From Naegleria gruberi (Eukaryota), in the NCBI GenBank assembly GCA_000004985.1, contig GG738927.1: DNA of 64,000 nucleotides; one strand, 5' to 3'. Below are positions 1 to 64,000 of the stretch, one piece after another. How positions within the stretch are numbered: the first letter of the stretch is position 1; every line of letters begins with the position of its first letter. A model generated the notes under the pieces. That model was not told where the DNA came from. It did not search any database and saw only the letters and a list, made by a program, of their open reading frames with translations. The position numbers and the translations under genes were made by a program.

Positions 1-199
1 GAGGGCGAAATGAATGGTATTCGTACTGGAGAATTCTCTTCCTCCTCATCAAACACTCTCCCCAGTACACATTTCACTTCTTCCAATTCTGTTGTGTTGA
101 TAATATGATGAATGAATCTTTGGATAATCAAAATCCAAATAATATGAAACGATTGAATTGACAGAATTTCTGATATGTGAATCAGAAATAACTTCAAAT

Positions 200-1177
200 T
201 CAGGTCTCATTTTGAAATGAATTTCCCAAATTGACTGTAACTCCTTTCTGTAATTTCTTAATTAGAATATCTGGTTTGGTGAAGAGTACTATTTTTCTTG
301 TGTCCATTAATTCTGGAATACTGTTCATAAATTTAAACATCCTTTTGGTATCTTGAATTCTCAAAGTTTGCGAATCATCTTCAGCTAGATATTGATCTAT
401 CTCTGAAAGTGAGATCACCAAAAAGATTGTTTCTGGCATGGAAGCCAAAGACTGCATCCATGTTCTTCTTTCAGTTCTAGCCCCTCCCACATCCCTGAAA
501 TAGCCATACCTGAATTCAAATTGTTTGCTTGAATTTGTACATTCATAACACCACGTCAAAGGAAGAAAGCTTTCGTTTGGATTTTCAATATTTTCCAAGA
601 ATTCTGGTAAATTTTCCAGCATTTGAAGGTTCAGTCTTGAATGTAAATTGATGCTATTTTTGTGTTCATTGCAATATTGTGAAATATTTAAACTTATTTC
701 ATTCCATCTAATTTCGTATAATTCTCGCATATTTGGAATTTTCCAAACATGGATTAATAATTCACAAAAATCAAAATTAGAAACTTGTGGAAAGGAATCG
801 AATAAATCCCAATCTTTTATCCTGATAATTTCCTCAATTTTATCCAAAGTCGATTCAAATCTCTCTAAAATCAACCCTTTCATTTGCTTTCTTTCACTTT
901 CTTCCAAAATACTCCACAATTTTCCCATCATTGAACAACAAGCATACTGCAAATCATGCTCAAACTCTATTTTACTCGAATAAAACCATTCCTTCCTCAA
1001 AATATGTTTTGCCAAATAATACAATGTTGATTTTCCACTATTGGCTGTTCCAAAAAGTGAGCAGCCCTCACCTATTTTTCTCCTAATGGGTTGTTGTTGA
1101 TTGGTTGCATCCGAAGGCAGTTGTTGCTGCTGATGATGATGATTATTTGGTATCGGATGTGATTGTTGTGCTCCCAT
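200..1177 (-). CDS. G-protein alpha subunit-like protein (divergent, switch II reads DVGGAR). The C-terminus is probably incomplete or continues in an exon beyond the window start
   Basis: N-terminal MGAQQS myristoylation motif; P-loop GEGCSLFGTANSGKST; DVGGAR in place of DVGGQR; TKPD in place of NKxD. ATG at 1175-1177 with A-rich upstream; the track start at 1204 lies 9 codons upstream. The ORF stops about 20 aa after TKPD, whereas Gα normally has about 80 aa more. Confidence 0.6.
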   Translation of the reverse strand: MGAQQSHPIPNNHHHQQQQLPSDATNQQQPIRRKIGEGCSLFGTANSGKSTLYYLAKHILRKEWFYSSKIEFEHDLQYACCSMMGKLWSILEESERKQMKGLILERFESTLDKIEEIIRIKDWDLFDSFPQVSNFDFCELLIHVWKIPNMRELYEIRWNEISLNISQYCNEHKNSINLHSRLNLQMLENLPEFLENIENPNESFLPLTWCYECTNSSKQFEFRYGYFRDVGGARTERRTWMQSLASMPETIFLVISLSEIDQYLAEDDSQTLRIQDTKRMFKFMNSIPELMDTRKIVLFTKPDILIKKLQKGVTVNLGNSFQNET

Positions 1178-1380
1178 TTTTTTCTCTAAGGAAAAGTTCA
1201 CCATCTTTTCTTTTCAATTTTTTGTAATTTTTGATATAGTTTACAATAAATAGCAGCTCATATATTAGCAATTATTGAGATCATTTTTGAACATTGTTGC
1301 ATACTGGACGGAAACATAGAACAAATCGTTTCTTTTCCAATTCCAGTTCAGAAAAAATTGTCACAACCATAACCACCACC

Positions 1381-1827
1381 ATGACACTCCACGCACGATC
1401 TTATACCCCAAGTGGTGGTGTTGCTACTTCCTCTTTTGTGATTGCCATTATTATTATTGCCACCATGTTCTTATTAATTCACTCTTCCAATGCCTTGAAG
1501 TGTTATAGTGGCAGTTTCACTGGTAGTATCACTCCGATTACTTTGCAGAATAATCTGACTCAGGTTTCAATTAGTGCCTCTGGTAATGTGTGTTATAGTT
1601 ATAAGGTGGCCATGAATGGAGTCTTGAATGTGTTCGGAGAGATGAGCAGCAGTGAATGCTCTGCTACCAAGAGTAAAGGTTCTCCCTATTTTGATGTTGC
1701 ATGTTGTGCTGTGAGTGATTTGTGTAATACTGGAGCTACTAGTGGTGTTGTTGCTGTTCCGACAATGTCTTCTTCATTGATGATGTTTGTTGGTTTGATT
1801 GTTTGGTGTTGTTGCTTAACGTTTTAA
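1381..1827 (+). CDS. Small secreted Cys-rich Ly6/uPAR (three-finger/LU)-like protein with an N-terminal signal/TM segment and a hydrophobic GPI-anchor-like C-terminal tail
   Basis: Hydrophobic segment SFVIAIIIIATMFLLIHSSNA. Cys pattern CYSG...CYSY...EC...DVACCAVSDLCN, matching the C-terminal CCxxxDLCN of LU domains. Ends in hydrophobic MMFVGLIVWCCCLTF. Start taken at Met30 of the track ORF (1294). Confidence 0.4.
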   Translation: MTLHARSYTPSGGVATSSFVIAIIIIATMFLLIHSSNALKCYSGSFTGSITPITLQNNLTQVSISASGNVCYSYKVAMNGVLNVFGEMSSSECSATKSKGSPYFDVACCAVSDLCNTGATSGVVAVPTMSSSLMMFVGLIVWCCCLTF

Positions 1828-1944
1828 TTATTTTCCAAATTCAACTGAAAATTCTGTTTTATCAAAAGTCAACATAATTGTAAATAGAGTAAATTATAAT
1901 TTCCAATAAGAGTTCAATAATCAATAGAGAAAATATTTTCTTCT

Positions 1945-4167
1945 TTAATAATTGTCTTCTTCATCGACGTGAACACCAGTCAAGTGAGAGTGATTGGAAT
2001 CTCCAGCAATGTGCCAACTGTTTGGATTTGACTTTCCGATTGGAGCAGAACCACCCAATTGACCCTTATGAGCATTGTGTTCCTTCAAAAATACATCATG
2101 GAAATTCTTCCAGAAATCTAATGAGGCAAATGTGTTAATTAGTGACTCGTTAGATGTAGCTCCAGTTGAGGCAACCTTATTTTGGATCAGTTCAACCATA
2201 TCTAACAAGTATCCCATACCAACAGTTCCTTTCCATGATTGACTATCAGCGGATTTAATAGTCTTACACTTTTCAACGATACGTTTACATAATTGAATAT
2301 CTTGCACCAATAATTTGGTCTTTAAATCAACAACAGATCCCTCGGAAATTGATAAACCACAAACAGCTGCAACCAAATTGTAAAGTTGCTTGTGTAAAAG
2401 TGAGTTGAAATCAAACTTGAAGGAAAGGTCTACAATAATTGCAGTGGAGGAGGTTTCCTTCAATGATGCAATAATTGAAGAAATAACCTTTTGAACAGAT
2501 TGTTCCTTTTCATTCTTTGAATATTGGAGGTTGACCAAACTCTTTTGGAGACTTATTAATTGTGAGTGAATGGTAACAATATAGTCAATAGTAATCAAAC
2601 GAACTTCACCAAGGGTTTCCTTCAATTCAACACCACATTGAAGAACTTGTATAACTTGTTGTTTTGGAGCTACATTGAGAATGGCAGTCAACTTTTCAAG
2701 AAGAGATGATGAAGTCAATGACTTTAAAGCTTCAACACCAAGTTCGATAACTTTGATATCAGTTGCAGATAATGTGGCATAGTCAAGAGTAGTAAGCATG
2801 GAAATGGCAGAAATGGCAGAAACAATTTGAGTCAAGAGATTCTTCATAAATTCAATTCCCAAAATGAAAAGTGATCTTTGAACCTCATTGGTTTGGTCAC
2901 ACTTTAAAATAATATCCCAAAGTCTTTCAATATTGGTTGTTGATAAAATAGATTGAATAGCTGGCAAAGTATAGCTTGGTCTCTTTGTGAGTGATTTTTC
3001 AATCAATTGAGTCAAGAGAGAAAAGATATTCTTTTGTTCATCTTCAATTTCAATGTTCAAATCTTCATCGAAAACTTGTGTAGTATAACTTTCAAGCTTG
3101 TTGAGCAATCTATCAAGCATAGCATATTTAGAGAATGTCCATTCTTGAACTGCCTTGTATGTTTTCATTTCTTCACTATTTTCCTCTTCACTTTCATTAC
3201 CAAATGATGAATTTGAATTGACAGAGAAGGAGTAAGAGTCAGAGAATGAAGAGAACCCGCTCAACAATTGAATGAGTTGAGTTTGAGTTTGGAAAATCAT
3301 AGATTCCATTCCAATAAACTTCAAGAAGAAGGTATCAAAGTCACACAAACCAATATTTCTAATAAATAAGTTTTCAAAGAGAGCCTCGGAAGTTGCAGTA
3401 AGCGATTCATCAACAGTCAAACTAACTGGAAGAGCCTTTTCATCAATAATTTCACACATTCTTTTCACAACATCAATATAATACTTGTCTGGTTTTTCCA
3501 AAATGACCAACATGGCCTTGATCCAGTATGTTGAAAGACTTCTATTCTTTGGGATAAAGTATGGCTTTCTTGTGAGAAGATACTTGATGAGAAGCAAATC
3601 CAAAAATCGTTCTCCATAAACTTGATAATTTTCATCTTCACTCTTGCTAATAAGAGCACTATTAATACCATCAATAAAACAACCGAAAATTTCAGCAACA
3701 ACATATGGATGTTGGAAGATAGCCTTGAGTTCTGGTCTATTTTCCAATTCTTCTAATTTATCTTTCATTGGAAGATTTGCCAAATATTCTTGCTTCATCT
3801 TTTCTTCTTCTTGTTTGGCTTGTTTTCTAATGGAATCCGATGAAGTATTTTCTGTTGTAGCTGATGATTGATCATCCCATGAACCAAAATCGTCATCAAA
3901 AAAGTTTGAAGCTGTTTTTGGTTGATTCTTCTTATTCAAAATATCATCTTCAAAGTACTCCTCCACAGAAATATAATCAATTAATTTACGTAAATTCTTG
4001 GAATTGGTGAGGAAGGAAATCAACTTTGGATTCAAGGATTTGACTTCTTGAAGCAAGGTTTCTTGATCTAAAATTTCTTCCAAGGTTGTTGATGGATTAT
4101 CGAGAATGGTATCCAACGATTCAAAAACTTCGTCATCCGAGAACAAATCCCAAACACTTTGAGCCAT
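1945..4167 (-). CDS. SAPS-domain protein (SIT4/PP6 phosphatase-associated regulatory subunit-like)
   Basis: 740-aa ORF. N-terminus (WDLFSDDEV...LDTILDNPSTTLEEILDQETLLQEVKSLNPKLISFLTNSKNLRKLIDYI) matches the conserved SAPS N-terminal block. ATG with A-rich upstream. Confidence 0.55.
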   Translation of the reverse strand: MAQSVWDLFSDDEVFESLDTILDNPSTTLEEILDQETLLQEVKSLNPKLISFLTNSKNLRKLIDYISVEEYFEDDILNKKNQPKTASNFFDDDFGSWDDQSSATTENTSSDSIRKQAKQEEEKMKQEYLANLPMKDKLEELENRPELKAIFQHPYVVAEIFGCFIDGINSALISKSEDENYQVYGERFLDLLLIKYLLTRKPYFIPKNRSLSTYWIKAMLVILEKPDKYYIDVVKRMCEIIDEKALPVSLTVDESLTATSEALFENLFIRNIGLCDFDTFFLKFIGMESMIFQTQTQLIQLLSGFSSFSDSYSFSVNSNSSFGNESEEENSEEMKTYKAVQEWTFSKYAMLDRLLNKLESYTTQVFDEDLNIEIEDEQKNIFSLLTQLIEKSLTKRPSYTLPAIQSILSTTNIERLWDIILKCDQTNEVQRSLFILGIEFMKNLLTQIVSAISAISMLTTLDYATLSATDIKVIELGVEALKSLTSSSLLEKLTAILNVAPKQQVIQVLQCGVELKETLGEVRLITIDYIVTIHSQLISLQKSLVNLQYSKNEKEQSVQKVISSIIASLKETSSTAIIVDLSFKFDFNSLLHKQLYNLVAAVCGLSISEGSVVDLKTKLLVQDIQLCKRIVEKCKTIKSADSQSWKGTVGMGYLLDMVELIQNKVASTGATSNESLINTFASLDFWKNFHDVFLKEHNAHKGQLGGSAPIGKSNPNSWHIAGDSNHSHLTGVHVDEEDNY

Positions 4168-4660
4168 TTCTTATTGTTGATGATGATGAAAATTAAAAAC
4201 AGAAAAACAAATAGCAGCAAGTGATGATGTAACCGAAATTTTTTTCGATTTTTTTAAAATTAAATTTTTTTAATTGAATTCAAAATCATGTTTTACAGCT
4301 CAGTTAAGTATTGCAAGACAAACAGAACTGCTTGTTGAAATGATAAGGATAAATTGAAATATTGAAATGATCATTACTATTGGGTTCTTTTTCAATTTAA
4401 AATTATAAATTTAAAATAATTCCGTTCAGCAATTTGATTTCCATTGAGAAATAATTCGTACGCAATATTTGTGCTACTGTTGACACGTGTGTTGTTGTGA
4501 TTAGTTTGAAGATTGGCCCTTCTATCTTGATCTATTTTGCGTTCAATTTCTTGGCTGCGCATGCATTAAATTCAATATCAAATTCAAATGGAGCGGATAA
4601 TAAAATTCTCAATTTGTTAATTGCAACATCCATCGATTTAGAAAAAACCCAAAAAACAAA

Positions 4661-5887
4661 ATGCACAACATTAGCAGTCTAGACAACAGCACTTCCTCTC
4701 CATTATTCGATTTGATATGGCAGAATAAGAATGCTTACTATGAGCATTTGGCACTCTCCAATAAACATCAACAAGCCAAGAAGGAATCTACTAATTCCTC
4801 TGAAAAGGAGTCAATGAATGAAGAGGAAATTGATGAAACTCTCCGATATATTGAAAATCCGTATCTTGTTGTAGAAAACAAACCAGACACACATTTCATG
4901 CTATTGGCAAAAAATCCAGAAACTGAAGAAGGACAAGTCATGACTTTCTATAATCAAATCCATATTAATCCAGACCTTAATGATGCTAACAAATTGGATG
5001 AAGAATTGAATGGATGTTTTGAAAAATCAGCCCAACTCAAAGTTCCAATAATTTGCAGTGTTCCAACAAACGCTAAAAACACCTCTCAGATAATGGATAA
5101 GTTAATTAATAAGGGGTTCATACCATCTGGTACTGGACCAGGAATGATTTTGAATTACTCTACATTTGATAAACAGAAAGCCAAAGATGCACTGAAATCC
5201 AATTCTGAAAAGTTGGAAATTGGTGAATTGAAACAAGTGAATTGGATACACAGATATGACGATGAACACCCTGATAATATCATGTTGAGATTATGGTGTT
5301 ATACTTTGGTTTCTTCATTTGGATTCTATTCTAAAGAGACAACTGCAAATCATTTCTATGAGGTGTTCAGACATGCTCGTTTTGGACCAGAAGAATCTCT
5401 TAGAATGTTCTATGTACTCTATAGAGAAACTCCAGAATCTAAACCAAAAATGATTAGTGTAGCCACACTCTTCGTAGAAAAGGAGAAGAGTGTGTGTGGG
5501 CTCTACAATGTTGGTACTGTAAAGGATCCAGCTATTAGAAGGATGGGTTCTGCTCGATTATTGTCCTATCATGCAGTTTTTGAAATAGGACAGGAAGAAC
5601 TCAATTTGAAATATTGTACCTTGCAATCTTCAAAGGCAGCATTCAATTTGTACAAGCAATTGGGATTTGAACACATTGGAGATTGGAACATGATTGTATA
5701 TCCAGATAATGTTCACTGGTTGTTAAATCTCTTACTCAAGTTGGTTTTGTTGAGATTTGCCATGCGTCTGTTGGGTGTGAGAGATCTTTCCGAGGGATCG
5801 GCTTGGAAAAAGTTGCTGGCCTTTGTAGTGCTGTGGTTCTCATTTTTGGTTACTGTCATATTTTGGGTAGCTCCTCAAATTCAATAA
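4661..5887 (+). CDS. Hypothetical protein with a GNAT-like acetyltransferase motif and a C-terminal TM helix
   Basis: 408-aa ORF. RRMGSARLL...AAFNLYKQLGFEHIG resembles GNAT motifs A/B. C-terminal hydrophobic LLAFVVLWFSFLVTVIFWVAP. Confidence 0.35.
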   Translation: MHNISSLDNSTSSPLFDLIWQNKNAYYEHLALSNKHQQAKKESTNSSEKESMNEEEIDETLRYIENPYLVVENKPDTHFMLLAKNPETEEGQVMTFYNQIHINPDLNDANKLDEELNGCFEKSAQLKVPIICSVPTNAKNTSQIMDKLINKGFIPSGTGPGMILNYSTFDKQKAKDALKSNSEKLEIGELKQVNWIHRYDDEHPDNIMLRLWCYTLVSSFGFYSKETTANHFYEVFRHARFGPEESLRMFYVLYRETPESKPKMISVATLFVEKEKSVCGLYNVGTVKDPAIRRMGSARLLSYHAVFEIGQEELNLKYCTLQSSKAAFNLYKQLGFEHIGDWNMIVYPDNVHWLLNLLLKLVLLRFAMRLLGVRDLSEGSAWKKLLAFVVLWFSFLVTVIFWVAPQIQ

Positions 5888-5892
5888 AATCC

Positions 5893-7281
5893 TCAATTTC
5901 CAGATAATTTCAACCATTTTCCTAATAATTGTTCCATGTTGACATTGTTATGTGTTGTTGATGATGATGAAGAGGAAATGTTTTGATTAATGATATCATT
6001 TGTAGATGTAGAATCATTGTCTGTGAAAAAATAATTCAATGAGGATGCTACCATCAATTTGGAACAAGTTATTGCTCCTTTCATATTGGCTAGAGCTATC
6101 CTTTTGAATTTTTCATGTTCCAATCTAGTGGGATGATAATTTCTAGCAAAGCATTCAGATCTAACAATTTTTAAACAATGAACCATATAAATCTGTAGAG
6201 AGCTAGCTTCAAATAGTTGAAAATCTTTACATTGATAAATATCCTTACTCTGATCGTATAGATAATTGAGACAGGAGGTAAGAGCAGTGGCAGTCAACTC
6301 AGAAGCTGAACCCACAAATATTTTTACACCTTCCTCTATAGCTTTAAATATTTGATGTGATTTTGGGTAAAACTTAGGATCAAACTCTGGTCTTGAAGTG
6401 CTACTCTTTTCCATCATTTCAATATTAAACAATTTGGTGATAAACTCGTGTTGTCCCTCCAAAATTAAATTATTTTCGGCTTGCTCTTCCATCAAATCCA
6501 ATTCAAACTCCTCATCAAAATCTATTTCATCAATATCTACTTCATCCTTATCCTCTTCCTCATTAATAATCTCAACTCGGTCGAATATTGTTTCACTCGT
6601 AACTGATTCTCCACTTTCACTAATTATATCATAAGTTACAGCTTGTTCATTACTAAGATCAGATATTTCTGAAATAGGTTGAGTAATTAAGGTGAGTGAT
6701 ATCTCATGTTCGTCCCTCCAAATTATTTCCTTAAAATCCAAATCAATAATGGCTCTAAATTCTGTTGGGTCCACAGTTCCTTGTTTGGCCTTGTTCACAA
6801 ATTCTTTACCATCCAAAAATTCCTTTTCAATATCACTTGCTCTCTCCTCAGCAATGACTTTGAAAGAAAATAAAAGTGTTGATGGTTTCAAATGGCACGG
6901 ATAAAAAGCCTGTTTAAATTGTCTCATATAATTCGTGACATTCTTCAAGTAATCCTCAGTGCCAGCTCCTTCCACTCGCACAAAGATCGGAGTTCTCTTC
7001 AAACTCTTAATCATGTGTGCCTTCTCACCAACAGAAAGCCTAGAGAAAAAGGAATTAAAATAATAATTTTCACGATATTTAACAATGACTGTATCGGTGA
7101 CTAGATGTTCTCGAGAAACCTTCTCCGATTTGATTTTTGTTTTTTCTCCCGATTTTACATTTAATGATGTTGTTGTTGTTGAAGAAGGAGTTGTTGTACT
7201 ACTTCTCCTAGAAGAAGAGGCAGCATCAGCAGATGAAGAAGTTTTTCTTGCCTTCTTGCTCCTTGTGTTTTTTGTTCTCAT
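5893..7281 (-). CDS. Hypothetical protein with a basic Ser/Thr-rich N-terminus and an acidic central region
   Basis: 462-aa ORF; ATG preceded by an A-run. Convergent with the previous gene with a 5-bp gap. Confidence 0.4.
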   Translation of the reverse strand: MRTKNTRSKKARKTSSSADAASSSRRSSTTTPSSTTTTSLNVKSGEKTKIKSEKVSREHLVTDTVIVKYRENYYFNSFFSRLSVGEKAHMIKSLKRTPIFVRVEGAGTEDYLKNVTNYMRQFKQAFYPCHLKPSTLLFSFKVIAEERASDIEKEFLDGKEFVNKAKQGTVDPTEFRAIIDLDFKEIIWRDEHEISLTLITQPISEISDLSNEQAVTYDIISESGESVTSETIFDRVEIINEEEDKDEVDIDEIDFDEEFELDLMEEQAENNLILEGQHEFITKLFNIEMMEKSSTSRPEFDPKFYPKSHQIFKAIEEGVKIFVGSASELTATALTSCLNYLYDQSKDIYQCKDFQLFEASSLQIYMVHCLKIVRSECFARNYHPTRLEHEKFKRIALANMKGAITCSKLMVASSLNYFFTDNDSTSTNDIINQNISSSSSSTTHNNVNMEQLLGKWLKLSGN

Positions 7282-8059
7282 TTTTTTGGCTGATTGTCTG
7301 GACTATTGAGTTTACAAAGTCAAGATGGTGAAACTATTAACATTGAGTGTTTACATTGATAATGAGTTGTGGAGCTAATTTTCTGTTCACTCATCTTTGA
7401 GAAATATTTCGAATAGAATATTAAACCAATTATTCCACAAACAAGTGTTTTCTAAGGTTATTGCTCACGATCTGCTTACAGTTTTTTCTATACAACAAAA
7501 TTTCTATCATCATCTATTAATATTTCTATCGGAAAAAAGAGACATTCCCACAAATATTTTCTATACACTCATCATGACCCATTAATATAATTTCTCCTTT
7601 CCCAACACTTGTACTATTAATTCCTTCTCAGCCTTAAGAATATAAAAAACCAACAAAGCTTAAAAACTCTTCTTTCAGGTTGTAAATGGCAATGGAGGCA
7701 TTTTTAAAAACAACACAAAAAAAAGGAAAATACAAACTCTGTTATAAAAATAGCGCGCACGTGGTCGGAAAACAAGTGTTGCCAACGAGCTTGAAAATTT
7801 CTTCTTCTCTTGAGAACAGCAGTGCGCTTTTTTATTAATAGGTTTAATTTCTCATCATACTTATAGTAATACAATAATACATTGGCTATTCTTTGTTGAA
7901 TTTGACAAATTTAAAAAAAGCCAGCTTTTCAAAGTTCCGAAGGCTTTCATCAAATTCTAACAACAACAAACTCTCTCTTGCTAAATAGTGTACATACAAT
8001 CTAAAGAAGCTAACAGTAATAATAGTAATATAATATAATTTGTAAATAATTTGTAAATC

Positions 8060-9244
8060 ATGGAAACACAAGATAGTGTAACGGTTAAATTATTTAAACC
8101 ATTAAATCACGATACGAATCCATACTTGTTTGTCAATGATGAACATAGTGATACATCATCTGATGTGAGTAGTAATAGAGAGTTTCAAAATATGATTGAA
8201 GATTTGAGGAGAGAAAGAAAACAAATGGAACAACAAAGTCTCTACGAAAGTCAACTACACTCCTCGAGACACTCTTCATCAGCAGAGGAGGAAATCAATT
8301 CATCAACCTTTACTACTGATTTGGATACTATTCAAGCATTAAATGTATTACAAAATTATATTCTTAAAGAATATGAAACTCTTAAAAGTAAAATTACTAG
8401 AGAATTAAAGGAATCTTGGACGATAATAGATGAAAATGGGAATAGTGTTGATGATGAAATGTCAATACAATCACTTTATCTTGAACATTACAAAATCAAC
8501 AAGATATTTCACGAGCGATTAACTGCTATATATAATAGTTTTAATAGAGAATACTTTTCCTTCAGTAAGGCCACAACTCTGTTAGAATTACATAATGCCA
8601 CTACTGAAATAAGTGCACATTACGATAGAATGTCTCTCAAATTTTCCAAAGCTTCAAAATCATTTAGACAAGTTCCTGAAATTCAAATTGTTCAAAGCTC
8701 GCCAATTGTAAAGAAAGGCATGTCTTCTCTCTATGAAGATATTGAATCAGATGGAGAAGAGAGTGACGATGATAGTGTAGTTGAACAAGTGGAAGGGTCT
8801 ATTCTTACTGAAAATGCCCTACAACAATATAGAAATGACACTAATGAACATGACTATTCTCCGGCATATTCTATTGTTACGAGTTCTACAGTGTTGACTG
8901 GACCTTTCAGTCCTCTTATCACTCCAGTTAATCCTGTTCAAAATAATAATATATTCGATGATAATCACTCTATTCATACTGTTACAGAGGATGGCAGTAT
9001 TGAAGATGAAAATAATAATCAAAGTACAGATTCTGTCAAGACAGTTCATCGAATTGCAACAACACCAAAATTAACTAGTAATAGCTTTTTCGCTCTTCCT
9101 TCCGAACTCGATGGTAGTACCATCGTTACTGAGCTATTACGAGTCATTGTTGAACAAGGTTTACAAATTTCTGAAACATTCAACAAGTATTACGCGAATG
9201 AATTCTACAAGAATGCAAAATTATCTCAAAGTGAGAGTAAATAA
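8060..9244 (+). CDS. Hypothetical protein
   Basis: 394-aa ORF with ATG start (aatcATGgaa); no recognisable domain. Confidence 0.35.
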   Translation: METQDSVTVKLFKPLNHDTNPYLFVNDEHSDTSSDVSSNREFQNMIEDLRRERKQMEQQSLYESQLHSSRHSSSAEEEINSSTFTTDLDTIQALNVLQNYILKEYETLKSKITRELKESWTIIDENGNSVDDEMSIQSLYLEHYKINKIFHERLTAIYNSFNREYFSFSKATTLLELHNATTEISAHYDRMSLKFSKASKSFRQVPEIQIVQSSPIVKKGMSSLYEDIESDGEESDDDSVVEQVEGSILTENALQQYRNDTNEHDYSPAYSIVTSSTVLTGPFSPLITPVNPVQNNNIFDDNHSIHTVTEDGSIEDENNNQSTDSVKTVHRIATTPKLTSNSFFALPSELDGSTIVTELLRVIVEQGLQISETFNKYYANEFYKNAKLSQSESK

Positions 9245-9405
9245 AATCAAAGTATTCAAACAAATTAAATGATTTAAAGGTTGTATTTGTACAATTTAGA
9301 TTTCAAAATTGCCTTGGGTGAACCCTTCTAGTTTGTAATTTACAACAATAATCTAAAATGTAAATTCCTTAGAGATCTCAATCCACTCGTGGCAAAATAA
9401 TCAGA

Positions 9406-9693
9406 TTAATCATCAGAATCATCAGAATCATTAGAATCAGCAGAATCAGCAGAATCCTCTGAATCCTCAGAATCCTCATAGGACTCTTCCTCTTCTCTCT
9501 TGAATTTTGGAGCAAGAGTTCTCAAAAACTTATCCTTCAAAGCTGCAGGCGTTCTACATGTGTGAAAGGTTGTAGAATAAACTTTCAATATCTTAGTCCA
9601 ATTATCACTGAATCGTCTGTATCCTTCCTCTAACTTGTCCATCTCTTGTTCAGACCAAAATCTTGAGCTAGACTTTTTGGTAGGGGAAGACAA
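9406..9693 (-). CDS. Myb/SANT (telobox-like) domain plus acidic SD-rich tail. Likely the terminal exon of the upstream large gene rather than an independent gene
   Basis: W-SEQEMDKLEEGYRRFSDNWTKIL...RTPAALKDKFLRTL matches the Myb/SANT three-helix pattern with a telobox-like LKDK. Its reading frame stays open upstream through the stop of the 9774..14053 gene. Confidence 0.5.
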   Translation of the reverse strand: MSSPTKKSSSRFWSEQEMDKLEEGYRRFSDNWTKILKVYSTTFHTCRTPAALKDKFLRTLAPKFKREEEESYEDSEDSEDSADSADSNDSDDSDD

Positions 9694-9773
9694 TATTGAC
9701 CTAGCTGCAGAGTCAGAGAGAACAGTACTATTCCTACTTTTTCTTCGACTAGATTTTCTCTTTTCTGTCTTTT

Positions 9774-12700
9774 CTAACTTGACAAATAACGAGCCTCCTT
9801 CCTCTTCCTCCTCTCTTCTTCACTTGTTTCTACACATGTTGTAATACCATTTACTCTATCAGTAATGAAATTTGTATACTTATTTTCTGTATAATATTCT
9901 GAAGTTTTTCTATATTTGTTCAGTCCTTGCAAAGTGCAATCAGGTTCAAATTCTTGCTTCATTTTAGCATTATCATCACTTAGTCCAGTAGAAATTCTTT
10001 GTTTGTCCTTGTTTGGAGTTAAATCAAAGAGTTTTGTTTGCCTTAATCGTTTTTTACCGTTCTTTGATTGAGTTGATGAGGTAGTGCTTTGGGTGTCCTC
10101 TTGATTGTGAATAGATTGTAGAATGGAATCACTATGTGAAATGAAACTCTCTTGATGATTTTCGAGTGGATGAATCTCTGAAGGCAGTTGTGATGGAGAG
10201 GAGGCACCTGCTCCCAATTCTGGTAAATCAGTATCTATTTTATGTTGTACACCATTAACTTCTTCATGCTTGGAATTATTTACGAGATTTAGTAATTTAT
10301 CAGGAATGCAGAATATCAATTTTTCCACATTAATCAACAAGCCAGATAAAGCATCCTTCCTTTCATTTGGTTCTGCTTTGTTAATTTTCCTCTTCCATGA
10401 TGCAAGTTTCTTCTCAAACCTCTCCTTTCCGAAACTTGATAATTGGGCTACTGATTTAAATCCTTCTTCCGAAAGTCCAGAAATTATTTCCTGTAATTTA
10501 GTTATTAAAGCATTCACTTGATCGATGAAAGATGTACTCATCACAGAGTCTTTTAATTGTGATAGGTTTGTAAAAATCTCCTGAATCTTTACTATTACAT
10601 CATCACGATTATATTGGTCACCAATGGCTTGCACAAATTTTGCAATCAAATCGCCATGTTCTCGAAAATTATTATACAAATAACTCAGGACGATTGTATT
10701 TGCTTCCGATCGTATTTGTGGCAAGACTTCATCATCGGTAATCATTTCATCAGTTATGTTTGATTGTTCCATTTTTTTTGTCTTGGTTTGCTGCTTCGAG
10801 AGAATTACCAGGTTGGATGCTGGCTTTGCATCGTTTTCTGTCGAATAGGTCTTGTGCCAATTTACGTGAGAGAGTTGATATTTCTTCATTCTCGTGTCTA
10901 ATGTATTTCAAAAGAAGACCACTATTCTCTTCAGATTCGGTTGCCAGGGTTGCGAATGAATCAGCCAATACAATCAAACAACTCATAATGAGTGGAGCAC
11001 CATCACTGGTAAAGACTTTAAGACAACTGATTACGAGTGGATAAAATTCTGAAGCCAGTGTTTTGGAAACGATCATAATCTTACCAATTGCAGCTACAGC
11101 ATGACTTTTCAATGATTTTGGTGCCTTTCTTGATTGCATACAGTTCCTTAGTAGATTGACATATCTAGAAAGAAATCCCTTGGTTAAGCTTTCAGTAACA
11201 GCCCTTTCTAAAACAAGTCCTTTGGCTTGTTCTCTTTGATTTTCCTTCATGCAGTTTTCCTCCTCACCTTCAAAATCATCCTCCTCTGATATCAGCTTGT
11301 CACTATTCTCGTTGAATTTCCTAGTAGCAATAGACCTAATTTCCAAACTATCCCTATAACAAATCTCTCCAACTAAATCAAAGAATGCACTCATCTTTTC
11401 GAGATCAGTTTCTTGTTTTTCAGTAAAATCCTTCCAAACTGAGCTCTCCACTTTTCCAATTCCATAGTAGGCCAATCTTCTATTACTCTCTGTAGAGTAT
11501 ACCAAGGAAAGGGTCTCACGACCAAATTCTAGTAGTAGGAACGCAATGTTTTCTTCCAAAAAGTTGTCCACAGACTTTTTGAAGGGTTGATTATTGCTTA
11601 TTCTATATACCTCCTCTATAATTCTTATTTTCAATGAGATTAGCTTTCGATTACCTTCAATGTTGGAAATCAAATCTTTAAGGTTTTGAAGAATGTTTTC
11701 AAAAGGAATGAATACCAAAAAACTAGAGTCTAACTTGAGCAACAACAACATGGTGAATATTGCTGTTGTTAAATCTAGCTTCTCCCTACAATACTCAACC
11801 AGAGATCTCAAACTCAAGTTAGGGAAGTAAGTCTTGATTCCACTGAATAAAATCAGCCATGGATCGATTAATTCAGTATTTCTTTTACAGGTTACATTGA
11901 TGAAAAAGCACTATAACTTACGTGATTGATTGCAACAATAAACCGAACTTGAACTTGGATTGAGGATCTACAAAATAGGAAACAAACAGATTGCATATTC
12001 TCTGCTTAACAGATGAGTGTGTATCCTTTCCAATACAGGATACAAGTTCTGACCAGTCAATCTTCAAACCTTGAATGGTCAGTTTGTCAAACAAGTTGAA
12101 CACTGATAGTATGGATTCTTTGCAAAATAGAGGGCCTTCAAGTGATAAAGCTCTCAAAGTGTTGAGCAATTTGGGAATGAATTTGTAGTAGACTTTTTCG
12201 AGAAATTCTACGTGCATTCTCTTACAAGAAATGTCATCATCCAAGTCATTTGATTCATGTTGGAACAGAATACACTCACTTTTTGTGGATGAAAATCTCA
12301 CTTTAACATGCGAACTTTGTTGTAATCTTCTACTAAGGCTTTCGAATGTTTCATCAATGAATGGTACCATATTCTTTGGTTGTTGTTCCAAAAATAACAT
12401 GGTGTTATCATATAAGGATTGACCTAATTTCTCAATCACATTATTCTTGTATAATTGATATAAATCCAACAATTCGACGCTTTTTTCAAAGTTGTCTCTA
12501 CACAATAATAAATCAAAAGCTCTGGTGTAGGGATTTCTTTGTATTAGACCAAATGAAGCATTAATACTCTGTACTCTTGTTGTCTTTGACTTGTCAGAGA
12601 TGTGGTCAAGGCAATTATTCTAATTACCTTAATAATCATATTTGAAATGTAACTTACCAAGAATTTGTTAAACTCAACAGCATAATTATTCCAATCAACC

Positions 12701-14053
12701 TGACCCGAAATATCTGCAATTTTCTGGAATGCTCTTGTTCTAACAAAGGCGTCCTTATCGTTTGTTCTTTGAAGTACAATATTCAAGAAATCCTTATTGA
12801 GTATGTTTGCCTCTATCAAGTTGGAAATTACTTCCAAAAAGTATTTTCTAATTGAACCATTTGAGGAATTGGAAATGAAATCCAGATCAGAAATGTACAT
12901 TACGAATACTTTTGGAATTTTCTTTGAAAGGATTGACAACAGCTCTACAGCCTTTGATACATCTTTGCTCTTCTTATTGGTCAACTCTACCATATTCTGT
13001 ACAAGTTGAATGAAATAATCCAAAAAGACGAAGGAGAATTCTTCGTTATGATTATGTATATCAACAAGTATTGAGCACATATTTTGTGGCTCAATTATTC
13101 CTTCTATGCACAACTTGGAAATAAATGCGCAAAATCTCAGGTGATATTTTCTTAAATCCTCTTCATCATTGATAATCTTGAACGGTAATAGAAGCAACAC
13201 TTGGAACGCACTCCACAAGCTTGTACTAGACTTTTTTCCTCCATTTGAAAATGCCAATAGGAGCTTTGGTAGGGAATAGTGCACCAATTCAATCAAGATT
13301 TCCATTCTCATTTGCTTTCTTTTTGCATTCTCATAAAGAAGTGAAGTATAAGAATCAATAGAACCGAGTATCTTTTCCAAGCTACCTCCCTTCAATTTTC
13401 TGTTTTGTGACAGCTTGAAGAGTGAAGCAACTAGAATTAAGAAATGTCTATTGAATATTCTCATCAATAAAGCTCCATCAGGGTTACGTGATGATGCCTC
13501 ACCCTCATTCAATGAAATAGCCTCACTAATTGAATGACATCCATATTCTACAACCCTCACTATTTGACATAAAGTGTCACTACTCAATGAATCAAAGGCT
13601 AAAACAATACTGTTGAAAATTCTACTATCCAACATCGGGAAAGCTATCATTAAAATTACATGATCACAATACATGAATAATTATTCGAAACATACCATCA
13701 ACAATACTATGAAATTGATTTTTAATTTTCATCGGAAAATCATTCAAAAGACTTAACAAGCCTTCACTTGAAATTGGATTCTCTACAATCAAACTATCCA
13801 CAGACTTGAATAAGGATGAATAATCACCCACTCTTTCATTTTCACTCTCCTTGAACAATCCTTTTGAATTCGAAACAAGGCTTTCAAAATTCCAAACTTT
13901 TGAATTTCTAATCAATTTTGGCATATCCAAATAGCCTTTCTCCTCCTCTTTACTACCATTAGCCAGCACATTCAAATTGATCAACTCACCATTATCAGCC
14001 TTTCTCTTCTTTCTTGGTTGTTTATCACTTGATTGCTGCTTCTTGTTTGCCAT
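9774..14053 (-). CDS. Large multi-exon HEAT/ARM-repeat protein (about 1400-1500 aa). Identity not established (condensin non-SMC-like or other HEAT scaffold)
   Basis: Five same-strand track ORFs are joined by in-frame GT..AG introns that I reconstructed. Intron 13644-13695 is 52 nt (GTATGT..TAG). Intron 12590-12657 is 68 nt (GTAAGT..AAG). Intron 11843-11921 is 79 nt (GTAAGT..CAG). One further intron lies near 10727-10808 (GTAATT donor; acceptor uncertain). ATG at 14053 with an A-run. DKDAFVRTRAFQ-type HEAT motifs are present. Confidence 0.6.
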
Positions 14054-14059
14054 TTTTTT

Positions 14060-14764
14060 TCAATTTGTTTTTGGCGCCTTAGAATGTTGTTGATCTTTGA
14101 TAATTTCCTCAACCTTTCTCATTACAAAATTCAAATAGACTCTATCTAAATCACTACAGAATACCTCTGATTCATGCATGGTTTTCTCTCCATACGAGCC
14201 ATGGAAACTACTGGCTCCCAATTGTCGATCATCTTGTCTATTGAATGAGGCTATTTCCTCACCACCGAATGAAGTACTTGATGGTTGCTGCTTGATGAGG
14301 ACAATAGAAAAATGATGAGCATTCGAAAACATTAATCCAAATTGATTATCAGTGACTAATTGGACAATCTTTGCGAGAAGGTGAAATTCTGCCAACAAGT
14401 CAGCTCTTCCTTCCTTGTTTAAATCAAAAACATGATCATCAGGATGATTGACTTCCTTCTTATCATTTTCCAAACATTCAAACATCATGGTTCTTTCTTC
14501 ATTGACATAGAATGACCACACTGGAAACTTTCCTTCAATGCAGAGTTTGTATTTTGTAGGGAGTTTATTCTCTTCCGAAGAGGGTGATGATGAGGGTGAT
14601 TCACGTTTGTTATTTCCCTTTCCATTCATTAAAAAACCACTCGATATTGAATATTCATAGGAATGAGAAAGAAAGCAGCCACTCACTTGTTCCGATTCGT
14701 ACCAGTTATATGATGAGGATGCCTTTCCACTGAAAGGATTATTCTTATTATTTGAATTGCCCAT
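14060..14764 (-). CDS. Hypothetical protein, N-terminal MGNSNN (possible N-myristoylation)
   Basis: 234-aa ORF. Its stop lies 7 nt upstream of the ATG of the next gene on the same strand. Confidence 0.4.
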   Translation of the reverse strand: MGNSNNKNNPFSGKASSSYNWYESEQVSGCFLSHSYEYSISSGFLMNGKGNNKRESPSSSPSSEENKLPTKYKLCIEGKFPVWSFYVNEERTMMFECLENDKKEVNHPDDHVFDLNKEGRADLLAEFHLLAKIVQLVTDNQFGLMFSNAHHFSIVLIKQQPSSTSFGGEEIASFNRQDDRQLGASSFHGSYGEKTMHESEVFCSDLDRVYLNFVMRKVEEIIKDQQHSKAPKTN

Positions 14765-15618
14765 TTTTTTCTGTTAGTTGTAGATTTTACTAAGTGCAGG
14801 TTCGGAGATTTATCTTTTTTTGGGTTGAAAGATTGAATTGGAAATTCATCACGTTTGGAATATTTAAAGATTGATTCTATGAAATATAAAATGTCTTGCT
14901 TAATAGTGAACGATGGAAGGTGGTAACAATTTGGACATGAATTGTTCTTTTCAATTCTACTGCTTTATTATAATAAGGTTTAGTCAAACAATGTTGCTGA
15001 ATATTTTCCATTCAATCGAAACATGTAATTTCAAACATTATTCTTGATATCGGTCATTGTTATCTCAATCTAAAATGTGCTTCTCTGAGAATGTCAATAT
15101 TGTGCTCAAAGGATCTTTGGGGTCTATTTAAAGTCTTTGCTTATCTCTTCAGAAAATGATGTGTCTTGAGGTTTTTGCAGAGTTGGGGGTATAGCGTGAA
15201 ACAGGTTGCCAAACAAAGTCATGTACTGTTTTACCTCAAGTATTATCCTTAACATTGTTCTTGATAATGGATATTGCATCATCTTCATGATAAACCAAAT
15301 GCAAAGGATAAGATGCAAGTAATGTATAAATAATTCAACTTCAAGAATAAACATTACCAGAGTAACTGGCAATGCGCTAGAGCAACACTATCTACATACA
15401 TTGTTGTACTCAATCATAGCCATAGTTGATTTTCAATTAGCTCATTCAAGTACACAATAGTCGCACAGTGTAGGCAAAATAAAAAAGATTGAAGAGGATC
15501 AACTAGAAAAAAAATAACAAAAACACCCTGCCGCTGCGAGTTGCGTTTGTTTGATAACGTTTGAATCTCTCAAAGGATTATCTTCTCAATAGACAAGTTT
15601 CCATTTAACAACAACAAT

Positions 15619-17076
15619 ATGGCACAACAAGGAAGTGATGGAATTGATTCTTTCTTCTCCTCCGCAAACTTCCTCTCTAACTTCAAGTATACTTCTTCCT
15701 CTCATCAAGATGAACAATTATCGACTAGTAGACAATTTTCTGATAACTATTTATCCTCCTCTACCATCATGATGAATAATAATAACAATATGTGGTTCTC
15801 CTCCAAACCAGCTTCATCATCAAACTTTTTCCTTTCCTCCAATCATCCTTCTTCCTCTGTTAGTACTTCATCAGCAATGAATTCACTGCAACACCACCTC
15901 TCCTCCACCTATCCTATAGCCCCTATTTCGAGATCATTGTCTGATAATTCACTCAAATCAACTCCACTCTATCAATCCAACAATAATAACTTTTCACCCG
16001 AATCATCCAAGAAGAAGAGAAAACGATGCGATGAAGAGTACGAGAATGATGAGATTGAGTACGATCATTCTACTAATAACATCAATAATTCTATTGATTT
16101 GATGAGAGAGGCAATGATTCTTCCAACCATCAATTTCCATGACAATATGATGGAAGAGAGTAATAATAATAATGGAGAGGATCATGATTCGAGTATGTTC
16201 TTTCCACAATCATTCAACATGTTTGGCAATGTGAATAGTGGTCTGATGCAATTTTCCTTGCAGCATCAACAACATAATGCATTTCCATTGTTTGAATCGG
16301 AAGAAGATATGGTTACGAGTGCTTCATCTGCTACTGGTGGTGTAAAGAAGAATAGAATGTCTCCACAATCACACCTGATTGAATTCATTCGGGACAATAT
16401 TATGCAATACTTACTGTTTCATCTCAAGCTTGATATGAGACAGACCATTTCTGGTGATGTGAATAATAGTGAGGATGTCAAGATGAGTGATGATTCAACC
16501 TCCTCCAACACTACTGGAATTGAACAGGATGTTGTCGATATTACCATACCTGTTGGTCTCTTGTTAGACTATATTGTACAACAAGCCCAGAGATTGTATT
16601 TTAATATGTATGAATATATTAGAGAGCTTGCATCCTCCTCAGTCAAACACCAAAGTAAATCAACAGATAATCAAAAAGAGATTGAGCTCTCACTTGCCTG
16701 TAACGAATTCGAAAAGATGGTTATTGAGCAAGTCCATTTTCTCCTCTCCCAAATCCAACTCATGAGATCCACAAATCAATCCAATGATACTCAAATCATT
16801 CCAATGCTCAAAAAGTATGACAAGATTTTGCCAAAGAATTTTCACACATTACGATTGGTTAGCAGCACTAATGATGACAGTAGTATAGGGAGTAATGCTG
16901 ATTCGTTCACTCTAGAGGGCATTGTGGACGAATCATTTCTCTTCAAATCATCCAGCTCCTCTCCCTCCATTCATAGATCATCCTTTGCACAAAACTTTGA
17001 CGACATGAAAACCAATTCCTCCCTTAACGATATTTCCTCACTTCTCCTCAATACCAAGTTTAAATTGTTTTATTAA
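15619..17076 (+). CDS. Hypothetical low-complexity (N/S/Q-rich) protein
   Basis: 485-aa ORF with ATG start; poly-N and poly-S tracts; no catalytic motif recognised. Confidence 0.4.
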   Translation: MAQQGSDGIDSFFSSANFLSNFKYTSSSHQDEQLSTSRQFSDNYLSSSTIMMNNNNNMWFSSKPASSSNFFLSSNHPSSSVSTSSAMNSLQHHLSSTYPIAPISRSLSDNSLKSTPLYQSNNNNFSPESSKKKRKRCDEEYENDEIEYDHSTNNINNSIDLMREAMILPTINFHDNMMEESNNNNGEDHDSSMFFPQSFNMFGNVNSGLMQFSLQHQQHNAFPLFESEEDMVTSASSATGGVKKNRMSPQSHLIEFIRDNIMQYLLFHLKLDMRQTISGDVNNSEDVKMSDDSTSSNTTGIEQDVVDITIPVGLLLDYIVQQAQRLYFNMYEYIRELASSSVKHQSKSTDNQKEIELSLACNEFEKMVIEQVHFLLSQIQLMRSTNQSNDTQIIPMLKKYDKILPKNFHTLRLVSSTNDDSSIGSNADSFTLEGIVDESFLFKSSSSSPSIHRSSFAQNFDDMKTNSSLNDISSLLLNTKFKLFY

Positions 17077-17779
17077 ATGTGAATTTACTATAGTCAATCG
17101 AATATAGGATGTATCGTGAGTAACTATTGCTTGTACTAATAACAAACAAGGTTAGGTATAATATGCAAAGCTTCTTCTACTTGACAAGGGTTCGAATAAA
17201 GCAACAAATGTGGTCGAGTGACTTGGAACGCACTCACACCTCAATTAGCCGTATTATTATTTGCCCAAATGAATGTCAGACAATTTCCTTAACAATCCAT
17301 GTCTTCGTTTTGAGATGAAAACACTCTCAAATTGAGATGGAGCCAATCTCCTTAGTTCTGTGTCTCCCTTAATTTAGATCTTGACATTAATAATGGTTTT
17401 ACATCACCCTTAATTAAGATCTTTACAACGCACCTCAACCTTGTTCTGTGTCTACAACTTATATATTCAGGCATTCGGAGAGTCAACGATTAAGGATTTT
17501 GTATTGCTAGTTGTTTCAATAGCTCTTTATTTAGCCAATGCCACTTTCCTCAAAATCAAATTTATCCATTTCTAGTAAGCTCCATGTTTAGCGGTCTTCC
17601 AAATTAGGCCTTCACTAAAGACATACTCATATGAACCAATTGAGATTGACTGGAGATTACGTCTCTTTAAGTTTTTAAAACGAAAATATCAAAAAAAACA
17701 AGCAAACGCACGCTTTTACAAAGCAAAAGAGAAAAAATCTCATTTCTGCTCTCTTTTCCAAAGCTCTCTTGAAGCACCT

Positions 17780-18415
17780 TTGAGCATGATGAATCCATCA
17801 TCAGTAACAACAACACTACACAGGAGTTTGTCATGGAGTGGTGGTGGTGGCTTGAATAATAGCAACTGCTCTAAATTCTTTAATCATACTATAGCGAGAC
17901 AACGTCAAATTAATCAGAGAAGAAAGATGGTGAATTTTGAATGTGGTTGTTCATCGTCCATGTCATCTGAAGCTTCGTTATCGACAATGACAAACTCATC
18001 AACAACAATGAATAATAGCACACCAAGATATTTCTCATCCAAACATGGGAGAAGAGAAGCAACAAGTGATAGTTACTTGTTGAAATCAAATACAGTTCGA
18101 AACTATTCTCATGAGACTCGACAACATGTGAGTCGACCTCAACGGGTCTTACCTAAAGCTCACAATCCACAATCACTCTTATTACTGATAAGAAGTGTAA
18201 TGGACAGTGAAGAATTCACAACATTATCTGGAGACGAAAGTCCAAAAAAACTCCACAAGCAATTCCAGTCCACTGAATCTCTCAGTTTACCAACTGAATC
18301 CCAAATTGTAATTAATCTTCCAACCTTTACCATTAATTGTATAGGTTTTCTTCGAACCCAAATCCACAAATTTGTAAATTATTTCAATACAATCTTCAAT
18401 AAAACCATGCGGTAA
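17780..18415 (+). CDS. Hypothetical protein
   Basis: 211-aa ORF; Ser/Thr-rich; no domain recognised. Confidence 0.3.
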   Translation: MSMMNPSSVTTTLHRSLSWSGGGGLNNSNCSKFFNHTIARQRQINQRRKMVNFECGCSSSMSSEASLSTMTNSSTTMNNSTPRYFSSKHGRREATSDSYLLKSNTVRNYSHETRQHVSRPQRVLPKAHNPQSLLLLIRSVMDSEEFTTLSGDESPKKLHKQFQSTESLSLPTESQIVINLPTFTINCIGFLRTQIHKFVNYFNTIFNKTMR

Positions 18416-18673
18416 TAGTAACTAATACAAACTTTCTAATATTTCAACAATATAATTTTCCAAGTTAGCTGAGTACAATTTATTTTAATGAGTAACATGA
18501 TATTCACAATGACCTACAAGTTAAAACAATTAACTATTCTTGATAGTGGTAGAAAAGAATGTATCGAATATCTTGAAATCAGCTGCAATCACATAGGTTC
18601 CGAGGGAACCAGACAACTTGAATAATGTTAGAAGCATTAGCATATTATTACAATGAATAAAGTACACGTTGAA

Positions 18674-20560
18674 CTAGTCCGAATCTTCCTCTTCAGTTTT
18701 TGGTTTCTGACTAAAAAAGGAGCCAATTTCACTTTGCTTCTTTTTAACTTTCAGCTTACAATTCACTTTTTCTTCCTTTCCTGTCTCCTTATCAACTATG
18801 AAAATATCATCTTCATCATCTATTTCATTCTCCTGGGGAAGAATTGATTTTTTCACAAGCTTAATATTACTCTGCTTTTTGGTTGGTTTTTTGGATGATG
18901 GCTCTGGAAATTCCTTTCCAGGAATAAATGGAGTCTGGAATAGATTGATGAGTTTCTTCACCTTCTTCTTACCAAAACCTGGCAAGTCATTCAGTTCATC
19001 AGATGTTGTCTGAATGACCTCTTTCAGTGATCCAAAGTGATTGAGCAATGTAATGTGATCTCTCTTGTTGAGTGTGTTTTTCAGAGTGGCAGCAAAGAGT
19101 TGATGCACTTCCTCAGTGTGCGAAAGTTTTTCTACCTCAACTGGTTTGGAGTTGCTATTGGAGCTACTTTCCCTACTCCATCTCCTATTTCCCTTTCGTT
19201 TACCTTGTCCTCCTGTTGATGTAACCAATGAATTGGTTGATGATTGAAGTGAGGCCAATGATTGATTAGGTCCTTGAATCAATGATGAACCCTTAGTCTC
19301 GCATGCTCTAATGGTTTCCAAATACAGTGCACATTCCTCATCTGAAAATCCACAAATCACAGTCCAATCGGCCCACATGGAAATTCTCGTTACTTCTATG
19401 AGTGCCTCATCGAGTGCAGTCTCTGAAACATAGGTTGGTGCCTTAAAGGTTCCACCATTCTCACCCTGAGAGTCCTGATGATTAGATAGATAAATTGATG
19501 AATCTCCACAGGCATCCACATGTACATCCACATTCACTAGAATGATTCGATTAGTAAACGTGCCTCTTTTACAAATTTCAGTCTTGTGAAAATTCTTAAT
19601 TCTCTCTAAAATATATTTCGGTTTGGTCATGTGAAATTTAAGACTGAGATAGAATGCAGTGGTTTGTCTTCCTAGAATATAATCAGTTAAGGTCCAATCT
19701 TTTGTAAAGTGTAATTTGAAAACCTTGTCCCGAATGTGTTTTACAATGGGATTCTTCTTTTGCACTTCATTTGCAACAATGGTTGTGGCAGTGGTGGGAA
19801 AAGGCACATACGAATTAGGTGGTACAGGATTTGATGTTACAGCAACTTGTGGACTAATGCTTTCAATCAATGGAGAAGCAGAAGCACTATTACTACTTCC
19901 AACAGAAGAAGGCGTCGATGGTGTACTACTATTAAATGGAGGAATAAATATTGGAGGAGTACTTTGATTCAAAGATGTCATAGACGACTTGACAGGAGTA
20001 ACAAAAGATGAAGATCCACTACCAACACTCGGAGAAGAATTACTCTTTTGAGAATTTTGAGAATTTTGAGATGTTTGTGAAATCCTTTGTGGAGGAATAA
20101 ACTTTTGTGGCACGAATGGCACGTTACTATTACTCGGAATGCTATTTGGTGGAGAAACCACAGTACCAGGTGTTCTATTGATAATTCTACTCGTGTAATT
20201 TGTTGTTGGTGTGTTGCTACTGCTTGCTACAGACGATGATTGTCTCGTTTGTTGTTGTTGATTGAAATTAATTAAATTATTATTATTATTGGATGATCCC
20301 AAGCCTGGAGCACTATTCGGAAGCCTCAAAGTAGCAGATGACGATGATGGTGATGATGATGATTTAAAATTCCTTTTCAATTCGGCAAGCCTTTGATTGG
20401 CATCTTGTCGATAACTTTCCAATTCTCGTTCTTCCTTTTCCTGTTCCTCATCAATATCAAAATCCATTACATTGACAATCAATCCGCCTCCTCCTCCACT
20501 ACTACCCTTCGAAGATGATGATGAATTGTTATTCCGAGAGGATGAATTGTTTTCTTGCAT
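18674..20560 (-). CDS. ercc1: DNA excision repair protein ERCC1 homologue with a long low-complexity N-terminal extension
   Basis: Central domain (KNPIVKHIRDKVFKLHF...YILGRQTTAFYLSLKFH...ILVNVDVHVD...ALYLETIRACE) aligns to the ERCC1 nuclease-like domain. C-terminal HhH2 (LLNHFGSLKEVIQTTSDELNDLPGFGKKKVKKLINLFQTPF) aligns to [41 protein letters not shown]. ATG after an A-run. Confidence 0.8.
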   Translation of the reverse strand: MQENNSSSRNNNSSSSSKGSSGGGGGLIVNVMDFDIDEEQEKEERELESYRQDANQRLAELKRNFKSSSSPSSSSATLRLPNSAPGLGSSNNNNNLINFNQQQQTRQSSSVASSSNTPTTNYTSRIINRTPGTVVSPPNSIPSNSNVPFVPQKFIPPQRISQTSQNSQNSQKSNSSPSVGSGSSSFVTPVKSSMTSLNQSTPPIFIPPFNSSTPSTPSSVGSSNSASASPLIESISPQVAVTSNPVPPNSYVPFPTTATTIVANEVQKKNPIVKHIRDKVFKLHFTKDWTLTDYILGRQTTAFYLSLKFHMTKPKYILERIKNFHKTEICKRGTFTNRIILVNVDVHVDACGDSSIYLSNHQDSQGENGGTFKAPTYVSETALDEALIEVTRISMWADWTVICGFSDEECALYLETIRACETKGSSLIQGPNQSLASLQSSTNSLVTSTGGQGKRKGNRRWSRESSSNSNSKPVEVEKLSHTEEVHQLFAATLKNTLNKRDHITLLNHFGSLKEVIQTTSDELNDLPGFGKKKVKKLINLFQTPFIPGKEFPEPSSKKPTKKQSNIKLVKKSILPQENEIDDEDDIFIVDKETGKEEKVNCKLKVKKKQSEIGSFFSQKPKTEEEDSD

Positions 20561-20647
20561 TTTTTTTGATTTTGGAAAATTCTAGTGAAAATTCGAACAA
20601 TTTTACTTTTTCACTGTTTGCATTCGTCAAAGTTGAAAGATTGGAGT

Positions 20648-23600
20648 TTATTTCTTCTTCTTGGTAGAGTAACTTGTTTCTTTTGGTGTTGGTAGCTTTT
20701 TCTTTGGTTTCTCTTCCTCAGATTCCGAACTTTCTATCTTCTTTTTAGTTTCATATTTCATATCATCATCGGATTCTTCAGAGTCATACTTCTTTGCTTT
20801 CTTTGAAACAGGTGATTTGAGTGGTTTCTCTATCTTCTTTGGTGATGGACACCCATCAGAAGAGTCGTCATCTGAACTTTCTTTCTTCTTTTCACTCTTT
20901 TTAGTTTTCCATGTTTCTGTTTCTTCCTCTTCGTCATCCAATACTTCATGAATGTTTGTGAGCTCGTCTTTGGATCTCTTGACATAAATGTGAGATTCAC
21001 GAGTTCTCAATACTAATTTTCTAGACCGATACCAAGATTTGTTCATTTTTGATTCTAAGCTCATTGTTTGAAAGTTAATTGTGTTGCCATTAGAGAGTTC
21101 GTATAGAGAATTTGTAGCCTTTTTTGAGCTTGACTTTTGAGCTTTGAATAACCTGTATGCTTGTTCCACTAGTTTTGCTTCTTCTTCACCAAGTACATTT
21201 CTACCAGAGCCTATCCCAAGTATCCATTGATACTTGGTAAACTTTTTCTTTCCTACTGACTTGTTCTCTATTTTTTCATCAACATAGGCATCTCTAAAAA
21301 AGTTTCTATTATGTGGATGGAATGAGCCAACAACATATTGACGGGTTGGCTCATATGTTATAAATTCCAAATGTGGAGGGAGGTCACTCTTTGGTTCCTT
21401 TGGTTGAATAATTCCATTAATATCGTTAAGTGAATACTCAAAGAATAGTTTCATCTTTTTCTCCTCAACTACGTATGTTGTTCTTGCCTTAATGTGATTA
21501 AAAAGCTGACTAGCAGATATAAATTCAGAATTCCAACTGTACCTAGGAAGACGAATTTGTGTATAGTCATGATATTTTGACTTGGAAACCGTCTTTTCGG
21601 CAGATTCAACATCATTTCCTGCTCCAATTGATTTCAGTCCTCCTCTAAAATTGGCATGCTTATAGGCATGTCTGATGAGGAGAATTTTGGCAAGACCTGT
21701 GACATTATGAAGTTTGGCTCTTGGTTGAGGCTGTCTAAAGTATCTTCTATTATGTTTGTAGAAATGATCCCCTATCAAAATATCATTTTGAACTCTTTTT
21801 TCTTCATAGCCAGCTACTCCAACTCTAAAGCCACGGAGAGCATACTTGGTTAACCTTAATTCGTCTTATGAAATTATTAGAATTTAATTTTAAAGTACTC
21901 ACAAGTTGTAGATTGTCTATCAACGTCTACAATATTGCATCTTGTCTTTATGGCTTGAATGGCTCTTGGTAATGCGTAAACTTGAGAGCCATCAAAACCA
22001 ACACAACAACAATTCACATCGAATCCAATTAAGACTTCAGCCTTTTGTTGACCAAGAGATTTGTAAATTTTAAAAATTACGTAAACTTACTGGAGATTTG
22101 TAAATTCTCAAAATTACTTGCACTGTCCTTACTGAGCTGATAAACTTGAATGTAATAGCATTTTCAGTTCTGATCAACAAAATATCATCATAATTTGTGC
22201 CTTCTTCGGTGGACTTTGGAGAGGAGTATTTTTTGGATTTTTTAGTGAGCTTGTTGAACTTGTTGCTATCATTTGCATTTTCTGGTTTTGCAAAATGTGG
22301 AATGTTTTTGATATTCTTTTTGAATAATTCAAAAAGGTAAAAAATCTTCTTTTCGGCTTCCTTTTCATCCAAACCATAAATGAATAAATCTATATCACTG
22401 TTTTTCCAATAGGATTTTCTAAAATAGTTGAAAAGTTCTTCATCCAAATCATCTTGTTCGTATTTTTTGAATGAGCTTGCTTTTTTGGCTCGAACAGGTT
22501 TATCGTCCTCAGAACTTGTTGCTGAAAAATATCCATCTGCAACAGACCCATTATCATTATCAGAATTAGAACCATCATCCTCATCCCAGAGCACTTTTTT
22601 CTTTGCTTGTTGCATTACTCCACCTTGGAAAGGATCAACCTTTTGAAATCTACTGTAACGGTTTTCTTGTAGCAAGTCTTTTCTATCCAATTTAGCTTTG
22701 AGCATGCATGCCAAAATTCCACCACCTAATTTTTAAATATTATTGAAAATTGAATAATTAAAAATATTAAAGAAAGACATACCTGCTGCGAATACATTAC
22801 TCCAATCCATATCTTTAAATAGACCACAAGTTAGAGCGTTAAATTGAGTGAAGAATTCTTCTCTATCAGAAACAATTTCTGGGATTGGTGGCAATTTGAG
22901 TCTTGAATATTCATTGATAAGTTCAGAACATTCAACAGGGTTTTCAAAATCAAAAAGCAAAGGTAGGGTACTTGGAGGATCGCATGGTTTGAGTAATTCT
23001 CTGGTAGAATGTTCATTACCAAAAACACTAACCAAATGAATGTAAGGATCTGAAAGAATCTGATTTTCTCTATCTGAAACATATAAATTTCTCAAAAAGT
23101 CTTCCTCTTTTTTGATTTTTAAATTATTAGATCCAATATCTTCGATTGGATAACGAAGAGGATCTAAAAAGTCTAAAAGTCCTTGGAGTTTGAATTCTTT
23201 GGCCTCTTTGTAAACCAGTTTTCTCTGAGACATTTCTCTTGGGACTGAAGTGAAGGTTGCACTCTCCAAATATTCGTACAATACAGAAAAGACTTCACTA
23301 TCTCTGTCAAGGAATATTTCACGGTTGGTACTTGCTTGAATCAATTGAGGGAAAATACTTTCTGGATGGACAAGTAACTTTTCAATACCAATGCAAAATT
23401 TCACACCTCTTACATTGAAAACAATTGGTTCCTTTTTCAAAAAGGCCTCTCTTTTTCTGAGTTCTTCTCTTTCCTGTTCAAGATCAACCTCAGCCTTTTT
23501 CAAAAAGTCTTCCATGACAGTCTTTTCCTTGAGTGTAAGCTTTGAAAACATATCCAACCATTTTTCATCACTTTCGTTTTGATTAGAATGGAGAGTGTTA

Positions 23601-24407
23601 TGTTGAGAAACTCTGTATTCTTTGATTTCAGGTGTATCTTCCTTTTCTTCCATTCTTTGGTGTCTTTGATTGGAATTGTGTTGCTTGATCAATTCGGCAA
23701 CTCTTGCACTTAATTTACTTGTACCAAAGTAATCAGATTCTATCAGCAAAGCTTTTAACTTTTCAATGGTATCTTCAGTTATATTTTCCCACAAACCTAC
23801 ATATGTGGTGGATCCTGTGTGAATTAAATAAATGTCACTCGTCATCACAACTAAACATTCTTAACCTACCAGTTCTAATATGCTCCAAAATGATTGGAAA
23901 ATAATCTGGATTACTCTCACTCAACAAGATACAGCCATTCTCATCACGATCAACCTTAAAATCAGAATTCAACATGGTCTTGATCATATTCTCTCTTCTA
24001 TTAATGGTAGAAAGTGAGGTAACAAACATTTTCCCTCCGACCATCAATTTGACAATATTTTCACCTGATTGCAAGATTTCCTTCACCTTTTCACTATTCA
24101 GATGATCATCTTGTTGGTCATCCATCTTGTTGCCATTAAACTTTTCTAGAACTTCGATTTCCTTCATCTTTTGTTGATTTCTTCTCCTTTCTTCATCGAT
24201 TTTGTGGAGAGCATCAATTCGGACTGTTTCTAATTCTTCTCTCTCTTTGATGTATTGTGGATCATCTTTTGAAGAGGAAAATGATGATGGTTTTGGTGCA
24301 TAGGATGAAGATGACGAAGAGCTTGGTTCTTCTGCTTTGCGTTTCTTCTGATGTTCGAAGGCGGAGGATGAGCTTACTTTCCTTGCCGTTTGTTTGGTTC
24401 GGGCCAT
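20648..24407 (-). CDS. Giant multi-exon protein. From N- to C-terminus: histone-H3-tail-like N-terminus (MARTKQTARK), BTB/T1 domain, coiled-coil, second BTB/T1 domain, conserved Cys-rich block (IGFDVNCCCVGFDGSQVYALPRA), and a K/E/S-rich tail
   Basis: Four track ORFs on the same strand are joined by frame-preserving introns. Intron 23815-23869 is 55 nt (GTAGGT..CAG). Intron 22736-22792 is 57 nt (GTATGT..TAG) and removes an in-frame TAA. Intron 22042-22090 is 49 nt (GTAAGT..AAG). Intron 21855-21892 is 38 nt (GTGAGT..AAG). ATG at 24407 with aaaaaaaaATGgcc. BTB/T1 blocks: IVKLMVGGKMFVTSLSTI...DRDENGCILLSESNPDYFPIILEHIRTG and IVFNVRGVKFCIGIEKLLVHPESIF...FLDRDSEVFSVLYEYLES. Confidence 0.6.
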
Positions 24408-24566
24408 TTTTTTTCTTGTTGAAACTAGAAATCATTCAAAGATGTTGTAATGATCACAGCTGTGATTTTCATAGTAACTTGTGGATTTTGTAAAGATTTA
24501 CAGTAAAGTAACACATTTTAATTGGTTAAAATAATTGGTTTAATAAATTGATGAGATCAGCTCAAT

Positions 24567-25114
24567 TTAAAAGTGGAAAACATAGGAAAAGTTTTGAGTA
24601 GTTTCTTCCTTACCGCCATAAGGATACCAACAAGTGTTACCCTTGGCCTTTCCTGGAATATCACCATGAGAAGTATGTGCTAGATATTCATGAATTTTCA
24701 AATATTTTAAAATGTGAAATAGTTGTTGTTATTTCACAAATGATCAAAACACTTACCAATAGCGCTCCACAAAGTACCAGCACCATCATTTTGATAACCA
24801 GTGGCAACTGATTGAGCTGGAGAGTCACCACTATGCTTGTAAGTAGTACCATTTACGACATAGGAGAAATTATTAGTGACTTGTTCTTGTCCACCATATG
24901 GGAACCAAGCAGTTCCACTGGCATTGGCCTTTCCTGGAATGTTACCCCATTGTGAGTGGGCTTTTTTATAATATTAAATATTTGATCCGATTAATATCAC
25001 GATATGATCAATTAAATCAAACCTACCAACAGCTACATAAACAACACCAGCACCATCATTTTGGAAACCAGTGATAGCATTATGAGGAACCATACCAGAA
25101 TTAGCAACTAACAT
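24567..25114 (-). CDS. Small three-exon internally repetitive protein (possibly lectin-like); absent from the ORF track
   Basis: Minus-strand ATG at 25112-25114. Exon 1 reads MLVANSGMVPHNAITGFQNDGAGVVYVAVG. Exon 2 reads AHSQWGNIPGKANASGTAWFPYGGQEQVTNNFSYVVNGTTYKHSGDSPAQSVATGYQNDGAGTLWSAIG. Exon 3 reads AHTSHGDIPGKAKGNTCWYPYGGKEETTQNFSYVFHF, followed by a stop. Two GTAGGT/GTAAGT..AG introns. The DNA itself is internally repeated (24611-24680 resembles 24891-24960). Confidence 0.45.
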
Positions 25115-25464
25115 CTTGTTGTGTGGATTAATATTTATCAAGCGAGTGCTTTGAGTATTTTTTTTGTAAATTATTGATCAGATTTTGATCTCATTTTAGC
25201 GCCAAAAATAGATCCGTAGACGTGTTACCTTTCCACAGCCTTGAAAAAAATTGTCGAACACGTTATTCCTCGGAGATGGACGTGTTGTTGGCACAAAACG
25301 TGTGGATAGGAGGTTAATGAAGCAGAGAAGGAATGAGTTAGGAACACGTATTGATGGTTCCTTATTTTTACAATGTTTTCAAAGTTTAAATGATGATATT
25401 TAAGAGGAACAACACGATAATTTTGATTATACATTTTAGAATGTGTTATAATTTTGTTAAATAT

Positions 25465-28201
25465 TTACGAGATACCAAGTTTCATTTTACAAATTTTGGA
25501 GAGAACGAGAGCTGGTCGATCGAGTGGTGGTTCTAATTGAGGAGCATTGGCAGAATCTTTGAGAGATTCAGCTGTTTCCTTATTTGAGCTTTCGGCCATG
25601 AATTCTTCGAATAATTTCAAGGCATTTTCATAATGTTCTGAAAAGTATTCGAGGCAAGCATCTTGATACTTTTTCCATTTCAATAATTGATTCTTTTGTT
25701 GCAATTCATACATCCATTCTAAAGTTTGGAAAGTCAATATTAATTAACAAAAATCAGGAAAAAAACTTACCATCTTCCGAGACCTTATTACTCGATCCCA
25801 ATTCATAAATAGCCTCCTGACCAGCAATATCATTGGTAATTACGCTATCTTCAATACTATGAATATCAATTAAGGAATCAGTTTTTACAAAAATGGAATT
25901 TTGATAAAATTGATCAGCAGCTAACATTTTCATATCGACAAATCTGGTCTGATATGTCTTACTTGCAGTTTCGAATATCCTCTCTGGAATGACTACTTGT
26001 AAATCTAAACGATGCGCAGTTTCCAATAACTTTTCCAAGTTGACTTTAGCAGAACTAATTATTGAGAAATTCTTGCTTTCTGAAGTGCCCAAATTTCCAC
26101 AATATACTCTTTGGGTAGTAATTGCAAATCTGAACTGCAAATTTTCTGCCAATTGATGTGAAACCTTTTCACTCTTCTTACTGGAATGAGATGAAAAACT
26201 GTTCGAAACCAAATTCTTTCTCACAGCTAGCAATTTCTCCTGTAAAACCTTAACAGTTGAAAGCGCCTTTTCCACATGATTCTGACTATCTTTTGTTGTA
26301 TTAAACGAAAGAATAATAATATCATTCTCAAATGCTCCAATATTAAATCCACTGCTTCGACTCTGAACATTAATTTGCTCATAAACAAGAGATAGCAAGT
26401 TGACCACCGATTTACAATCCTCTGTCTTGTACCACTGATCCAGACCGTCTAGTAAAATCCCCAGAAACGTAACTTGTTTACCTTCCAAATAGAGAGAAAA
26501 CATGGAATTTTGACCTTTCTTTGAAGAGTTGGATTTTTGGGATTTGATCATATCAATCGAGCTGAACAAACCTGATTTGAAATTGCCACTTGTTAAAATT
26601 CTGGACCTGTTTATACTTTGATGGAGAGCAGAAGAAGCTGCCTGCTGTTGTTTCCCTGTTTCATCTGATTGTCCATCTAATTCTGCTAACAAATAACTTG
26701 GAATGAAAGCTCGATACATTTTGAGTTTTTTTAACATTGCTGCAAATTGAGTTTGAACATAATTGAGCTCTGAAAAGTAACTTTTCGATTCTTGATCTTG
26801 TAGAGCAGCATCTATATCCATGTTGGCCACTCTCTCAAACATTGTCATTAAAGTCTTGAATGGTTTTACAATACGGAATGAAAAGGCAACTCCAACCAAA
26901 ACACTAACTCCGATAATTACTATACTTCCACCCAAAGCAGCCAATAGAGCAATGATAATTGGAGAAATGTAATTCCATTGTGGAGTGGACATGGCAATGA
27001 CCCAATCCAAATTATATTTTGAACAAAATCTATATACGGTAATGTATTCATTAAGGGTAGAAATTTGGTAAAGAGTGTCACATTTCAATTCTTTCAAATT
27101 TGGATAGTTTCTGTACATTTCCTTAGCCAACTTGTTATGCTCCTCAGACAAAACAGTCAACCCAGTCCTTCTAATCACATCCACCTTATTTTCTGCCAAA
27201 TAAGCCAAAGAAATCGTTCGATTATTGACAGCTATCAAATAATCAGTTTTCGTTTCTATAATAAATGCTGTCGATCTTGCAATACTCGAAACGAGATCTT
27301 CCAAGAATTTGGAGATACGTTTTAACTCCATGCTAAATGCCAAATATTTGGAAATTTCAGTTGTGGAATTTGATTTAAGCCAAGATGTCATCATGGTGAC
27401 AAATGTTAAATCGGCACCGACATTATAGGAAGGAGTAAATAATGAATTGTCAGGATTTGACTTGGCAGTGGCATATAATCCAGATAATTCAAAACTTGGC
27501 ATGATCATATTAGGAGTTACTGATCTTTTGCAATAGTCGACTGTCAAACCTGCCAAACAATAATATACTTTCTGATAGGACGTGCCAATGTCAACAAATG
27601 CTGGAATAGTTCCCCAATTAATTATTGAAATAGAACCTGTCTGATTACCAATCAAAATGGCAGAGGGCAATGCATCATGTGTTTCAAACTCTGATTTGTA
27701 AAATTTGAACATTGACAACTCCAACTTGTCAGGATGATCCAAATCATCTTCGTGAATTTGACTTTTGGCAGTATTGACAACTAGCACAATTTCCTGAACT
27801 GTTTTTTCGATATAGGAACGAACAGATTCGAATTCATTCTTTCGAATAGTTGATGAGAGAGATGTGATTGCTGGACCGAAACTTGACAGCCAAGTTGCTG
27901 AGATAATTAAAGCTGACAGGACAACTAGGATTGTAATCATGGAAATGATAAAGAATTTGACAGATCTGAAACAGCTGACAGTTTTTTCATTCTTGACATT
28001 CTCAGCTAGGGAACCATCAGAATCTGCATTCGAAACTTCTTCGACATTTTGCTTTAATCCAGAAAATGATTTTTGGTTGACAGCTGTCACGACTGAATAA
28101 CGTAGAGCATATGTATTCTTGGAATTGGTTGAAAGGTTGAGTGGATTCTCTATGGATTGTCGAATACTGGCAGGAACGACTTTACTACTCGAATAAACCA
28201 T
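25465..28201 (-). CDS. Receptor-like membrane protein with TM1, an extracellular domain of about 370 aa, TM2, a HAMP-like linker, and a degenerate class-III cyclase-homology (CHD)-like domain; two exons
   Basis: Hydrophobic segments FFIISMITILVVLSALIISA and ISPIIIALLAALGGSIVIIGVSVLVGVAF. HAMP-like: RIVKPFKTLMTMFERV...SELNYVQTQFAAMLKKL. CHD-like: VTFLGILLDGLDQW...QFRFAITTQRVYCGNLG...SIISSAKVNLEKLLE, with metal/catalytic residues not conserved. Intron 25719-25770 is 52 nt (GTAAGT..TTAG) and joins the ...VSED exon to the EWMYELQQ... exon. Confidence 0.5.
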
Positions 28202-28628
28202 AATGCTGAGTTTCGTAGAGTTTCGTCTATTTTCGACTTTGAATGTTTTAAGGTTTAAAGTTGTTTTTTTTCGTTGTGAGTAAAAAGGTTTTGAAATCGT
28301 CAGAGTTTAATGAAGAATGAAATATCCTTAGAGATAGCCATGAAGCAAACACATTCCCGCGCAAAGTTATACGAAACTCATTGGTCAATCGACTTGGTTG
28401 CAAAAAATCAAAAAAGTATTTAGAACTCCATATCAGAAATGGTTCAATGCATATTCGTCAACTAAATTAAAATACAAACTCGGTTTTCGTGATTAGAGGA
28501 CTTTCGTGTTGAGGTTTCGTATAAATCAACCAACATCAAAATTTTAATAGCAATTTACATTTAGAAATGAGAAAATCGTAATTCGTTCATTTCAGAATAT
28601 GAAAATTTAATGTCATTTGAGGTTGAAA

Positions 28629-29246
28629 TCATTTATTCATCCTTTTTTGGAAATCTCTTTGCATAGGTGCTGATTTGCTTCGAATTCTTATATCTCTTTC
28701 ATTTGATTGATAATTTTCAAGTGTATCAACTGTGTCAATTGTCATTCGTCTCGAGTTTCGTTTAAAAGCCAAGTTTTCATTCGAAAGAATGGAACCTCTC
28801 CTTACCACTTTATCAGTTTCAAACAGTGCTTCATCATAACTGGTTAAATCTGGAGAAACTGAGAATACACTATCACAAACTGAACTAATTGTTTCTACCC
28901 AAGTAGACGAATCTTCTCCATCTTTGCTGTCTTTACTCCCAGATGATGGAAATGTATAACTGTTCAAGGGTGATGCACTTGTATGATTGTTCTCACTATG
29001 ATTTGATGAAATAATGTTGTATAAATCGGACGAAACTGGAGAGAAACTATTCCCACTACCAGAAAGACTAATGTCTTTTGATTTGGAGAACGAAGATCCC
29101 AAAATATCGAGCTGGACTGAAGAAGCTGAAATTGAGGTCAATGTATTCCAACAACCAAACGCAAAATTCGCAACCCACAAATAAACAAAACTAAAGGTTT
29201 CTAATATTAATTTTCTATACTCTTTCTCTTCAAATAGCAGAGACAT
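28629..29246 (-). CDS. Hypothetical Ser-rich protein with an N-terminal hydrophobic segment
   Basis: 205-aa ORF; no domain recognised. Confidence 0.3.
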   Translation of the reverse strand: MSLLFEEKEYRKLILETFSFVYLWVANFAFGCWNTLTSISASSVQLDILGSSFSKSKDISLSGSGNSFSPVSSDLYNIISSNHSENNHTSASPLNSYTFPSSGSKDSKDGEDSSTWVETISSVCDSVFSVSPDLTSYDEALFETDKVVRRGSILSNENLAFKRNSRRMTIDTVDTLENYQSNERDIRIRSKSAPMQRDFQKRMNK

Positions 29247-30008
29247 TTCTTTTTATTTGGTTTCTCCTCTTGGACCCAACAATTATCTGAGAGGTTTCAG
29301 TCTTTTCTTCATTCACATCATTGGAAAGCATATCTCTTTCCATTTTCTCCATTTTTATCTTTTAACTTTCCAATAAAAGTTGTGAATTTCATGAAGGCTA
29401 GTCTATTACTTCAATCTCTCTTGATATCAAGGTCTATTTATGGATCTACTAGTTTCGAATAAAGTGAGATAGTTTAATTGAATCAATAAAACAGTGTTTA
29501 TGTTATGAATTGGCCAATTCACCGTATTTTCTATTAATTTCTCCTTTTTTTTTTTATTATTAATTTTAAAAAATTGAAATTAATTTATTTATAAATTTTC
29601 TGAATTAAGGTTGCATTTGGAAATTCTTGGAATTTGATTACTTTGAATTTCTTGTAATATTAAACTATTCGAAATTCCAAATTAGGTCTATCCGTTAGTG
29701 TGTTTCTTTGTAACCACAAATGTTCCCTAAACGGAAAGAAAGGTAATCCAAAGACACTTCAGTTTGTGAATGATGTAAAGACACACAACAAAAAAATGTC
29801 TTCACAACCAAAACATGTTTCTTCTTCAGTTTCGAATAATAACAATGCAACAGTTGTTCGAAAGCAATTGTCTACCGAGTAGGTTTATAATTAATGGATT
29901 GTTACCTTATCTATTGTTCTAATTCGAATATCTCTTGTCCAAAAACATAGAAATATAAAAGATTCGGCAGGTTTCGAACAATTAGAAAAGAAAGCTTTCA
30001 TCAACGAT

Positions 30009-32363
30009 ATGAAAACAAGACAAATAACGCCGAGCCCTCTAACGATTTCATCATCTTCAAATCGTCCCGAAAAACATTCGAATAATAACATTAAAACTTG
30101 CTGCTTTGGAAGAAACTTTAGTTTACGAGTGAAAACTACTTTCGTATTAATTATAATGTTTCTCGGATTGATGGCACTTTGTCTGGGGATTTTACTAGCT
30201 GCCTTTTTCGTGGTTTTTCAAAATGTGGAATATCAACAAGCTAAAGAAGCAAGTAAACGAGTTTCTCGAGCATTATTGGACGATTTGAATTATTTACAGT
30301 CAAAAGTATTCGAATTTGGAGCATTTGATGATACAGTTTCCGTCTATGAAAATCTCACTCAGGAAAATATTGGAAATTACACTGAAATGTATTGGCACTG
30401 TGTTTATTTAAATAGTGTGAATGTGAATATGGCTTTTCTTTATTCGAAAGATGGAACTTTAATTACAAAAGTTCATTGCTTTAAGGGGCAAATGATAGAA
30501 CAAGTTCCTGATGAGTTTTCAAGTTTGGAAAAGAATTCGTATGGAAATTTCTTTTTACAAGATATTGAAAATGTTTGGAGTAGGAAATCTGGAATTTTAA
30601 TTCCAAAAAAGACAATTTTTGAGATGGCAACTTCTGATGAATCGAGGAATTTCCTTTCGAGTTATGAATCGAATGTGACGAATATTGTGTTGGTAGCTGC
30701 AATGCCAGTGCAGAGTACAAATTATGATTATTCGAGAGGTTTAGTCTTGTTTGCCAAGTATCAATTGGATGAACATGCTTTGGATATGGCTGAAAGAACT
30801 CAACTTTGCATGACCATGATGAATTTGAAAAACGAAACTGACCTCTATTCATTCAAGGAATCGATTGGATCGTTGGATACGAATGCATTTTCGAGTGGAA
30901 CTGATTGGAAAGTAACAAATATTACAACCTCATCCTATTTAACTGATTGGATTGATAACGAATCGTCGTTGGTTCAGTTTTTGGACTCGAGTGAAGAAAA
31001 TTCAGTGAAATTGAATAATCGTCAATGTTGGAAAGATAATATGAATGATGAAAGTTCTGTTTCCTTCAATGCTGGATCTCCTACCGATAGAATGGCTTCC
31101 TATCAAGCATTCTACACACTAGATGGAGAAAAGTCACTCATTATTCGATCCGATATTCCAAGAAAGACATTTCAAATAGGAATGGCATCATTTCTAGTTG
31201 TTTGGTCAGTCATGACTTTTATGATTGTTGTCATGTCAATTGCCATTGTCTGTTTTGTGGAAATGATAGTTCTGAGAAGAGTCATCTCACTATCAAGTAC
31301 TGTACAACGTGTGCACGACACTGTTAATTATGCAATTAGAGCTCCAAAACTAGGAAATGATGAACTAGGTCAATTATCCAAAGATCTTAACACCATGCTC
31401 GGAGAGATTGAACATGTGCAAAATCAACTCGAAAAGGACAATACAGTGATGCAGGATTTATTGGAGAAGACTGCTCTCGAAGAGGCCAAGAGTAGATGCG
31501 TCATGAATAGTATTGACGATTTCATTGTAACTGTTGACTGCTCAAATGGCATGCTTCTCAATATCAACCTCTCATTTGAGAGTAGAATCTTGAGAAAACA
31601 GAGAGCTTCCGTAAATTTTGAAGCACTCCCCTTCAATCAAGCTGTCTTTGCCTATTTTAAGGAAATTCCATCATTGGAATTGCTTTTACAAAAATTGGAA
31701 AATCTTGCCACGACTGGATCACATTGGGAAACTACCATTCTATCAGGATTTGGATTGAATATTCCAGTACATGTCACTGCTAAAAGAATTAAGGTAATTA
31801 TGGGTAAATTCACACGAGTGGATGCATACATGATTGTTGCCAGAAATTTGAGCGATCAAAACGAAATGAAACAAACCATCAAGAACAAACAAGATAAACT
31901 CGATGAAATGAAACAACATTCTGACTTTGACAGATACATGACAGATCCAATACTAAGACAACAATTTAAGGAATTTTGCACTAAGGAACGAGCTGAGGAA
32001 AATGTCATCTTTTTGGAACAAGTAATGGAATATAAGAAATTATCAAGAACTCACGAAAGAGCCAAGAAACAAAAGGAAATTATTGAAATGTTTCTTTCTG
32101 AAAATTCAGCAACACCAATCAATATTTCAAAACAAGTTTTTACAACAGAAGTGAAGAAAATTTTGGAAGGTTTTGGCCAATTACAACTTTTTGATAATTT
32201 AGAAACAATTATTAAGAGTATGCTCATTTTGGATAAGTTTAAGAGATTTATTTCACAATTTGAAACAAGTCAAATGACGACCATTGATACGGACAACATG
32301 TCTAGCTCAGGATCAATCGCATCAGATGCCAGTTATCAACACACTTTTACATCAACTGATTAA
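30009..32363 (+). CDS. Receptor-like membrane protein with TM1, an extracellular sensor domain of about 330 aa, TM2, a HAMP domain, and a C-terminal RGS (regulator of G-protein signalling) domain
   Basis: Hydrophobic segments TFVLIIMFLGLMALCLGILLAAFFVVF and IGMASFLVVWSVMTFMIVVMSIAIVCFV. HAMP: LRRVISLSSTVQRVHDTVNYAIRAPKLGNDELGQLSKDLNTMLGEI (DExGxL...FNxM pattern). RGS: ILRQQFKEFCTKERAEENVIFLEQVMEYKKL...KEIIEMFLSENSATPINIS. ATG start. Confidence 0.65.
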   Translation: MKTRQITPSPLTISSSSNRPEKHSNNNIKTCCFGRNFSLRVKTTFVLIIMFLGLMALCLGILLAAFFVVFQNVEYQQAKEASKRVSRALLDDLNYLQSKVFEFGAFDDTVSVYENLTQENIGNYTEMYWHCVYLNSVNVNMAFLYSKDGTLITKVHCFKGQMIEQVPDEFSSLEKNSYGNFFLQDIENVWSRKSGILIPKKTIFEMATSDESRNFLSSYESNVTNIVLVAAMPVQSTNYDYSRGLVLFAKYQLDEHALDMAERTQLCMTMMNLKNETDLYSFKESIGSLDTNAFSSGTDWKVTNITTSSYLTDWIDNESSLVQFLDSSEENSVKLNNRQCWKDNMNDESSVSFNAGSPTDRMASYQAFYTLDGEKSLIIRSDIPRKTFQIGMASFLVVWSVMTFMIVVMSIAIVCFVEMIVLRRVISLSSTVQRVHDTVNYAIRAPKLGNDELGQLSKDLNTMLGEIEHVQNQLEKDNTVMQDLLEKTALEEAKSRCVMNSIDDFIVTVDCSNGMLLNINLSFESRILRKQRASVNFEALPFNQAVFAYFKEIPSLELLLQKLENLATTGSHWETTILSGFGLNIPVHVTAKRIKVIMGKFTRVDAYMIVARNLSDQNEMKQTIKNKQDKLDEMKQHSDFDRYMTDPILRQQFKEFCTKERAEENVIFLEQVMEYKKLSRTHERAKKQKEIIEMFLSENSATPINISKQVFTTEVKKILEGFGQLQLFDNLETIIKSMLILDKFKRFISQFETSQMTTIDTDNMSSSGSIASDASYQHTFTSTD

Positions 32364-32488
32364 TTTGGATAATAATTTAAACCCTTCCAATAAATTTAAC
32401 ACTAAATCTTTGAAATTCATGAATTAATAATTAAATTACAAAATACTGTAAATTATTAATAAAATCTAAAATTTTGAGATGAAAAAAA

Positions 32489-33799
32489 ATGAACCAACAA
32501 GAAGGACCAAATTTTTCCCTCCTCGCTTCATCATCATCGGACAATAACTTTATCGGGATGAATACACCATCATCGTCATCATCAAATAATTCATCATCAT
32601 TATCATCATTATCAAATAATATTCATGTTTGCGTTACTGGCGCAACTGGCTTTATCGCCACTCATCTCGTCTATCAATTATTAGCAAAGGGATATATTGT
32701 ACATGCTACGGTTCGTTCCCTTGAAAGCGGAAGAAGAGAATTAATACAAAATATATTACAATTTGATCAGAAAAATTCAAAGGAGAAGGGAACAGGGTTA
32801 TTGGTGAGTAGGGAATTGATGGAGAAGAATTTGGTGTGTTTTGAGGCTGATTTGCTCAAGTCGGGAAGTTTTGAGAAGGTAATTAAGGGATGTCGATTTG
32901 TTCATCACACTGCTTCACCTTTTAAGGTTGATGTTAAGGATCCACAGAGAGATTTAGTTGATCCTGCATTGAAGGGAACTTTGAATGTGTTGCAAGAGTG
33001 TGTTAAATTGAGAAAGAGCCAATCCAGTACTGATCCAGCAAGATTACAGAGAATTATGTTGACTAGCTCTATTGCTTCTATTGTTGAAACATCTGTTCCT
33101 GGAAAGGTTTATGATGAAACTGATTGGAATCTTGATTCTTCTGTGAATAATAATCCATATCTCTATTCGAAGGTTGTTGCTGAAAAGGCTGCTTGGACTT
33201 TAATGCAAGATGCTCAAGCTAAGAATGGTGATGACTTTTTGGAGTTAGTGACCTTGTGTCCTGCTGTTGTTATTGGACCTCCAATTAATCCAAAACTTAT
33301 CAGTCAATCTCATGAAAGTATCATGTTGATGGCCAGAGGTGAATTCCCTGTTATTTTACCACTTGATTTTGCATTTGTTGATGTTAGAGATGTTTCCAAA
33401 GCTCATATCAATGCCATGGAAAAGAATATGGACGACAAGACATACTTTGCACCATCCAAGAAGCAACGTTTCGTTGTTTCAAATGGTGTCACAACCTCAA
33501 TGAAGGATTTGGTGAATCACATGAGAGAAGCATTCCCTAATCCACCATACAAATGGAACAAGAATTTGCCAACTATTAATTTGACTGGATATCTTGGAAT
33601 TGGTGTTGGTAAATTAGCTGCCTTGATTCAACCAAAAGGATTGAGACAATACTTGAACTCTGTGATGGGCAAACCACAATTCTTCAATAATAGCAAGATT
33701 AGGAATACTTTTAATTTGGACTTTATGAATTGGAAAGATAGTGTTACAGATTCTGTTAAATTTTTGGATGAAAATGGTTTCATCACTAGCAAGTTGTAA
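32489..33799 (+). CDS. NAD(P)-dependent epimerase/dehydratase family SDR (cinnamoyl-CoA reductase/3β-HSD-like) with a Ser/Asn-rich N-terminal extension
   Basis: Rossmann motif VCVTGATGFIATHLV. Catalytic YxxxK at YSKVVAEK. 436 aa. Confidence 0.7.
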   Translation: MNQQEGPNFSLLASSSSDNNFIGMNTPSSSSSNNSSSLSSLSNNIHVCVTGATGFIATHLVYQLLAKGYIVHATVRSLESGRRELIQNILQFDQKNSKEKGTGLLVSRELMEKNLVCFEADLLKSGSFEKVIKGCRFVHHTASPFKVDVKDPQRDLVDPALKGTLNVLQECVKLRKSQSSTDPARLQRIMLTSSIASIVETSVPGKVYDETDWNLDSSVNNNPYLYSKVVAEKAAWTLMQDAQAKNGDDFLELVTLCPAVVIGPPINPKLISQSHESIMLMARGEFPVILPLDFAFVDVRDVSKAHINAMEKNMDDKTYFAPSKKQRFVVSNGVTTSMKDLVNHMREAFPNPPYKWNKNLPTINLTGYLGIGVGKLAALIQPKGLRQYLNSVMGKPQFFNNSKIRNTFNLDFMNWKDSVTDSVKFLDENGFITSKL

Positions 33800-34086
33800 T
33801 TTTATTAAAGTGTTTGTTGATGCACAAAATTGATAAAGACTAAGATTTTTGATTGTTGTGGAATTTTAAATCCTATCCGAGATTTCTGTTCTAGCTCCTC
33901 ATGCATTCCAAGGTAGAGGGAAAGAGTTTCAAAGAGCTATTGTGATGGAAAGAAGTAAACAATAGCATGTCTCTGTTCAATTAGGTGCATAATTTTGTTT
34001 TCTAACAAATAAACTTGCTTCCGTAATGCTTACAAGGAATTCACACTTGCCAATTACTTGTACAAGCAAATCAAAGAAAGGAAAAA

Positions 34087-37000
34087 ATGTATTCAAACAA
34101 CAACAAGTGTCATTGTGGTTTAATTGCCAAGCAAGGAACGACCTCGAAGGGAGAAAATCAGGGTAGAAAGTACACCTCCTGTTCTAAAAGTATGACTGAT
34201 AAGAGTCGATGCAAATTCTTCAAGTGGTTAGATTCATCAGAACAAACAGCAACAACCAACATATCATCTTCTTCATCATCCTTCAAAAGCAATAGCAAAT
34301 TACAGCACAGTGAGCAGGCTTTTGATGATACTTTGAACAAGACGATACAATTGATGAATAGAGTGCTTCCTTCTTCCTTGTTATCATCAACAAGTGGTTC
34401 TTCTTCTTCATCATCAAATAACAAGTCTCCTTCCAACAACACTAATAGCCAGTGCTCATCTCTCACACTCTCACAATTGTGCTCCAGTATGGAAGACTTG
34501 AATATTGACAAAGATCTTTCAAAGCCTTCTTCTTCTCAAGCTATTGATAGAGACTTCATATTGAATGATAGTCTTTTTCCTTCTTCTTCTTCAGAAGCAA
34601 GCAAGAATAGTCTTCCTCTGATTGGAAACAATCAGCATAAAGGAGGAACATCATCTTCATCGTTACCAAATTCTCTCCTTGAAGAATGTATGCAAAAGGA
34701 ATTAAATAGCAAACAATTGGAGGCTGTCTGTGCTAGCGAACATGATTGTGTATGTGTTTATAGTGGACCGGGATCTGGTAAGACAAAGGTAAGTTGTTGT
34801 TATTATTGGATGGTAGAGGGAATTAATAATTAATTATTTGATGAATATTCATCTTGTGATGATGTGATGAATTTTTTTTTAATTTTTATTTAATTTTTTT
34901 AAAAAATTCATAACGGTCATGGATCCAAATTTTAGACCATCACCAACAGGATTGCCTACTTGTGTATTGTTAAAGGAATTGAACCAAGGAATGTATTTGC
35001 CATGACTTTTACTAACAAGGCTGCTCAGGAGATGAAAACAAGACTTGTTCACCTTGTGAAATTGTACGATTTTCAAAAGAGAATTAATGCAAAGGATTTC
35101 AGTCATATTGGAACGTTTCATGCAGTTTGTGCTAATATTTTGAGAAATGAGATGCATCATTTGACTCGTATTGTTGGATTGGATCAGAAATTTATGATAT
35201 TTGATTCGGAAGAGCAGCTGTCATAATTAGGAGCTTGTACAAGTCATCAACTAATCATTCCATTAGAAGNNNNNNNNNNNNNNNNNNNNNNNNNNNNNNN
35301 NNNNNNNNNNNNNNNNNNNCTTTTAAAAAATTCGTAACGGTCATTGTAAACTTTGGGTGGATCCAAATTTTAGACCATCACCTACAGGATTGCCTACTTG
35401 TGTATTGTTAAAGGAATTGAACCAAGGAATGTATTTGCCATGACTTTTACTAACAAGGCTGCTCAGGAGATGAAAACAAGACTTGTTCACCTTGTGAAAT
35501 TGTACGATTTTCAAATTAATGCAAAGGATTTCAAGACTTGTTCACCTTGTGAAATTGTACGATTTTCAAATTAATGCAAAGGATTTCAGTCATATTGGAA
35601 CGTTTCATGCAGTTTGTGCTAATATTTTGAGAAATGAGATGCATCATTTGACTCGTCTTGTTGGATTGGATCAGAAATTTATGATATTTGATTCGGAAGA
35701 GCAGCTGTCAATAATTAGGAGCTTGTACAAGTCATCAACTAATCATTTCATTAGAAGTTTACTTCCATTGAGTTTGTCTTTGGAGGATATGGAGAAGAAA
35801 CTCTCTCCAACTCTAGTTTTACAAACGATATCACGATGTAAGAATCAACAGGTTTCAGCTGATGAATATTCGAAAGCATTCCATCAAGAAATTGAGGAAA
35901 CGGTCATTGCTGAACTATTTGTAGAATATCAACAGTATTTATCGAAACACAATGGGGTGGATTTTGATGATTTATTGCTTCATGTTGTGTACTTGTTTGA
36001 AAAATTCCCTCTAGTGAGAGAAAAGTATGCCAATCAATGTGAAGTATTATTGGTCGATGAATTTCAAGATATCAACAAGTTACAATACAAGATTGCCATG
36101 CATTTGAACTCAAAGAGGAAGAACATCTTCTTGGTTGGTGATTCCGATCAAAACATTTACACTTTCAGATTCAGTGATAGCTCAATAATGCGGGAAGTTA
36201 TCAAAAAGTATGAGAAGGAGGGAAAGAGCATGAAAGTCATCATGATGAATGAAAACTATCGATCCACAAGAAGTATTGTCCAATTTTCAGACAAAATAAT
36301 AGCTAGCAATTCTAACAGATTAAGAACTATCAGCTCTACCACTTCAAACACCACGGGTTTACCAGTTTCGATAGTCAGTTGCTCTGATGAAGCCGAGTTC
36401 ATTACAAATGAAATTGTAAAACTCACAAACATGAATAACAACATTCAATATTGCGACTTTGCAATCCTTATCAGAGTCAACTCTGCTTCTCGAGTATTCG
36501 AAGACATTTTTGATAGGAAAAAGTTGCCTTACAGAATTTTGAATTCCACAAGATTTTACGACTCTATGGAAGTGAAAGATATTCTTTCCTATGCAAAAGC
36601 TATTGCAAATCCAGATAATGATCACTTCCTGTTGAGCTGTGTGAATGTTCCAAGAAGATGCATCACTGAGGAGACAAAGTCCAAGTTGATAAAGCTTGCA
36701 GCTCAGAATAAGATGTCTCTGAGGTCAATTATCAAGAATCATAACAAGGAAATTGCTGGACATCTAGGAGCCAATGAGTTACAAACACTCATTTCCACAA
36801 TAGATTTTATCGAAAAGTCTCAAATTAATCTTCATTCTCCTTCAACTATTATGCAAGATATTATTCGGGTGATTGATTATGAATCCTACTTGAAATTCAC
36901 ACAGAAGAATATGTTCGAAACAAGATGGGAGAATTTGAAAGAGTTAATTAACATGTGTCAAGAATTTGAGTCCAAATCAACCATTCCCTCAATTTCATCA

Positions 37001-38257
37001 TTTTTACAAAGCATTTCAATTTCCACAGAGATGGAACCAATTTCAAAAGATTCATCAAATTCCATTACAATTTCCACAATCCATGCAGCCAAAGGTTTAG
37101 AATTTGGAATTGTATTTGTGGCAGGAGTTGAGAAGGGAAATATTCCATACTACAAAGCTCAGGAAAAGAATGAAATAGAGGAAGAGAGAAGATTACTGTT
37201 CGTTGCCTGTACAAGGGCTCAGTCCTTACTCTGTTTAACCAATTCCAAAACAAGATTCAGACTTGGAAAGAGTTACAACACTCAGAGTTCTGAGTTTTTG
37301 AGCATAATTCTCTCTAATCAATTCACATTCTATTCTAATTCATCATTAGCGACTCTATTGAGTGATAATTCCATATCTCAATTAAGATATGAGACTATTA
37401 ATCATTTAGTAGCTTGCAGAGACAAGAAATCTAAACAAAATCTTTCTTCCTCCTCGGATATTCTGACAAAAGATCTGAAACGAGTTAAAAATATGGAAAG
37501 TTTCGAACCTACAACCGAATCAAGCAACGTTCCAGAATATTGGTTCAATAAGGAACGATTCAAGATTGTGGACGTAACAGATACTATGAAATTAACCATT
37601 CAAGACTTGATGGATAATTCATGTGAAAAGAAAACTCTTGGAAGTGGAAAGGATCAAACGTATTTCAAGAAACAATACACTCAATTGGAAGTTATCAAAG
37701 TGGAACGAGTTGAAAATCCAAATCTCTACGGATTATATCAAGCCAAACAATCTCAAATGAAATCTTTCAAGGATAATCCCCAACCCATCCCAGTCAAAAC
37801 TGTGGAAAAAGTTCCACCCAACTCAACAGCCAAAACCTGGATTCAAAGTGTAAAATTATGCCAACAAGTTAATGAAAAATTCTTTTGGCACGGCACTGAT
37901 TCACAAGTTGTGAGCATTATTTGTGAACATGGTTTAGATGCAAGAGTGAGCTCACTTTCTGGACTATTCGGTGCAGGAATTTATTTTGCAGAATATTGTT
38001 CCAAGAGTGATCAATACTGCTCGCCAACGAATGATCTTTTTCACATGTTTCTCTGTCGAGTCATGATTGGTAATCAAATTGAAACTCTTGAAAAGGGAAA
38101 ATCTCTCAATAATATTCGAAGACCAAGTGTCATTCCAAACACCAATGGACGAACATTTGATAGTATTCTAGGAAAACCAAACATGTACAAGGAATTTGTA
38201 GTTTACGATAGTTGCCAATGCTATCCAGAATTTCTAATTACTTATAAAAGGAAATAA
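34087..38257 (+). CDS. Fusion protein: N-terminal GRF-type zinc finger, UvrD/PcrA-like SF1 helicase, and a C-terminal PARP (ADP-ribosyltransferase, H-Y-E) catalytic domain. Two exons: 34087..34788 and 35374..38257
   Basis: GRF: [26 protein letters not shown]...CKFFKWL. Helicase motifs: GPGSGKT (I), [16 protein letters not shown] (Ia), [11 protein letters not shown] (II), NYRSTRSIV (IV), [16 protein letters not shown] (V), FVACTRAQ (VI). Exon junction: GKTK + TITYRIAYL...TFTNKAA aligns to UvrD GKTRVLTHRIAWL...TFTNKAA. PARP: [11 protein letters not shown]...[17 protein letters not shown]...MYKEFVVYD...YPEFLITY, compared with PARP1 LLWHGS...GKGIYFADMVSKSANYC...YNEYIVYD. The intron 34789..35373 (GTAAGT...TTTAG) contains a 50-N gap and a duplicated exon-2 copy. 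Confidence 0.75.
34880..35760. repeat. Near-identical duplicated segment (about 390 bp × 2) on either side of a 50-N gap. Probable haplotype/assembly duplication of helicase exon 2
   Basis: 34880-35269 and 35320-35760 match except for a few substitutions and a 1-nt indel. A local 45-bp tandem duplication lies at 35500-35590. Confidence 0.7.
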
Positions 38258-38450
38258 AAATGATATCAAACTAGAAATTGAACATAACTGATTGGACATG
38301 CACTCCATTCCTTACCTCCACTGACTCCATATTTCCAAATCCATATGCGAACAAATGTTAAAATTTAATATTTATTCATTCTTTCGTGCGTTCAAATTTT
38401 GAGTTGAAATTCTCCCGCCAAAATGTAACCAAAAATCTCATCAAAAAAAA

Positions 38451-41400
38451 ATGGAACAACGACCAAACGAAGAGCACGTGCTGAAGGAAGCATCGACGAC
38501 GTGTTCGTTATTATCATCATCATCACTATCATCAGCTTTTCGGAAAGTATCAGGAGGTGAAGAAGGAATGAATTTGAATGATTCATCGTCATCTTCTACG
38601 AGTACATGCAATAATAATCATAATAATTGTAATCGACGACATCGTCATTATCAAGAGGGAGGGCTTTCGGCATTGCCTAATGAAATTTATTTACATATAT
38701 TTTCATTTGCACTTGATCCATTTTCTCTAATCGGAAGTGTGGCTAGTATTAGACATGTGAACAAATGTTGGTTTGAATTGACGGAATCGGAATTCTTTTG
38801 GAAGGAAATTGTTATTAGATTGTTGAGACAAAAGATGATGGTGGAGAGTACGGAAGATGGTGTTGATACTCAGCAGAAGGAGGATATTGAACAATTGAAT
38901 GCAGAATATGAGGAATTGAGTAATAATTATGAAGATTTTGATGAATTTATGCAAGAATTATCGAATAGGTTTTACAAGACACATGAATTTATTGATAATT
39001 TGATATATAATACTAGAACGAGCAGATACTCGGTATTTTATAAGAAGAATGATCGATTTATTGGATGGAAAAAGTATGATGATGTGGAAAGTATTGAAGA
39101 ATATGATTCAGAGGAAGAAGGAGATGATATTAATGTGGGACCAAATCTTTTCGATAAATCCAAGGAATGGATAGATAGTTGCGGAGAGGAGCATCATACA
39201 GGAAATGTATTATTGCAAGCATGTTTGGAAATCATTTTAGGCCATGAGATGGTAGAACATTTGGGAATGAAATCGTGTGGAGTTTTCATTCAACAATTTT
39301 TCTCAAAGCTTTTCGAACCAGCAATCAAAATGATTAAAACACAGAAAGAGGCAGGAACCAAGTTGAATGTGGTGGAATTGGAAAAAACTCCAATCTTGAA
39401 TAGAAACCTACTCAACTTCATCAAGGAAAATGGAAGATGCTCCAAATTATTCCAGCAAAAAATTACAAATAATTGGAATCTTTTTGATGAACATTACTGT
39501 ACAATACCAAGGCAGTATATTCTCTTTATGGTTGAACATTTTTCGAGAGTTAAAGTCAGAGAGGGAGCATGTGAAATGAATGCAGTTAAATACATTTGCA
39601 AATCTCTCAGAGATTGTGGAATTAAAATCGAGGACTTGTGCTTTATAGGTGACAATGTAATGCCAAACTTTGAGTACACAAATGGATTGAGGTCTATGGT
39701 AAGATCTGGAAGTGGTGTTTTCTTATTGACTCATTTGGCAGTTTGGACAGAAAATTACGAGCTATTGGACTGGGCATTAACAGTGAAAAATAAGGAAGGA
39801 GATGTTACTCTGTATGATTTAGTAACCTCAACCCTGGCAGAGCATATTAATGCAGATCAAATGGACCACATAGATAGAGTTATTCCAAAAGATCTCACTG
39901 TAAAGTCGTACATTATGGCTCATCTTTCACCTGTTGAAGTGAAAACATACCTTCTCAATGAAGCTGTCATGATGAACAATGTGGAGATGGTAAGGCACTT
40001 GTGTGACAAGTATTTGTGTAATCCATTTGGACCTTGGGAACACAAGTATTCCTCTCCTTTGCAGTATGCTCTGATGCAAAGTATGCACGCCTCACTCTCC
40101 AAACATAATAACGAACAAAAGATTGTGGAAATTTTCGAGAAAAAGTATGGACACTCTGATAATTACAAAACTGAAATAGAAATTGCTAAAAAACTGAGTG
40201 CACAACGGAGAGTAACCTCAGAGACATGCTCATTGTGTTCTTGCTTGACCAGTGATAAAACTGCATTGGCTTACGAGAAAAAGTATGGAGGTGTCTACAA
40301 ACCAAATATTGAGGAAGAGAATTATGAACATGTTGAAATGAAACGAAATTTCGTATTAGAAGAAGAGACAATAGCGCCTGTGATTTCACTTGATGTACCA
40401 GGGGTACCATATGATGGTACTGAGTCAGATGAGGATGATACCGAAGAGTGCATGTCAATTCCATGGCTTCGTCACTATGTTCATAATAAGAAGAGAAAGA
40501 GAGCTCACAATGATCCAGTTATTGACACTATAATTAAGGAAAAGGAAATAATGGGACCAGTGACGGACATTGTATCGAACTTTGAGAGTGTCAATGAGCA
40601 TACTGACTTTGCTGATGATTTCTATATAGAGGTCAAAGCTCTAAATAGGACATGGGATCGCAGCAAGAGGATTAAATTAGATGAAGATGCACCAAACGAG
40701 AAGTTTACCACTACTAGAGACTCTCTCTGTTTTTCTAAACTTAATTTTAGAGAAGTAGTCCAAGCAGAATTAAGAAGACAAAAAACGGATGTCTTTCTCA
40801 GTCCACATGCAAAAATGTTGGTCCAACAAGCTGCAGAAGATTTTATTGAACATCAAATCTATCGTCTCAATAATGAAATGACCTATGGAGAGCCATCTGA
40901 TACTCAGACTGGCCGAGCCAAGACATTATTTACTGATAAGTTTACGGGAACACTGTACTTCCGATATCAATTCTTTAGAAATTGTGAAATTCATGATCAG
41001 CTTTCAACATTTGCCTTTGGAAAACATAATCTAGTATTTGAGGAAATTGTAAAACTTCTTAATGCCTTGATAGAGGAAGAGGAAGATGACGAAGAGGATG
41101 ATTTGGATTATCCATGTGATCATCTCTCTGTTAATTCTGATGATTCCATGTTATCATGCACTGCCTTAGAGTTTGGAGAAAATCATGAAGAGGGATTATT
41201 CAGAATGCCAAAGAACTTTATGGTTTACACTGATTTGGAGAATTTAAAATATTCTAAATCATTTGTTGGAGATGATGGTTATGAGAGAATTCTTGCTACT
41301 GAGATTCATCAAAACACAAAACATCACATTGTCACAAGTTCTGATCCTAAACTAATTACTAGTTGGGCTGACAATATTACAATCCATGATTCTGGAAACG

Positions 41401-41456
41401 AACATAACTTGTATGAAACTAAATTATTACAATCTCAACTCGAAAAAAATAGATAA
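38451..41456 (+). CDS. F-box-like protein (1001 aa) with an acidic stretch and a possible C-terminal histone-fold-like segment
   Basis: F-box-like LPNEIYLHIFSFALDPFSLIGSVASIRHVNKCW. Acidic run EEEEDDEEDD. LSPHAKMLVQQAAEDFIEHQI is only weakly histone-fold-like. Confidence 0.45.
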   Translation: MEQRPNEEHVLKEASTTCSLLSSSSLSSAFRKVSGGEEGMNLNDSSSSSTSTCNNNHNNCNRRHRHYQEGGLSALPNEIYLHIFSFALDPFSLIGSVASIRHVNKCWFELTESEFFWKEIVIRLLRQKMMVESTEDGVDTQQKEDIEQLNAEYEELSNNYEDFDEFMQELSNRFYKTHEFIDNLIYNTRTSRYSVFYKKNDRFIGWKKYDDVESIEEYDSEEEGDDINVGPNLFDKSKEWIDSCGEEHHTGNVLLQACLEIILGHEMVEHLGMKSCGVFIQQFFSKLFEPAIKMIKTQKEAGTKLNVVELEKTPILNRNLLNFIKENGRCSKLFQQKITNNWNLFDEHYCTIPRQYILFMVEHFSRVKVREGACEMNAVKYICKSLRDCGIKIEDLCFIGDNVMPNFEYTNGLRSMVRSGSGVFLLTHLAVWTENYELLDWALTVKNKEGDVTLYDLVTSTLAEHINADQMDHIDRVIPKDLTVKSYIMAHLSPVEVKTYLLNEAVMMNNVEMVRHLCDKYLCNPFGPWEHKYSSPLQYALMQSMHASLSKHNNEQKIVEIFEKKYGHSDNYKTEIEIAKKLSAQRRVTSETCSLCSCLTSDKTALAYEKKYGGVYKPNIEEENYEHVEMKRNFVLEEETIAPVISLDVPGVPYDGTESDEDDTEECMSIPWLRHYVHNKKRKRAHNDPVIDTIIKEKEIMGPVTDIVSNFESVNEHTDFADDFYIEVKALNRTWDRSKRIKLDEDAPNEKFTTTRDSLCFSKLNFREVVQAELRRQKTDVFLSPHAKMLVQQAAEDFIEHQIYRLNNEMTYGEPSDTQTGRAKTLFTDKFTGTLYFRYQFFRNCEIHDQLSTFAFGKHNLVFEEIVKLLNALIEEEEDDEEDDLDYPCDHLSVNSDDSMLSCTALEFGENHEEGLFRMPKNFMVYTDLENLKYSKSFVGDDGYERILATEIHQNTKHHIVTSSDPKLITSWADNITIHDSGNEHNLYETKLLQSQLEKNR

Positions 41457-41497
41457 TAATTTGTTTTATTCAATAAAATCAATTTAAGAGCAAAAGT

Positions 41498-43551
41498 TCA
41501 AAATTGTGATATATTACTCTTTTTTGCTGTTGCTAACAATAGTTTCAGTCTATTACTTTTTGTTGTTATGAAAACTGGGAGATTGAATAAGTCAAGTTTT
41601 TCCAAAACCCAATACCACTCAACAAAATGACAATGATTAGTTTTTTCGTCTTCGATTTGAATTTCCACTAATTTGAAAAAATTTAAGATTACTTCCTCAG
41701 ATATTTGTTCGGCATCAAGCAAAATACTGGTATTTAACTTTAATTTGTCCGCCAAATCATAAATATCAGAGTGAAAATGAGCTAACCGGTACTTAGCAAG
41801 GAAGCATATTCATCCATATATACATGTAGCTTGATGTTGTTGAGCAAGTGGTCTATAATTTCTTGAGGTATCAATAACAAACCTGTCTCAACAAAGTGTT
41901 TGATCAAAATATCAGCCAGAAGAAAATGATGATGCATAGCATTCGATAAGGCAAGTATGGTTGCATAAATCTCATCACTGTATTTGCTTGCCTGAGCTAA
42001 ATCGACAAATGGTGAAGGAAGTGTTACGTGAGCGGTTATACAGTAATTAATAATATCCTCAATAGGAAGTTTTTCAAGTAATCTCTTATCTTGTTTAGCA
42101 ATTAAATTAGCTGCTTGTAAAAGAAAATCCACATTGTCTTTCAAATTATTTGAGATTGAGTAGGGTAATATTTCTTCAATTTTTTCGAAGAATTGTAATG
42201 ATTGTTCCTTGATATTTTCATTCTTGTCAAAACATTTGAAGGCAGCATGAGCCATTCTAATTGTGTATCGAGATGGACTTTTCATTACTCTTTCAAATAT
42301 CTCATCAAAAATATACTTTAAATCTGAGCCATATTCATTCCTAAGCAAAAGGTTTGAGACACATTTAGATGATTCCTCTTGAATTTGTTCGTTCGTATTA
42401 TCCAACAATTGAAAAAGAACTGGTATTAAGATCAAAGAAAAGTATGCTGTGAAATTGTTAAACCCCAAAAAATCCAGACATTCCAATATTACATCATCTT
42501 CAGCACTAACCATTGTATACGAAAGAACTCTAATTAACTTGGAACCTAAATATAATTTAGAGTCCCCAAACTTGAAAAAAGCTAACAGTTTTCTTATTCT
42601 CATTTTGTTGGAGGTGTTGCTCTGGTTTGAAGAATCATTGTCTAGCACTGAAAGATCGTATGATACCTCCTCAATGAGTTGATCTTTGCAATGGATAAAG
42701 AAACTATTACGCAGAGCAGTTTTTAACGATTTTAACTTTTTAGTATTTTCGACTGGGAAATGTTGGTATGCTATCTTGGCCAAAGTGTTTTTGAATGTCT
42801 TATTAAAAATGTCAAGGGGTATATTGAAAAGTTCGTTGACTAACGTATAATCCATGGCAGTCATTACTATTTGTTTGTCCTCCCAATTTCTTTTATCATA
42901 ATATCGTATAATAAACAGATAGAAGCTGAAATGTTCTGATAGGAAATATTTACGTATCGATTCAGTAAATACGACAAGTAGTCCAATTTTCCATTCTGGC
43001 ATCTTGAGTGATTGTTGAAAAACAATCATGTTATCAGTTGTATTACTTTGAATTGTTCTCCAATCAAAACACTTTCGCATCACCTCATCCAAATAATAGA
43101 AATGTTTGAAAAAACAATTATTCAAACGCTGTTCAATACTTTCAGCTCCTATCTTTCTAAAAGCTGCAATACCTAACGCCAATAATTTGTAATTTCTTAC
43201 CATTTCATCATCATCTTCCAAACTAAAATTTTGCAAATATTCAAATTGAGGGAAACGTTCATCAAGCCAAAATGGTGTTTCTCCTAAATGATTGATCTTC
43301 ATGAATATCCTTTTTAAATGCTCCGAAATGGCACACCAATAATCATAATCATCATTTAATTCATCTTTATCAACTAAATCATTACTAAGAATTTGTAACA
43401 AGCCTTGTTTTAATTTGCTGAACAATTCTTCTATCGGAGCGGTTGGTGTATTGATAATTTTATCCCTAATAAGGGGAACCATCTTTTCAAAGCTTTTAAG
43501 TTTTTCTTCTTCCGATCTTTTCAAACGATCCCGTGCACGATGTGAAGACAT
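41498..43551 (-). CDS. Hypothetical helical-repeat (HEAT/ARM-like) protein. The two track ORFs (41782..43551 and 41498..41755) probably form one gene
   Basis: 589-aa plus 85-aa ORFs on the same strand, 26 nt apart. The frame switch is consistent with a 32-nt GTATAT..AAG intron or an indel. ATG at 43551. Confidence 0.4.
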
Positions 43552-43635
43552 TTTTTTGATTTTTTAAAAGATGTACAAAGTTTTTTGGCGGGGTTTTTTG
43601 TTGTTCCAGTGCTTATTGGAAGTTGTATCTTGACT

Positions 43636-44844
43636 TTATTTTTTGAATTGATGAAAGGATGATTGATAAGTATCTACGCGCATTCCTTTCTGTTTACATG
43701 ATTCTATCAGTTTTCCAGGTTCAACATACATGCCTGCATAGTGCACACCAGCTGAAATTGTCTTGTTCGATCTGTTTTCCATCATTTGTTCAAGAACAGA
43801 GGCAATGGAAGCTGCTGTCAGGTTGTAGACATGGTCATGATAAATGGATAAGAAATATGAAGCACCTTCATCGTTAAATGCTTCTACTTGAACTGCTGCA
43901 CCGAATGGAGCTTTCACTTTACCAGTTGACCAAGGAAGAAGTTTGGAAAGAGGTTTTACCATGCATGACATATATTTGCCACTCATCTGAAGGCCAAGCA
44001 TGATTAAATCTGGCACCATTCCCATTTCTGTAATATAAGCTCCTGTATTTCTCAATGATGGAATGTCCAAACTCTTCATTTCTTCCAATTCCAAAGGATA
44101 GCACGAGAGTGTCTTGTCACCAATGGATGGAAAGTTGAACTTTCTTGCCATGACACTGTCAGAAGTCCATTTACCATCTATCATGACATTACTTCCAGAT
44201 TCTTTCATATAATCCACAATATCTTTAATTCCTGAAGTCATCTCCATACCACCTTCTTCTCTTGACATGATGGCAACTGTAGCTCTCGACATATTTGGTA
44301 AATGTTTTGCTGCCTCCCTCACAAGTGGACTTCCCAATCCTGGATACATTCCAGTTTGACAAACAATGGTAATATTCTGTTCCTTAGCTCTATCATGGAG
44401 TGGTTTCAATAATCTTGAAGTGCTTGGTGACATGTGTGGATCAATCCAATCGACACCACATTCAATGGCCAATTCTGCCAATTTCACAGTATGTTCATGA
44501 TCATCCAATGGAGGAATAGTATTCACAACAGCATCATGACCTTGCAATAACTTCCTTATCGAATCATCATCTGAATTCTTCAGACAATCTTCCAATTGTA
44601 TTTCATGTAATTCAATTCTTCCTTCCAAATTACAAATTGATTGTAATTCCTTCATCAAATCATCTCTCAATTTCTCTAATCTTCCTCGTGTTCTTCCAAC
44701 AAGTGTTAAGCTAAAACCGGTACTATATTGAAGAATGTATCTGGAAACCTGACGACCAGTTTCTCCTGTTGCTCCGAAAATGCAAATTCTCTGCATGGTT
44801 GCTAATGGTGAGGGATGTTGATGAATTATTTTCGGTATTATCAA
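43636..44844 (-). CDS. Saccharopine dehydrogenase-like NAD(P)-binding oxidoreductase
   Basis: IFGATGETGRQV Rossmann motif typical of the saccharopine dehydrogenase family. 402-aa ORF. The true start is possibly Met17 (MQRICIFGATG) at 44796. Confidence 0.55.
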   Translation of the reverse strand: MIIPKIIHQHPSPLATMQRICIFGATGETGRQVSRYILQYSTGFSLTLVGRTRGRLEKLRDDLMKELQSICNLEGRIELHEIQLEDCLKNSDDDSIRKLLQGHDAVVNTIPPLDDHEHTVKLAELAIECGVDWIDPHMSPSTSRLLKPLHDRAKEQNITIVCQTGMYPGLGSPLVREAAKHLPNMSRATVAIMSREEGGMEMTSGIKDIVDYMKESGSNVMIDGKWTSDSVMARKFNFPSIGDKTLSCYPLELEEMKSLDIPSLRNTGAYITEMGMVPDLIMLGLQMSGKYMSCMVKPLSKLLPWSTGKVKAPFGAAVQVEAFNDEGASYFLSIYHDHVYNLTAASIASVLEQMMENRSNKTISAGVHYAGMYVEPGKLIESCKQKGMRVDTYQSSFHQFKK

Positions 44845-45638
44845 TACTAATCATTTTGTTTGTTTGTTTTTTTTGAATAAATTTCATCCCATTGAATTGG
44901 GCAATCTTTTAAGCTGTTGTTATTAAACAACTTGAGATGGGAATAATTTATTGGCGTGTTGTTGGTTGTTTGTATGTTAGGTGTTAAGCACAAAATCAGG
45001 ACATGATAAAGTGGAGGTCCTTAGTAGTACCAATAGTGCGCACGCATTCTTTTTGGCCTTTTCATTTTTTCATCATTTGATGAAATTGAATAAATATTAA
45101 TATTTATTGATGATGACCGTTGTTATATTGAACATGGAATATCAGTAAAAGTATTGAATAAAGCGGGTGCAACCTTCTGCGTAATCACGTTTTTCTACTA
45201 GGAAATTGTGTTTCTGCCATTTTGCTTGTATCTCCCTCATTTGTTGATGATACCGGAAAGAAAATATAGCACTATATAGAGCCTGTGATGGTTGTTTAAA
45301 GGTGGAATTATGCCAGATGGTGAGATGAAATTATTAAATATATATAAAGTTGGCTCAATCTTCAGCTAATTATCAAAAGATTGTTGTTTGATTTCTTGTG
45401 ATGTTTCAAAATAAAGAACTTTAAAACACAAAAAAGTTGTTTGCCAAATTTCTTAAAATCATGTGTGAAGCCAATCTCCAGACGTGGCATATTGTAAGAT
45501 TTGATGAAATATTACCTTCAAATATCAAGAAAGAACACTATGTTTTCGTTTTCATTTGTAAAAAACAAAATAATGGAACTTGAGTAGGAGTTGAATTTTG
45601 TAAACTTCCGTTTTCGAATTGTAAACGTTTTAAAAAAA

Positions 45639-46826
45639 ATGCCAATAACATTCCAAGTGACTCAAGTCCATCCTGAAACTGTGAAGGTAGATGGTGATGC
45701 ATTTGATCCGAAACAAGTCCTTCCATCTCTTCCGGAAGATAGAAAGTCGACGAAACCGATCACTGATTATTATGACATCAAGCCAATTCAGTCAAGCTTT
45801 GGAAATTCACCTGTATTTAATATTGGAAGTAATTCGTTTGTGATGAGTGGTGTACAAGCCTATTCGAAACATCATCATTGGGTAATCAAACCAGATGACG
45901 TTTGGATTGCAATTTGCTCTCAATTTTCGAATTATGTAAACGAAAGATCAGAAAAGTTGAGAAGTAAATTCGTTGATTTTGATGGAAAGAAGGAATTAGT
46001 CGTGAAAGGTATTGGAACTTTATATACTGCCAATTATGAAGATCTTTCTATTCGAATGACAAGTGAAATTGCCAAAAATATTAAGGATCCAAGTGTAAGA
46101 GAATGGGTCATGCCAGATTTCACAACAACTACTCAATCAGATCGAATGGTTGGTGCAGTTGTCTTGATGGCAGCTATGAAAAAGTATTTTGATTACAAAT
46201 TTGAATTGGAATGCAATTTACCAAGTGTTACTTTATTAGGACAAGTTGAAGATTGGATTAAAATTAGAGAAAGAGCTAATCGATTGCTTGAATTTGATAC
46301 TGAGGAAGAATGTATGAAGAAATGGTCTCAATATTTATTCCCAGTTTTGGATAAATTTGTGGAATCCATTAAGGGAAATCCAGATAAGGAATGGTGGAAT
46401 AGAGTAGCTAACTTTTTAGGAGGAGGTTCAGGACCTTCTTTTATCAGTGGTTGGATTACAACTTTTTGTGTATTTTCAGAAACTGGCAAATGGTTGGGTG
46501 ATCAAAAAACAGAAGGTGAGGTTTGGTATGAGGATGAGGATGACAACGAACCAAAGGAAAAAGTAAGAGAAAGGGAATGGCCTGTCATTGATGATGAAGA
46601 AATACCAAGAGGATATGTCAGTGTTCCAATTACTGTGGATGATAATGGAACAGTTTACAAAACTGAAATGTTTGCAGGACATATTGTTGCCTCAGTATTG
46701 AACCAAAATTCAATTCAACCACGAGTTGACTGGGCACTTTTCTTAAAGAAGGAAGATTATGATAAGGAATATCAATGTGCAAATGATGAGGATGATGAGG
46801 ATAACATGGACGAAAGCATGGACTAG
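45639..46826 (+). CDS. Hypothetical conserved protein with an acidic C-terminus
   Basis: ATG at 45639 (aaaaaaaATGcca), inside track ORF 45591..46826. No catalytic motif recognised. Confidence 0.4.
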
Positions 46827-47120
46827 TAAATTATTACAAAAAGTTAACACTGACTGTAAACCTGCATTGTAATCAATTAAATACACATCTGGAATTTTGT
46901 ATTTAAAAAGAATTTAAAAACAATGTAATGAAACAAACAAAATTCTATATTTTTTTAGAGGGCTTCTTGGAATTTTATGATTTTCCAAATATATCCAAGT
47001 AGTAAGGCATAATTGCTTTAAAATGTATAGAGCACTGACAGTCAAACATCATTAGATGATTACTAAACTATTATGTAATGCGGAGGACAATGATAGAAAC
47101 AATATTTAAAAAAAAAAAAG

Positions 47121-49231
47121 ATGTTTAACATTCATTGTGTAACGATCATGATAGTGGTGATGATATCACTGATTTGTGTTGTTGCTTCTGTTGTATCTGC
47201 ACAACAGAGAATCGATGTCAAGTATTCGATTCAAACTATTGTTGGTACTGGACAAACAAGTTTTAACAGGGATGGATTGACTGGATTGGCCACCACAATT
47301 AATAGCCCTATTGGTTTGTTTTATGAGGAAAGAAGTGGAGACTTGTACTTTGCAGATACTAGTAAGTTTAGTCCATGTTGTTTAGTTTACATGTCGTTCG
47401 AATCCTAAGTGAATCATAGAGTACGAGTATTGAGAAATAATTCAGGATTAATAGAAGCAGTAGCTGGAAACGGAACAGCTGGATACACTGGAGAAGGAAT
47501 TCTTGCTGTCAACTCGACACTTAACAGACCTTACGGTTTGTTTATTTCGAATAACAATGATATTTACATTGCTGGAAACTATGCCAATCGAATTCATCTA
47601 GTTTCTTCCAAGGACAACAAGCTGTACACATTCGCTGGCACAGGTGTTTCTGGATTCAATGGTGATGGCTTACTTGCCAATCAATCAAGATTTACACAAC
47701 CACTAGATATTAAACTGATCAACCAAGATAATCCAAACAACATGCAAATGATCATTGCTGATACATATGGCAGTAGAATTAGAGTGGTGAACATTTCAAC
47801 GATGATCACAAAAACACTTTCAACTCTTAGGTAAGTTTCTAACAAAGTTTCGTATGAACATGTTGTTTAGTTATCCTTTTGGAATAGAATCAGATAGTGA
47901 TTCTAATGAATTACTCATTGGATGTGCATCACCAAACAGTTATGTTATCCGTTATAATCTCAACACAAATATCATCACAACCGTGACAGGTGTCAATGGA
48001 AATTCTTCTCACACAGGTGATGGTGGACTAGCTCAATTCGCCACTTTTAACAATGTGAATGGTGTTGCTATTTCCAAACTAAACGGAGCCATTTATATTG
48101 CTGAACCGAATGGTAATACTATTCGAAAGATTTCTAAAAATGGAATAATTACAGCAATTGCTGGAAGTGGGTCATCAGGTTACAATGGAGATAATCAACA
48201 AGATGCCACCAAATCTAATTTAAATGCACCAAGAGTAATTGTTACTACCAAATCTGGAGAAATCTTTTTCACAGATACTAGTAATAATAGAATAAGAAAG
48301 TTGACAGCTGTTTGTCCAACTGGATATGTTATGGATGCGTTTAAAACTGTGTGTTTGGCAACATGTTATGGAATTGTTTATAATAATTCAAATGTTTGTG
48401 GTTCGAATGGAAAATGTCAGGCAGTTGACAGTTGTGTTTGTGATAGTGGATATTATGGACTAGATTGTTCGATTCCTGTTTGTTTGAAGTCTACAAATGG
48501 AGAATGTGTAAATGTCACTAGTACACCAGTTATTATTGAAAACATTGAAACAAGTCAATTGTCAAACAAATCAATTTCAATTGGTAGCTCAGAAAATAAC
48601 TCTACATCCAATTCGTCCATCTCAATTTCATTCCCTTCAGATTTTTCCAATTATGTTTCTAATCAAACAACTTCCTCATTAATTTCACTCTTAACAGCTG
48701 TCTCCAAGGGAGGAGAAAATGTGACAACTTCAAACACAACCACTTCTTCAATTGTTTCAGATATTATCACAATTTCACTTGCCTTAACAAACGGAGAAAA
48801 GATTCAAGTTTCTAAATTAGATAATCCAATTCAAATATTATTCCAAAAGCCATCAACATTTTATGGAAATTTGACATGCATGTATTTTGATGAATTGGTT
48901 AATGAATGGAAATTAGATGGAGTGGAAACTAAGATTGAAGAATGGACTGTAACTTGTCTGACTTCTCATTTGACATCATTTTCAGTAATTGACATTAATC
49001 TCAAGAAGGAAATTGTTAAGCCAAACAACCCTAAGAATATCTATTAAGATTATTACCGATAGCAACGGAACTACCATAACAACTAGAACTGAATCTAATC
49101 AACTCTCTGAAGAAGCTATTATCGCCATTTCAGTTTCAATTGCTGGAGCTGCAATTGTGTGTTGTGTTGTTGCAGTTATTGTAATGGTTGTAATTTGTAT
49201 GATTAGAAGAAAAGGATCAAACAATAAGTAA
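47121..49231 (+). CDS. Type-I membrane protein with a signal peptide, NHL (six-bladed propeller) repeats, an EGF-like module, a Ser/Thr-rich stalk, a GPS (GPCR-proteolysis-site) motif, a single TM and a short basic tail; four exons
   Basis: Signal-like MIVVMISLICVVASVVSA. NHL-like: YFADTS, GNTIRKISKNGIITAIAGSGSSGYNGD, IFFTDTSNNRIRKL. EGF: CQAVDSCVCDSGYYGLDCSIPVC. GPS: CMYFDELVNEWKLDGVETKIEEWTVTCLTSHLTSFSVI. TM: AIIAISVSIAGAAIVCCVVAVIVMVVICMI. Intron 47362-47409 is 48 nt. Intron 47831-47870 is 40 nt. Intron 48985-49048 is 64 nt. All have GTAAGT/GTAATT donors and frames that match. Confidence 0.6.
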
Positions 49232-49245
49232 ATTCATATTTCTAA

Positions 49246-52200
49246 TTATTTGTTTTGTTTCACTAAACTATCGAAATCAATTGTCTTCTTCAATTTCTTT
49301 GAAGCGTTTTCAACTATTCTATTATTCTTATTCATTCGTTTGAGGAATTCAGTATTGTATCTCAATGAATAATGTGCAAAACGAAGTGATTCAATATTGA
49401 TATCCATTGCTTGAGCAATAAAATCTTCATCACTAATAATTTCGTAAGAGGCTACCTCAAGAGCTGTAACATCGTGCTGTATAGCTCTCAGAACAATATC
49501 TCTATCATTTCTCATTTCAAACAATGCATAACAGAGGGCAGAATAACTTGTTTCATGACTAACCGCGTGCATTACAATTTCCTTATCGTTTAGGAATTCA
49601 GGTACTGCAAATTGAAGTGTGTCTTGATGGTTTTGGGCACATTTTAGAACAACATTTCTGTTATGTATAAACTTAAGAGGTACATATTGCAAAACCTTTC
49701 CATTGACAGAAGCACACTCCAAAACAAATTCTTCATCGTTTTGCAGTTCTTCACTGGCATAAAGGAATGCAACAGCATCGCTTTTGATGGCTTTTAGCAT
49801 AATTTCTCTATTATTTTTAAATTCATTCTTTAACTCTGCAGACAAGTGCATAATTGAATCACCACTTAGCTCTAGTGATCTCAAAGCTATTTCTCTGTCT
49901 TCTCTTAACCTAATTGGTACGTTAAGTATATCGTAAGTTTTTGGTTCAATCTCCAAAATAAAGTTCCTATCCATTTTCAGTCTATTGGAAACATACAAAA
50001 GATTATTCATATTTACATTTACAGCCATAAGGGCAAACTGTCTATCATTTTTAAAAGAATAGTCTAAATCATTTAGTGATCTAAGTCTTAATGCAATCAT
50101 TGCTGCTTCCTTATTAAGATTCACTGGTTTCTTTAAAAATTCTGCAGGCAACCATTTTCTCAATGCTTCTAATACTTCTTCATCATTTTTCATTTCTTCA
50201 GAGATATGTTGATAACACTCTGCTGATATTTTTAAAGCTGTAAGGATGACTTCCTTATCGTTCTTCAATTCTTCAGATGCATACTGTAAGGTACTTGCAT
50301 CTTGACTGACAGCATTTAAAATAAGCTCTCTATCATTTGCAAGTGATTCTGGAACGTAATGAATTACATAACCATAAATCTTTGCCATCTTTCTCATAAA
50401 ATCTACATTACTCTTTAATCGATCTGAAACACATTCAAAAAAATAATGTCCGTACCCTGTCTCTGTATAAGATATTGCTGCTTCAACTATTTCCTCATCA
50501 TCTCTATATTGTTCTGGAACATTCTTTAGATTATTTCGATCGTATCTACATGATTCATAAACAATCTCTCTATCTAATTCTATTTCATTGTAATCACTCA
50601 ATCTGAACCCATTTCTTAGTGCAATTATTAATAATTCTCTATCATTTAGGAGAGAGCGACTTGCATATTTAAATTCACTTCCATAAAGTTGAATAGCTGT
50701 TAAAACTATTTCTCTATCTTGTTTGAATTCCTGTGGCAAAGTTTCGATGCTTCCTGTTCTTTTAGCATGTTCCAATATTAAATCTCTATCTTCTTTCAAA
50801 TTATATCCAAAGTATTGAGAAATAGTATTAAATGAATTTCTAATTGCTCTTAAAACAAATTCTCTGTCTCTTCTCACAGATTCAGGAGCATATTCTAAGA
50901 AGGTACTGTCTTTAATTATTGTACACTCTAATATTTCTGTATCCATTCTCAATTCCTTAGACGCAAAGGTAAAATTTGTTGAGTCAAATAAAATTGCCTC
51001 TAATACCAGTTCTCTGTCGTTCTTCAGCTCATCAGAAGCATATTCTAGAGCCCCATAATGTTGCTTTACAGCTAATCTGATCAATTCTCTATCATTTCTA
51101 AACTCTTCATTTAAATTCTCTAAAACTTTACGCTCGGATAGTATACAGTCTAAAATTAATTGTCTATCAGTTTTTAACTCGTCGTGAGATATATTTTCGA
51201 AACACGCTGGATCAATGTTGACGATTCTTTTTTGTCGTGATGCATTAAGTGCTTTGAAATCCTCTTTGGAATACCACATGGCATTGCTGTATTTACATTG
51301 AATATCCAATAACTCGTCAATAAAATCATTATCATTGGCTAGAGATGAATTAACGTAATCAAGAAAAGTGAAAAAATTATTTGCTCCAGAAATACAGTTC
51401 AAAATGAATTCTCTATCTTCTTTCAGATCTGTCAGTGAGGAGAGCGAGTGAGCATCTTTCGAAACAGCAAGAGTCGCTATTTCCCTATCCTTCCAGAAAA
51501 TAGGATCTGCATATTGTAAAGCCCTTCCAGATTTAACAGCATCATAAACTATTTCTCTATCCTTTTTAAATTGTGGTGAAACATCTCTCAAACTATCTCC
51601 TTTCTTCTTTACAATTTCCAAAACAAAATCTCTATCTGATCGCAAGCTTTCGGCTGCGTATAAGAAATAAAAACCTGGAGAGTTAGCAGCACTCAATACT
51701 ATTTCCTTATCAGCAGTAAATTCTTTTGGTGCAAATCTAAGAGTACACGTATATCTAGAACTTTTGGTGGATAATAGAACTATTTCTCGATCTTTTAAAT
51801 TGTCTGGAACATATTCTAGAACTGAACCGTCTTTCTTGATTGCTTTCAAAATAACATCTCTATTATTTTTCAAATTGGCTGAAACATATTGTAAACATTT
51901 TGGTTGTTGTTCAACAGCCAACCTCGCAATTTCGTCATCATCGTGAAAATGTGGTAAATGTTCGAACAGAGTTGAATCCACAAACATTTTTGGTTTACAT
52001 TTTAGTGCCTTCAACACAAAATTCTTGTCAGTCTTCAACCTTTGACTTGCAAATTCAATTGCAGAAACGTTCTCTTTGATAGCTGCCAGTACAACCAGTT
52101 CATCATTCTTCAAATCATCCGATGCATGTTCCAAAACACGACCATCAGCACGAACAATTTTAAGAAGTGCTAATTTACAATCATTGTCTGGTAACGGATT

Positions 52201-52413
52201 TTCTTCAATGTACTCCACAGCAGATTGATTTTTTCTCTTAAAGAATGCTGTTAAATGATCATAAACCTTTTTGTTTTTCGCAATTCTTTCCTCGTAAACT
52301 GATGCAAAGTGTTGAGAAAGCAATCGGTCCGATGATGATCCGCCATAAATTTCGGGATGGTCATCTTGATGATGAAAATTTATAAAAAGATCGCCAAAGA
52401 CAACTTTCGACAT
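49246..52413 (-). CDS. Giant protein (1055 aa) made of tandem DUF4116-like repeats
   Basis: Roughly 30 reiterations of an approximately 36-aa unit (L-K-x-D-R-E/D-I/F-V-L-x-A-h-x...L-x-Y-A-S-x-E-L) in a single exon. ATG at 52413 after an A-run. Confidence 0.6.
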   Translation of the reverse strand: MSKVVFGDLFINFHHQDDHPEIYGGSSSDRLLSQHFASVYEERIAKNKKVYDHLTAFFKRKNQSAVEYIEENPLPDNDCKLALLKIVRADGRVLEHASDDLKNDELVVLAAIKENVSAIEFASQRLKTDKNFVLKALKCKPKMFVDSTLFEHLPHFHDDDEIARLAVEQQPKCLQYVSANLKNNRDVILKAIKKDGSVLEYVPDNLKDREIVLLSTKSSRYTCTLRFAPKEFTADKEIVLSAANSPGFYFLYAAESLRSDRDFVLEIVKKKGDSLRDVSPQFKKDREIVYDAVKSGRALQYADPIFWKDREIATLAVSKDAHSLSSLTDLKEDREFILNCISGANNFFTFLDYVNSSLANDNDFIDELLDIQCKYSNAMWYSKEDFKALNASRQKRIVNIDPACFENISHDELKTDRQLILDCILSERKVLENLNEEFRNDRELIRLAVKQHYGALEYASDELKNDRELVLEAILFDSTNFTFASKELRMDTEILECTIIKDSTFLEYAPESVRRDREFVLRAIRNSFNTISQYFGYNLKEDRDLILEHAKRTGSIETLPQEFKQDREIVLTAIQLYGSEFKYASRSLLNDRELLIIALRNGFRLSDYNEIELDREIVYESCRYDRNNLKNVPEQYRDDEEIVEAAISYTETGYGHYFFECVSDRLKSNVDFMRKMAKIYGYVIHYVPESLANDRELILNAVSQDASTLQYASEELKNDKEVILTALKISAECYQHISEEMKNDEEVLEALRKWLPAEFLKKPVNLNKEAAMIALRLRSLNDLDYSFKNDRQFALMAVNVNMNNLLYVSNRLKMDRNFILEIEPKTYDILNVPIRLREDREIALRSLELSGDSIMHLSAELKNEFKNNREIMLKAIKSDAVAFLYASEELQNDEEFVLECASVNGKVLQYVPLKFIHNRNVVLKCAQNHQDTLQFAVPEFLNDKEIVMHAVSHETSYSALCYALFEMRNDRDIVLRAIQHDVTALEVASYEIISDEDFIAQAMDINIESLRFAHYSLRYNTEFLKRMNKNNRIVENASKKLKKTIDFDSLVKQNK

Positions 52414-52486
52414 TTTTTTTTGAATGTTTTTCCGAAAGGAAACTTTGAAATTGATTCTTCAAATTATTGTAAAGCTTTTGAATATT

Positions 52487-53637
52487 TCAATCTGAACATG
52501 TGGTTAGTATGATGTCTGATAGTACTGATGGTTGCCTACAGAGTGTTTTGTAAAGATATGTTATTAATCTTGTGGTGAACAATGATTTGGAAATGTAAAC
52601 ATGTTCATTGGTTGACTGTGTGGATGATCTCAATAGTGATTCATAACATTCGAGGTCAGATAGCGTATTGATGAAATGATATTCAAATTTTTCGCCTTCT
52701 CTTATATATTCAAACACATTTTGATATCTGTCAATAATGGAATTCAATGCAATTCGTTCACTACTCTTTAAGTTTTCAATTTGTCTCAATTCCACTCTAT
52801 CACTATTGGATTCCAACTCTGAGGTGTTTGAATTAGCTAGTTTTGCAAGAAACAGATCTGCCATTGTAAAAATTACAACGACTCTCAAATCTTTTGTAAA
52901 TTTGTTTGTTAAAATCTCTTTAAATAACTCAATTGATTCGTGCATTTCATTAAAACCCTCATCAAAGCAGTCTTTGGTCCAAATCTTGCTGTTTGAGCCA
53001 ACTCTGAAAACCTCCTCCATCTATTCTCTGTGACTGAAGACAGCCGATTCTTTACATCAACCAAATTATATACTTCACCAGTTGGGTTGATCTTTAAATC
53101 TGAAATTCGCTCTCTTTTTTGGGACATATATTTCAGTAGATCAGTAGAAATTCTTCCTCTATCAAGTAATGAGAAAAACTTGTCATAATTTGCAAAATTC
53201 GTCCAGTTATTGTGACTATTACTAAATATTCTTTCCTTTGCAAATTCTCTAACTTGCACAGTACTCTTCCACAACTCCACAAATAATAAGTAATTATCCG
53301 AAAATCCTTTCAATATATTAAACCATGTTACGTTGGGAGTAGGAGAGCCGAGTACTTTTTTCACATTTTGAATTTCCAAACTATCATCCGAACTAATTCT
53401 AAACACTTCCTCTCTCACCTGATCATTCATTTCATTCAATAAACTTGCAAATGCATCAATGCAACGATTTGTTATTAGAATTTCCAACTTTTCCGATTTG
53501 TAAATATCTTGTTGTGTGTAACTTGCAAGTGAGCGTATGAAGACTGTTTTGCCACTTCCTTCAAATCCCAACAGAAGAATAGTAGGCAGGGGAGGTGATG
53601 TAGGTTTGTTAACAACTTTTGATTTCTTTCCTCCCAT
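52487..53637 (-). CDS. Divergent G-protein alpha-like protein (switch II reads RVGSNS instead of DVGGQR); two exons
   Basis: MGGKKSK myristoylation-like N-terminus. P-loop LLLGFEGSGKT. After a 35-nt intron (53021-53055, GTAAAG..ATAG), ...TGEVYNLVD joins MEEVFRVGSNSKIWTKDCFDEGFNEMHESIELFKEILTNKFTKDLRVVVIFTMADLF. This aligns to Gα TGIVE...[23 protein letters not shown]...NRMHESMKLF...NKKDLF. Confidence 0.55.
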
Positions 53638-55136
53638 TTTTTGATAATTTGATTGGTATTGTAATTTGTCTTCGCCTTTGAACTGTTGTTGATGGATGTA
53701 ACATGTTTAGAGAATTAAATTGATATTGTATATGTATTGTTGATGATGAATTTGTTGTTTGAAAATACATGCAAAGAGGATCTTGATAAATTTATGCCAA
53801 ATAATTCCTAAATGATAATAAACAATATTGTTTATTATCTAGTTAAATAGTAGTGTTGAAGACATAGTGCAATTTGATGAAGTACGTGTTGAGTTATGAT
53901 GTAATTTCGGTTGGACCTATTCCTATCAAAATTCACGGGACAAATTCTGGTATGATATTATTGACCATTTAGAACAATGTTACATTGATAGTTTTCCAAC
54001 TTGTCCAGTACATCTAGCAGTGATGAAGATTTTAGTGAAAATTGTTTTTCCAAAGAAAAATTATACTAAAAATATATTTCCATCATAATACTACTATTAT
54101 CTTGATATATAATAATGATGATGGTTGGTGAATGATCAGACGAGAGGTATCACCACAAGTTTCCATCATATAAAATAATTTCCAATTTAACATAATACAA
54201 AACATTACTAATATTAATACTATTCATATGGTGTTACCATAGTGCCGTGAAAGTTTGGTAGCATCACCATAAGAAACCATCCCGAAAATCATCATCTCCA
54301 CATTGGACCACAAAGGGTTGAATATTTTTTTAAGACTTTTATTAAAAATAAAAATTAATAAAAAATGGATTAACACCACAACATAATTATAAGCCTCTTA
54401 GTTTCAAATTCTTCTAATAATTTGGGAAAATCATCAAATATGAAATCACCAAAATACTCCCATCAACAAACGAGTGAACGATGTCTTGCATTTTGAAGAA
54501 GAAGAATGGTGTACACCAACAAAGAAAAGCAAAAATTCATCATGATTCCGAAGTTACAAACACTTCCTAGTGGAATTATCATCAAATCAAATCCGAAAAA
54601 CCAATTAATTGTACCAGTTTTGTTGATGGAGCAAGTTATGAAATTAAGTCCTTCTAAACAACCATCATCACCACCTAAAAAAAGTAACAATCATAGTATT
54701 GAGGATAATTGCTTAAACTCAATTACAAAACTTTGAATAATTACACAGCCATAAAAGGATGGTTTCGAATTATGGCAACATTGTTGCAAGTTTTATAATC
54801 GGTGTTAATTACTTAACCATTGGGGTTTCCAACCAAGCTGAGATGGGTGCCAATTTTGGACAAGTTTGCCGCTTGTGAAATATTTGGTAGCAAAAACATT
54901 TGTTGTGTGAATCTTCATAGAAAAAAAGTGAAAAACATCCACCCGTGATGATTGGCTTGATGTTAAATTCAATATTTATTATCAGCTTGTACTAAATGAT
55001 TGTTAGATTGAATAGTACTGGTATTTTGCAACACTTTTACTTTTAAAGTTTAGAATAATTTCTTGACTAAACTCGTTCACCACTTTTGTTTGTGTGAACG
55101 AAATCTAAAGCGTTACTAGTTTGGAAGAACAATAAC

Positions 55137-55862
55137 ATGTCCACAACAACAACTACTCTAGGAACAATATCCACTATCAATTCGAATATAACCTTGATGC
55201 AAACATGTATTCGAATGGATCCGTCTGGTTTCACATATGTGCCTTGGATTTGGGACATCTTTGGTGAGTGTGTTCACGATATTCGTGAGCAATCTTCCTT
55301 CGCTATTGGTATGATTTCGTTAGGTTTCTGGATTATGGCCCTGCTGCCACAAGTCATTGCCAATTTCAAGAACAGAGATGCCAGCTCGCTGTCAACTGGT
55401 TATCTCATCCAAATTACATTAGGAGATGCAGCAAGTATGACTGCAGGTATCATGAGTGGTCAATTAATTACTCAGATTTTGTTGAGTGCCTATTTTGTGT
55501 TGATGGATGTAGTCATGATTGTTCAATATATAATTTTCGTGATAATTCCAAAGATTTATAGGAAAATTGTAAAGAAAGAGGAACGTGGGGATGATTTGAA
55601 AGGCAAGGAAATGAAGGAAGTTGTGAATAATGAGAAAGTGGTAAAGAAGGAAGAAAATACAAAGCATGAGATTGTGAAGAGCTCAGTGATGATTTCGTTA
55701 TTGTCTGTTTTGGTGATGGTTGCATTCTTTGCTTCAATTGTTGGCTTTTCACGAGCTAGTTCAGAAAGTTATGCGACTACACTTTCGAATAATAGAATTT
55801 CTAGGAAACTTTTACATGCTGTTCCAGAGGGAAAGGAATATCCACAGAAGAAGCTATCACAA
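55137..55862 (+). CDS. PQ-loop repeat (cystinosin/PQLC2-like) membrane transporter, 3'-partial (runs into a 1267-N gap)
   Basis: PQ-loop motif FWIMALLPQVIANFKNRDASSLSTGY; multiple TM helices. ATG at 55137. Confidence 0.5.
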
Positions 55863-57129
55863 NNNNNNNNNNNNNNNNNNNNNNNNNNNNNNNNNNNNNN
55901 NNNNNNNNNNNNNNNNNNNNNNNNNNNNNNNNNNNNNNNNNNNNNNNNNNNNNNNNNNNNNNNNNNNNNNNNNNNNNNNNNNNNNNNNNNNNNNNNNNNN
56001 NNNNNNNNNNNNNNNNNNNNNNNNNNNNNNNNNNNNNNNNNNNNNNNNNNNNNNNNNNNNNNNNNNNNNNNNNNNNNNNNNNNNNNNNNNNNNNNNNNNN
56101 NNNNNNNNNNNNNNNNNNNNNNNNNNNNNNNNNNNNNNNNNNNNNNNNNNNNNNNNNNNNNNNNNNNNNNNNNNNNNNNNNNNNNNNNNNNNNNNNNNNN
56201 NNNNNNNNNNNNNNNNNNNNNNNNNNNNNNNNNNNNNNNNNNNNNNNNNNNNNNNNNNNNNNNNNNNNNNNNNNNNNNNNNNNNNNNNNNNNNNNNNNNN
56301 NNNNNNNNNNNNNNNNNNNNNNNNNNNNNNNNNNNNNNNNNNNNNNNNNNNNNNNNNNNNNNNNNNNNNNNNNNNNNNNNNNNNNNNNNNNNNNNNNNNN
56401 NNNNNNNNNNNNNNNNNNNNNNNNNNNNNNNNNNNNNNNNNNNNNNNNNNNNNNNNNNNNNNNNNNNNNNNNNNNNNNNNNNNNNNNNNNNNNNNNNNNN
56501 NNNNNNNNNNNNNNNNNNNNNNNNNNNNNNNNNNNNNNNNNNNNNNNNNNNNNNNNNNNNNNNNNNNNNNNNNNNNNNNNNNNNNNNNNNNNNNNNNNNN
56601 NNNNNNNNNNNNNNNNNNNNNNNNNNNNNNNNNNNNNNNNNNNNNNNNNNNNNNNNNNNNNNNNNNNNNNNNNNNNNNNNNNNNNNNNNNNNNNNNNNNN
56701 NNNNNNNNNNNNNNNNNNNNNNNNNNNNNNNNNNNNNNNNNNNNNNNNNNNNNNNNNNNNNNNNNNNNNNNNNNNNNNNNNNNNNNNNNNNNNNNNNNNN
56801 NNNNNNNNNNNNNNNNNNNNNNNNNNNNNNNNNNNNNNNNNNNNNNNNNNNNNNNNNNNNNNNNNNNNNNNNNNNNNNNNNNNNNNNNNNNNNNNNNNNN
56901 NNNNNNNNNNNNNNNNNNNNNNNNNNNNNNNNNNNNNNNNNNNNNNNNNNNNNNNNNNNNNNNNNNNNNNNNNNNNNNNNNNNNNNNNNNNNNNNNNNNN
57001 NNNNNNNNNNNNNNNNNNNNNNNNNNNNNNNNNNNNNNNNNNNNNNNNNNNNNNNNNNNNNNNNNNNNNNNNNNNNNNNNNNNNNNNNNNNNNNNNNNNN
57101 NNNNNNNNNNNNNNNNNNNNNNNNNNNNN
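55863..57129. other. Assembly gap (1267 N)
   Basis: Run of N. Confidence 1.
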
Positions 57130-57335
57130 ATATCATGCTCCTGTAAAAAGATTGTAACCATATTTCTGGAAAACTTATTGAGCGAGCTCATGACTAGTAA
57201 TTGCTTTGTTTGGAGGAATGACATGATATGACTCCAATTATCTTCATTCAACAAACGAAAGTGGAATAATGGTATAGATTTGTAAGGGTTGATCAATTTG
57301 GCTTTGGTTATATCTAAATCCCTCTCTTTGAACAT
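57130..57335 (-). CDS. N-terminal fragment of an F-box-like protein continuing into the N-gap
   Basis: MFKERDLDI...LNEDNWSHIMSFLQTKQLLVMSSLNKFSRNM resembles an F-box. The ORF runs into N's. Confidence 0.3.
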
Positions 57336-57344
57336 TCCTAATCT

Positions 57345-57766
57345 ACCATATAGACAGTTGTAGGTAGATAAAATTTTGTCCCCAAAAAATTTTTGGCCAA
57401 GTCGAAACTCCAGCCATTTTTCAACGCGATTTTAAAAAATGTTACAAGTCGAGAATAAACCGTTACATTAGTTGGCGCCATAAAAGAAGACGTTACACTT
57501 TCATCAAAATAAACTTTAATTTCATCAAACAAAAAAACCAAACTACTTCAACAATGAAGTACCTCTCTTCACTTTTTGGTTGCTTTCCAACACAGGATTT
57601 CACTATTGGTGCAACAACAACAACATCTTGAGAAATAACATTGTCCTCCAACAATTTTCTTCATGTCCCGTTTTTGTTGTCCCCAAGCCAAGCCTTTTAG
57701 ACTTGTAAAAAAATATTGGTCAGAGCAACAAATGTCCATTACCTACAACTGTCTATACCATACGTT
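57345..57766. mobile_element. Candidate MITE-like element. 18-bp perfect terminal inverted repeats (tatagacagttgtaggta / tacctacaactgtctata) flank an internal segment of about 370 bp
   Basis: Plus 57349-57366 tatagacagttgtaggta. Plus 57741-57758 is the exact reverse complement. Lies between the TPR and F-box genes. Confidence 0.3.
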
Positions 57767-58734
57767 GATGCTCTCATTATTAAATTTTGATATCTCTGTT
57801 CAGTAACTGGCATTAATGATATCGATTTTGAAAAGTCTTGAATAGCTCCTTTCCAATCACCTAGATAATATTTACCAAGTCCTCTATTGTAATACGATGA
57901 TGCAACTAATTCTGAATTATTTTCTTCTCCCAAAGTGATGGCCTTATTTAAATAAATGATAGAATCAGAATAGAATGTTTCAAGGTAATAAGAAAGACCT
58001 GCTCTTATGTACAATTCTTCAAGTGTAACAAAACTTGATCGTTTCGACTCAATATTTGAACTACCATTCCAATTAAAGTACTTAGCAAGTCTTTTCCTCA
58101 TTCCCTTCTCCTCCATAGATTTCTTTTCTTCCATTTGCACAAGAAAGAAAGGCTCCTCCAGCTTGATCAACTTCTTTTCCAAATCTTCCTTTCCCACTTT
58201 CAACACTTGTTCCACCTCTTCACGATGCTTGATTGCATTCCTAAAGTGTTGAACTGCCTCACTAAACTCTCCCAATCCATCACAACAAAGACCCATCAAA
58301 TATTCAGACAAATAACTGTATGAGCTAGGACATGATACTTCTTCACTTGTTCCACTAATTGGTTCAAAATTTAATATCTTAATAACATGTATCAAATCTT
58401 GTTTTGCAAACTTCCACTCTTTTGTTTGTAATCTTGCAATACATCTCTGAGTCAATAATTTTCTCAATTCGTTCCTTTCCGATGAATTTAAAATATGAAA
58501 ATTTTCTATCAATTCTTGAATTTCCGAATAATTGTCTTGCAATTCGTGTGTTTGCTCTTTCGTATAATTCTTTCTATTAATCAATTCATAAATTCGTAAA
58601 TTATTAGCCCGAATCGCTTCATCCCAAGATCGTAAATTATCCCCTACAAAATCATAGACAATTTCAAAGGGAAGGAGCAGGGTAGGTTGGTAGCACATTT
58701 TTTTTAATTGTAAAATTGTTTCAAAGTTCACCAA
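57739..58734 (-). CDS. TPR-repeat protein
   Basis: 331 aa. TPR-like helices, for example SYYNRGLGKYYLGDWKGAIQDFSKSISL and AVQHFRNAIKHRE. Confidence 0.5.
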   Translation of the reverse strand: MVNFETILQLKKMCYQPTLLLPFEIVYDFVGDNLRSWDEAIRANNLRIYELINRKNYTKEQTHELQDNYSEIQELIENFHILNSSERNELRKLLTQRCIARLQTKEWKFAKQDLIHVIKILNFEPISGTSEEVSCPSSYSYLSEYLMGLCCDGLGEFSEAVQHFRNAIKHREEVEQVLKVGKEDLEKKLIKLEEPFFLVQMEEKKSMEEKGMRKRLAKYFNWNGSSNIESKRSSFVTLEELYIRAGLSYYLETFYSDSIIYLNKAITLGEENNSELVASSYYNRGLGKYYLGDWKGAIQDFSKSISLMPVTEQRYQNLIMRASTYGIDSCR

Positions 58735-59072
58735 ATCAAAATATACCTTTACTCATCATTGGAATTTGATACATCTAGCAGTGGTGATGATTTTAGTGAA
58801 ATATTGAATTTGAAATTGTTGTCCTTCCTCTTTACAATCAGTCAACCTATCAAAATTTTTCTTCATTATGGAAATTAATAATCTGCTCAAGAGTTTGCAG
58901 AAAAGATCTGATTAAGCAAGAAAACACGTGTTTTTCATTACAACCATCTTTCCAACCAACCAAGAACGATCAAATTCAATAAATTGAAATTCAAATAGAA
59001 ATCATTGAAACTTTAAAAACCTCAAACAAAAAAAAATGCAACAACACAATACTAACAATCACTCCGGAAAAC

Positions 59073-60138
59073 TTGGAAACGAATCATACAATTGATGAAT
59101 ATATTCCTCATCAGAGTGTCTCCTCGGAACCTCTTTGGTTGAGAGAATTACAAACCTTGGAACCTGTAAAAATTCAAATTGAACATTTTGTTGATGTTCA
59201 TCATTTGCGAATTGTTGTTATTTCGGATACTCATGGATTTCATCGTTACTTGAAATTTCCTCCTTGTCCCGAGGGGAAGAAGATGATTTTAATTCATTGT
59301 GGTGATATGACAGAGCATGGAACTATGGATGAGTTGAGGAAATTTAATGAATGGTTGGGACACATTCGAGTTAATTTCTCTCAGATTTTTGTATTGCTGT
59401 AGGTTAAATTAATTATTAGGTATTTATTCTAATAATATATTATTGATCCGATTTATTTTAAATAATTTATTGATCGGAATAATAGGAATCATGAAACTGA
59501 ATTTTCAAAATTTACTAAGCAAGGTTTGTTTGAAATCTATTGNNNNNNNNNNNNNNNNNNNNNNNNNNNNNNNNNNNNNNNNNNNNNNNNNNNNNNNNNN
59601 NNNNNNNNNNNNNNNNNNNNNNNNNNNNNNNNNNNNNNNNNNNNNNNNNNNNNNNNNNNNNNNNNNNNNNNNNNNNNNNNNNNNNNNNNNNNNNNNNNNN
59701 NNNNNNNNNNNNNNNNNNNNNNNNNNNNNNNNNNNNNNNNNNNNNNNNNNNNNNNNNNNNNNNNNNNNNNNNNNNNNNNNNNNNNNNNNNNNNNNNNNNN
59801 NNNNNNNNNNNNNNNNNNNNNNNNNNNNNNNNNNNNNNNNNNNNNNNNNNNNNNNNNNNNNNNNNNNNNNNNNNNNNNNNNNNNNNNNNNNNNNNNNNNN
59901 NNNNNNNNNNNNNNNNNNNNAATTATTGGATTTACACAAGCTCAAAATTCATCTCTTTGGACACATTCACTCAAAAAATGGTTATGAATTTTTGAGAAGA
60001 TCATACGTGTTGGAAGCTGCTAAAAAAGAAAAAGATGATAGCACGAAACAGTTGAAAACTGAACAAAGTAATGATGATATTCTATTTATTAATGCAGCAA
60101 ATTCACACAAATTCCAGCCATTCTACTTTGATTTGTAA
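59073..60138 (+). CDS. Calcineurin-like metallophosphoesterase (MPP superfamily); split by an intron and a 378-N gap
   Basis: Motifs VISDTHG (GDxHG), IHCGDMTEHG (GDxxDRG-like) and, after the gap, HLFGHIH (GH/GHxH). The exon boundary near 59391 is unresolved. Confidence 0.5.
59543..59920. other. Assembly gap (378 N)
   Basis: Run of N. Confidence 1.
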
Positions 60139-62211
60139 TGTATCGATTCTAACTCAATACTAACTTGATGGAAATCAACAACTAAAAAATGGCAAGTTGA
60201 ATTATTTTGAAAATTCGAAAGGTTCTCTTGTAAAGGTTGCTTATTTTTGTGTAGAGCTCAGAATCCTTTTACCAGAATTCAAATTTTTAAAATTTAAGGA
60301 ATTTAATGTGGTGAAAGAGAATTTCAAAGTAGAGTTATTTAGAATAGAACCATTCCACTATTACAAGATTCATTTTTCTAATCGAATTCCAGCCAATTAC
60401 TGACCTACTATTAAGCACATTAAAATCTCAATTTGATCATTCTTTATTACAATTATCAGAGATATCAAAGTAATAAACATCTTAATTTTAATGTGCAATT
60501 ATCATCGCAAATATGGTGTAGGTGATGTGAAATTTAATGCCTGATCAGTATCTTCGCAGATCTTCCACTTTCCCTCAATATACATTGTTGTTTTGTTGGC
60601 AGTAGTAAGGTGCAAAATCAATTCTTTGTCCTCAATTTGACATCCTCAATTTCCTTGCAGACTGTAACTCCAATAATTTCCTTCACCAATTCCTCTTCCT
60701 CCTCTCCAATTGCAATCAATTTGTGGGTTGTTGAAACCCAATTGGGTTTCAGAAAGTTTTTGAATTGTTGTTTTCTTTGGTTTCTAACAATATTAGTGTG
60801 AAGTTCAATTAGAAAACTTTTTGCCATATTTGGGATCTGGACTTTTATTGTCTGAAAACAGGCTAGATGTGTTCTATATTCAATAATCTATATGAAAAAA
60901 AGAAGAAATAAAATTAACTAACCAATCCAAGAATTATATACAAGAATGATTGCAGAATCCTCTTTTTCAAATATTATTATAACTTGTACTGAAATACCTT
61001 CTCTTAATATTGATAGACGTGGAACTGATAATTTTATAACTGTTTATGGTTTTGGTCCAAAACATGTCAGTAGTGGTACTGTTATTGCAAGAGATATTTC
61101 TAAAGGTTATGAAATTTTTAATGCAAATAGAATTTATGATTTATTGTAAATACAAAATGAAGAAAATCAATAAAACTATTAAATAAATATTTTGTGAAAT
61201 TGTTATGGCTGATGAAACACTTCTAGTACTTCCCAATCTATTAATTGAATTGCTTACGGGAGGAAAAAAAAAACTACTTTCATCGAGATTAACTTTTCTG
61301 GGGTTGGGGTTGGGTATGGCGAAAACCTAATCACATAAAACGAACGGCTAATATTGGCTATCCAGTTCTTATATATGTATTATTAAATACATTAATATAT
61401 CTATTCTGTAATACACGTGAAAAAACTCCCCGTAGTTATTGAGATAATCAAAAATGGTCAACTCAAAAATGCCTAGTATATCTATTATCTCTGCGACGAG
61501 AACGTTCCGGGTTATGATTTACTCAAATATCAATCTATATGAGTTTTGGAAGAAATGATAGAAAATACTAATTTTTTTAATTCGCCGTTCCCGAGATAAT
61601 TGAGTCCTAAAGTGACCCCATGGGTTGAACCTACCTTGGGTCTGACAAAGTTGAAAATTGCCAAGTTGGGCCAGAATGAAACTTTTGATATATTGTAGAT
61701 ATATAGATGAATAGATGATGATATGAATTAATCTTGTTGAATCAGTGTATTTAATAAATTACAACTTGTCTAAAAACTAACTTTTCAACATTTATTGTAC
61801 TACTATATGAATGTTATTTTAATCATCACCAATCTCATATATATGATGTATAATGATGACATCTACCTTTTAGAAGTGTTGGAAGTATAATATATAATAT
61901 CCTTAGTATACTGTACTCATTCTACCTTAATTGACCAAGATATTGAGCCATACTATGGAAATACTATAACATTCAATCAAACTCATTATTATAGTAGAAA
62001 ATATCAATTATAATCATATATAATTGAAATAATCATTATTGGATCCACATACAGACTGTAGGAAGTCAACTTGTGTGAAAATGATAATATCGGTTATTGA
62101 AGGATGAATATCTTACATGACTTAATTCCACTCATGTATACATGTCTAATTATCATGTTTTATGATATATAATTGAAATAATTGAAATCTATCATATATA
62201 TAGGGAGATAA

Positions 62212-62643
62212 CCAATTAGGATGAAAGTAGCGGAAGTTACGCTCACTTTTTACCAGGTAAACACTTTCAATAGGGACCTATATATTTTATTTGATAATAT
62301 CGTATATCTATGCATTTTATCGATAAATAATTGGTTTCATGATTTTATATTCTATATTTCCAATTTGGGAAATGTTGCAATGTCTAATCTCAATTGAAAT
62401 ATTGTCATAATACCAGTTATTGATTATATATCATGAAACTGATATTATAGACTCTATTTGATGTATATATGAATATATGAGTGAAATATTACAATTTTGA
62501 TATTTCTTAATGACATGGGTAGTTCACTAAGGTAGTGACTTTGCCCTATGATAACTATCTAAGATGATATTGAAATCATTCTAAAATTGATTCTATGGCA
62601 GTATTTGATGATTATTACACGATAATATTGAATTGGTATTGAT
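62212..62643. repeat. Repeat unit of about 430 bp, copy 1 (AT-rich; starts accaattaggatgaaagtag...)
   Basis: About 93% identical to 62854..63289 by direct reading. Confidence 0.8.
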
Positions 62644-62803
62644 TCTTGCTTGGGTTTGGGTTTGGGTTTGGGTTTGGGTTTGGGTTTGGGGTTGGGTTTG
62701 GGTTCGGGTTTGGGTTTGGGTTTGGGTTTGGGTTTGGGTTTGGGTTTGGGTTTGGGTTTGGGTTTGGGTTTGGGTTTGGGTTTGGGTTGGGTTTGGGTTG
62801 GGT
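62644..62803. repeat. (GGGTTT)n hexamer array of at least 26 units, running into a 50-N gap
   Basis: Perfect GGGTTT repeats with a few GGGGTT/GGTTC variants. G-rich strand 5'→3' on the + strand. Confidence 0.9.
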
Positions 62804-62853
62804 NNNNNNNNNNNNNNNNNNNNNNNNNNNNNNNNNNNNNNNNNNNNNNNNNN
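62804..62853. other. Scaffold gap (50 N) directly after the (GGGTTT)n array
   Basis: Run of exactly 50 N. Confidence 1.
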
Positions 62854-63289
62854 ACCAATTAGGATGAAAGTAGGGGAAATTACGCTCACAATTTACCAGA
62901 TAAACATTTTCAATAGGGACCTATATATTTTATTTGATAATATCGTATATCTATGTATTTTATCGACATATAATTGGTTTCATGATTTTATTTTCTATAT
63001 TTCCCATTTGGGAAATGTTGCAATGTCTAATCTCAATTGAAATATGGCCATGATATCAATTATTGATTATATATCATGAAACTGATATTATAGACTCTAA
63101 TTGATGTTAATATGAATATATGATTGAAATATTTGATTTTTGACATTTCTTAATGACAAGGATAGTTCACTAAGGTAGTAACTTTGCCATATGATAACTA
63201 TCTAAGATAATATTGAAATCATTCTAAAATTGATTCGATGAGAGTATTTGATGATTATAACATGATATTATTGAATTGGTATTGATTCT
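62854..63289. repeat. Repeat unit of about 430 bp, copy 2
   Basis: Begins accaattaggatgaaagtagg immediately after the gap. Diverges from copy 1 at ...attgattctt|accatttatgac. Confidence 0.8.
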
Positions 63290-64000
63290 TACCATTTATG
63301 ACATGTAGGAATGTTACCTTTGATCAATTGGACCAGTAACTTGACAGATATCCCATTTATATAGATATTGATTTATATCACTCAGAAACGTTACCAATAT
63401 CATTTGTAAGAGTAGTGGTATGATATTCTATCTTTTTGCACATCTTGATATTGACTTGTCATATTGTCATGACTAGTTACCAACATGGCTAAATGACATG
63501 AATACTGAATGATGTCCAAATGATACGAAATTGATAGAAACCTCATTATATGATGTTAATAACATATTGTATCAATTTGGTAAAGAATCTCATTATCCTT
63601 AGGGTACTTCCCTATTGAGGTACCTTAATTGACTATCTCAATATTTACAATGAGATATGATATTTATTTCAATTGTATCATGTTATATATGTTATATGAA
63701 GCAGTTTGATACTAGTTTTGATATATAAATATGATTAATTAGATATTATATATAGCAACTCTTAGTTTTACAATGTTGACTTTGAAATTCCCTAATTGTC
63801 CATATATATATGACCAATTGATGAAACTAATATCAATCGGCTAGATTTTCAATTATGAACACAATGGTATCAATAGTTATATGATTCATGATTGTTTAAA
63901 ATTGACTTGGTCAACTAAGGATAGGTCATTAAGGGTTGAATGAATTGATATGAAATTCAATACCAATTATTGATATACCATGATTAATTGATCTATATAT

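What the first reader, a model, noticed from the sequence alone, without database searches (positions are those of the whole stretch)
52487..53637. Second divergent Gα-like gene: the switch II glycine-glutamine dipeptide is replaced (RVGSNS), with a 35-nt intron exactly at the switch region
There is an MGGKKSK N-terminus and a LLLGFEGSGKT P-loop. After a 35-nt GT..AG intron, RVGSNSKIWTKDCFDEGF...NEMHESIELF...TKDLRVVVIFTMADLF aligns closely to Gα [19 protein letters not shown]...NRMHESMKLF...NKKDLF, but lacks the catalytic Gln and the second Gly. The two overlapping track ORFs become one Gα-like protein only with this intron, so the call depends on it.
Basis: partly seen in the sequence, partly recalled or inferred. 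Interest (0 to 1): 0.55.

Follow-up and report, generated by a model that had tools for sequence, protein, structure and literature searches.

The report
Frameshifted Gα-like pseudogene, not an intron
This locus in the amoeba Naegleria gruberi is a very divergent copy of a G-protein alpha subunit gene, and its two halves are separated by a small frame-breaking deletion rather than by the proposed 35-base intron, so it is most likely a recently disabled gene copy and of ordinary interest.

Summary
The window is Naegleria gruberi. ORF1 (53637..52909, minus strand) is identical to the annotated 242-aa "predicted protein". ORF1 and ORF2 (53020..52487) both match Gα. Only a joined model passes the Pfam G-alpha threshold (about 57 bits against 48.8).

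The proposed 35-nt intron (53055..53021) is not supported. The closest paralogue, N. gruberi XP_002672604 (P0002), aligns in ORF1's frame straight through the "intron". That alignment continues 43 nt past the proposed acceptor: LVDVKNRLSSVTENRWRRFSELAQTARFG against LVDVKKYTTLGNRQARLRRWQELNSNAKFG. Homology moves to ORF2's frame only at 52966. The frame break therefore lies within 11 nt (52977..52967), where no intron fits.

"RVGSNS" is an out-of-frame reading of WRRFSELAQ. The real switch II site is DVKNR plus an insertion shared with P0002.

The locus also lacks 8–11 residues covering strand β4, which every relative has. The best reading is a single 3n+1 deletion in a member of a Naegleria-specific, catalytically degenerate Gα-like clade, making it a young pseudogene. 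A sequencing error cannot be excluded. The window's other Gα-like gene carries two frameshifts against its own intact paralogue.

The parts
52978..53637 (-). N-terminal 220 codons of the Gα-like gene in ORF1's frame (Met1 to Gly220). It holds the MGGKKSK N-terminus, the P-loop, the helical domain, strands β2-β3 and the degenerate switch II.
   Evidence: tblastn of P0002 residues 2-143 covers 53412..52978 in this frame. The family HMM matches positions 9-165 in this frame. Pfam G-alpha matches profile 23-190. ORF1 is identical to the annotated protein P0001.
53545..53568 (-). G1 / P-loop GFEGSGKT (residues 24-31), which fits GxxxxGK[ST].
   Evidence: It aligns to GAGESGKS of Gαi1 in alignment A1.
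53044..53058 (-). The true G3 / switch II site, DVKNR, in place of DVGGQ. Both glycines and the catalytic Gln are replaced. An insertion of about six residues follows and is shared only with paralogue P0002.
   Evidence: Alignment A1, tblastn and coordinates.
53021..53055 (-). The proposed 35-nt 'intron' (GTAAAG...AATAG). It is actually coding in ORF1's frame and lies within VKNRLSSVTENR, residues 195-206.
   Evidence: Homology to P0002 and to the family HMM runs through it in frame. It is 43% GC, against 33-34% for the flanking coding sequence and 33% for a verified 55-nt intron elsewhere in the window. It is one of 39 frame-restoring GT-AG pairs.
52967..52977 (-). Frame-break scar, CCAAAGACTGC. 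ORF1's frame changes to ORF2's frame (-1/+2) within these 11 nt. P0002 has 8 residues here (IVIQSLIS, the core of strand β4), which implies a net 13-nt (3n+1) deletion.
   Evidence: The tblastn HSPs end at 52978 and restart at 52966. The family HMM lacks positions 166-183. The K codon (52974..52972) and the D codon (52972..52970) overlap by one base. No downstream RNA structure was found, z = 0.60.
52490..52966 (-). C-terminal 159 codons in ORF2's frame (FDEGFNEMHES... to the C-terminus): α3, β5 with TMAD in place of NKxD, αG/α4, β6 with KFEYHFINTLS in place of TCAT, and α5 with the clade motif YISKSLF. The stop codon is at 52489..52487.
   Evidence: tblastn of P0002 residues 152-304 gives 44% identity. 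The family HMM matches positions 184-342 at 123.7 bits. Pfam G-alpha matches profile 226-319. The exhaustive phmmer search also supports it.
52909..52977 (-). Out-of-frame tail of the annotated 242-aa model (PKTALMRVLMKCTNQLSYLKRF plus stop).
   Evidence: The same DNA in ORF2's frame encodes the conserved DEGFNEMHESIELFKEIL, which matches DEEMNRMHESMKLF of Gαi.
52967..53020 (-). It is a non-homologous, out-of-frame reading of WRRFSELAQTARFGPK.
   Evidence: Shuffle test, 1642 of 5000. It is left unaligned by Pfam and by the family HMM.

Best explanation
The locus is one gene of a Naegleria-specific, catalytically degenerate Gα-like clade. Its reading frame is broken by a small 3n+1 deletion at 52977..52967 (minus strand). 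The net loss is 13 nt against the closest paralogue. The same lesion, or an adjacent one, removed most of strand β4 of the Ras-like domain. There is no intron.

Shown: the coding sequence runs in ORF1's frame from 53637 through the supposed intron to Gly220 at 52978. It resumes in ORF2's frame at 52966. The true switch II is DVKNR plus an insertion.

Inferred: translation of the genomic sequence as it stands gives the annotated 242-aa product. That product has a myristoylation-type N-terminus, P-loop, helical domain, β2-β3 and switch II, followed by 22 junk residues. It lacks β4-β6, the guanine-specificity motifs and α5, so it cannot be a working GTPase.

Both halves are otherwise free of stops, although the gene is only 36-46% identical to its paralogue. 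The inactivation is therefore recent. This is a young pseudogene in a gene family that gains and loses copies.
For: 1. tblastn of P0002 (N. gruberi XP_002672604) aligns residues 2-143 to 53412..52978 in ORF1's frame, through 53055..53021. Residues 152-304 align to 52966..52514 in ORF2's frame.
2. A family HMM built from 7 relatives gives the same split: positions 9-165 in ORF1's frame and 184-342 in ORF2's frame.
3. The read-through plus frameshift model scores 167.1 bits as one domain. It also ranks first when P0002 is left out, 122.7 against 120.8. Smith-Waterman against P0002 gives 402 against 374. Pfam G-alpha aligns it as one stretch, residues 19-328, at 57.3 bits.
4. The ORF1-frame segment after the proposed donor matches P0002 at the collinear place; 13 of 5000 shuffles do as well. 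For the ORF2-frame head, 1642 of 5000 do as well.
5. All eight relatives and Gαi1 have 8-11 more residues (end of α2 and β4) where the frame breaks.
6. Other ORFs of up to 1055 aa in the window are intact. The window's other Gα-like gene has two frameshifts against its intact paralogue P0046, again with no room for introns.
7. Neither ORF2 nor the spliced 371-aa protein is present in a collection of 15 billion proteins that includes transcriptome assemblies.
8. Weak support: an AlphaFold2 model of ORF1 places β3 at residues 190-194 and a helix at 205-216, as expected for β3 and switch II/α2. Its mean pLDDT is only 56.
Against: No RNA or resequencing data could be consulted, so whether the lesion is real in the organism is inferred.

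Both halves are free of stop codons (222 and 159 codons in a 33% GC genome). That fits an intact gene with a 1-nt consensus error as well as it fits a very young pseudogene.

Most of the scoring advantage over intron models comes from one paralogue, P0002. Without it the margin is about 2 bits.

The annotated P0002 model itself lacks the P-loop region, so the functional state of this sub-branch is unclear.

An assembly gap lies 2.2 kb upstream (55863..57129).
Confidence: 0.65

Rival explanations
1. The frame break is a consensus or assembly error, or an allele peculiar to the sequenced clone. The real gene would be an intact ORF of about 383 aa or slightly longer (...ARFGPKDCFDEGF...). It would encode a membrane-anchored pseudo-GTPase of the Gα-like clade with a shortened β4.
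For: One added base in the A-run of CCAAAG restores a single 383-aa ORF that aligns as one G-alpha domain. No stop codon occurs in either half. The draft assembly has N-gaps nearby.
Against: Even the repaired protein lacks 8-11 residues of the central β4 strand that every relative has. A single 3n+1 deletion explains both the missing residues and the frameshift more economically than a 12-nt deletion plus a 1-nt error. The other long ORFs of the window show no such errors. The second Gα-like gene has lesions that are not homopolymer miscalls: by eye, against P0046, an extra 4 nt and a missing 2 nt.
Confidence: 0.2
2. The truncated 242-aa product (P-loop, helical domain and switch II) is itself made and used, for example as a membrane-bound decoy or scaffold. 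ORF2 would then be dead sequence.
For: The annotated model P0001 is exactly this ORF. The N-terminus MGGKKS fits the N-myristoylation consensus MGxxx[ST] (general knowledge of the consensus).
Against: ORF2 remains fully open and 44% identical to P0002 over 157 residues, which is unexpected if it had long been dispensable. Half a Ras-like domain is unlikely to fold. The AlphaFold2 model of ORF1 has low confidence, pLDDT 56.
Confidence: 0.08
3. One reading: a 35-nt GT-AG spliceosomal intron at 53055..53021 joins ORF1 to ORF2, and RVGSNS is the switch II.
For: GT and AG are present, and removing the stretch gives one 371-aa ORF that passes the Pfam G-alpha threshold at 56.9 bits.
Against: Homology to the closest paralogue and to the family profile continues in ORF1's frame through the 'intron' and for 43 nt past the acceptor. 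The ORF2-frame head shows only chance-level similarity. Thirty-eight other GT-AG pairs also restore the frame, and about ten score equally. At 35 nt and 43% GC it compares poorly with a verified 55-nt, 33% GC intron in the window. The published mean intron length for N. gruberi is 203 bp (PMC8296547). Relatives P0006, P0007 and P0011 come from metagenome assemblies and are presumably single uninterrupted ORFs across this region, on the assumption that such gene calling does not model introns.
Confidence: 0.03
4. Programmed -1 ribosomal frameshifting, or transcriptional slippage, at CCA AAG A produces a full-length protein from the genomic sequence as it stands.
For: The required shift is -1. 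The K and D codons overlap by one base at an A AAG motif. Both halves are kept open.
Against: There is no X XXY YYZ slippery heptamer (read directly from the sequence). There is no stable downstream structure, z = 0.60. CCAAAGA occurs 28 times in the window, including inside intact long ORFs. Frameshifting would not restore the missing β4. The frame changes in the other Gα-like gene run in the opposite direction and do not sit at this motif.
Confidence: 0.02

Closest known systems
Heterotrimeric G protein α subunits (Pfam PF00503; e.g. human Gαi1, N. fowleri Gα1-13 of PMC9283941)
   Same: The domain order is the same: N-terminal MGxxxS lipidation signal, P-loop, all-helical insert, β2-β3 hairpin, switch II helix, the α3 motif N-x-M-H-E-S, then β5, β6 and α5. 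The joined protein passes the Pfam gathering score.
   Different: DVGGQ is replaced by DVKNR plus an insertion, NKxD by TMAD, and TCAT by INTL. Neither the switch I Arg nor the Thr aligns. Strand β4 is missing and the ORF is frame-broken.
N. gruberi paralogue XP_002672604 / NAEGRDRAFT_52122 (P0002)
   Same: It is the closest relative, at 36-46% identity. It shares the DVK switch II with the extra loop, TMAD, YQNVFE, and KFEYHxINxLS.
   Different: P0002 is one continuous frame with an intact β4 (FGIVIQSLISFD). Its annotated model lacks the roughly 75-aa P-loop region and carries a C-terminal extension of about 100 aa.
Naegleria / heterolobosean divergent Gα-like clade (P0003 and P0008 from N. 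lovaniensis, P0004 from N. gruberi, P0006/P0007/P0011 from metagenomes)
   Same: None has the catalytic Gln (DVGVD, TAGGK, DMGGV, ELGGD, DVGSP). All share the C-terminal signatures: F/KFEYHI.N, NSI..Y, and a C-terminal I/LS..L motif that most members have as YIS..L.
   Different: These members keep at least one switch II glycine and an [ST]K.D (mostly [ST]KPD) guanine motif, and they score 77-149 bits on Pfam G-alpha. The target and P0002 are further degenerate.
The other Gα-like gene of this window (3..1204, minus; model P0045) and its intact paralogue P0046
   Same: It is a clade member whose annotated model is cut short by frame disruption. Homology continues in other frames with no room for introns.
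   Different: It has two small frameshifts near the 3' end and a complete β4. Its switch II is DVGGAR, where only the Gln is lost.

Membership tests
Gα subunit (PF00503) | Profile match above the curated gathering score | tested here: met
   The joined models score 57.3 bits (read-through plus frameshift) or 56.9 bits (35-nt intron) against a cutoff of 48.8. ORF1 alone (25.3) and ORF2 alone (40.5) fall below it.
Gα subunit (PF00503) | G1 P-loop GxxxxGK[ST] | tested here: met
   GFEGSGKT at residues 24-31, 53568..53545.
Gα subunit (PF00503) | All-helical domain inserted between the P-loop/α1 and switch I | tested here: met
   ORF1 aligns to profile positions 23-190. The AlphaFold2 model shows helices across residues 47-173, at low confidence (pLDDT 56).
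Gα subunit (PF00503) | G3 / switch II DxxGQ with the catalytic glutamine | tested here: not met
   DVKNR at residues 194-198. Both Gly and the Gln are replaced, and about six residues are inserted.
Gα subunit (PF00503) | Switch I arginine finger and Mg-binding threonine (RxxT) | tested here: inconclusive
   In alignment A1, Ser aligns to Gαi1 R178 and Arg aligns to T181. Identity here is low, and other Arg residues lie within 2-3 positions in KRER.
Gα subunit (PF00503) | G4 NKxD and G5 TCAT guanine-recognition motifs | tested here: not met
   TMAD (52867..52856) and INTL within KFEYHFINTLS.
Gα subunit (PF00503) | Complete six-stranded Ras-like sheet (β4 present) in one uninterrupted ORF | tested here: not met
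   8-11 residues are missing at α2/β4 and the frame breaks at 52977..52967.
Gα subunit (PF00503) | GTP binding and hydrolysis; coupling to Gβγ and receptors | not testable with these tools
   This needs biochemistry. The motif losses predict no GTPase activity (inference).
Naegleria-specific divergent Gα-like clade | Significant whole-length similarity to the clade, with its C-terminal signatures (KFEYH.IN, NSI..Y, YIS..L) and no switch II Gln | tested here: met
   Exhaustive phmmer gives P0002 at 2.8e-24, P0003 at 4.4e-13 and P0004 at 2.3e-10. The family HMM scores 167 bits. See also the alignment and the source organisms.
   True, but not specific: 39 GT-AG pairs do the same.
   Homology continues in the old frame through the stretch and 43 nt beyond it. 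In the new frame, homology begins only at 52966.
   It is 35 nt and 43% GC. One verified intron in the window is 55 nt and 33% GC. The published mean for N. gruberi is 203 bp (PMC8296547). Only one local comparator was available.
   The spliced 371-aa product and ORF2 are absent from the protein collection, but no read-level data were available.
Programmed -1 ribosomal frameshift site | Slippery heptamer X XXY YYZ followed by a stable structure 5-9 nt downstream | tested here: not met
   GGA CCA AAG ACU holds no such heptamer. The fold of 52985..52890 has z = 0.60.

The most novel reading that the evidence does not exclude
The frame breaks in both Gα-like genes of this window could be tolerated or used. 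In that reading, full-length proteins are made by recoding (ribosomal frameshifting or transcriptional slippage at short A-runs). N. gruberi would then express a set of lipid-anchored, nucleotide-independent Gα-like pseudo-GTPases, including one with a remodelled sheet that lacks β4.
Probability: 0.03. Interest if true: 0.7.

Novelty: new member of a known kind. Interest (0 to 1): 0.13.

Why it matters
The main value is a correction. The eye-catching feature, a micro-intron sitting exactly on a rewritten switch II, is an artefact of reading the wrong frame. The annotated 242-aa protein (XP model P0001) is a truncated reading of a frame-broken gene whose C-terminal half (ORF2) is unannotated.

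There is a modest positive result. Naegleria carries a lineage-specific clade of Gα-like proteins that all lack the catalytic glutamine. At least two copies on this scaffold are decaying, which points to gain and loss of copies in the expanded Gα repertoire noted by earlier surveys (PMC3971589). This bears on counts of "functional" Gα genes in Naegleria. It does not change how G-protein signalling is understood.

Tried and rejected
ORF2 was used instead, which is how P0002 was found.
2. The word-indexed searches were uninformative. The first returned only the annotated ORF1. The profile search was swamped by canonical Gα.
3. Encoding contigs for P0001 and P0002 are not on record. The paralogue's DNA and intron structure could therefore not be compared.
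4. Every alternative GT-AG intron (39 models) scored below the frameshift model. Introns downstream of 52978 would delete the conserved NEMHES motif.
5. The heptamer CCAAAGA occurs at the target's frame break and near the second shift of gene 1. I rejected it as a signal. It is common in the window (28 copies, some inside intact ORFs), and gene 1's shift lies about 9 nt downstream of its copy.
6. Programmed frameshifting has neither a slippery heptamer nor a downstream structure.
7. An apparent 14.5% GC island at 56-58 kb is an assembly gap of Ns.
8. A metagenome scan for other alleles of the junction found nothing.
9. Fritz-Laylin 2010 and Anantharaman 2011 are not held in the paper library.
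10. The AlphaFold2 model of ORF1 was too low in confidence (pLDDT 56) to justify a fold search.

Full report
**What is at the coordinates**

The gene lies on the minus strand. ORF1 (53637..52909, 242 aa) begins MGGKKSK and carries the P-loop GFEGSGKT. ORF2 (53020..52487, 177 aa) overlaps it in the -1/+2 frame. ORF2 holds RVGSNS, FDEGFNEMHESIELF and VVVIFTMADLF. The stretch 53055..53021 reads GTAAAG...AATAG and is 35 nt long. Removing it gives one 371-aa ORF.

Pfam G-alpha matches ORF1 at 25.3 bits (profile 23-190) and ORF2 at 40.5 bits (profile 226-319). Only a joined protein passes the gathering score, 56.9 against 48.8 bits. The raw observation therefore holds, and so does the call that this is a Gα-like gene split over two frames.

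**Organism and annotation**

ORF1 is identical to an NCBI "predicted protein [Naegleria gruberi]" of 242 aa carrying PF00503. ORF2 and the spliced 371-aa protein are absent from a collection of about 15 billion proteins. N. gruberi NEG-M is reported at 33% GC, 1.7 exons per gene and a mean intron length of 203 bp (PMC8296547). The window itself is 31-36% GC outside its assembly gaps.

**Why the intron fails**

An exhaustive phmmer search with ORF2 found ten proteins at E ≤ 0.001. Seven of them form a small divergent Gα-like family:
- P0002 (XP_002672604, NAEGRDRAFT_52122) and P0004, both from N. gruberi;
- P0003 and P0008 from N. lovaniensis;
- P0006, P0007 and P0011 from metagenome assemblies.

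The other three are two fragmentary canonical-Gα models (P0009, P0010) and P0005, a repeat protein described under incidental observations.

tblastn of P0002 against the window is decisive. P0002 residues 2-143 align to 53412..52978 in ORF1's frame, straight through the proposed intron and 43 nt beyond its acceptor. The aligned stretch is LVDVKNRLS-SVTENRWRRFSELAQTARFG against LVDVKKYTTLGNRQARLRRWQELNSNAKFG. P0002 residues 152-304 then align to 52966..52514 in ORF2's frame at 44% identity.

A profile HMM of the seven relatives gives the same split. Positions 9-165 match ORF1's frame and positions 184-342 match ORF2's frame.

A shuffle test agrees. The ORF1-frame segment after the proposed donor matches P0002 at the collinear position, and only 13 of 5000 shuffles do as well. 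The ORF2-frame head MEEVFRVGSNSKIWTKDC has no better-than-chance match to any relative; 1642 of 5000 shuffles do as well.

The scores of the competing gene models were:

|---|---|---|---|---|
| Family HMM, 7 relatives | 167.1 bits, one domain | 156.8 bits, two domains | 157.6 bits | 43, 67 |
| Family HMM without P0002 | 122.7 bits | 120.5 bits | 120.8 bits | 52, 67 |
| Smith-Waterman against P0002 | 402 | 374 | not run | 52 |
| Pfam G-alpha | 57.3 bits, one stretch (residues 19-328) | 56.9 bits, two stretches | not run | 7, 51 |

The read-through model ranks first of all 40 models with either family HMM. The GT..AG pair itself carries no information: 39 pairs in this region restore the frame, and about ten of them score alike.

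The 35 nt are 43% GC. The flanking coding sequence is 33-34% GC. A verified 55-nt intron elsewhere in the window (23869..23815, GTAGGT...CACAG, which joins a BTB_2 domain) is 33% GC.

**What is really there**

With the correct frame, the region from switch I to strand β3 aligns to Gαi1 without gaps. LKINP is β2, YNLVD is β3, and the G3 site DVGGQ corresponds to D194-V-K-N-R198 at 53058..53044. An insertion of about six residues follows, shared only with P0002, and then a switch II helix NRWRRFSELAQT. "RVGSNS" (53005..52988) is the out-of-frame reading of WRRFSELAQ.

Other motifs are also degenerate: NKxD is TMAD, TCAT is INTL, and the switch I Arg and Thr do not align. The P-loop and the MGxxxS N-terminus are kept.

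An AlphaFold2 model of ORF1, built on an alignment of 31 Gα sequences, is of low confidence (pLDDT 56). It does show β1, the helical domain, β2 (181-183), β3 (190-194) and a helix at 205-216 in the expected order.

**The frame break**

Homology leaves ORF1's frame at 52978 and enters ORF2's frame at 52966. The 11 nt between them (CCAAAGACTGC) correspond to 8 residues of P0002 (IVIQSLIS, the core of β4). That is a net loss of 13 nt, a 3n+1 number that gives exactly the observed -1/+2 shift.

Against all eight relatives and Gαi1, the target is 8-11 residues short at the end of α2 and β4. No intron can fit here, and any intron further downstream would remove the conserved NEMHES motif. One deletion of 3n+1 bases explains both the missing strand and the frameshift.

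There is no slippery heptamer, and no RNA structure downstream (z = 0.60). Programmed frameshifting therefore has no support.

**Pseudogene or error**

In favour of a real lesion:
- A central β-strand is missing whichever way the frame is repaired.
- The rest of the window carries intact ORFs of up to 1055 aa.
- The other Gα-like gene of the window (model P0045, 325 aa) is also cut short. Its intact N. gruberi paralogue P0046 (406 aa) aligns collinearly in three successive frames: 1057..221, 219..109 and 107..3. The gaps of 1 nt leave no room for introns.

In favour of caution:
- Both halves of the target are free of stops, even though the gene is only 36-46% identical to P0002. The lesion is therefore young, or is a 1-nt consensus error on top of an older in-frame deletion.
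- The assembly has N-gaps, one of them 2.2 kb upstream.
- No read-level data were available.

My estimates are:

| Reading | Probability |
|---|---|
| Real frame-breaking deletion (young pseudogene) | about 0.65 |
| Sequence error or clone-specific allele | about 0.2 |
| Truncated product that is itself used | about 0.08 |
| Recoding (programmed frameshift or slippage) | about 0.02 |

**Comparison with what is known**

The fold family is Gα (PF00503), and the family profile reaches canonical Gα at E values down to 1e-33. N. gruberi is known to have a lineage-specific diversification of Gα (PMC3971589). N. fowleri has 13 putative Gα subunits, some of them self-activating (PMC9283941).

The clade found here lacks the catalytic Gln in every member: DVGVD, TAGGK, DMGGV, ELGGD, DVGSP and DVKK/N. 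It has its own C-terminal signatures, KFEYHI.N and a C-terminal I/LS..L motif that most members have as YIS..L. Most members keep [ST]K.D (mostly [ST]KPD) and score 77-149 bits on Pfam. The target and P0002 form a further degenerate sub-branch; P0002 scores only 19.5 bits on Pfam.

Intact members probably bind GTP but hydrolyse it poorly. The target sub-branch probably does not bind guanine nucleotides specifically. Both statements are inferences from the motifs.

**Verdict**

The claimed feature, a micro-intron on a rewritten switch II, is not real. What remains is a frame-broken, probably dead member of a known kind of gene family, plus a correction to the annotation. Interest is low.

**Incidental observations**

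- The neighbouring gene 49246..52413 (minus) encodes a 1055-aa protein with 20 DUF4116 repeats. It starts 73 nt after ORF2's stop codon.
- CCAAAGA is about twice as frequent in the window as expected.
- P0005 is a 732-aa repeat protein that matched ORF2 residues 123-166 in 11 stretches. This was not explained.

Noticed in passing
window 3..1204 (minus strand): The window's other Gα-like gene (switch II DVGGAR; JGI model P0045, 325 aa, ending at the stop at 200) carries two frameshifts near its 3' end. The intact N. gruberi paralogue P0046 (406 aa) aligns collinearly in three successive frames: 1057..221, 219..109 and 107..3. Only 1 nt lies between the pieces, so these are not introns. It looks like a second decaying copy on the same scaffold.
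   Followed up: yes
window 49246..52413 (minus strand): A 1055-aa ORF made of 20 DUF4116 repeats (605 bits). It starts only 73 nt downstream of the Gα-like gene's stop codon, on the same strand. The spacer 52414..52486 is 22% GC. I did not test whether the two genes are co-transcribed or functionally linked.
   Followed up: no
window 23815..23869 (minus strand): A genuine 55-nt GT-AG intron (GTAGGT...CACAG, 33% GC, with in-frame stops). It joins the overlapping ORFs 23835..24407 and 22733..23848 and completes a BTB_2 domain (...ILEHIRTG | STTYVGLWENITEDTIEKL...). I used it as the local comparator for what a real N. gruberi intron looks like.
   Followed up: partly
window 35270..35319, 55863..57129, 59543..59920, 62804..62853: Runs of N (assembly gaps). 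The 1267-nt gap produces the apparent 14.5% GC dip at 56-58 kb, and it produces the spurious long ORFs listed at 55137..57335.
   Followed up: yes
window 10750..10889 (minus strand): Two long same-strand ORFs without Pfam hits (10750..11817 and 9774..10889) overlap by 140 nt. An A8 run lies at about 10772-10779. This could be another frameshift or intron, or simply two genes. It was not resolved.
   Followed up: no
whole window: The heptamer CCAAAGA occurs 28 times on both strands, against 13.9 ± 3.6 expected; none of 100 shuffles reached 28. It sits in the target's frame-break scar (52971..52977) and near gene 1's second shift (117..123). It also lies inside intact ORFs, so I treated it as a composition or codon-usage effect.
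   Followed up: partly
protein P0002 (N. gruberi XP_002672604), not in the window: The annotated model of the closest paralogue starts inside the helical domain and has no P-loop; it aligns from target residue 75 onward. It also has a C-terminal extension of about 100 aa. Its model may be truncated or that gene may be degenerate as well. Its DNA could not be fetched.
   Followed up: partly
protein P0005 (732 aa), hit: A protein made of about 57-aa tandem repeats (LLSKYMKELICWYKQTICIDPVIKVYEGTYLLIQTDNMHWSCYQSIWRNLFADTNRQ) matched ORF2 residues 123-166 in 11 stretches at E = 4e-7. Its source and the meaning of the match are unknown, and the match is probably spurious.
   Followed up: no

What the first reader, a model, noticed from the sequence alone, without database searches (positions are those of the whole stretch)
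61200..64000. Gene-free repeat block: duplicated 430-bp unit flanking a (GGGTTT)n array (at least 26 units) and a 50-N gap. Candidate telomere/subtelomere junction or interstitial telomere-like array
The + strand carries at least 160 bp of perfect GGGTTT hexamers (62644-62803), with the G-rich strand running 5'→3' to the right as expected for a chromosome end. The array is cut by a standard 50-N scaffold gap, and the same 430-bp AT-rich unit that precedes the array resumes after the gap. A short GGGGTTGGGGTTGGG motif also occurs at about 61303. This could be a telomere-bearing contig end joined by the scaffolder to another contig that starts with the same subtelomeric unit. Alternatively it is a genuine interstitial telomere-like satellite.
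Basis: seen in the sequence. Interest (0 to 1): 0.6.

Follow-up and report, generated by a model that had tools for sequence, protein, structure and literature searches.

The report
Naegleria telomere at an unmerged contig join
This is a chromosome-end (TTTGGG)n telomere tract of the amoeba Naegleria gruberi lying at the end of an assembly contig, and the "duplicated unit" around it is most likely two unmerged versions of one subtelomeric locus, so it is an ordinary feature, apart from a hint that one version was cut short and re-capped.

Summary
The window is Naegleria gruberi NEG-M: one ORF is 100% identical to NAEGRDRAFT_75691, which sits on a 174,313-bp scaffold. A (GGGTTT)n tract of about 26 units and 94% regularity, not perfect, runs from 62648/62650 to 62803. 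It ends at a 50-N gap. TTTGGG was already proposed in 2013 as the N. gruberi telomere repeat, from this same genome assembly.

The "430-bp unit" is 437 bp (62211-62647 vs 62854-63290), 92.0% identical with no indels. It is not a discrete repeat. Its left limit is the first base of the post-gap contig. Its right limit is the point where telomere repeats replace sequence that continues in the other copy.

The window's other 50-N gap (35270-35319) is flanked in the same way by an unmerged overlap. The two sized gaps (1267 and 378 N) are not. So 50 N appears to mark contigs that overlap but were not merged.

Best reading: contig A is a real telomere-capped end. Contig B is the other haplotype, or a paralogous chromosome end, of the same subtelomere. 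A real interstitial array is not excluded. Novelty is low and interest is low.

The parts
61150..62647 (+). Gene-free, AT-rich subtelomeric stretch of contig A, between the last small ORF (60946-61149) and the telomere tract
   Evidence: No ORF over 79 codons. No Rfam or tRNA hit. GC is 25-33% against 34% in the genic part. BLAST finds no other copy in the window except 62211-62647.
61300..61314 (+). Short interstitial telomere-like motif GGGGTTGGGGTTGGG (TTGGGG variant), in the same orientation as the main tract
   Evidence: Exact match, where matches with up to 2 mismatches are expected 0.01 times per window from shuffles. It is the only other telomere-like motif in 64 kb. Reading it as a relic of an older chromosome end is inference.
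62211..62647 (+). Copy 1 of the 437-bp shared segment (contig A), ending at the telomere junction ...GATTCTTGC|TTGGGTTT
   Evidence: 92.0% identical to 62854-63290, with no indels.
62648..62803 (+). (TTTGGG)n telomere tract, about 26 units, G-rich strand 5'->3' towards the contig end, cut off by the end of contig A (so this is a minimum length)
   Evidence: TTTGGG is the published candidate telomere repeat of N. gruberi (PMC3622300).
62804..62853 (.). 50-N scaffold gap of minimum size, here marking two contigs that overlap but were not merged
62854..63290 (+). Copy 2 of the shared segment, starting at the first base of contig B and reading on past the point where copy 1 carries the telomere (...GATTCTTAC|CATTTATGAC)
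63291..64000 (+). Continuation found only in contig B: AT-rich and gene-free, absent from contig A, where telomere repeats take its place
   Evidence: It has no similarity to anything else in the window.

Best explanation
Contig A (up to 62803) ends in a genuine Naegleria gruberi telomere. Telomerase-type TTTGGG repeats, with the G-rich strand running 5'->3' outwards, cap a chromosome end about 2.5 kb beyond the last recognisable gene and 1.5 kb beyond the last small ORF.

Contig B (from 62854) is a second version of the same subtelomeric sequence. It is either the other haplotype of this heterozygous diploid or a paralogous chromosome end. It does not carry the telomere at that point and reads on. 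The assembler could not merge the two versions, so the scaffolder placed them head to tail with its minimum 50-N gap. The apparent "duplicated unit flanking a telomere array" is therefore a representation artefact and not a tandem duplication.

Relative to version B, version A is truncated at 62647/62648, and repeats are joined directly to non-telomeric sequence. This is the signature of a terminal break healed by new telomere addition.

What is shown: the sequence anatomy, the organism, and the behaviour of the gaps. What is inferred: that the tract is physically terminal, whether B is a haplotype or a paralogue, and the healing mechanism.
For: Organism. ORF 57739-58734(-) is 100% identical to N. 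gruberi NAEGRDRAFT_75691 (EFC36694.1), which lies on a 174,313-bp scaffold.

Motif. TTTGGG was reported as the candidate N. gruberi telomere repeat from an in-silico survey of genome assemblies that weighed position and orientation (PMC3622300).

Array. It is strongly non-random, is the only long one in 64 kb, and has the G-strand pointing outwards.

Shared segment. It is colinear with no indels. Its left edge is the first base of contig B. Its right edge is exactly the start of the repeats in copy 1, while copy 2 continues.

Gap behaviour. Both 50-N gaps in the window have overlapping flanks: 34897-35269 matches 35321-35757, and 62211-62647 matches 62854-63290. The 1267-N and 378-N gaps have none. 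Sized gaps therefore exist in this assembly, and this gap was given the minimum size, as expected for contigs that overlap.

Contig B edge. It carries no telomere repeats at its left edge, so there is no sign of a telomere-to-unit junction.

Heterozygosity. Naegleria is described as a heterozygous diploid (PMC9928731).
Against: - Nothing in the window reads across the gap, so terminal position is not proven.
- The tract is internal to the scaffold as deposited.
- The 8% substitution divergence between the copies is roughly four to five times that in the other unmerged overlap (one search shows about 1-2% substitutions plus indels). That is high for alleles and may mean contig B belongs to another chromosome end, which would make this a mis-join and not a haplotype pair.
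- The telomere status of TTTGGG in N. gruberi rests on an in-silico survey whose authors say experiments are still needed.
- I could not inspect other scaffold ends, because no other N. gruberi DNA was reachable.
Confidence: 0.75

Rival explanations
1. A genuine interstitial telomere array. In this reading the genome really has the order unit - (TTTGGG)n - unit, like the internal TG1-3 tracts between tandem Y' elements in budding yeast. It would have arisen when a healed end later acquired more distal sequence by recombination or telomere capture.
For: The two copies are in direct orientation, and the tract has the orientation expected for such internal tracts. A short internal telomere-like relic lies 1.35 kb proximal, at 61300-61314, so internalised telomere sequence does occur at this end. 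The contig break inside the array is equally compatible with a long internal array.
Against: - Contig B has no telomere repeats at its left edge.
- Its homology to contig A starts at its first base, with no element boundary at the matching point in A.
- Copy 1 is truncated relative to copy 2, which does not fit tandem whole elements.
- The gap is the minimum 50 N, and the other 50-N gap is demonstrably an unmerged overlap.
Confidence: 0.12
2. A mis-scaffold between two different chromosome ends. Contig B would be a paralogous subtelomeric copy from another chromosome, pulled in by mate pairs that fall in shared subtelomeric sequence. This is a variant of the best explanation: the telomere is real in both, but the two contigs are not alleles.
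For: The 8% divergence is well above the roughly 1-2% substitutions seen in the window's other unmerged overlap. Contig B is at least 1,147 bp within the window and is not anchored to any gene.
Against: BLAST found no further copy of the segment in the 64 kb. There were no exact matches in metagenome contigs. A multi-copy subtelomeric family is therefore not demonstrated. Both rival placements predict the same anatomy, so the window cannot separate them.
Confidence: 0.3
3. A telomere-like microsatellite with no telomere function, either a chance GT-rich satellite or a cloning or assembly chimera.
For: Terminal position has not been shown experimentally. The published motif assignment is in silico only.
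Against: The motif matches the published candidate exactly. It lies at the edge of the gene-bearing region, with the correct strand polarity. It is the only such array in 64 kb, against 0.26 expected chance matches. The replacement of continuing sequence by repeats at a sharp junction is typical of real chromosome ends.
Confidence: 0.03

Closest known systems
Candidate TTTGGG telomere of Naegleria gruberi (Fulneckova et al. 2013, PMC3622300)
   Same: Same organism, same assembly and same hexamer, with the G-rich strand pointing towards a sequence end. This locus is one instance of what that survey counted.
   Different: Here the tract is at a contig end inside a scaffold, not at a scaffold end, and it is followed by an unmerged second copy of the subtelomere. 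That survey gives no locus-level description in the text I could read, and its supplement is not held.
Paramecium telomeres, TTGGG(T/G) (a mix of TTTGGG and TTGGGG; reviewed in PMC5855555)
   Same: The same two hexamer variants occur. TTTGGG dominates here, with one GGGGTT inside the tract and a TTGGGG-type relic at 61300-61314.
   Different: A different lineage. The window uses the standard genetic code, with intron-poor ORFs over 1000 codons long, so it is not a ciliate macronuclear chromosome. No programmed fragmentation is implied.
Interstitial telomere tracts at subtelomeric block boundaries (yeast X/Y' junctions, human subtelomeric duplicon boundaries; from general knowledge)
   Same: The short motif at 61300-61314 is an internal telomere-like relic oriented towards the end, 1.35 kb inside the terminal tract.
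   Different: Only 15 bp long. No evidence that it bounds a mobile or duplicated block, because nothing between 61316 and 62210 is repeated in the window.
Unmerged haplotype overlaps at minimum-size gaps in draft Sanger assemblies of heterozygous genomes (general assembly knowledge)
   Same: A minimum-size gap. The right contig starts inside sequence already present at the end of the left contig, in the same orientation. The pattern recurs at the other 50-N gap.
   Different: At this gap the two versions differ structurally (telomere against continuing sequence), not just by indels, and they are more diverged (8%).

Membership tests
Telomerase-type terminal telomere repeat array | Tandem array of a short T/G-rich unit | tested here: met
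   26 copies of a 6-bp unit with 94% matches. 23 matches against 0.26 expected by chance.
Telomerase-type terminal telomere repeat array | G-rich strand runs 5'->3' towards the end of the molecule | tested here: met
   GGGTTT is on the + strand and runs into the right-hand end of contig A, with genes to the left.
Telomerase-type terminal telomere repeat array | Physically terminal on the chromosome | tested here: inconclusive
   The tract is terminal on its contig but internal to the scaffold. The gap analysis favours a terminal position, but no read-level data are available.
Telomerase-type terminal telomere repeat array | Same repeat at the other chromosome ends of the same genome | not testable with these tools
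   No other N. gruberi DNA could be reached. The literature reports TTTGGG as the candidate motif from a genome-wide in-silico search.
Telomerase-type terminal telomere repeat array | Bal31 sensitivity, or telomerase activity that synthesises the motif | not testable with these tools
   Needs an experiment. The survey's authors state that experimental tests are still required.
Interstitial telomeric sequence | Telomere repeats flanked on both sides by non-telomeric DNA in continuous sequence | tested here: inconclusive
   Main tract: the right flank is a gap and contig B has no repeats at its edge. The short motif at 61300-61314 does meet this feature.
Multi-copy subtelomeric repeat family (Y'-like) | A discrete element with its own boundaries, present at several chromosome ends | tested here: not met
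   There are only two copies. The left boundary is a contig edge and the right boundary is the telomere junction. No further copy in the window or in metagenome contigs. Other chromosome ends could not be examined.
Unmerged-overlap assembly artefact at a minimum-size gap | Minimum-size gap, with the right contig beginning inside sequence already present near the end of the left contig, colinear and in the same orientation | tested here: met
   A 50-N gap. Homology starts at the first base of contig B (62854, matching 62211) and shows no indels.
Unmerged-overlap assembly artefact at a minimum-size gap | Same pattern at other minimum-size gaps of the assembly and absent at sized gaps | tested here: met
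   Gap 35270-35319 has flanks 34897-35269 matching 35321-35757. The 1267-N and 378-N gaps have no flank homology. The sample is only four gaps.

The most novel reading that the evidence does not exclude
One homologue of this N. gruberi NEG-M chromosome suffered a terminal break inside non-coding subtelomeric DNA at 62647/62648 and was healed by direct addition of TTTGGG repeats. The strain would then carry two structurally different ends, with everything distal to 63290 on the other homologue present in a single copy. The TTGGGG relic at 61300-61314 would mark an earlier round of the same process. This would be locus-level evidence for chromosome-end turnover in a heterolobosean.
Probability: 0.3. 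Interest if true: 0.35.

Novelty: already known. Interest (0 to 1): 0.15.

Why it matters
The value is mostly practical. The duplication around the gap should not be counted as a segmental duplication or as a repeat family. The scaffold may need to be split, or flagged as haplotype-mixed, at 62804-62853. The locus also gives a clean sequence-level example of the N. gruberi TTTGGG telomere junction, which so far is supported only in silico. It provides specific primers and probes (62211-62647 plus the repeat) for the missing experimental confirmation. If the two versions are alleles, it is a small and testable case of heterozygous terminal truncation with telomere healing in a free-living amoeba.

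Tried and rejected
- **Ciliate hypothesis.** My first guess from TTTGGG/TTGGGG was a Paramecium macronuclear end. I rejected it because standard-code ORFs reach 1070 codons and allowing TAA/TAG as sense codons adds little. The organism was then identified as N. gruberi.
- **Protein search with the UvrD-PARP ORF.** It was swamped by bacterial PcrA at 33-36% identity and did not identify the organism.
- **Fetching more of the scaffold.** Look-ups with a 1055-aa ORF and with the exact N. gruberi protein both returned "not on record". The rest of the scaffold and the other scaffold ends could not be inspected.
- **Metagenome scans.** Two exact-pattern scans, for a 25-mer of the shared unit and a 26-mer from 61616-61641, gave 0 hits.
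- **RNA genes.** Rfam on 57200-64000 at E<=1 and tRNA scanning gave nothing.
- **ORF inside the unit.** A protein-coding reading of the 58-codon ORF was rejected, with 8 non-synonymous against 3 synonymous codon differences between the copies.
- **Literature.** Papers that mention Naegleria together with telomeres gave nothing beyond the 2013 survey. The N. gruberi genome paper is not held and the survey's supplement is not held.

Full report
**What is in the sequence.** The region reads as the first-stage reader described, with small corrections. Tandem Repeats Finder reports a 6-bp array at 62650-62803 with 26.0 copies, 94% matches and 2% indels. Reading the sequence, the repeats begin at 62648 (…GATTCTTGC|TTGGGTTTGGG…). 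They include one GGGGTT (62688), one GGGTTC (62700) and two shortened GGGTT units in the last 20 bp. The tract is therefore about 155 bp and imperfect, not 160 bp and perfect. GGGTTTGGGTTT with at most 1 mismatch occurs 23 times against 0.26 expected. The tract runs straight into exactly 50 N at 62804-62853. The flanking repeat is 62211-62647 vs 62854-63290: 437 bp, 35 evenly spread substitutions (15 transitions, 20 transversions), no indels, 92.0% identity, direct orientation. GGGGTTGGGGTTGGG is exact at 61300-61314. Across the whole 64 kb, telomere-like motifs occur only at these two sites, both on the + strand.

**Is the block gene-free?** From 61150 to 64000 there is no stop-free stretch above 79 codons apart from artefacts of the repeat and the N run. 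No Rfam match was found in 57200-64000 and no tRNA in the window. GC is 25-33% there against 34% in the genic part. A 58-codon ORF inside the unit is kept open in both copies. However, it differs by 8 non-synonymous and 3 synonymous codons, which does not look like constrained coding sequence. The last recognisable gene is a calcineurin-like phosphoesterase at 59073-60138, interrupted by a 378-N gap. An unassigned 67-codon ORF ends at 61149.

**Which organism.** TTTGGG/TTGGGG first suggested Paramecium. The window, however, has standard-code ORFs up to 1070 codons and gains little if TAA/TAG are read as sense. The Pfam content pointed to a heterolobosean amoeba: a protein with 20 DUF4116 repeats, an F-box protein, CHASE4-HAMP-RGS, UvrD+PARP, ERCC1 and SAPS. 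The TPR ORF at 57739-58734(-) is 100% identical to Naegleria gruberi NAEGRDRAFT_75691 (EFC36694.1 / XP_002669438.1). That protein is recorded on a contig of 174,313 bp. The window is therefore part of the N. gruberi NEG-M draft assembly.

**What is known about the repeat.** Fulneckova et al. 2013 (PMC3622300) searched 143 genome assemblies for TnAmGo-type minisatellites and assessed them by position and orientation. They reported TTTGGG as the unexpected candidate telomere repeat of N. gruberi, and stressed that terminal position still needs experimental confirmation. I found no later paper that tests this. The motif is thus the published one for this organism. This locus is an instance of it, with the polarity expected of a chromosome end lying to the right.

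**What the "duplicated unit" is.** Neither limit of the shared segment is an element boundary.
- Its left limit is the very first base of the post-gap contig. In contig A the sequence simply continues leftwards into unique DNA.
- Its right limit is the exact point where copy 1 switches to telomere repeats, while copy 2 reads on (…GATTCTTAC|CATTTATGACATG…) for at least 710 bp.

The window has four gaps: 50, 1267, 378 and 50 N. Gap sizes are therefore estimated in this assembly, and 50 looks like the floor. I compared 1.5 kb on either side of each gap.
- The other 50-N gap (35270-35319) is also flanked by an overlap. 34897-35269 aligns to 35321-35757, right up to both gap edges. The two sides differ by a few substitutions and by indels of 14 bp, about 49 bp (one side has a perfect 55-bp tandem duplication) and 1 bp.
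- The two sized gaps show no flank homology.

So in this assembly a 50-N gap seems to mark two contigs that really overlap but were not merged because the underlying versions differ. Naegleria is described as a heterozygous diploid (PMC9928731). Applied to the gap at 62804, contig B overlaps contig A from 62211 onwards. The merge failed because A ends in telomere repeats where B continues. Contig B carries no telomere repeats at its left edge, so there is no trace of a telomere-to-unit junction.

**Best explanation (confidence about 0.75).**
- Contig A is a real chromosome end capped by (TTTGGG)n.
- Contig B is a second version of the same subtelomere that lacks the cap at that point.
- The tandem appearance is a product of scaffolding.
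- Relative to B, A is truncated, with repeats joined directly to non-telomeric sequence. This is what a terminal break healed by telomere addition looks like. That mechanism is inferred.
- The GGGGTT variant inside the tract and the TTGGGG-type relic at 61300-61314 resemble the TTGGGG/TTTGGG mixture of Paramecium, where it is attributed to telomerase stuttering (PMC5855555). Whether the same applies here is unknown.
- The relic, oriented like the terminal tract and 1.35 kb inside it, may mark an older end position. That too is inference.

**What remains open.** Whether B is the allele or a paralogue from another chromosome end cannot be decided. The 8% substitution divergence is several-fold higher than in the other unmerged overlap. 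That leans towards a paralogue or towards an unusually diverged subtelomere. A true interstitial array flanked by direct repeats, Y'-like, is not excluded, since nothing reads across the gap. I put it at about 0.12, for three reasons: the gap behaviour, the missing repeats at the edge of B, and the truncated state of copy 1. No further N. gruberi DNA was reachable, and two exact-pattern scans of metagenome contigs found nothing.

**Verdict.** The feature is a known kind of thing, the already-proposed N. gruberi telomere repeat, seen through a common draft-assembly artefact. Interest is low. The only mildly new angle is a possibly heterozygous, healed chromosome end, which existing read data could test.

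Noticed in passing
window 34897-35757 (gap 35270-35319): The other 50-N gap is an unmerged overlap of two versions of one locus. They differ by a few substitutions and by indels of 14 bp, about 49 bp and 1 bp. The right-hand version carries a perfect 55-bp x2 tandem duplication (35477-35588) inside the 5' part of a helicase gene. Since 55 is not a multiple of 3, that version would be frameshifted, which means either a disrupted allele or an assembly error.
   Followed up: partly
window 34087-38257 (+): This appears to be one gene spanning the gap. It combines a GRF zinc finger and the start of a UvrD helicase (34087-34833) with a UvrD/PcrA-like helicase and a C-terminal PARP catalytic domain (35519-38257). 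The best database hits to the helicase part are bacterial PcrA at only 33-36% identity, which suggests a bacterial-type helicase fused to eukaryotic domains.
   Followed up: partly
window 30009-32363 (+): A 784-aa ORF combines bacterial-type sensor modules (weak CHASE4 and HAMP matches, both below Pfam's cut-off) with a clear RGS domain. This is an unusual signalling architecture.
   Followed up: no
window 49246-52413 (-): A 1055-aa ORF made almost entirely of DUF4116 repeats: 20 matched stretches, E = 8e-187.
   Followed up: no
window 61300-61314 (+): A short internal TTGGGG-type telomere-like motif lies 1.35 kb inside the terminal tract and in the same orientation. It is possibly a relic of an earlier chromosome end.
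   Followed up: partly
window 55863-57129 and 59543-59920: Two sized N gaps (1267 and 378 N) interrupt genes near the chromosome end: a PQ-loop protein at 55137 onwards and a calcineurin-like phosphoesterase at 59073-60138. Four gaps fall in the last 29 kb of the window, so assembly quality drops towards this end.
   Followed up: no
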